Made by a program: the position numbers and the translations under genes | Shown here: one piece after another, positions 1 to 11,946 of the stretch | Numbering within the stretch: position 1 is the first letter of the stretch | Layout of the letters: the number at the start of each line of letters is the position of its first letter | Virus record (IMG/VR): IMGVR_UViG_3300045988_024551 | Coordinates: 1 to 11,946 of that record | DNA from: a virus | Length of the DNA: 11,946 nucleotides | Direction: 5' to 3' (one strand) | Notes under the pieces: model-generated | The model's database searches: none | Seen by the model: the letters and a program-made list of their open reading frames with translations, nothing else | What the model was told of the DNA's origin: nothing

Positions 1-102
1 AAAGGTACACTAGACACGCAGATTTAACATTTCCCAACTATCTTTTAACACTTGCTAACACACTTTGGCACGCTTTTTGCTGTGTCGCTTGTACCGTCAT
101 TG

Positions 103-129
103 TTAACACACTTTAACACATTTAACACA
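103..129. repeat. Three direct TTAACACA repeats at 10- and 9-bp spacing inside the ITR (mirrored at 11818..11844)
   Basis: TTAACACA occurs at 103-110, 113-120 and 122-129. Further TTAACA/CTAACAC copies lie at 24-29, 45-51 and 55-61. Spacing is about one helical turn. Confidence 0.6.
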
Positions 130-160
130 CCGTTAATACTGTTAAACTTTCATAAAAATA

Positions 161-204
161 ATGTTTCACGTGGAACGGTGGATAACAAATGTTTCACGTG
201 GAAC
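161..204. promoter_or_regulatory. Two copies of a 16-bp site ATGTTTCACGTGGAAC (imperfect palindrome around CACGTG), 28 bp apart, inside ITR-L
   Basis: Exact copies at 161-176 and 189-204. The core GTTTCACGTGGAAC differs from its own reverse complement at 2 of 14 positions, as expected for a dimeric DNA-binding protein site. Function (origin accessory or operator) is inferred. Confidence 0.45.
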
Positions 205-269
205 AAAGGGCGAATAGCAGCAAAGTGTCTTATTTGTTAAAGTGATTTAAATTAAAACTTTTACACTTT

Positions 270-320
270 TTAACGAAAATAATTTGGTGGTTTTGCAAAA
301 ATGTTGTATCTTTGCGCCGT
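270..320. repeat. 51-bp promoter module, inverted copy of 11612..11662 (3 mismatches), lying inside the perfect ITR after a non-homologous spacer
   Basis: Left: TTAACGAAAATAATTTGGTGGTTTTGCAAAAATGTTGTATCTTTGCGCCGT. Reverse complement of the right copy: TTAACGAAAATAATTTGGTGGTTTCGCAAAAACGTTGTATCTTTGCACCGT. Confidence 0.85.
283..314 (+). promoter_or_regulatory. Left-end promoter, Bacteroidota type (-33 TTTG, 20-nt spacer, -7 TATCTTTG)
   Basis: TTTG at 283-286 and TATCTTTG at 307-314. It matches the TTTG / TAnnTTTG consensus of Bacteroidota primary-sigma promoters, about 45 nt upstream of the first + strand ORF. Confidence 0.6.
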
Positions 321-357
321 GATTAAGAAACAAAGTTGAACATTTAAATATAAGAAT

Positions 358-684
358 ATGGCAAAGTACAAAATTACTTTAGAGTTTGAATCTGTTGTGT
401 CTATAAACGGTACACGTGTAAAGAGTGAAACATCACGTAACACGCAAATTGTTGAGGGTGTTTTTTCTGACGTTGCAAAAGTTATGTATCAACATGAAAT
501 CAACTGTATTAAGCATAACACCTTACCAAAGTTAACTAAAGACGTTTATACTATCTTTGATTCAAAAGATAATTTGAACTACATTAATGAGTACGGTTGT
601 TGTGTTACACAACTTTGTAACAAGTTGGGAAAAGATGTAAGTTCTTTCTTGCAGTTGATACAAACAAGCGAGAGAATTAAATAA
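358..684 (+). CDS. Hypothetical protein, 108 aa (first gene of the left operon)
   Basis: ATG ORF just downstream of the left promoter, followed by a hairpin. No motif recognised. Confidence 0.65.
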   Translation: MAKYKITLEFESVVSINGTRVKSETSRNTQIVEGVFSDVAKVMYQHEINCIKHNTLPKLTKDVYTIFDSKDNLNYINEYGCCVTQLCNKLGKDVSSFLQLIQTSERIK

Positions 685-693
685 AGTTTAACC

Positions 694-719
694 GCCTGTA
701 ATGTTCACTACTTACAGGC
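694..719 (+). terminator. Possible attenuator hairpin between ORF1 and ORF2
   Basis: GCCTGTAA (694-701) pairs with TTACAGGC (712-719), 10-nt loop. Only a weak T-tract follows, so any termination is probably partial. Confidence 0.3.
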
Positions 720-735
720 TTAAAGTAATTGATAT

Positions 736-939
736 ATGGAATATTCATATTTTAGAATCACATTGAAACAAACCGACAAAGTTACGGTTTTTATGGTACG
801 TTCTGATAAAGTAAGTGAGTTCTTTAATAACAAGATTGATTATTTACAGGGCGATTGCTCAATAACAGTTAAAGGGCGTTTTTCAACGCACAAAGATTCT
901 CGCAAATGGTTTATTGTTACACCAACAGAAAATAAATGA
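736..939 (+). CDS. Hypothetical protein, 67 aa
   Basis: ORF whose stop overlaps the next start in an ATGA junction at 936-939, suggesting translational coupling. Confidence 0.55.
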   Translation: MEYSYFRITLKQTDKVTVFMVRSDKVSEFFNNKIDYLQGDCSITVKGRFSTHKDSRKWFIVTPTENK

Positions 940-1370
940 GTGATATGAAAAAGATTAAGTATTTTAAATTGTCTGAGTTCATCAACTCAGCAACGGCGCA
1001 ACGTCTAAAAATAGACAATATGCCATCGTTTGAAATTGTGGATAACTTGAATCGTTTAGCCGATTATTTAGACGGTATTCGCGAAAAGTTAGGTAAACCG
1101 ATTCTAGTTTCTAGTGGCTACCGATGTCCGTTGTTAAATAAGGCGGTCGGGGGTGTTGTTAACAGTCAACACCAAAAAGGTTTAGCGGCTGATTTGGTTT
1201 GTGCTGATATGACAAAACTTGAATCGGTTCTCAGAGAAACAGGCGGTTTTGACCAACTTATTAAAGAACACCGCAAAGGTTTTCCGAATTCGTTTTGGTT
1301 TCACGTTTCAGTTTGCCCACGTAATGGTAAACCACGCAACCAAATTATAATTAATTTGGAAAAGAAATAG
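936..1370 (+). CDS. Peptidase M15 family (zinc D,D-/L,D-peptidase type) endolysin, 144 aa
   Basis: SGYRCPLLNKAVGGVVNSQHQKGLAADL followed by FWFHVSV gives the H-x6-D...H zinc-ligand pattern of Peptidase_M15-type phage endolysins. No signal peptide or TM segment is evident. Confidence 0.85.
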   Translation: MSDMKKIKYFKLSEFINSATAQRLKIDNMPSFEIVDNLNRLADYLDGIREKLGKPILVSSGYRCPLLNKAVGGVVNSQHQKGLAADLVCADMTKLESVLRETGGFDQLIKEHRKGFPNSFWFHVSVCPRNGKPRNQIIINLEKK

Positions 1371-1372
1371 TT

Positions 1373-1621
1373 ATGGATAAGGTTATAGAAATTTTGTTGA
1401 AATCGGTTGAGGGTTCAACCGAAACTTTGCAGTATATAGCAGGAAACACAACAGGTACAAACGGTATGCTATTAAATTCTGTTATTGATACATTGAAAGC
1501 GCAAACATTAGTAATAAAAACTATTTCGTGCAAACTTGATGAAGAAACGGCAAAGAAAAACCGTGCTTTGGATTTTATTTGTAGCAAAAATTTATATTGC
1601 GAATTTGCTAATAAAAAATAA
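1373..1621 (+). CDS. Hypothetical protein, 82 aa
   Basis: ORF starting 2 nt after the endolysin stop and ending directly at the bidirectional terminator. No TM helix or lipobox seen, so it is not an obvious holin or spanin. Confidence 0.55.
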   Translation: MDKVIEILLKSVEGSTETLQYIAGNTTGTNGMLLNSVIDTLKAQTLVIKTISCKLDEETAKKNRALDFICSKNLYCEFANKK

Positions 1622-1655
1622 GAAAACAGGCGGTAACATTTTACCGCCTGTTTTC
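1622..1655. terminator. Bidirectional intrinsic terminator where the + and - transcription units converge
   Basis: Perfect 15-bp stem GAAAACAGGCGGTAA / TTACCGCCTGTTTTC with a 4-nt loop (CATT). The stem ends supply a run of T's on both strands. Confidence 0.85.
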
Positions 1656-1657
1656 TT

Positions 1658-3220
1658 TTATAGATAAACGCCTGTTTCAAGTTGTGAAACAATTTCGTTA
1701 TATTCATCTACCAACAAATTTGCAGTGTCCAAATTTACGTTTTCAAACTGTGCAAACCCTGTAACGTCTTTCAACGTTACATCTTTTTGCGTGTTGTTAA
1801 TTACAACGTCAACGGTTTTATTTTCCGTTATTAAAAAGTAAGGTTCTAAACCATACAAAATTTGTTCGTTCCATTCGTCACCGCCAACGAGATTTAAATC
1901 GTTATCCCCTGTTCGATAAATAACATCACGTGACAAAGAAAAACTTTCAAACTGAAATGTTACACCGTCACACGATAGGAACGCCACAGCATCACCCGTA
2001 ACGATGTTAACTTTCAAAGACAAATTAACCGTTTTACCAATATATGAGTTATCAACAGGAACAAACCCACGGCACGGGATAAAAATTGAAATCTTTGCAT
2101 CATAATCGGCATTGTTACCGTTTAACCCTGTAAGGGCAACGTTTCCGAAATCTATTGTTATAATATCGGTTTTTGGCGATTCTACAACGATTTTTGTATC
2201 GTAGTCACCACATTTCAAGTTATCCGTACCACTTACAGGAACGTTTGCGAAAATTTGCTTAATACGGTTCACATATACGCCCAAATTAACGGTTTGTGTT
2301 GCACCTGTTGTTTCATCAACCACTTTAGAAAAACGTTGCTTGCTGAAAGCATCTAGATTTTCCAAACTTACTTTATAAACATTAATTGCACCGTAATTTT
2401 TTGCAACGGGTTCAATTATATTGGCATCGGCATTCAAAGTAAAGTTGAAATTTGGCGTAAATGTTAGCGTTCCCGTTTTCTTTTCGCTATCTAGCGTAAA
2501 GTTTACCGTTTTTGGGATTCCGTGCTCTAGATAGTAAACGTTTGGCGTGATTCCGTCAAATATAGCGTTTTCGTTTGCCGTTACCGTCACCGTAATCTCT
2601 TTGCCTTTTTCTACAGTTTCACCCGTCAAACTTGAAACGCAATTTTTCAAATTATATGTGACGTTTACAAACGTTTTAATTTCGTAGGCGTTGGCATTAA
2701 TTGTAAAATTGTCGTTTGGGGTAATTGTCACCGATGCCGTTAATTTGTCGATAGCTACATTAAAAACCGTTGACGGTGTGCCCGATGTTTCGTAGTCAAT
2801 AGCTGGTGCAACACCCGAAAAAGAAAACCCCTTGTTTGCGGTCAAAGTAATCGTTATCTCTTCCCCTTTGTTTACCGTGCCATCGTTTAACGAACTAGTA
2901 CAATTTGACAACGTATTTGTAACCGTGACGGTTTCGGGTACCGGGTCTGCACTTTCAACCGTAAACGCTTTAACGGTGCACGTTGATGCATTTGATGGAA
3001 TCTCATAAGAAATTGTTGCTTTTTTCCCTGTTGAATCCAAAACAAAGTTTGTATTGATATACTGAAAACTTGATGTTCTGATAGCTACCAACGGTACAGG
3101 GTCAAACTTATATCCCGTGTTTGCCTGTAGGGTCAAATTTAAAGTTTCCCCGTGTTCTATTGTTTCGGGCTTGTCACCGATAACGGTTGTCTCTGTTGAA
3201 ATATTATAAGTTATTTTCAT
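1658..3220 (-). CDS. Tail protein, 520 aa: three tandem ~85-aa beta-rich repeat domains (aa ~2-269) plus a C-terminal ~250-aa domain reminiscent of the C-terminal part of the phi29 gp9 tail knob
   Basis: Internal repeats are visible in the translation, with cores LNLTLQANTGYKFD / ITITLTANKGFSFSG / ITVTVTANENAIFDG. This is a VTLTA-x-A-x-x-GY-x-F pattern like divergent InlB B-repeat or Ig-like surface domains. It is the last gene of the late operon. The C-terminal ...FAQFENVNLD...VDEYNEIVSQLETGVYL resembles the gp9 C-terminus by eye only. Confidence 0.6.
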   Translation of the reverse strand: MKITYNISTETTVIGDKPETIEHGETLNLTLQANTGYKFDPVPLVAIRTSSFQYINTNFVLDSTGKKATISYEIPSNASTCTVKAFTVESADPVPETVTVTNTLSNCTSSLNDGTVNKGEEITITLTANKGFSFSGVAPAIDYETSGTPSTVFNVAIDKLTASVTITPNDNFTINANAYEIKTFVNVTYNLKNCVSSLTGETVEKGKEITVTVTANENAIFDGITPNVYYLEHGIPKTVNFTLDSEKKTGTLTFTPNFNFTLNADANIIEPVAKNYGAINVYKVSLENLDAFSKQRFSKVVDETTGATQTVNLGVYVNRIKQIFANVPVSGTDNLKCGDYDTKIVVESPKTDIITIDFGNVALTGLNGNNADYDAKISIFIPCRGFVPVDNSYIGKTVNLSLKVNIVTGDAVAFLSCDGVTFQFESFSLSRDVIYRTGDNDLNLVGGDEWNEQILYGLEPYFLITENKTVDVVINNTQKDVTLKDVTGFAQFENVNLDTANLLVDEYNEIVSQLETGVYL

Positions 3221-3222
3221 AA

Positions 3223-3666
3223 TTAAACATTTCCTTTTATTGTTACCATAATAATGCTACCGTCTTCACTCAATAACTCTTTATTCGGAAAATCAAGTTT
3301 TCTGATATTAGGGCGTGAATCGAAAACGTTTGAACGGTTTGAAAGATACTCGTTAACATTTTCGCCCTTTGTAAGCGTTCCCGTACTATTCAAAATAATA
3401 TCCTTATAAGTTAATAAAACGTCAACACGCAAACGAACTGTGCAAATATCACCGTCTTGTTGCTTTTCTGAAACGAAATAATAACGGTTCAAACTTTCGA
3501 TATAAACGTAATTAAACGTAACAGGCGTGCGAGTTCTGAAACGTACAACAGGCGTTAACACATTAAATGTAGCATTCAACACGCCTGTATATTCTTCGTT
3601 TGTCTGTAGCGTTTTGTTTACTTCGTTTGGTTTGCCGTTGTAAACAAATGTTTTGATTTTAACCAT
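3223..3666 (-). CDS. Small tail/neck protein, 147 aa, from the internal ATG at 3666 (the ORF track extends to 3705)
   Basis: The upstream 13 codons of the tracked ORF lie inside the terminator hairpin 3685-3720, so the ATG at 3664-3666 (MVKIKTFVYNG...) is preferred. NYVYIESLNRYYFVSEKQQDGDICTVRLRVDVLLTY resembles the N-terminal ...YIMFQN...WFYAFVTELE...VHFEIDVLQTW block of the phi29 gp9 tail knob (recalled, not searched). Confidence 0.55.
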   Translation of the reverse strand: MVKIKTFVYNGKPNEVNKTLQTNEEYTGVLNATFNVLTPVVRFRTRTPVTFNYVYIESLNRYYFVSEKQQDGDICTVRLRVDVLLTYKDIILNSTGTLTKGENVNEYLSNRSNVFDSRPNIRKLDFPNKELLSEDGSIIMVTIKGNV

Positions 3667-3671
3667 ACCGC

Positions 3672-3720
3672 TAAAAATTAAAAGGGGGCATTCCTGTGCT
3701 ATCAACTACAGGAACACCCC
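3672..3720 (-). terminator. Intrinsic terminator immediately after the major capsid gene
   Basis: In the minus-strand RNA, GGGGUGUUCCUGU / ACAGGAAUGCCCC forms a 13-bp stem (two G-U pairs) with a 10-nt loop, followed by CUUUUAAUUUUU. Confidence 0.75.
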
Positions 3721-3738
3721 AACAGTTATACAATCAAA

Positions 3739-4923
3739 TTAGGCAACAAAGAACACAACAAAGTTTTCGTTTGTGTCGTTGAAGTAGCCAGCATCGAATT
3801 TGAAGTAATTGTTGAAAAATTCTGCTTTGGCGTTGTAGTTGGTTGTTACTCGCTTATCCAAATTTGTAACACCCAAAGCATCACGGTCAAACATCACACC
3901 CAGCACGCCACCGATGGAAACAGTAGCACCGCTCGCACTCTTAACATCAACTTTTGAAACGTTGTCGAATGCATAATCTTTGCCTGTTGCTTGCCAGCTT
4001 GCAACGGTCTCAGCCTGTGGCAACAACACGTTTTCGTTGTGGAACGTATCGGCATAAAGATATGTTTTTGCAGCGGCTGCAAAATCACTCAACAAGACGG
4101 TGTGCAACACGTCTTTCGGTGTGAAACGCTCTTTGCCGCCAACGTTGAACAAAGTTGAAATGGTTTGCAAACGGTCGGCATACAAACCCATAATATAAGC
4201 GGCAAATCTGATAAAATCCGGTGTTGTTACGGCAACGTTTGCAGCCAACTGTGCTCCCGTCTTCTCGTTGTAAAGATGTAACAAGTTTACGCAACGAACT
4301 GTTGATGCGCTAGAGTAATCTACTGTTTCGTGTGTTGATGCAACAAAACCGAATGCAGATTTGTCTGCGTCCAAAGTTTCAGCAATCATATTGTTAATTG
4401 TACGCATAACTAGTGCATCGGTTTTGATAGTCATTGACTTCTCAACTGCTGAATAAATCATTGACAAAAAGCCGTTCAATTGTTCTGCACTGCTGAAAGA
4501 TTCCTTTACCTGTCTTTCTGTGATAGATACGGGAACCTCAAAAGTTACCTTTGAGTTGAAGAACTTAGCCGAAACTGTCGGTTTGTGGAACACGTCCTGT
4601 TTGTACTCTGTGCCGTCGGTCAAATTCCACGTGTCATTTTCTTCAGCCTGTGGAACGTCAGCGGAAATCTTTTCCAAAACGCTACCAAATTCCCATGCAT
4701 CCATCAAAACGCTTGGAACTTTGCCGCTATACGGGCGGTTTACGAAAACAACTTTGCCGATATGGTTAACCAACGATTTAACGTAATTATCCACGGCATT
4801 TTGGTTAAAAATCTCGTTACCCAAATCAACGATACCCGTTAAATCTTCGTTGACAATATCGGTTTTTCCCAAAACTTCACCCGATACGGTGTTTACTAAA
4901 CTATAAATCTGTTTTACTTCCAT
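3739..4923 (-). CDS. Major capsid protein, phi29 gp8-like (HK97 fold), 394 aa, without the C-terminal Ig-like domain of gp8
   Basis: VDNYVKSLVNHIGKVVF parallels phi29 gp8 QNDFITSLVDRIGLVVI. The C-terminal NNYFKFDAGYF...NFVVFFVA parallels gp8 WNYYYHVW...FANAVAFV. It sits downstream of the portal and is followed by a strong terminator. Confidence 0.8.
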   Translation of the reverse strand: MEVKQIYSLVNTVSGEVLGKTDIVNEDLTGIVDLGNEIFNQNAVDNYVKSLVNHIGKVVFVNRPYSGKVPSVLMDAWEFGSVLEKISADVPQAEENDTWNLTDGTEYKQDVFHKPTVSAKFFNSKVTFEVPVSITERQVKESFSSAEQLNGFLSMIYSAVEKSMTIKTDALVMRTINNMIAETLDADKSAFGFVASTHETVDYSSASTVRCVNLLHLYNEKTGAQLAANVAVTTPDFIRFAAYIMGLYADRLQTISTLFNVGGKERFTPKDVLHTVLLSDFAAAAKTYLYADTFHNENVLLPQAETVASWQATGKDYAFDNVSKVDVKSASGATVSIGGVLGVMFDRDALGVTNLDKRVTTNYNAKAEFFNNYFKFDAGYFNDTNENFVVFFVA

Positions 4924-4942
4924 TTTTATAAAAAATTAAGTA

Positions 4943-5512
4943 TTAATAAATATCTACTGTTAACTCTTTTGCAAGTTCTGTAATAACTTGCGTTTTGAAA
5001 TTAGTTTTGCGTAAACTCATTTCTTTTTGAATAATTTCACTAACAGGAACACTAGACGGCAAACCGTTCTTAATACTTGTTTTCGTGCCCGTTTCTTGTC
5101 GGTTTCCTGTTGATTCTCGTTGTTGCTTGGCATCATTTCCGAAATCTCCATTATTAAACGTTGTACTTGAATCGACTGTATTATTATTTCCTGTTTCGTC
5201 AACGGTATTACTAGTTGTTTCCGTTGTCTTTGACGTTACAGGGTTTAACACGTCATATTCTTTATTAAACACTTGAATTTGTTTTTGCCATTCGTCAAAC
5301 TTCACCGTAATAATACTTTTAACAATATCGTTTGCAGTTTCGTTTGTTACGGCATCAACAAGAATTTTGTTTCCATATTTGAAACGAAAATCAATATCTA
5401 TTATTTTCGGGTCATCTTCCCCGAAAATTGATTTGTACAAAACAGGAAACAGGGGCGCAAAGATTTTTTCAAACAAACCATTTTCACCCGTGAAAAGTTC
5501 GTTAATTTTCAT
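4943..5512 (-). CDS. Head or neck assembly protein, 190 aa (scaffold or lower-collar candidate by position), called from the ATG at 5512
   Basis: The ATG at 5510-5512 overlaps the portal 3' end (GAAAATGAAAATTAA) in the coupled-gene style used elsewhere here. It lies between the portal and the MCP. It has a T/N/S-rich central region and an amphipathic C-terminus. The ORF remains open upstream to 5728 through the repeat (see findings). Confidence 0.55.
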   Translation of the reverse strand: MKINELFTGENGLFEKIFAPLFPVLYKSIFGEDDPKIIDIDFRFKYGNKILVDAVTNETANDIVKSIITVKFDEWQKQIQVFNKEYDVLNPVTSKTTETTSNTVDETGNNNTVDSSTTFNNGDFGNDAKQQRESTGNRQETGTKTSIKNGLPSSVPVSEIIQKEMSLRKTNFKTQVITELAKELTVDIY

Positions 5513-6560
5513 TTTCTTCTTTGTTTTCTTTTGTTTCTTCTGTTTCTTCTGTTTCTGTTTCCGTTTCTTCTGTTTCTTCTGTTTCTGTTTCCGTTTCTTC
5601 TGTTTCTTCTGTTTCTTGCGTTTCGTCCGTTTCGTCCGTTTCGTTTGTAGGGTCAACGTCTTCTGTATCTGTGTGGTCGTGCCCGTCTTCTGATACTTTA
5701 AGCAACGATAAATAGTTTTCGTGCTCAATTTTCCAACTAGACCCCAACGTTACCGTAATATCCGTGCCAAACATTTCGTTAACACGTTTAACACCCTCAA
5801 CACGTTCCGTTAACATTGAATCAACAAACGGCATTAAAGCATCTATATTCATCGAAACTTCTTGCGTGTTCAAACGTTCACGTTTCATGTTATAATTTGC
5901 GTTCAAACCCAAATCGTTAAACATTGACGCTTTGTAATACTGCAAAAGTTCAATCATTTGCGTTATTTGTTGGTTACTTTGTGTTGGTGGTGTTTGCATA
6001 TTTACACCTTTGAAAAACGCATTTTCACCAACCACCGAGAAATCACCGTCCAAAATCTTTTGCAGGAACGATTCTGCACTTTGTCGGGTCTTATCATCAC
6101 TTGCAGAAATAAGCATTGTTATTCTAGTTAAAATACTAGTCATATTCAGCGTTATAACTGCATCGGTGTAAAGTACGCCATATTTCCCGATAATTGGCAA
6201 AATTGAATCTGCAAACGGTGTGTTGTTGATAACTACAATATCATCACCAATTTTGAAAGTTTTATCCAACTTTAACCACGGGTTTGCGACAACGAAATCT
6301 TTGCCCCGATAATACGCATCACATTCACCGCCACGTGAACCCTGTAAGGCGTACAAATCACCGTTAACTTTGGCGATTCCAACGTTACCGCTAGTTTGCA
6401 GAATCTTTTCAAGTTCTACAGGCGGCATTGTTTCGGGTGTTCCTGTATATTCAAACATTTTTGAAGTCATACAAAGAACACGTTGCATAAAAGTATTTAA
6501 TGCGTAATCTTTGTTCTTAACTTCTGTTTGATACAGGGCATATAAATTTTCTTTTTTCAT
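5502..6560 (-). CDS. Portal (connector, upper collar) protein, phi29 gp10-like, 352 aa, with a ~55-aa poly-acidic E/T/D repeat tail
   Basis: [26 protein letters not shown] parallels gp10 [37 protein letters not shown] parallels [35 protein letters not shown] parallels [24 protein letters not shown]. The C-terminus is ...[47 protein letters not shown]. Confidence 0.9.
   Translation of the reverse strand: [352 protein letters not shown]
5533..5646. repeat. In-frame tandem repeat: 30-bp unit GTTTCTTCTGTTTCTTCTGTTTCTGTTTCC x2 exact plus a partial third copy, built from 9-bp GTTTCTTCT-like subunits and decaying into GTTTCGTCC units
   Basis: 5533-5562 is identical to 5563-5592, and 5593-5616 repeats the first 24 nt. 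Degenerate 9-mers continue to 5646. All unit lengths are multiples of 3. Confidence 0.9.
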
Positions 6561-6754
6561 TATTTGATAAGCGTTTTAATTAACGTACAAAGTTCTGTTA
6601 ACACTTTCGTGTTACTTTGTACTGTTTCGTTCAACCTGTCTGTTTCCTGTTGGTGACGTTCATTCTGTTTCTCCATATAAAAGAAAAGGGCGATACAAAC
6701 CGCAACAGGAAAACCAACGTTACTAATTAAAGATACGATTCCGTTTAAATCCAT
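6560..6754 (-). CDS. Small single-pass membrane protein, 64 aa (YvrJ-like; holin candidate), first gene of the late operon
   Basis: Hydrophobic segment IVSLISNVGFPVAVCIALFFYM followed by a charged helix. The ISNVGFP-AV motif recalls the YvrJ family (from memory). Its stop overlaps the portal start (TAATG at 6558-6562). Confidence 0.6.
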   Translation of the reverse strand: MDLNGIVSLISNVGFPVAVCIALFFYMEKQNERHQQETDRLNETVQSNTKVLTELCTLIKTLIK

Positions 6755-6786
6755 ATATTAAATTTTAACTTTGTTATTTTACGTTG

Positions 6787-6818
6787 CAAAGATAGCATTA
6801 TTTTCTGAAAACGCCAAA
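6787..6818 (-). promoter_or_regulatory. Internal (late) promoter, Bacteroidota type, driving the 64-aa gene, portal, MCP and tail genes
   Basis: On the minus strand: TTTG (reverse complement of 6815-6818), 20-nt spacer, TATCTTTG (reverse complement of 6787-6794). This is the same geometry as the two terminal promoters, about 30 nt upstream of the ATG at 6754. Confidence 0.6.
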
Positions 6819-6865
6819 TAAAAACGGGGAAAATGTTTCACGTTAAACACTTTTTATCCCCGTTT
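6811..6865 (-). terminator. Hairpin plus U-tract after the ATPase gene; its 26-nt loop carries a degenerate copy of the ITR site
   Basis: AAACGGGGA (6822-6830) pairs with TCCCCGTTT (6857-6865). The minus-strand RNA is followed by UUUUUAUUU, which overlaps the late -33 element. The loop contains AATGTTTCACGT (6832-6843). Confidence 0.5.
6832..6847. promoter_or_regulatory. Half-conserved copy of the ITR site (AATGTTTCACGTtaaac), about 50-65 nt upstream of the predicted late transcription start
   Basis: The 12-nt string AATGTTTCACGT is identical to the ITR copies at 160-171 and 188-199. A chance 12-mer match in about 12 kb is unlikely. Confidence 0.4.
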
Positions 6866-6873
6866 AACAGATT

Positions 6874-8013
6874 TTAAGAAATAATGTTACTTCTAGCACT
6901 TGCCATCAGGTAATTTCTTACAATTTCCCCGATTTCGTTATTTTGATAAAATACCTTATCTGTTGCGAAATACTTTGTTATCTGTGATTCTAGATAACTT
7001 GCAGTACTCAACAACTTGCGTTTATAGTTCGGTTTGCCGTTCATTCGCAGCGAATAAATTAAACTGTTGTCCGTGTCTTTTATCGGGGTTGTTTTGTTAT
7101 GTATATAAACAAAGTTGTTAACCCCTGTTTCTTCGTCTTCTACTTGAATAACGTTACCCTGTAAGGTCATTTCGTTAAACTGGATATAGAACACAAATAA
7201 CACATCATTCGGGCGATATTTAACGGGTAAATGAGGGTAAACCGCTAGTTCCCATTTACCGCCCGTAATCATCTGCAAATTTTGATTATCGAAACAGAAA
7301 TATTTGTTGCTGGCTTTCTGTTTAACAATCGTGCTGCAATATTCTACTGCAACAGTTGCACCGTGTTCACCGAATTTATAAATATCTATTGTGCCCTGTT
7401 CCATTGAGCGAACTTGTTTCAAACCCATTTCTGAGAAATACGGGCAAAACTGATTTACGGTGTTACCCAACATAAAAACCTTAACATCGTTTCGTTGTCG
7501 GATAATCGTGCTTAACAGGTTCATATATAGCATAAATTCATCGGGCAAATAATAACGTCTTGTCAGGAACTCATCGAAAACGATAGTAGTTATATTCGGG
7601 TAACTGCTAGATTTTTCGTGTTCCTGTTCTGATAAACAGAAACCGAAACAAAACGGTACGTTATCTGGTACACGTTTTTTAGTTTCGGGGTCATAGGACG
7701 AAAGAAACCATTTACCCGAAATATAAAACACTTCATTGAATCTACCGTCTGTCAGTTCCTGTATTACACCGTTTGCAACGTGATTTGAGAATAAACTTTC
7801 GGCACGTTTGCCCCTTAAATCTTCACGCCAACGTCTGATATACGCCATTTGTTTCCCCGTCTTCAAATATTCTTTGATTCCATATAACAACGTGGCGTAT
7901 GTTTTACCGTTGGAACGTTCACCGAATATTACGTTATAATCGGCATTCTTTGCCAAAATTCGTGAAAGACTGTAAAACTTTGGCGTTTCTGCTTTTTCTT
8001 TCTTCTGTTTCAT
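6874..8013 (-). CDS. DNA packaging (encapsidation) ATPase, phi29 gp16-like, 379 aa
   Basis: YSLSRILAKNADYNVIFGERSNGKTYA...AYIRRWREDL parallels gp16 LSYDRILNFVIGARGIGKSYA...IYVRRYKPEL (Walker A). SSSYPNITTIVFDEFLTRR parallels SNAYPNVSTIVFDEFIREK (Walker B). Confidence 0.9.
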   Translation of the reverse strand: MKQKKEKAETPKFYSLSRILAKNADYNVIFGERSNGKTYATLLYGIKEYLKTGKQMAYIRRWREDLRGKRAESLFSNHVANGVIQELTDGRFNEVFYISGKWFLSSYDPETKKRVPDNVPFCFGFCLSEQEHEKSSSYPNITTIVFDEFLTRRYYLPDEFMLYMNLLSTIIRQRNDVKVFMLGNTVNQFCPYFSEMGLKQVRSMEQGTIDIYKFGEHGATVAVEYCSTIVKQKASNKYFCFDNQNLQMITGGKWELAVYPHLPVKYRPNDVLFVFYIQFNEMTLQGNVIQVEDEETGVNNFVYIHNKTTPIKDTDNSLIYSLRMNGKPNYKRKLLSTASYLESQITKYFATDKVFYQNNEIGEIVRNYLMASARSNIIS

Positions 8014-8014
8014 A

Positions 8015-10225
8015 TTATTCTTTTTTTAATCTTATTCCCATTAAATAATTTATATAAAGAACTGAAAGACTCAACGTGTACCCTGTTGGTTCTAAGTGTA
8101 CCCCCGTTAACGTGTCGTAACTTGAAACCGTGCCCGTGTAGTCTTTTATCGTTCCCGCTTGTTCGTAATCAATATACGTGTGTATATTCTTGCCTGTTGC
8201 GCTAGGTGGAATATCCAAATAATTTGTAAATGCGTCAAAGATTCCGTTTTCCCCAAACGTTTCTAACATATAAGGGATAGCAGATTTTTTGTTAACGCCC
8301 GAAACGGTAATACTATAATTGTAATCTTTGCCGTTTACTGTTAGGGCGTTTTCTTCTTCTACCATGTACCTTTTTGCACCTAAAGTCTTAAAACGGATAT
8401 ACCGCCCCTCATAATCCCAAACCCCCAAAGGTTTTGCGATTCCCTTAATCGTGACGGGTTCAACCTTTTCAAAGGGTATTTTATGATGCTTACAGGCTGC
8501 ACGTAATTTTTGTTGTGCTAACATATTGTAGGCAACGAAATATTCTTTGTGAGCATCACCGTTCATTATTTTAACGCTATCGGTATCACTATATATATAA
8601 TCGTCACCACATTCGGCAATACCCGTAAATAAATTACGTCTAGCATAAGCGGTAACGTATATTCCCCACGGATAAAACAAGAAACGATTTTTGCTATCAT
8701 TGTATTTTTGCAGCGTTTCTAATTGCTTTTCCCCTGTAAGGTGTTCAATATCCCACGTTTCGCCATCACACAAAATCTCATCACGCAACGGGTTTGTAAC
8801 ACACATACCGTAACAACTGTTTAGCATTTCTTTGCTATTCAAATACTCTACTTCTTTGCCTTTAACGCCTTTTAGTTTCGTCTTCATTTCGTAAAGGTGT
8901 AAAATAGATTCTACAAACTCGGTCGGCAAATATTCTTTTCTGTAGCATATCATTCGCCCGATTCTGATTTGTTCCCACGTGTAAAACTGTGAAAAAACTT
9001 TGAAATCTATTTCGGTAATCGTCATACAAATCTTTGTTGCACAAACTAAACGCCCGTTATTCTCGGAAACGTTTTCTTTTACGAAACACTTACTAACAGA
9101 TATCGGGTTTTCGTTTTCTGATTTTGCGAATATGTTTGTAATCTCAATATCAAAGACACAACAGTATTTACTCGTCATAAACTCAAATTGTTTCATCGAT
9201 TTAACAGGAACAACAACGCCCGTGCTCATCGGGAATTTTTCGGAAACCATCACATAAGGGTAACTGCTAGTAAAATCGTAACTATCAACGTTTTCTATTA
9301 CCTCATCGGTATATTTTGCGTTGGCGTGCGTAAAACCGCCCGAAAATGCCCTTTGTAACATTAAAAATTCTTCCATTCCTGTAATATTCAAATTGTGTAT
9401 TTTATCCAAATATTTAAAGTTTGGAATCGTTTTACCTGTTTCGGGGTCTGTTGTCTTGAAGCATACAGAACGGCAATATTTGCGTACAAATCCAGTTTTT
9501 GTTATTGGTAGCTTTGTTATTCCTTTGTAACGTTCCAAAAGTTCCTGTATATAGCACATAACAACTTTTATATCGTTCAAACAGTAATCAATTTCTTTTT
9601 GTGTCAACGGGGTTTTACTGTGACGTAATAGGCTATAATCTAAATCACCTACCAACTTTTCACATTTATATTTGTGAAGTTGTTCACCTAATTTCGCCAA
9701 CGAATAACCCGATAGCAAATAAGAGCAACGGAACTCTAAACCGCTTTTTGTTATTCCGTAAATCGGTTTACGCAAATCAATAGAGAAAACTTTTTCCCAT
9801 TTTAGCATTTCCCGTAAAAATTGGAACTCATATGCCAAATTGTGAACATATATAATAATACGCCTTTTTTGGTTCAGATTCAATATTCCCACGATGTTAT
9901 CTAACATTTGCAAAAATTCTTTCCATGTTCTACCAATAATGCAAAAACCATTTATTCCAAATTGCCAAACGTACATTAAACTACATTTTTCCATTTTGGT
10001 ATCTTTGCCACCTAATTTTATGTAACGGTCATAACTATATGTTTCCCCGTCTTCATCACGATAAAATGAAGTAGTTTCAATATCAAATGAAACAGGCACA
10101 TTTAAGAACTTTTCGCCCCTATTGTTTCCCATAAAGTTCTTTTCGTTCACAGCCAACGATAAAACCTTTGCAATATCTTTAGGCGTGTAAATTTCGTTGT
10201 GAAGTTCAAAGGGTATCTTTTTCAT
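8015..10225 (-). CDS. Protein-primed family B DNA polymerase, 736 aa
   Basis: ExoI FDIETT (D48/E50); ExoII HNLAYEFQF (aa 128-136); ExoIII YCLNDIKV (aa 214-221); motif A DSYDFTSSYPY (aa 314-324); motif B KEMLNSCYG (aa 465-473); motif C YSDTDS (aa 545-550); KxY GAKRY (aa 616-620). Confidence 0.95.
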   Translation of the reverse strand: MKKIPFELHNEIYTPKDIAKVLSLAVNEKNFMGNNRGEKFLNVPVSFDIETTSFYRDEDGETYSYDRYIKLGGKDTKMEKCSLMYVWQFGINGFCIIGRTWKEFLQMLDNIVGILNLNQKRRIIIYVHNLAYEFQFLREMLKWEKVFSIDLRKPIYGITKSGLEFRCSYLLSGYSLAKLGEQLHKYKCEKLVGDLDYSLLRHSKTPLTQKEIDYCLNDIKVVMCYIQELLERYKGITKLPITKTGFVRKYCRSVCFKTTDPETGKTIPNFKYLDKIHNLNITGMEEFLMLQRAFSGGFTHANAKYTDEVIENVDSYDFTSSYPYVMVSEKFPMSTGVVVPVKSMKQFEFMTSKYCCVFDIEITNIFAKSENENPISVSKCFVKENVSENNGRLVCATKICMTITEIDFKVFSQFYTWEQIRIGRMICYRKEYLPTEFVESILHLYEMKTKLKGVKGKEVEYLNSKEMLNSCYGMCVTNPLRDEILCDGETWDIEHLTGEKQLETLQKYNDSKNRFLFYPWGIYVTAYARRNLFTGIAECGDDYIYSDTDSVKIMNGDAHKEYFVAYNMLAQQKLRAACKHHKIPFEKVEPVTIKGIAKPLGVWDYEGRYIRFKTLGAKRYMVEEENALTVNGKDYNYSITVSGVNKKSAIPYMLETFGENGIFDAFTNYLDIPPSATGKNIHTYIDYEQAGTIKDYTGTVSSYDTLTGVHLEPTGYTLSLSVLYINYLMGIRLKKE

Positions 10226-10887
10226 TATAAACCGAATTTTTTAAAACTCTTTAGAATCTTTGCTAATGTATCATCAAGTAAACCGCTTATTCGTTCCTGT
10301 TCTTCTTCGATAGCTTTAGCTTGTTCGTTCAAATCGTCTTGCAACGAATCTGCTATTTTTATTGCATCATCTTCGATTTGGTCGGAAACGTCTTTGCTTT
10401 CTTGTTCAAGTTCCCCCGTAAAGTCTTTGTATTGCATTAAATATTGTTCCAAAAACTTTTCATCGGAAACACTCGCAATTTTACCCATCAATTTATTTTG
10501 CATCAAACTAAATTCATCATCGTTTAGTTTGTACGTTCTCTTTAGGTGTTGCGCATATTCTTTCGTACCCGTTGCACTTGATGTAGGTTGTTGCAGAAAC
10601 GCCACCGCTTTAGCATATTCGATTTTTAAATCGTTCCAATCGTGTTTCATTGAAAACTTTGCAAACCCTTTTATATCACCTTTGTTAAGGGCAACAACTG
10701 CTGGCGACACAATACCCGAATTTTCAACATTTTGTATGCGTCGGTTTGCCTGTTGAAAAGTTCGTGCAATTTCTTTTCTTAATACAGGGTCTGATTCCAA
10801 AGCGGTTAAAATCTCGCTTTTTACGTGAATTTTCCCCGTAAACGAAAAAGTTCTTTTACTAAACCCTATTGGATTTCTTTTTGCCAT
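10225..10887 (-). CDS. Candidate terminal (priming) protein, 220 aa
   Basis: Positional: it lies immediately upstream of the polymerase and overlaps it by 1 nt, as gene 3 precedes gene 2 in phi29. Basic N-terminus (MAKRNPIGFSKR...RTFQQANRRIQN) and strongly acidic helical C-terminal third (DVSDQIEDDAIKIADSLQDDLNEQAKAIEEEQE). No direct sequence homology recognised. Confidence 0.5.
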   Translation of the reverse strand: MAKRNPIGFSKRTFSFTGKIHVKSEILTALESDPVLRKEIARTFQQANRRIQNVENSGIVSPAVVALNKGDIKGFAKFSMKHDWNDLKIEYAKAVAFLQQPTSSATGTKEYAQHLKRTYKLNDDEFSLMQNKLMGKIASVSDEKFLEQYLMQYKDFTGELEQESKDVSDQIEDDAIKIADSLQDDLNEQAKAIEEEQERISGLLDDTLAKILKSFKKFGL

Positions 10888-10908
10888 AATTTACTAAATT
10901 TTAAAATG

Positions 10909-10954
10909 AAACAAAAACGGGGGCAACAATAAATAAATTACTGTTTACCCCCGT
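10909..10954 (-). terminator. Intrinsic terminator or attenuator between the 121-aa gene and the TP-polymerase-ATPase genes
   Basis: Minus-strand RNA ACGGGGG...CCCCCGU (10948-10954 pairs with 10917-10923), followed by UUUUUGUUU. Confidence 0.65.
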
Positions 10955-10982
10955 GACGTTATTCAACCCTTTTACCTTACAA

Positions 10983-11348
10983 CTACTTATCTACAAAGGT
11001 AATACCGTAACACTTTTTGGCGTGCGATTCATATTCATAAATCGTGTAACCAACTTTGTTTGCTTTGATAGCATCTACCGCATCACTATTAGCGAGAATC
11101 TCTCTCACTGTGTCACCTGTAAACTGTGGTAAGTTAACAAGACGTTTGTTTTCTGCGTCAATGATAACGGGCGAATCTCCCAACTGTGACTTGTGAACGT
11201 ACATACCATTAATAGGATGCACCACATCACCTCCACCTTCTTTCTCATCGTTGAAAATATCAACCAACTTTACAAACGGGAAATCTGTTGTATCAATCCC
11301 GAAACTAGTTTTATTAAAAGTACTAGCAAAACTAAAACCCTTTGGCAT
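10983..11348 (-). CDS. Hypothetical early protein, 121 aa (candidate ssDNA- or dsDNA-binding replication accessory protein, by position and size)
   Basis: It occupies the position of phi29 genes 5/6 upstream of the TP gene, is similar in size to p5 (124 aa), and is separated from TP/pol by an attenuator, consistent with a high-copy protein. Function is inferred only. Confidence 0.55.
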   Translation of the reverse strand: MPKGFSFASTFNKTSFGIDTTDFPFVKLVDIFNDEKEGGGDVVHPINGMYVHKSQLGDSPVIIDAENKRLVNLPQFTGDTVREILANSDAVDAIKANKVGYTIYEYESHAKKCYGITFVDK

Positions 11349-11399
11349 ACCTTAAAGCCTTTTAAACGTTAAACTTCTGTTGTCTTTGAACACCTGTTA

Positions 11400-11567
11400 C
11401 TACTTGACTTCGTTCACACCGTTTGCAGATGCAAACTCGTTCAACCACTTCTTAAAGCGGTTCAACTTAATAACCGCCTTATCATCTCTAGCCACTTCAT
11501 TTGAAGTCATAAGAGCATTAACACTAGTAATACAGTTGAAAACTGTTTCATTAAAATTCTCATTCAT
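11400..11567 (-). CDS. Hypothetical early protein, 55 aa (below the ORF-track cutoff), first gene of the right operon
   Basis: My manual translation of the minus strand is MNENFNETVFNCITSVNALMTSNEVARDDKAVIKLNRFKKWLNEFASANGVNEVK*. It starts about 45 nt downstream of the right promoter and is co-oriented with the operon, unlike the tracked + strand ORF 11380..11592. Confidence 0.45.
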   Translation of the reverse strand: MNENFNETVFNCITSVNALMTSNEVARDDKAVIKLNRFKKWLNEFASANGVNEVK

Positions 11568-11617
11568 AATTTCACCTAATTTAAATTGTTAAACTTATAT
11601 TGTTTCTTAAACACGGT

Positions 11618-11649
11618 GCAAAGATACAACGTTTTTGCGAAACCACCAA
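11618..11649 (-). promoter_or_regulatory. Right-end (early) promoter, Bacteroidota type, near-identical to the left promoter
   Basis: On the minus strand: TTTG (reverse complement of 11646-11649), 20-nt spacer, TATCTTTG (reverse complement of 11618-11625). Confidence 0.6.
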
Positions 11650-11706
11650 ATTATTTTCGTTAAAAAGTCTTAAAGAAATAAATTAACTGTTGTTAACACT
11701 TACAAC

Positions 11707-11786
11707 GTTCCACGTGAAACACTTTGCTGCTATTCGCCCTTTGTTCCACGTGAAACATTTGTTATCCACCGTTCCACGTGAAACAT
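11707..11786. promoter_or_regulatory. Three copies of the CACGTG-core site at the right end: two are ITR mirror copies and one extra copy straddles the ITR boundary
   Basis: GTTCCACGTGAAACA occurs at 11707-11722 (extra copy, absent on the left), 11743-11758 and 11771-11786. Confidence 0.45.
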
Positions 11787-11946
11787 TATTTTTATGAAAG
11801 TTTAACAGTATTAACGGTGTGTTAAATGTGTTAAAGTGTGTTAACAATGACGGTACAAGCGACACAGCAAAAAGCGTGCCAAAGTGTGTTAGCAAGTGTT
11901 AAAAGATAGTTGGGAAATGTTAAATCTGCGTGTCTAGTGTACCTTT
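11719..11946. repeat. Right inverted terminal repeat (ITR-R), 228 bp
   Basis: Reverse complement of 1..228 with no mismatch. The window ends ...GTGTACCTTT. Confidence 0.95.

Follow-up and report, generated by a model that had tools for sequence, protein, structure and literature searches.

An Astrithrvirus-like miniature phi29-type podophage genome common in the human gut

Gene content and organization

The window, that is, the whole 11,946-nt stretch of DNA analyzed here, is one entire JGI/ENA contig with a GC content of 36.5%, and 90% of it is coding. Its 15 open reading frames agree with the approximately 15 genes of the first-pass annotation. Family profiles also match the four phi29-type products that it had named: the polymerase, the gp16-type ATPase, the gp10-type portal, and the capsid protein. 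The polymerase (736 aa; 8015-10225, minus strand) is a family B enzyme of the protein-primed type. It matches DNA_pol_B_2 in Pfam (E = 4e-16), the PHROG DNA polymerase (E = 2.5e-73), and the phi29 polymerase in PDB (E = 5e-7), and the Exo and Pol motifs DIE, YxxxD, SSYP, KxxxNSxYG, YSDTDS, and KRY can be read from its sequence. The DNA packaging ATPase on the same strand (379 aa; 6874-8013) matches Podovirus_Gp16 in Pfam (E = 4e-23) and PHROG (E = 4e-33) and carries the Walker A motif GERSNGKT. The polymerase start codon is overlapped by the stop codon of a gene for a 220-aa protein (10225-10887, minus strand) from a family of 179 representative clusters. A profile of 89 sequences detected no resemblance of this protein to phi29 p3, and none to entries of Pfam or PDB; it matches weakly its Astrid and Phanie counterparts (28% identity to Astrid ORF002, E = 1e-6), and by its position upstream of the polymerase it is a putative terminal protein. 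Two further early genes on this strand encode a 121-aa protein (10983-11348), conserved in relatives, possibly DNA-binding, and lacking matches in Pfam, in PDB, and to phi29 p5 and p6, and a 55-aa protein (11400-11567).

The virion genes are also on the minus strand. The major capsid protein (MCP; 394 aa, 3739-4923) matches Phi29_MCP (E = 2e-55), and the portal, or upper collar (352 aa, 5502-6560), matches Phage_connector (gp10; E = 9e-13) and the PHROG upper collar (E = 1e-37); a 9/30-nt tandem repeat (5513-5642) codes for the acidic ETEETE tail at the portal C-terminus. Next to the portal gene lies that of a 64-aa single-pass membrane protein (6560-6754, minus strand), holin-like by its PHROG match (E = 4e-8) and with homologs in Astrid (ORF005) and Phanie (gp5). 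The tail-knob and lower-collar genes, absent at canonical size according to the first-pass annotation, are accounted for by split and probably shortened genes, respectively (PMC11476376). The tail is a split knob rather than a set of genes of canonical size. Its proximal component (147 aa; 3223-3666, minus strand) corresponds to the N-terminal portion of phi29 gp9: the family profile matches the tail knob of phage C1 (4eo2, E = 1.2e-4) and phi29 gp9 (5fb4, E = 7.5e-3), and the protein aligns with gp9 residues 91-138 (hhalign, E = 1.9e-4) and matches Astrid ORF009. The distal component, a probable receptor-binding protein (520 aa; 1658-3220, minus strand), consists of three N-terminal Ig-like domains followed by a conserved C-terminal domain. 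It shares homology with the C-terminal region of Astrid ORF010 (tblastn, E = 6e-6), has a fold match to the Astrid protein A0A3G8F2C2 in BFVD (E = 3e-15) and a Flg_new_2 match in Pfam, and is modeled by AF2 with three confident beta-sandwich domains across residues 1-268. Its counterparts span 445-894 aa among close relatives, and the variable Ig-like part may set host or receptor specificity. The 190-aa protein (4943-5515, minus strand) is a probable short lower collar, as suggested by synteny with Astrid ORF007, to which it is weakly homologous (E = 2e-3), and by phi29 gp11 as the best PDB match of its family profile (E = 0.22). The AF2 single-sequence model of this protein was uninformative, and it could instead be a scaffold.

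The opposed left arm, on the plus strand, encodes a 108-aa protein (358-684) that is variable among close relatives and has no match in Pfam or PHROG, a 67-aa protein (736-939), an endolysin of the Peptidase_M15_3 family (144 aa, 936-1370; Pfam E = 3.7e-19, PHROG endolysin E = 5e-35), and an 82-aa protein (1373-1621).

Terminal repeats and genome ends

Both ends of the window start with 5'-AAAGGTACAC and lie in an inverted terminal repeat (ITR) of 228 bp, whose left copy (1-228), presumably a replication origin, is 100% complementary to the right one (11719-11946) and contains a 9-nt TTAACACAC repeat at 103-130. An imperfect extension continues the repeat inward (235-333, with its partner at 11600-11698, 85%) and holds the predicted promoters of both ends. 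Since the window is a whole contig, its borders fall on the ITR. At 5'-AAAGGTAC the DNA molecule physically ends, as independent assemblies show sequencing adapter or foreign DNA abutting exactly that base. The Illumina adapter (..GCTCTTCCGATCT) is joined straight to AAAGGTACAC in at least eight related IMG/VR contigs, and AAAGG is the exact stop point of 17 related contig ends.

Assemblers can produce terminal inverted duplications, and two longer related contigs, of 20.4 and 14.4 kb, were found; the repeat might accordingly be internal or an artefact, and the contig a fragment of a misassembled circular or longer genome. In both longer contigs, however, unrelated DNA takes over at the terminus to within one base (two of the three terminal A's remain at one joint), and the other end is truncated inside the ITR; they are therefore chimeras formed at a physical end rather than a sign that the ITR is internal. 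In the chimeric contig L121, Bacteroides DNA starts exactly after ...GTGTACCTTT and cuts into a Bacteroides gene (224 aa vs. 338); the foreign DNA in one end-chimera comes from Bacteroides uniformis. The same end base in dozens of independent assemblies, the directly fused adapters, the clustering of related contigs at 11.3-12.7 kb, and the ITRs of 83-219 bp in cultured relatives (PMC8472413) also speak against an artefact or a fragment, which is largely refuted and very improbable. The perfect repeat, the AAA ends, the whole contig, and the adapter and foreign DNA at the ends thus bear out the complete linear replicon proposed in the first-pass annotation. In such a replicon, the polymerase would prime on the 220-aa protein at the 3'-TTT ends by sliding back, and strand-displacement replication would proceed from both ITRs.

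Predicted promoters and the probable host

The motif TTTG-N18-21-TAnnTTTG occurs at exactly three sites in the window, compared with 0.8 expected, all intergenic and facing their operons. These are the predicted promoters of the left-arm operon (TTTG-N20-TATCTTTG; 283-314, plus strand), the virion, or late, operon (6787-6818, minus strand), and the replication, or early, operon (11619-11650, minus strand). This -33/-7 motif with its spacing is the housekeeping-promoter consensus of Bacteroidota. All three sites are conserved in relatives: 75 close relatives average 3.6 motifs per genome, and Astrid, astrithr, and Phanie have none. Because the left- and right-end promoters duplicate each other, the three sites count as two independent pieces of promoter evidence. 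All three promoters would depend on a host sigma factor: the right-end one may drive the genes for the 55- and 121-aa proteins, the putative terminal protein, the polymerase, and the ATPase; the mid-genome one those for the holin-like protein, the portal, the 190-aa collar protein, the MCP, and both knob proteins; and the left-end one those for two small proteins, the endolysin, and the 82-aa protein. A 17-bp-stem hairpin between the convergent operons (1620-1657) is a candidate bidirectional terminator that would stop both transcripts. The Rfam matches in the window are spurious and arise from this hairpin.

A palindromic motif, TTCCACGTGAAAC, is present in two copies near the left end (163-204; copies at 163-176 and 191-204), in three copies near the right end (11707-11784; 11707-11720, 11743-11756, and 11771-11784), and in a degenerate form at 6835-6848, 17 nt upstream of the -33 element of the late promoter. 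It accounts for 12 strand-matches in the window vs. 0.56 expected, and in relatives its sites occur only near the ends or mid-genome. This CACGTG palindrome, conserved and found near each of the three promoters, may be the operator of a phage regulator.

The three Bacteroidota-type promoters, the lack of Shine-Dalgarno sequences upstream of the window genes, and the endolysin resembling those of Bacteroides phages together make a human-gut member of the Bacteroidales the most probable host. One of the end-chimeras, with its Bacteroides uniformis DNA, fits this host as well. Among the matches listed, ranked for cultured phages by coverage and identity, the endolysin is closest to those of Bacteroides fragilis phages (44-47% identity), with phages of Proteobacteria close behind (43% vs. 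47%); 36 further records match at 60-80%. A host from a different lineage of gut bacteria, for example Gastranaerophilales (Melainabacteria) or a family of Clostridia, with the promoter-like motifs being phage-specific, is rather unlikely. It would fit the two closest copies binned in metagenome-assembled genomes (MCP identity 92-93%), which fall into Melainabacteria/Gastranaerophilales bins of similar GC content, and the more distant relatives binned with Clostridia families. However, bin assignments in the clade are mutually inconsistent, as expected for 12-kb high-copy contigs, and the motif is right in spacing, position, and orientation and absent from proteobacterial relatives. The missing Shine-Dalgarno sequences and the best endolysin matches among those listed also argue for Bacteroidales, and an abundant host explains more than 4000 near-identical copies more readily than a rare host would.

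Relatives, helper dependence, and placement

The window is gene-for-gene collinear with Salmonella phages Astrid and astrithr and Acinetobacter phage Phanie, and 9 of its 15 proteins have homologs in Astrid or Phanie. The identity is approximately 58% for the MCP, 51-53% for the ATPase, 45-46% for the polymerase, and 37% for the portal, whereas the 147-, 190-, 520-, and 64-aa proteins show 18-36% (E = 2e-9 to 0.05). Astrithrvirus (astrithr, Astrid, assan; 11.6-11.7 kb) shares with the window a linear genome with ITRs, approximately 15 genes, and the order small ORF, TP-like protein, polymerase, ATPase, 62-64-aa membrane protein, portal, protein of ~185-190 aa, MCP, proteins of ~146 and ~520-570 aa, and an opposed small-gene arm. 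It differs in its ITR (83-84 bp), its endolysin (a CHAP amidase ending the long operon, compared with the M15 peptidase in the opposed arm), the absence of the 121-aa early gene and, in Astrid, of Bacteroidota-type promoters, and its Salmonella host, compared with the human gut setting of the window. Pectobacterium phage DU_PP_III (11.5 kb, 37.4% GC, 219-bp ITRs, 16 ORFs; PMC8472413) has overall parameters very close to those of the window, with 56% identity in the MCP and 44% in the polymerase, but has an enterobacterial host. Phage phi29 (Salasmaviridae) shares with the window the families of the polymerase, the ATPase (gp16), the connector (gp10), and the MCP (gp8). Its end sequence (AAAGTA) is almost that of the window (AAAGGTA), and the early/late operon logic with a bidirectional terminator is common to both. 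Unlike the window, phi29 has a 19.3-kb genome, a 6-bp ITR, a Gram-positive host, a one-piece knob of 599 aa, and a lower collar of 293 aa; its pRNA, scaffold gp7, head fibres, and appendages gp12 and gp13 were not found as such in the window. Bacteriophage sp. isolate 2692_55609 (12.1 kb; cluster c30 of Evseev et al., 2024), a human-faecal phi29-like phage for which a split knob was described and a host among the Bacteroidales suggested, has 42.5% GC and was placed nearer to Amedibacillus phages (PMC11476376). In the phage collection, the window MCP has 58% identity to Astrithrvirus and at most 33% to faecal "Bacteriophage sp." records.

Aci01-2-Phanie (11.9 kb, 171-bp ITR) is syntenic with the window (MCP 58%, ATPase 53%, polymerase 45%) and likewise has a split knob with an Ig-like-domain protein, which is longer (854 aa with six such domains, annotated as a lyase, vs. 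520 aa with three). According to the account of Pourcel (2024) in PMC11476376, experiments showed Phanie to be a satellite needing the tail of a helper myophage. A similar dependence, with virions non-infectious until docked on the tail of an unrelated helper phage and the Ig-like domains mediating docking instead of receptor binding, is unlikely for the window phage. The shared tail-gene layout, a split knob with lateral Ig-like domains (PMC11476376), would be consistent with it, as would the lack of detected tail fibre or appendage genes in the window, the recovery of the cultured relatives Aci01-2-Phanie, Vibrio K58 g2, and MT83_9 (PMC13097653) as second genomes in a lysate or cocktail, and an abundant gut clade without any cultured member. 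Nevertheless, Astrid is described as a non-satellite (bioRxiv 10.1101/2025.06.18.659913), and replication, packaging, and lysis genes as well as a complete short tail are all encoded in the window. The 520-aa knob protein of the window shares only 15-24% identity with Phanie gp10 and has half as many Ig-like domains, and helper dependence is not readable from sequence.

Genomes of this size are not the rare oddities they had been taken for: related proteins are carried by several cultured phages of 10.4-11.9 kb (Astrid/astrithr/assan, DU_PP_III, Phanie, Entb_47, Vibrio K58 g2, and a Shigella phage), which are discussed as the smallest tailed phages (PMC8472413; PMC11476376; bioRxiv 10.1101/2025.06.18.659913). 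Nor is the minimal virion unprecedented, as the gene order is the same in astrithr, Astrid, and Phanie. The suggested new lineage holds at about the genus level, given 25-58% amino acid identity to Astrithrvirus and no nucleotide match of the window to GenBank phages, but not above it: in the MCP tree the window falls inside a large clade of 11-13.5-kb gut relatives that includes Astrid and Phanie, and near-identical genomes are already public in IMG/VR, ENA, and GenBank.

Based on these data, the window is, with a probability of about 0.8, the complete linear dsDNA genome of an uncultured lytic podophage from the Astrithrvirus-like branch of the phi29 supergroup, probably a new genus within a known family-level group. 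The phage is real and complete but of the same kind as the described Astrithrvirus-like miniature phi29-type phages. It is very common in the human gut: clusters at 90% identity have 4373 members for the MCP and 4681 for the polymerase, and nearly all of at least 80 near-full-length IMG/VR contigs come from one IMG dataset, which is assigned to the human large intestine in the list of Rozwalak et al.

Genome ends and completeness

A perfect inverted repeat of 228 nt closes the window at both sides (positions 1-228 and 11719-11946), both ends opening with the identical sequence 5'-AAAGGTACAC, and inward of it about 100 nt more are repeated at 85% identity (235-333 and 11600-11698). This inverted terminal repeat (ITR) falls on the window borders because the window corresponds to a complete JGI/ENA contig, 11,946 nt long. 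Nearly all of 80 IMG/VR contigs with an 89-98% identical polymerase are 11.3-12.7 kb in size. An exact stop at AAAGGTACAC is observed in 17 ends of related contigs, and in at least eight related contigs an Illumina adapter (...GTGCTCTTCCGATCT) is joined directly to AAAGGTACAC; therefore, adapters were ligated onto a DNA end at that base. Thus independent assemblies confirm that the window termini, 5'-AAAGG, are physical DNA ends.

The first-pass annotation had described a complete linear replicon, and had proposed a search for contigs reaching past its ends as a check. Two contigs, of 20,354 and 14,413 nt, are longer than the phage genome. In both, the switch to foreign DNA falls within one base of the phage terminus (the joint follows ...GTGTACCTTT in one case and precedes AAGGTACAC, which keeps only two of the three A's, in the other), and the opposite phage end is cut off inside the ITR. 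The flank in one of them (L121) comes from Bacteroides uniformis, matching its ParC exactly, and the gene beside the joint is shortened to 224 of 338 residues. Both contigs are chimeras made at a free end. Since the foreign DNA starts at the terminus, they are no proof of an internal repeat, and the description as a complete replicon stands: the ITR is perfect, and adapters and contig ends fall at the same base. Such fusions in MEGAHIT contigs (L121:12085-18081, with B. uniformis parC and a truncated DUF3316 gene, and L126:1-2037) could pass for prophage integration.

Within the ITRs, a 9-nt tandem repeat, TTAACACAC, occurs at 103-130 and 11817-11844, and TTAACAC is enriched at both window ends, with four copies per ITR. 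The repeat may provide a series of binding sites for an origin protein or DNA-binding protein.

Gene content and relatives

The window contains 15 ORFs that cover 90% of its length, and its GC content is 36.5%. Assignment with Pfam and PHROGs identifies five proteins: a phi29-type major capsid protein (MCP; 394 aa, PF25622, E 2e-55), a portal or gp10-type connector (352 aa, PF05352, E 9e-13), a gp16-type packaging ATPase (379 aa, PF05894, E 4e-23), a DNA_pol_B_2 polymerase (PolB; 736 aa, PF03175, E 4e-16; phrog_1907, E 2.5e-73), and an endolysin of the M15 peptidase type (144 aa). PolB matches the solved phi29 polymerase structure 1xhx (E 5e-7), and its exonuclease and polymerase motifs are intact and readable in the translation. 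The window combines several features of the phi29 supergroup: a linear genome with ITRs and reiterated terminal bases, a family B polymerase of the protein-primed type, and the characteristic ATPase, connector, and MCP. No tRNA genes were found in the window, and an Rfam search that included pRNA (E<=1) yielded only spurious matches on a terminator hairpin. To our knowledge, pRNA has been described only for the Bacillus phi29 relatives, and thus it is not defining for the wider group. A structured RNA in the ITR was also considered and rejected: folding beats shuffles (z -4.1, one strand) because copies of a palindromic CACGTG motif pair with each other. In the portal, an acidic ETEETE... C-terminal tail is encoded by a 9/30-nt tandem repeat (5513-5642, minus strand), and the protein ranges from 352 to 382 aa across near-identical genomes.

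The gene for a 220-aa protein abuts the PolB start codon, and by this position its product is a putative terminal protein. It matches ORF002 of Salmonella phage Astrid (28% identity, E 1e-6) and belongs to a family of 179 representative clusters. Neither of two profiles of this family, built from 24 and 89 sequences, resembles phi29 p3 or any Pfam or PDB entry: searches of the two databases and an hhalign comparison with p3 brought up nothing beyond generic amphipathic-helix matches, and no link to the phi29 terminal protein could be made. For this reason we only infer protein priming, taking into account the type of polymerase, the AAA-ended ITRs, and where the 220-aa gene lies. The 121-aa early-operon protein was considered as an SSB or p6 counterpart, which found no support in PDB, Pfam, or hhalign.

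At the protein level, the cultured phages nearest to the window make up one consistent group, all with similarly small genomes: the Astrithrvirus members astrithr, Astrid, and assan from Salmonella (11.6-11.7 kb), Acinetobacter phage Phanie (11.9 kb), Pectobacterium phage DU_PP_III (11.5 kb), Vibrio phage K58 g2 (10.4 kb), Enterobacter phage Entb_47, and a Shigella phage. The window follows the same gene order as the annotated maps of Astrid, astrithr, and Phanie. The common order is a small ORF, a ~200-aa protein, PolB, ATPase, a 62-70-aa membrane protein, connector, a ~185-aa protein, MCP, a ~146-aa protein, and a large protein, followed by an opposed arm of small genes. Nine of the 15 window proteins are found by tblastn at matching positions in Astrid/Phanie. 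Identity is highest for MCP (58%), ATPase (51-53%), PolB (45-46%), and portal (37%). It is lower for the 220-aa protein, for the holin-like 64-aa protein (25-36%), and for the 147-aa (25%, E 4e-7), 190-aa (19-24%, E 5e-4 to 2e-3), and 520-aa proteins (24% over the C-terminal part, E 6e-6). DU_PP_III, with 219-bp ITRs, 37.4% GC, and 16 ORFs (PMC8472413), is almost equal to the window in these overall parameters.

With its size within 10-14 kb, the order from the terminal-protein-like gene to a split knob, and the homologous core, the window belongs to the Astrithrvirus-like family-level group, that is, cluster c23 of Evseev 2024 and the family-like unit of Rozwalak 2024; the latter groups astrithr with 36 viruses from IMG/VR and with three ancient gut phages (Rozwalak et al., PMC10805732). 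In the neighbor-joining MCP tree, the window falls into a tight clade with IMG/VR contigs, nested in a broad radiation of 11-13.5 kb gut-type metagenome contigs that also holds Astrid and Phanie, with phi29 far off. The window lies outside the ICTV genus Astrithrvirus: a megablast search of 50,697 GenBank phage records with the full window yields no nucleotide match, the best protein identity is 58%, and the genus-level cut-off is ~70% nucleotide similarity across the genome. Judged by these comparisons, the phage is probably new at the genus level within a known architecture. It is also common: the 90%-identity clusters containing its MCP and PolB comprise 4373 and 4681 sequences, respectively, and a GenBank copy, "MAG: Bacteriophage sp." UVX96231.1, lies on an 11,994-nt contig.

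Tail genes and possible helper dependence

In this group two genes encode the tail knob, one for an N-part of about 145 aa and the other for a C-part with extra Ig-like domains, the lower collar is shortened, and no fiber or appendage genes are detectable (Evseev et al., PMC11476376, section 2.6). The window has the same two-gene knob. The 147-aa family profile matches the N-terminal regions of the Streptococcus phage C1 tail knob (4eo2, E 1.2e-4) and the phi29 knob gp9 (5fb4, E 7.5e-3), and hhalign places the 147-aa protein on gp9 residues 91-138 (E 1.9e-4). In the AF2 model of the 520-aa protein, residues 1-268 form three confidently predicted beta-sandwich domains, and the C-terminal 250 residues are at low confidence, because of which a PDB fold search gave only antibody-like Ig matches. 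Among predicted viral structures, the protein has a full-length match to the 568-aa Astrid protein (E 3e-15). An exact search for the 520-aa sequence in the contig index gave no entry. The match of its C-terminal domain to the gp9 C-part is weak (E 0.13), and this likeness is taken from PMC11476376. For the 190-aa protein, the top PDB match of the family profile is phi29 gp11 at only E 0.22, and an AF2 model built without an alignment has a pLDDT of 44, too low for use. Synteny and the gp11 match point weakly to a lower collar; the protein could instead be a scaffold.

The first-pass annotation had reported a lack of canonical tail genes and seen a candidate minimal tailed virion and a probable new lineage. 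A canonical-size set is indeed absent, but the knob parts are present as the 147-aa and 520-aa proteins. The virion is not novel, its architecture having been described for Astrid, DU_PP_III, and Phanie, and knowledge of minimal tailed virions is thus unchanged. As for the lineage, no classified genus shares >70% amino-acid identity with the window, but with the architecture known, novelty is limited to the genus level.

Counterparts of the 520-aa protein vary from 445 to 894 aa in genomes with near-identical cores, as would be expected of a specificity determinant. The Ig-like N-terminal part appears to be a modularly swapped cassette for host range (or helper range). In six related contigs (L029, L030, L038, L039, L049, and L074), the knob proteins are only 29-50% identical to that of the window (1658-3220), and the replication and capsid genes are near-identical.

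According to PMC11476376 and PMC13587820, Phanie is a satellite whose virions are infectious only once bound to the tail of a helper myophage. The window has the same tail gene architecture, which would favor a similar helper dependence of the window phage; Astrid is described as a non-satellite (bioRxiv 10.1101/2025.06.18.659913). Dependence of the window phage on a helper seems unlikely. Equally doubtful is the fuller scenario of a Bacteroidales-infecting Phanie counterpart that would replicate and package itself and become infectious only after docking on the tail of a co-resident helper. If true, it could explain why so abundant a gut phage was never cultured, and the number of Ig-like domains on the knob protein would track helper or receptor specificity. 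Several cultured relatives (matches H1, H7-H8, H10, and H12 in the phage collection) bear names which suggest that they were sequenced alongside another phage, from one lysate or cocktail, such as Vibrio phage "K58 g2", "S.Ent 1-35-3" in several pieces, and Aci01-2-Phanie; MT83_9 is a relative with a likewise suggestive name (PMC13097653). Such names are compatible with frequent co-isolation with other phages.

Expression signals and the probable host

The pattern TTTG-N18-21-TAnnTTTG, the consensus of Bacteroidota housekeeping promoters, occurs in the window at exactly three sites versus 0.8 expected: 283-314 on the plus strand, and 6787-6818 and 11619-11650 on the minus strand. Each of the three large intergenic regions thus contains one predicted promoter that faces the downstream operon. 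In 75 close relatives the motif averages 3.6 per genome, mostly as TATCTTTG; in the control comparison it is absent from Astrid, astrithr, Phanie, and most distant relatives. No Shine-Dalgarno sequences were found upstream of the window genes. A terminator hairpin with a 17-bp stem (1620-1657) is located where two converging transcription units meet. The packaging ATPase gene lies directly after PolB and upstream of the predicted late promoter (window 6874-10225), and therefore would be co-transcribed with the replication genes; Astrid and Phanie have the same layout.

The palindrome TT[CT]CACGTG[AG]AA is present in six copies versus 0.56 expected (163-176, 191-204, 6835-6848, 11707-11720, 11743-11756, and 11771-11784). 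The 331 sites counted in 74 close relatives are all confined to the outermost 5% of the genome or to its 35-50% stretch, and so are near the three promoters; Astrid and Phanie lack the palindrome. It looks like a putative operator, at which a phage regulator would bind, and may belong to an early/late switch of the p4 kind.

Among the matches listed, ranked by coverage x identity, the top cultured ones of the endolysin are from Bacteroides fragilis siphophages (44-47%), and outside this listing 36 further records count at 60-80% identity; endolysins of Proteobacteria phages are close behind at 42-45%, a small margin. A host assignment through endolysin homologs in a large protein database was abandoned, as 120 of the 120 matches listed are the same phage. 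Assignment through metagenome-assembled genomes (MAGs) was likewise rejected, as the bins contradict one another: the two closest binned copies are in Gastranaerophilales/Melainabacteria bins, and other binned relatives are in Prevotella, Phocaeicola, Bacteroidales, and many Clostridia bins. MAG binning is uninformative on the host. Whole ~12-kb genomes of the clade (L084, L085, and L086-L118) are deposited inside MAGs assigned to a wide range of unrelated taxa, among them Melainabacteria, Gastranaerophilales, Prevotella, Clostridia families, Elusimicrobia, and Omnitrophota, which looks like systematic mis-binning. From sequence evidence, the host of the window phage is probably a member of Bacteroidales, with a probability of about 0.65-0.7.

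In summary, the window provides a clean, end-verified reference genome of a very common uncultured human-gut phage from the smallest class of tailed phages. Its termini, promoter map, and variable knob protein are what the design of isolation attempts needs, and the same data help to keep such contigs out of bacterial MAG bins and to avoid labeling reads as Pectobacterium or Salmonella phage. On sequence evidence, the Astrithrvirus-like group would reach beyond Proteobacteria to a host that is probably one of the Bacteroidales.

Follow-up and report, generated by a model that had tools for sequence, protein, structure and literature searches.

Probable selection by type II restriction enzymes on a phi29-like podophage genome depleted of GATC, GGCC, CCGG and CGCG

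INTRODUCTION

Why would a viral DNA of 11,946 nucleotides (the window, meaning the whole stretch analysed) contain no GATC and hardly any CCGG? An earlier note on this sequence attributed the deficit to selection against type II restriction sites. Bacillus phages phi29, phi1 and SPO1, which lack GGCC, Staphylococcus phage K, which lacks GATC, and coliphage T7 are classical cases of such avoidance. Loss of recognition sites is a well-established way for phages to escape restriction; it is most pronounced for orthodox type II sites in dsDNA phages that are not temperate (PMC6286503).

RESULTS

Genome organization

The window is the complete linear genome of a phi29-like podophage (Table 1). In relatives the Illumina adapter was fused directly to AAAGGTACAC..., which places the physical end of the genome at position 1. 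The ORF immediately upstream of the polymerase gene is a candidate terminal protein by its position; a family search with it gave no match. The portal protein has an acidic E/T-repeat tail, with 9-nt tandem repeats at 5508-5650. The 520-aa tail/appendage protein probably binds the receptor, and a phage-database search with it returned no homologue. Among cultured phages, the endolysin had its best full-length matches in those of B. fragilis, vB_BfrS_23 being one example (47% identity). The promoter motif TTTG-N19-TAnnTTTG occurred three times against 0.18 expected, each time between genes and in the correct orientation.

In agreement with the earlier note, no methyltransferase was matched among the 14 predicted proteins scanned (the 55-aa ORF at 11400-11567 was left out). 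No recognisable anti-restriction protein was found in the genome; six small ORFs had no family match, so an anti-restriction function of an unrecognised kind may reside among them.

Table 1. Features of the window and its residual avoided sites
Feature	Coordinates	Strand	Basis or remark
Left inverted terminal repeat	1..228		228-nt arms, 100% complementary
Promoter, Bacteroidota type	283..315	+	Drives rightward genes
Endolysin (Peptidase M15_3)	936..1370	+	PF08291, E 3.7e-19
Sole CGCG	1080..1083		In endolysin gene; common to four relatives
520-aa tail/appendage protein	1658..3220	-	Gene-order position; weak InlB B-repeat match
Residual CCGG	2941..2944		In 520-aa tail/appendage gene; singleton among 80 relatives
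Major capsid protein, phi29 type	3739..4923	-	phrog_2006, E 4e-39; PF25622 Phi29_MCP on identical gene
Residual CCGG	4218..4221		In major capsid gene; otherwise only in relative L070
Portal / upper collar connector	5502..6560	-	phrog_2038, E 1e-37
Promoter, Bacteroidota type	6786..6818	-	Upstream of structural/late leftward genes
DNA packaging ATPase	6874..8013	-	phrog_2150, E 4e-33
Family-B DNA polymerase (protein-primed type)	8015..10225	-	phrog_1907, E 2.5e-73; 45.7% aa identity to Salmonella phage astrithr polymerase
220-aa ORF, candidate terminal protein	10225..10887	-	Overlaps polymerase; synteny with astrithr gp02
Promoter, Bacteroidota type	11618..11650	-	Upstream of replication/early leftward genes
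Right inverted terminal repeat	11719..11946

Palindrome counts in the window

Exact string counts on the plus strand confirmed the claimed total absence of GATC and GGCC, and found two CCGG sites, both where they had been reported, and seven GCGC. CGCG had rightly been counted once, at 1080-1083 rather than 1079-1082. GAT (130), CGCC (31, given as about 30), GGCG (30, given as more than 20) and CpG (581, observed/expected 1.47, given as abundant) matched the earlier tallies, and GTAC (35) was among the non-depleted palindromes, as described. Other manual tallies were approximate: GCC was 77 instead of about 85, GGC 74 instead of about 75 and CGG 116 instead of about 135; CCG occurred 136 times.

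Three nulls were used: a maximal-order Markov model with z-scores; shuffle A, a synonymous-codon permutation (2000 shuffles); and shuffle B, which keeps protein, codon usage and dinucleotides (500 shuffles). For GATC (0 observed) the Markov expectation was 27.3 (z -6.3) and the means of shuffles A and B were 20.2 and 9.2; the corresponding values were 27.2 (z -6.2), 14.8 and 12.4 for CCGG (2 observed), 16.2 (z -4.7), 8.7 and 7.3 for CGCG (1 observed) and 14.3 (z -4.7), 6.7 and 5.5 for GGCC (0 observed). As P≤0.002 for each word in both shuffles, neither codon bias nor dinucleotide bias accounts for the depletion; genomes with shuffled synonymous codons almost never reproduced the low counts.

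GCGC, thought to be nearly absent with about five copies, was not convincingly depleted (7 against 11-13 expected: Markov 11.1, z -1.4; shuffle A 10.8, P=0.10; shuffle B 12.8, P=0.004). TCGA, thought to be unaffected, was mildly depleted (14 versus 21-28 expected, P 0.0015-0.006). CATG had been overlooked (5 versus 14.8-19.8 expected, P<0.002), as had a weaker and less certain deficit of AGCT: 7 versus 14.7 in the Markov model, 18.4 in shuffle A (0/2000 shuffles reached 7) and 10.3 in shuffle B (P=0.16). CTAG was over-represented (27 versus 12-17 expected).

Context-dependent codon choice

Low counts could follow passively from the base composition, the dinucleotide bias, the codons used or the amino acids encoded. 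There is indeed a shortage of GA/TC and AG/CT dinucleotides (0.62-0.89), lowering the first-order GATC expectation from 39.5 to 18.3. However, the expectations of shuffle B remain well above the observed counts, which were reached in ≤0.2% of trials, and CCGG is nearly absent although CpG, CCG and CGG are abundant. Moreover, the synonymous codon that is picked varies with the neighbouring base. Before a codon starting with C, Asp was encoded by GAT in 0/13 cases and by GAC in 13/13, whereas GAT was used in 142/193 cases otherwise (p=1e-7). Ile ATC was found in 0/38 cases after G versus 47/197 elsewhere, Pro CCG in 2/29 cases before G versus 30/70 elsewhere, and Thr ACC in 0/39 cases before GG. 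The four contrasts were repeated in 23 representatives of the clade (p from 1e-14 to 1e-92). We conclude that the depletion arises by synonymous codon choice that depends on context. A passive origin is refuted by these contrasts and by the shuffles preserving codons and dinucleotides, and is extremely improbable.

Conservation among relatives

The 23 diverged representatives comprise 275 kb with a median pairwise divergence of 21%; relatives differ in 9-27% of nucleotides, and their shared phylogeny means that pooled z-scores overstate independence. The lowest observed/null ratios among 136 4-mer classes were those of GGCC (0.09), GATC (0.10), CGCG (0.11) and CCGG (0.12). By our own arithmetic, the chance that all four most depleted classes are palindromes is about 1e-4. 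GGNCC, CGWCG, CCTGA, CCTTC, GATATC and CAATTG were also depleted in the clade; CTGCAG, CTTAAG, GACGTC, CCAG/CTGG (0.29) and CGSCG were likewise reduced, and AGCT had a ratio of 0.59. Avoidance is thus word-specific, as the earlier note held, but its restriction to certain short palindromes did not stand, since the set is much wider and takes in non-palindromic words. Words not avoided, or enriched, were CTAG (1.67), GANTC (1.30), GTNAC (1.13), ACNGT (1.13), ACGT (1.04), TGCA (1.11), GCNGC (0.96), GTTAAC (1.19), AACGTT (1.24) and GCGC (0.88; 0.88-0.91 in the clade and 1.08 in the sister clade).

Residual avoided sites were 76-93% singletons among relatives, with 1.1-1.5 genomes per site versus 6-13 for GTAC, ACGT, TGCA and CTAG. 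This dominance of singletons is a signature of purifying selection. Single sites can nevertheless be tolerated, since one CCGG (alignment column near window position 3791) was common to 15 relatives. The sites of one apparent exception (L061) sit in a non-homologous left-end segment of ~2 kb.

Could library preparation, assembly or database filtering have dropped sequences containing the sites? A single aggregated IMG/VR dataset (3300045988) supplied almost all of the relatives, but the pattern was also present in one contig of a GenBank MAG, in an ENA assembly and in contigs of no fewer than eight further IMG datasets. GATC-containing adapter remnants were retained at assembly ends (about 17/72 pooled GATC), and cultured relatives and Bacteroides phages have comparable but different avoidance. 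The likelihood of such an artefact is practically nil.

Mutational decay would erode sites by deamination of 5-methylcytosine introduced by host methyltransferases. GGCC, CCGG and CGCG are typical m5C targets, and, GATC apart, each of the strongly avoided 4-mers could lose C in this way. Yet GATC, at which Bacteroidota systems methylate adenine (PMC5608340), is among the most strongly depleted words, GCGC, a classic m5C target, is spared, and the deamination product of CCGG, CCAG/CTGG, is itself depleted. CpG over-representation is also contrary to deamination, and mutation alone would not keep near-zero counts over >20% divergence with a singleton-dominated spectrum. We therefore regard decay as very improbable.

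Turnover of avoided words between lineages

In related contigs, which the earlier note had proposed to compare, the four palindromes were avoided in both the clade and its sister clade, and other avoided words differed between lineages. Observed/null counts of CATG were 97/110 in subclade c3 versus 47/230 in the other subclades. CCATC was avoided only in c3 and c5, and GAATTC, CCAAG, CCTGC and TTCGAA each escaped avoidance in one subclade. A sister clade (69% polymerase identity) also avoided GATC, GGCC, CCGG and CGCG (0.02-0.04), additionally avoided CTAG (0.03) and GANTC (0.04), and did not avoid CCAG, CCTGC or CGSCG.

These differences bear on whether the phage mimics host oligonucleotide usage, or whether there is a general disadvantage to short palindromes, such as a structural one during protein-primed strand-displacement replication. 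Many genomes under-represent short palindromes (PMC3077040), and the contig of one relative (L081, which is identical to L064) had been assigned to a MAG, showing that the composition of the clade resembles that of some bacterial genomes. Against both, non-palindromic words are depleted as well, there is no deficit, or even an excess, of CTAG, ACGT, TGCA, GTAC, TTAA, GANTC, GTTAAC and AACGTT, and the depletion is 10- to 30-fold, well above usual host-genome biases. CATG, CCATC, GAATTC and CCAAG are treated differently by subclades of equal G+C and gene content, as are CTAG and GANTC by the sister clade. Both ideas are unlikely.

Comparison with known phages

The closest cultured relatives are Salmonella phage astrithr (genus Astrithrvirus), Acinetobacter phage Phanie and Pectobacterium phage DU_PP_III. 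Astrithr resembles the window in gene order, size (11.6 kb), polymerase and lack of GATC (0 versus 28 expected). Unlike the window, it has an enterobacterial host, no Bacteroidota promoters, CGCG (43/57) and GCGC (45/51) near expectation, a deficit of no more than about 2-fold in CCGG (17/37) and GGCC (10/26), and under-represented CTAG (9/23). GGCC is strongly avoided in B40-8 of B. fragilis (4/53) and crAss001 of B. intestinalis (0/21); CGCG is avoided in B40-8 (6/67), and GATC stands at 0/133 in crAss001. In contrast to the window, B40-8 has methyltransferase genes and retains both GATC and CCGG, crAss001 avoids CpG altogether, and both avoid CTAG almost fully (3/80 and 2/170). The idea that the avoided set might fingerprint the host was thus partly borne out, CTAG being avoided in these two phages and the sister clade but not in the clade of the window.

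Metagenomic phi29-like phages such as 'Bacteriophage sp. isolate 2692_55609' have been proposed for Bacteroidales (Evseev et al. review, PMC11476376). They are likewise human-faecal, 11-14 kb, Astrithrvirus-related and assigned a suggested Bacteroidales host from sequence; that work contains no oligonucleotide-avoidance analysis.

DISCUSSION

From the depletion, its codon-level mechanism, conservation, word specificity and lineage turnover we infer that type II restriction enzymes of the host population very probably select against their sites in this phage. The selection proposed in the earlier note was supported by every test run, except for the HhaI (GCGC) class.

The host would be a human-gut member of the Bacteroidales and the phage small and virulent. 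On entering each new cell the phage DNA would carry either no modification or the wrong one, so that every site recognised by a resident type II endonuclease would be potentially lethal. Variants losing sites by synonymous or conservative substitutions would leave more progeny, and newly mutated sites would be removed quickly. Over time GATC, GGCC and GGNCC, CCGG and CGCG would be eliminated, and CATG, CGWCG, CCTTC, GATATC, CAATTG, CTGCAG, CTTAAG, GACGTC and the unassigned CCTGA, CCAG and CGSCG reduced. We take GATC to represent the MboI/DpnII/Sau3AI class, GGCC and GGNCC presumably HaeIII/Sau96I/AvaII, CCGG presumably HpaII/MspI and CGCG presumably FnuDII/BstUI; these assignments follow prototype specificities. 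We know of no nameable prototype enzyme for the strongly depleted CCTGA/TCAGG, CCAG/CTGG, CGSCG and CCAAG. Active MboI-like GATC systems, which have been described in the Bacteroidota member Prevotella intermedia (PMC5608340), are a plausible agent.

Like cases surveyed in 2018 (PMC6286503), the window belongs to a dsDNA phage, small and virulent, that carries no methyltransferase of its own and has lost 4-bp palindromic type II sites almost totally through synonymous choices, with a host-dependent avoided set. It differs from them in an avoided set unusually broad for 12 kb (at least 15 words). Its clade avoids the non-palindromic CCAG, CCTGA, CCTTC and CCAAG; Rusinov et al. found avoidance of non-orthodox sites to be rare (PMC6286503), which counts against the restriction explanation. 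The phenomenon is well known; the window exemplifies it cleanly, in the classical form of a phage without sites to cut.

Four tetranucleotides are nearly eliminated from the genome

Exact site counts in the window were compared with three nulls: a maximal-order Markov expectation, a synonymous permutation (n = 2000) and a dinucleotide-preserving synonymous shuffle (n = 500). As the earlier note had reported, GATC and GGCC were absent, CCGG was present twice (at 2941 and 4218) and CGCG once (at 1080). In the window these four core words had ratios of 0-0.16; across 23 diverged representatives of its clade the ratios were 0.09-0.12 (z −10 to −20). The note had named the discovery of a GATC or GGCC site, or equally low counts after codon shuffling, as grounds for giving up the claim of avoidance. 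The claim survived, because the core-word counts of the window were reached in ≤0.2% of shuffles. A compositional by-product as the cause of the low counts is contradicted, as is deamination of m5C.

Outside the core four, the list of avoided words required revision. GCGC had been listed as avoided, but its depletion in the window was at most marginal, and ratios near expectation in the clade (0.88) and in its sister clade (1.08) led us to reject avoidance of this HhaI word. TCGA, described previously as unaffected, was mildly depleted (14 versus 21-28 expected), and clear depletion of CATG (5 versus 15-20) had been overlooked. CTAG was enriched (27 versus 12-17).

Observed and expected counts of five palindromic tetranucleotides in the window
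Word	Observed	Markov (z)	Synonymous permutation	Dinucleotide-preserving shuffle
GATC	0	27.3 (−6.3)	20.2	9.2
CCGG	2	27.2 (−6.2)	14.8	12.4
CGCG	1	16.2 (−4.7)	8.7	7.3
GGCC	0	14.3 (−4.7)	6.7	5.5
GCGC	7	11.1 (−1.4)	10.8 (P = 0.10)	12.8 (P = 0.004)

Some other compositional features were shared by the window and its clade. CpG stood above expectation (observed/expected 1.47) even though CCGG and CGCG have been lost, AAAA and TTTT fell below the Markov expectation, and ACAGG/CCTGT was strongly enriched (z ~31).

Avoidance is maintained throughout the clade

We fetched 80 relatives with 89-98% polymerase identity and 9-27% whole-genome nucleotide divergence. In the pooled 945 kb the observed/Markov ratios were 0.039 for GATC, 0.029 for GGCC, 0.046 for CCGG and 0.071 for CGCG, compared to 0.91 for GCGC and 0.90 for GTAC. 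The residual sites of the clade are young: 76-93% of avoided-word sites were found in only one genome per alignment column, and each site was shared by 1.1-1.5 genomes, versus 6-13 for GTAC, ACGT, TGCA and CTAG. A technical artefact as the source of the pattern is contradicted.

Two apparent cases of relaxed avoidance were examined and rejected. Of the 72 GATC sites in the pool, about 17 were Illumina adapter remnants at contig ends rather than signs of tolerance; such remnants inflate GATC counts in database contigs. Contig L061 had also appeared to be a relative with relaxed avoidance. Its first ~2 kb, a non-homologous left-end segment that does not align to the clade, holds all of its excess CCGG, GGCC and CGCG sites, and L061 is probably a chimeric assembly.

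Sites are avoided through synonymous codon choice

The sites are avoided through synonymous codon choice tied to the neighbouring base. In the window, codons that would create a core word were almost never used in the critical context, although the same codons were used elsewhere. The same contrasts in the 23 representatives gave Fisher p values of 1e-14 to 1e-92.

Codon usage in and out of site-forming contexts in the window
Context	Codon	In context	Elsewhere
Asp before a C-starting codon (GAT-C)	GAT	0/13	142/193
Ile after G (G-ATC)	ATC	0/38	47/197
Pro before G (CCG-G)	CCG	2/29	30/70
Thr before GG (ACC-GG)	ACC	0/39	36/265
Ala after C (C-GCG)	GCG	0/30	22/140

Depletion is word-specific and broad

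The 23 representatives (275 kb) were analyzed with 200 dinucleotide-preserving synonymous shuffles each. The four lowest of the 136 tetranucleotide classes were GGCC (0.09), GATC (0.10), CGCG (0.11) and CCGG (0.12), followed by CCAG/CTGG (0.29), CATG (0.42), CTCC/GGAG (0.56) and AGCT (0.59). For 5- and 6-mers, provisional pooled maximal-order Markov ratios were superseded by this null, as some words shifted markedly between the two; CCCGC moved from 0.16 to 0.55 and is therefore not counted as strongly avoided.

Approximately 115 known recognition patterns were tested against the same null, with enzyme names that we take to be the REBASE prototypes. The depletion is word-specific, and under these names the depleted words correspond to type II specificities already known. 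Because many palindromes were undepleted or enriched, general palindrome aversion is ruled out, and host mimicry is contradicted as well. CTAG, GCTAGC, TCTAGA and GAWTC stood 1.4-3.5-fold above the shuffle null.

Recognition patterns in 23 representatives, observed/null under the synonymous shuffle
Class	Patterns
Strong depletion	GGNCC 0.06, CGWCG 0.08, CCTGA 0.09, CCTTC 0.14, CGSCG 0.15, GATATC 0.08, CAATTG 0.09, CTTAAG 0.05, GACGTC 0.04, CTGCAG 0.15
Moderate depletion	CCWGG 0.24, GAATTC 0.27, TGTACA 0.28, TTCGAA 0.30
No depletion, or enrichment	GCNGC 0.96, ACGT 1.04, TGCA 1.11, GTNAC 1.13, ACNGT 1.13, GTTAAC 1.19, AACGTT 1.24, GANTC 1.30, CTAG 1.67, TCTAGA 2.7, GCTAGC 3.5

We know of no prototype enzyme that could be assigned to CCTGA/TCAGG, CCAG/CTGG, CGNCG or CCAAG, and these unassigned motifs were not found in a gut-methylome preprint. 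CCATC resembles what we take to be a type IIS site (BccI).

The avoided set differs between lineages

Avoidance of several words varied among subclades of the clade. CATG was tolerated in subclade c3 (97 observed/110 null, versus 47/230 elsewhere), where CCAAG and GAATTC were likewise not avoided, while CCATC was avoided (5/38) only in c3 and c5, and CCTGC and TTCGAA showed no avoidance in c1-2. The abundant sister clade (contigs L098-L134; polymerase identity 69%, G+C 43.7%, genomes of 11-11.7 kb) shared the core (GATC 0.03, GGCC 0.02, CCGG 0.04, CGCG 0.03). It additionally avoided CTAG (4 versus 137 expected) and GANTC (11 versus 255), and did not avoid CCAG, CCTGC or CGSCG. This differing set suggests a different host, possibly Bacteroides-like. 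The avoided set follows lineage or host and is not fixed for the virus family.

Cultured phages provided further comparisons. Salmonella phage astrithr lacked GATC (0/28), had CGCG and GCGC near expectation, and was ~2-fold low in CCGG (17/37) and GGCC (10/26). The B. fragilis phage B40-8, which has methyltransferases, avoids CTAG (3/80), GGCC (4/53) and CGCG (6/67) but keeps GATC. The B. intestinalis phage crAss001 (bases 1-50000) has no GATC (0/133) and is low in CTAG (2/170). The main difference between the window's clade and known Bacteroides phages is the clade's tolerance of CTAG. As a separate observation, the same bases of crAss001 contain 44 CpG, with a tRNA cluster (1.8-5.8 kb) accounting for over half of these, versus an expectation of ~1,400; no discussion of these features was found in the literature searched.

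The genome resembles those of phi29-like podophages

The predicted genes match those of phi29-like podophages by sequence comparison, with a polymerase, phi29-type capsid, upper collar connector and packaging ATPase. Among cultured phages, astrithr and its allies are closest, with a common gene order and 45.7% polymerase identity. No nucleotide-level match was obtained in a whole-window megablast search of GenBank phages, nor did the 520-aa tail protein find a phage match by tblastn. Sequences of the clade abound in public metagenomes: at 90% identity, the polymerase falls in a cluster of 4,681 sequences.

The genome is linear with perfect 228-bp inverted terminal repeats, as in phi29-like protein-primed podophages, and similarity between the arms continues at 85% to around position 333. 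Independent assemblies of relatives contained Illumina adapter (...GCTCTTCCGATCT; ...GTGCTCTTCCGATCT) joined without a gap to AAAGGTACAC..., with which the window begins, indicating that position 1 is the physical DNA end. The terminal AAA resembles what we take to be the reiterated ends that serve sliding-back in phi29-type protein-primed initiation.

Coordinates of features in the window
Feature	Position	Strand	Remarks
M15 endolysin	936-1370	plus	
Perfect G+C-rich hairpin	1622-1657		AAAACAGGCGGTAACATTTTACCGCCTGTTTTC; between convergent gene blocks
520-aa tail protein	1658-3220		
phi29-type capsid protein	3739-4923		phrog_2006; PF25622 Phi29_MCP
Portal/upper collar protein	5502-6560		phrog_2038
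Imperfect 9-nt tandem repeats	5508-5650		acidic (ETEETEETE...) C-terminal tail of portal protein
Packaging ATPase	6874-8013		phrog_2150
Family-B DNA polymerase, protein-primed type	8015-10225	minus	phrog_1907, E 2.5e-73
220-aa ORF	10225-10887		syntenic position upstream of polymerase; no family match; candidate terminal protein by position
Inverted terminal repeats	1-228, 11719-11946		
Genome termini	1-10, 11937-11946		adapter-fused at contig ends of relatives L002, L003, L011, L058, L063, L064, L075
Bacteroidota-type promoters, near-identical	283-315, 6786-6818, 11618-11650	plus, minus, minus	TTTGG-N19-TATCTTTGC; one per long intergenic region
CACGTG-centred ~14-nt repeat	163-176, 191-204, 6836-6848, 11707-11720, 11743-11756, 11771-11784		GTTTCACGTGGAAC and complement

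In another frame, the repeat DNA within the portal gene can be read as a K/Q-rich ORF, and the gene following the portal probably starts at ATG 5512 rather than at an upstream TTG. The hairpin is likely a bidirectional terminator. Clusters of the CACGTG-centred repeat lie directly upstream of each of the three promoters; they may be bound by a regulator of the phage or the host, or may be replication-origin elements.

No methyltransferase or base-modification enzyme was found with PHROGs or Pfam among the 14 predicted proteins scanned, a set that excludes the 55-aa ORF at 11400-11567. Six small proteins had no family match in these databases, and an anti-restriction function of an unrecognised kind is conceivable for them. 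Small ORFs left without annotation, and candidates for such a function, lie at 358-684, 736-939, 1373-1621, 6560-6754, 10983-11348 and 11400-11567.

A Bacteroidales host is probable

The pattern TTTG-N17-21-TAnnTTTGC had exactly three matches in the window versus 0.18 expected, all intergenic: the three long intergenic regions hold one each, oriented toward the downstream genes. We take TTTG (−33)/TAnnTTTG (−7) to be the Bacteroidota sigma-A promoter consensus. Start codons were preceded by A/T-rich sequence devoid of a Shine-Dalgarno motif (no GGAGG), and the window has both hallmarks of a Bacteroidota phage, i.e. sigma-A promoter architecture and no Shine-Dalgarno sequence. The best full-length matches of the endolysin among cultured phages were from B. 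fragilis siphophages (47% identity). Phi29-like phages of Bacteroidales had been proposed earlier, in a review, from faecal metagenomes (PMC11476376). We consider a Bacteroidales host probable. As the clade tolerates CTAG, unlike known Bacteroides phages, our own comparison suggests a host without the CTAG systems of those strains, i.e. a member of the Bacteroidales other than Bacteroides strains with CTAG-specific systems.

A polymerase scan of 185,579 species genomes gave a single match, the phage contig itself in a 'Candidatus Gastranaerophilales' gut MAG. This contig (L081, CAAGHI010000088.1), deposited as part of a human-gut MAG, is identical to IMG/VR contig L064. If not a binning artefact, it would be a host lead at odds with the Bacteroidota promoters. 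We give the Gastranaerophilales assignment little weight and regard it as a probable mis-bin, because each of the three intergenic promoters has the Bacteroidota architecture, the endolysin is nearest to those of B. fragilis phages, and the sister clade avoids CTAG as Bacteroides phages do. An exact-sequence cluster look-up returned no host information.

Site elimination and its meaning

The data fit the classical picture of recognition sites lost to selection by type II restriction enzymes of the host, which supports the interpretation offered in the earlier note; apart from GCGC, the observation is highly significant. Which enzymes exert the selection, and in which host, is our inference. 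Site elimination is most pronounced at orthodox type II sites of virulent dsDNA phages and is near-complete in about one-tenth of phage genomes (PMC6286503). Bacteroidota are documented to carry MboI-like GATC R-M systems (PMC5608340).

Such elimination is a familiar phenomenon, of which this uncultured clade of gut phages offers a new and very clean case. As restriction-site avoidance is textbook biology, the finding leaves its understanding unchanged, but the example is unusually clean and extreme, with thousands of natural variants in public data. The 12-kb genome, too small to house anti-restriction genes and with none recognised, appears to rely on sequence editing alone. What is added is a broad avoided set, including non-palindromic words with no assigned enzyme, turnover between close lineages, and a possible use as a fingerprint. 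The comparison reveals two layers, a shared one of GATC, GGCC, CCGG and CGCG and a lineage-specific one of CATG, CTAG, GANTC, CCATC and others, so avoidance sets turn over within short evolutionary times. Such sets could become a host or R-M fingerprint for uncultured gut phages, of use in host prediction and in choosing or engineering phages that must cross Bacteroidales restriction barriers.

A more far-reaching reading, which we put forward tentatively and consider somewhat doubtful, is that the avoided-word set is a direct readout of restriction specificities in uncultured Bacteroidales hosts, including uncharacterised ones such as CCTGA/TCAGG, CCAG/CTGG, CGNCG, CCAAG and CCATC, with gains and losses marking host switches. 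If so, subclade gain or loss of CATG, CCATC, GAATTC and CCAAG would mark such switches, as would the clade-level differences in CTAG and GANTC, and hosts could be assigned and new R-M specificities predicted from metagenomes alone.

Follow-up and report, generated by a model that had tools for sequence, protein, structure and literature searches.

Does the tandem repeat at the 3' end of the portal gene encode one protein or two? In the window, i.e., the whole stretch of 11,946 bp analyzed here, this repeat was predicted to specify an acidic tail of the portal protein in frame 0 and, read one base downstream, a basic tract that continues into the next gene, referred to below as gene X. Translations and Tandem Repeats Finder confirmed this arrangement (Table 1). 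The +1 frame across the repeat is read as poly-Lys/Gln/Arg and enters the ATG of gene X at 5512; the open reading frame 4943-5728 (261 aa), the upstream part of which reads ...TKRTKRTKRKKQKKQKKRKQKQKKQKKRKQKQKKQKKQKKTKKK-MKINELF..., exists with exactly the upstream residues given earlier. Some details required correction: the codon at 5728, described as ATG, is TTG; the first triplet of tail residues is NET, not DET; and the product of gene X has 189 rather than 190 aa. The original prediction left three readings of this locus, namely, that ATG 5512 is the start of gene X, with the open +1 frame arising as a side effect of the repeat (judged there to be the most parsimonious), that a longer isoform with a basic arm is made, or that a +1 frameshift fuses the portal to gene X. 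The comparisons described below support the first reading and speak against dual coding: the +1 frame is not kept in relatives and results automatically from the genetic code.

The window is a complete phi29-like genome related to Astrithrvirus, with a perfect inverted terminal repeat of 228 bp. Phages of the Astrithrvirus group are phi29-like phages that infect Gram-negative bacteria, and they resemble the window in having linear genomes of ~11-12 kb with inverted terminal repeats. The isolates compared were Salmonella phages astrithr, Astrid and assan, Acinetobacter phage Phanie, Pectobacterium phage DU_PP_III, Enterobacter phage Entb_47 and Vibrio phage K58 g2. The gene order of the window is identical to that of astrithr and Phanie, and the order common to the window and the group isolates is terminal protein, PolB, gp16 ATPase, small holin-like protein, portal, X, major capsid protein and two-part tail knob; unlike in the isolates, the endolysin gene is on the opposite strand in the window. 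Other Pfam matches in the same operon are PF05894 (gp16), PF25622 (Phi29_MCP) and PF03175 (DNA_pol_B_2). The major capsid protein is 56-58% identical to those of the isolates (58% for Astrithrvirus astrithr), and megablast of the whole window against GenBank phages gave no match; judged by these comparisons, the phage is related to the Astrithrvirus group and lies outside the genus Astrithrvirus. No Shine-Dalgarno motif was found ahead of any window gene, A/T-rich sequence preceding all starts, which suggests that the host may differ from those of the group isolates. An uncultured clade of ~12-kb phi29-like phages is abundant in IMG/VR, with 285 loci.

Table 1. Features of the portal-gene X junction in the window.
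Feature	Position	Strand	Description
Portal / upper collar connector gene	5502..6560	minus	352 aa; PF05352, PHROG 2038
Polyacidic low-complexity C-terminal tail of the portal	5505..5705	minus	~residues 286-352, net charge -30; from translation
Open +1 frame, non-functional, compositional artefact	5513..5728	minus	72 codons, beginning at TTG 5728 and preceding the true start
Gene X	4943..5512	minus	189 aa; start ATG 5512; conserved start Met; probable shortened lower-collar protein
Perfect 30-bp tandem repeat	5533..5616	minus	2.8 copies, 100% identity, score 168 (Tandem Repeats Finder)
Looser period-9 array enclosing the 30-bp repeat	5525-5642	minus	Tandem Repeats Finder
T-free polypurine-rich stretch of the coding strand (plus strand A-free)	5512..5648	minus	137 nt; base-run analysis

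The portal product matches the Pfam family Phage_connector with 48.7 bits (cut-off 25.6) over residues 18-272 and the PHROG 'upper collar connector' with E = 1e-37, and it is 36-60% identical to the portals of the Astrithrvirus-group isolates; by these matches, it is a phi29-type upper collar/connector (portal) protein. Its tail is Glu/Thr-rich and is supplied by the tandem repeat. The charge of about -30 per subunit amounts to about -360 per dodecamer, so that the tail of the window genome brings ~360 extra negative charges per virion. An acidic tail is present in 81 of the 81 close genomes and in all of the diverse relatives, with differing lengths and sequences. It was found in every Astrithrvirus-like mini-phage examined, and neither in AD70P2, the closest Gram-positive-type relative, nor in MT836125, an uncultured gut relative. 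The predicted variability of the repeat copy number was borne out: the tail extends 32-107 aa past the DVDP anchor, with 20 distinct lengths among the 81 genomes. Capsid-volume compensation, in which a longer tail would go with a shorter remaining genome, found no support: the two lengths were not correlated (Spearman 0.16, p = 0.30, 41 complete genomes).

The open +1 frame can be explained by base composition. The tract is far removed from random sequence: apart from the 137-nt stretch at this locus, no T-free run of the genome exceeds 37 nt. Because the coding strand is T-free, stop codons are impossible in all six frames across 5512-5648, and the third sense frame and the three antisense frames are likewise open over the tract, as seen in plus-strand ORFs such as 5367-5693 and 5521-5715. 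A +1 stop requires T at the second position of a portal codon, which is found only in codons of F, L, I, M and V; therefore, in a tail made of E, T, D, Q, K and N, a +1 stop is impossible under any codon choice. When the tail peptide was randomly back-translated using the genome codon usage, the +1 frame was open in 100% of 20,000 trials. The same reasoning applies to the proposed charge complementarity. The pairs GAA-GAA and GAA-ACR, read one base on, yield AAG, AAA, CAG and CGG, i.e., GAA/ACR becomes AAR/CRG, encoding Lys, Gln and Arg; thus, the complementarity comes from the code itself and is no evolved feature. For the 29 codons upstream of the tract, given the amino-acid sequence, back-translation yields an expected openness of the +1 frame of only ~3%. 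This low-probability openness is inherited clade-wide, and a single conserved stop breaks it in 76 of the 81 genomes. The window lacks the Val codon of a Pro-Val pair, and this codon (GTA followed by A) is the source of a TAA in most relatives; the +1 frame of the window is open past the tract only because this one codon is missing.

The codon usage of the tail was also analyzed. Tail codons are skewed toward A-ending forms, above the genome average, and ACA alternates with ACG, which encode Thr either way, whereas the +1 frame switches between Gln and Arg. The depletion of ACT and ACC was considered as a sign of selection for a basic +1 product; this was rejected, as GAG and CAG, both of which give Arg in the +1 frame, are equally depleted (3% and 1% in the tail versus 19% and 46% in the portal body). 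Since these Arg-giving codons are depleted, the codon bias of the tail points to homogeneity of the repeat and not to selection for a basic product.

A close set was compiled of the window and 80 relatives, with portals 88-98% identical. The original prediction turned on whether the +1 frame upstream of the ATG stays open in related genomes; it does not. A TAA at the DVDP-V (Pro-Val) edge, on the upstream side of the tract, closes the frame in 73 of the 81 genomes, and a stop lies within the tract in another four (L017, L034, L036 and L058, with just 10 codons left open in L036). Altogether, 77/81 genomes have a +1 stop at or within the tract, and the frame is open farther upstream in 4/81 only. 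Start codons tell the same story. No ATG, GTG or TTG can occur in the sense frames of the T-free stretch before the ATG whose T is at 5511, and 44 of the 81 genomes contain none of these codons in the stretch from the last stop to the conserved ATG; upstream ATGs, if present, are scattered 10-59 codons ahead of it, and the sole upstream start in the window is the TTG 72 codons ahead. Gene callers chose in-frame upstream ATGs in some relatives, which resulted in products of 199-206 aa. In 36 diverse homologues, 174-195 aa in length, the start Met of X aligns at the same position. This alignment, together with the +1 stops, upholds ATG 5512 as the start of X and the open +1 frame as a side effect of the repeat. 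Within the window clade, X is always in +1 relative to the portal, with an overlap of 11 or 14 nt (in the window, 11 nt between the ATG of X and the portal stop, ATGAAAATTAA).

Beyond this clade, the relative frame of X changes. All 80 loci of a more diverse set have an acidic tail, encoded by unrelated repeats (PE, EPVEDV, DDEIV, TDGNDTE and others), and the offset of X is 0, 1 or 2; upstream of X, 0-30 codons are open in the more distant relatives, mostly 0-15. In the sister clades with ETE repeats (L153-L166), X occupies the +2 frame; most of these loci (L154-L166) have an ATGA overlap with one open codon upstream of X. The cultured phages of the Astrithrvirus group differ from the window in both the frame of X and the overlap: X is in +1 or +2, with just 3-28 open codons upstream.

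The identity of X bears on any proposed pairing with the portal. A shortened lower collar has been reported in the Astrithrvirus-like group with support from HHpred and AlphaFold (PMC11476376), and X is probably such a protein, similar to phi29 gp11. Like gp11, which is directly downstream of gp10 with an 8-nt overlap, X adjoins and overlaps the portal gene. In both proteins, the N-terminal part is helical and the middle is polar and rich in Thr, Ser and Asn; both also contain a W...YDxLxN motif and a C-terminal helix that ends in ...(I/V)Y. They differ in length, gp11 having 293 aa and X 189 aa. The order of these parts in X (helices, polar middle and a C-terminal helix ending in ...IY) is collinear with gp11, and a 303-aa protein of MT836125 is intermediate, with LLKYEPIEN in common with gp11 and an ...ICIY end in common with X. 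The comparison of the X family with gp11 using hhalign was not significant (E 0.025, probability 1.9%), nor were those with phi29 gp7 (scaffold) and the downstream-of-portal protein of AD70P2. Searches of Pfam, PHROG and PDB sequences with X produced no significant match. The AlphaFold2 model of X is of moderate confidence (mean pLDDT 59), with the central region 88-154 unmodelled, and Foldseek found no match to it in the PDB.

We consider it very likely that a slippage-prone GAA/ACR repeat generates the acidic portal tail, that the portal frame is the only functional one in the tract, and that X is translated from the conserved ATG 5512. The tail would be disordered and strongly acidic, and its length may be altered by replication slippage. 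In phi29 structures, the C-terminus of the portal is inside the capsid, and the lower collar is at the external narrow end of the portal; by analogy, the tail would extend inward from the wide end of the portal, into the interior of the capsid. Its charge and its length, more than its sequence, would matter there: as a polyanionic brush, it might repel or organize packaged DNA or engage basic partners during assembly. No recognizable scaffolding gene was found in the Astrithrvirus-like family. A tentative and rather doubtful extension is that the tail is a portal-tethered module, for example, one that replaces a scaffold or nucleates assembly, or a DNA-mimicking brush that controls DNA or the terminal protein at the inner opening of the channel, with a length tuned by slippage.

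The rival explanations assign a role to the +1 frame or to the nucleic acid itself. A longer X isoform from TTG 5728, whose basic N-terminal arm of 72 aa would pair with the acidic tail, draws on the frame of the window, which is open from this codon, and on the in-frame upstream ATGs of some relatives, from which the 199-206-aa versions were called. We give it almost no credence: a TAA stands at the upstream edge of the tract in 73/81 close genomes, the T-free tract cannot hold a start codon, upstream starts are absent from 44/81 genomes and scattered in the rest, the open stretch of distant relatives is mostly 0-15 codons (0-30 at the extremes), and the N-terminus of X is at the same Met family-wide. 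Moreover, if X is the external lower collar, the two arms would not meet, as the C-terminus of the portal is internal in phi29 structures. A programmed or repeat-driven +1 (or -2) frameshift that fuses the portal to X via a poly-Lys linker fits the window in some respects, as the +1 frame is open from any point of the tract to X and X is always in +1 within the clade, and there is a precedent: recoding within acidic repeats reportedly occurs in the herpesvirus proteins LANA1 and EBNA1 (Kwun et al. 2014). Nevertheless, such a fusion is highly improbable. Inspection by eye of 5512-5650 revealed no shift site with a stimulator: neither a prfB-like signal, in which a stop or a rare codon follows a slippery codon, nor a Shine-Dalgarno-like element upstream was seen, in a phage whose host shows no Shine-Dalgarno usage, and the longest A-run is 4-5, whereas transcriptional slippage would call for at least 8-9 A. 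Stops occur within the tract itself in four close genomes (L036 keeps 10 open codons), 77/81 have them at or within it, and X can be in any of the three frames across the wider family, with +2 in the ETE-repeat sister clades and 0 or +2 in other relatives. In addition, X, probably a protein of the external tail tube, would end up attached to the portal at its internal end. Low-level +1 recoding that yields poly-Lys-X products in the window clade alone is similarly hard to credit.

Another possibility is that the polypurine A-rich tract has a nucleic-acid role, either as an unstructured leader for Shine-Dalgarno-independent (re-)initiation at the ATG of X or as a polypurine/polypyrimidine DNA element. 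The lack of Shine-Dalgarno motifs and the A/T-rich sequence before all starts are consistent with this, as are the 35 nt ahead of the X ATG, which are almost entirely A/G, and the preference of tail codons for A-ending forms beyond the genome average. However, relatives with PE, EPVEDV and DDEIV repeats have no such tract, and repeat amplification alone would produce the codon bias; we thus regard this role as unlikely. The slippage-prone repeat that serves the portal frame only remains the preferred reading.

This locus is a clean case of a false dual-coding signal, which is relevant to genome scans. Any low-complexity tail rich in Glu, Thr, Asp and Lys creates a stop-free +1 frame, and GAA-rich acidic repeats are read as Lys-rich there, hence with complementary charge. 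If the next gene happens to lie in this frame, a long spurious ORF results. N-terminal extensions are mis-called through the same effect, as in the database entries of 199-206 aa. What remains of the observation is a family-wide, slippage-driven polyacidic portal tail: both the Astrithrvirus-like group and the 285-locus clade have a long, hypervariable polyanionic tail on the portal, presumably inside a very small capsid. The review of the group (PMC11476376) does not mention a polyacidic portal tail, and the word 'acidic' is absent from its text.

Comparison with known systems helps to delineate what is specific to the window. The portal of phi29, gp10 (309 aa), belongs to the same family, PF05352, and ends in ...IENVSRGTSDGETNE, a short, mildly acidic end of ~15 residues; the tail of the window is far longer, in agreement with the original prediction. 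The portals of the Astrithrvirus-group isolates also have a long acidic C-terminal tail of 71-140 aa, with 20-38 D+E versus 3-14 K+R. The isolate tails are mostly non-repetitive and contain a GERGQ motif and a conserved helix-loop-helix-like end segment (ELQAIIDDPESSDEDKQAARELL), whereas the tails of the window clade lack both and have ETE tandem repeats in their place. With respect to the alternative frame, the window resembles KSHV LANA1 and EBV EBNA1, which likewise combine a purine-rich repeat, an acidic region and a long open alternative frame of different charge. The alternative-frame proteins of LANA1 and EBNA1 have been seen experimentally, whereas that of the window would be a product predicted from sequence; also unlike in LANA1 and EBNA1, most relatives of the window have an interrupted alternative frame, and the connection of this frame to the next gene is not conserved.

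The open, lysine-rich frame that runs through the end of the portal (upper collar connector) gene into X, the 189-aa gene directly downstream, is a compositional artefact, and the actual feature is a slippage-driven polyacidic portal tail, common to the known Astrithrvirus-group phages. The original prediction described the sequence accurately: the acidic tail is encoded by repeats, i.e., a perfect 30-bp tandem repeat (2.8 copies, score 168, Tandem Repeats Finder) nested in a looser 9-bp periodicity, and the +1 frame, the portal coding strand read one base downstream, is basic and reads ...TKRTKRTKRKKQKKQKKRKQKQKKQKKRKQKQKKQKKQKKTKKK without a stop up to MKINELF..., where X begins; this ATG (5512) overlaps the portal stop by 11 nt. 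The 261-aa ORF comprising both exists as a mechanical ORF; its start codon, however, is TTG, not the ATG assumed. Stop codons all contain T, and their complementary-strand equivalents all need A. Because the coding strand is T-free for 137 nt across the tract (the next-longest such run in the genome is 37 nt), six of six frames are open there; the third sense frame reads RNGRNGRNARNRRN..., and two plus-strand ORFs overlap the tract. A +1 stop requires that the second base of a portal-frame codon be T, as in codons for Phe, Leu, Ile, Met and Val alone, and the +1 frame was open in 100% of 20,000 back-translations of the 47-residue tail using genome codon usage. Read one base later, GAA followed by G or A becomes AAG or AAA, and ACA or ACG followed by G becomes CAG or CGG; thus, a Glu/Thr tract necessarily gives Lys/Gln/Arg in the +1 frame. 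The complementary charge of the two products and their automatic length co-variation, to which an assembly role had been attached, are therefore properties of the genetic code and no evidence of design.

The window's clade is very abundant, with 285 IMG/VR contigs matched as relatives. We analysed the best 80 of these (L001-L080; 81 genomes with the window), nearly all of which come under dataset identifier 3300045988. Their portals are 88-98% identical over residues 1 to ~305, and a Glu/Thr-rich tail is present in 80/80, yet the whole portal measures 336-411 aa and the tail beyond the DVDP anchor 32-107 aa, with 20 distinct lengths among the 81 genomes. Repeat number differs among relatives, and such similar portals with tails of different length suggest that repeats turn over rapidly within related populations.

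Three readings of the open frame had been offered: X starts at ATG 5512 and the opening is a by-product of the repeat; a longer isoform of X carries a basic N-terminal extension; or a +1 frameshift fuses the portal to X. The first is borne out. The X ATG is invariant in the close relatives (overlap with the portal stop, 11 or 14 nt), and openness upstream of it is not kept: in 73/81 genomes, a TAA derived from Val (GTA) and an A-starting codon, in ...DVDP-V-T/K/N..., closes the +1 frame precisely at the tract's upstream border. In another 4/81 (L017, L034, L036 and L058), the stop lies inside the tract, e.g., Ile ATA followed by G gives TAG, and L036 retains 10 open codons. The frame is open further upstream in only 4/81, including the window, where the Val codon is absent (DVDP-TN); this alone explains its 72-codon extension. 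For the long isoform, the T-free tract permits no start codon within it, and 44/81 have neither ATG nor GTG nor TTG from the last stop to the conserved ATG. In the remaining genomes, an upstream ATG arises from Asn-Glu (AAT GAA), scattered 10-59 codons upstream. Such chance ATGs account for the 199-206-aa calls for X in the protein database (e.g., P0009, P0013 and P0021), which are probably mis-called starts with a spurious poly-Lys N-terminus; the X proteins of 36 diverse genomes (174-195 aa) align from a common N-terminal Met. The fusion is likewise unsupported, given the in-tract stops and the occurrence of X in frame 0, 1 or 2 in relatives. Dual coding is not supported, as most related genomes carry the +1 stops that the prediction itself had named as evidence against it.

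Codon usage in the tails is strongly biased: ACA and ACG make up 97% of Thr codons (69% in the portal body), GAA 97% of Glu codons (81%), and CAA 99% of Gln codons (54%). An ACA/ACG swap is silent in the portal frame and exchanges Gln and Arg in the +1 frame. Selection for a basic +1 protein was rejected as the cause, because GAG and CAG, which would give Arg in the +1 product, are depleted rather than enriched; the bias fits amplification of a few repeat units.

Perfect inverted terminal repeats identify the window as a complete linear phage genome of 11,946 bp. Each contains ~3 tandem copies of a 9-10-bp unit (TTAACACAC), which could be putative binding sites close to the replication origin. 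We found no close DNA relatives among GenBank phages. The major capsid protein is 56-58% identical to its counterparts in the Astrithrvirus group (Salmonella phages astrithr, Astrid and assan, Acinetobacter phage Phanie, Pectobacterium phage DU_PP_III, Enterobacter phage Entb_47 and Vibrio phage K58 g2). The group comprises phi29-like phages, 11-14 kb in size, with Gram-negative hosts (PMC11476376). Gene order is the same in these phages. The endolysin gene of the window is encoded opposite to the structural operon; in astrithr and Phanie it is located after the tail genes, on their strand. All 15 candidate starts examined in the window are preceded by A/T-rich sequence, with no Shine-Dalgarno motif within 35 nt upstream, in contrast to the enterobacterial isolates (e.g., AAGGA before astrithr gp07), which suggests a host with Shine-Dalgarno-independent initiation, such as Bacteroidota.

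Features of the window
Feature	Coordinates	Strand	Remark
Inverted terminal repeats	1-228; 11719-11946		perfect, 228 bp
Tandem units in terminal repeats	103-130; 11817-11844		
220-aa protein		-	terminal-protein position
Protein-primed family-B DNA polymerase		-	PF03175
Packaging ATPase, phi29 gp16 type		-	PF05894
Holin-like protein		-	64 aa
Portal / upper collar connector	5502-6560	-	PF05352, PHROG 2038
X	4943-5512	-	189 aa
Major capsid protein, phi29 type		-	PF25622
Two more structural proteins		-	
160-aa gene downstream of capsid gene	3223-3705	-	listed TTG start may be too far upstream
118-aa ORF	1351-1707	-	probably spurious; overlaps (+) genes 936-1370 and 1373-1621
Peptidase_M15_3 (endolysin-type)	936-1370	+	E 3.7e-19; small ORFs around
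30-bp repeat	5533-5616		
9-bp periodicity	5525-5642		
T-free run (coding strand)	5512-5648		
Mechanical ORF, 261 aa	4943-5728	-	
ORFs overlapping tract	5367-5693; 5521-5715	+	

The tails of six cultured phages are 71-140 aa long and acidic (D+E 20-38 versus K+R 3-14); X is in the +1 frame in Phanie, Entb_47 and DU_PP_III and in the +2 frame in astrithr, Vibrio K58 g2 and Shigella SHGBLB0004, and the open stretch upstream is only 3-28 codons. A second scan with the family alignment as query yielded 80 more diverse loci, in which all complete portals carry a polyacidic tail. Unrelated short repeats (PEPEPE, EPVEDV, DDEIV, EPTNED, EPEPEQV, TDGNDTE) make up many of these tails, several of the repeats with Val, Ile or Leu codons that can generate +1 stops, and X is offset by 0, 1 or 2. 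For example, the clades of L153-L166, with ETEETE repeats as in the window, have X in the +2 frame; in most (L154-L166), the overlap is ATGA and one open codon lies upstream. Since the tail is always acidic while the frame of X varies, the portal-frame tail is the conserved, selected feature; judging from these comparisons, the lysine-rich frame joined to X is an accident of one clade. Independent clades carry (PE)n, (EPVEDV)n, (DDEIV)n or (EPEPEQV)n, among them L084 (Vibrio phage K58 g2), L095, L107, L128 and others. The tail seems to have been regenerated repeatedly, not inherited as sequence. A mid-tail GERGQ motif is common to cultured Astrithrvirus-group and many metagenomic portals (L081-L086, many of L087-L129). 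Most cultured and many metagenomic members conserve a helix-loop-helix-like segment at the tail end (ELQAIIDDPESSDEDKQAARELL; ELQAIIDDPESSDEDKQAARELLxEL), which looks like a docking motif and is lacking in the window's clade.

X had no match in Pfam, PHROG or PDB sequences, and Foldseek with its AlphaFold2 model (pLDDT 59; helices 1-87 and 157-184 (C-terminal), polar 88-154 unmodelled) returned nothing significant. In phi29, the gene after connector gp10 encodes the lower collar gp11, with an 8-nt overlap (11 nt for X), and both proteins have N-terminal helices, a polar middle (long and Thr/Ser/Asn/Asp-rich in gp11) and a C-terminal helix. The N-terminal helices of gp11 contain W...LIKYDPLEN and its end is ...ELFMLVY; X has W75...NKEYDVLNP and ...ELTVDIY, and the 303-aa protein encoded after the portal gene in gut phage MT836125 is intermediate between them (LLKYEPIEN, ...LIAICIY). 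A shortened lower collar was described in these phages from HHpred and AlphaFold (PMC11476376), for which X is the only candidate by elimination. X is a probable gp11-like lower collar protein; its statistical comparison with gp11 fell short of significance (E 0.025). Phi29 connector structures have the portal C-terminus at the wide end, in the capsid interior. As a lower collar protein, X would bind the external narrow end; a basic arm could then not reach the acidic tail, and joining X to the portal would be topologically awkward.

The net charge of the tail is -30 per subunit, i.e., ~-360 per dodecamer. Low complexity, free variation of length and sequence, and constant acidity would mark a disordered region under selection for its charge. 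Our best guess is that the tails form a polyanionic brush inside the capsid, at the inner opening of the portal channel, and that this brush may act through its charge on DNA or on basic partners in assembly. Among the structural proteins of the genome, none was found to be strongly basic, and tail length showed no trade-off with rest-of-genome length. A scaffold-like role is conceivable from the gene content, because no scaffolding gene is recognisable in the window. An acidic tail is lacking in AD70P2, the nearest relative of the Gram-positive type (portal 305 aa), and in MT836125 (304 aa), and phi29 gp10 has only a short equivalent, so that the tail is, as predicted, far longer than the gp10 end.
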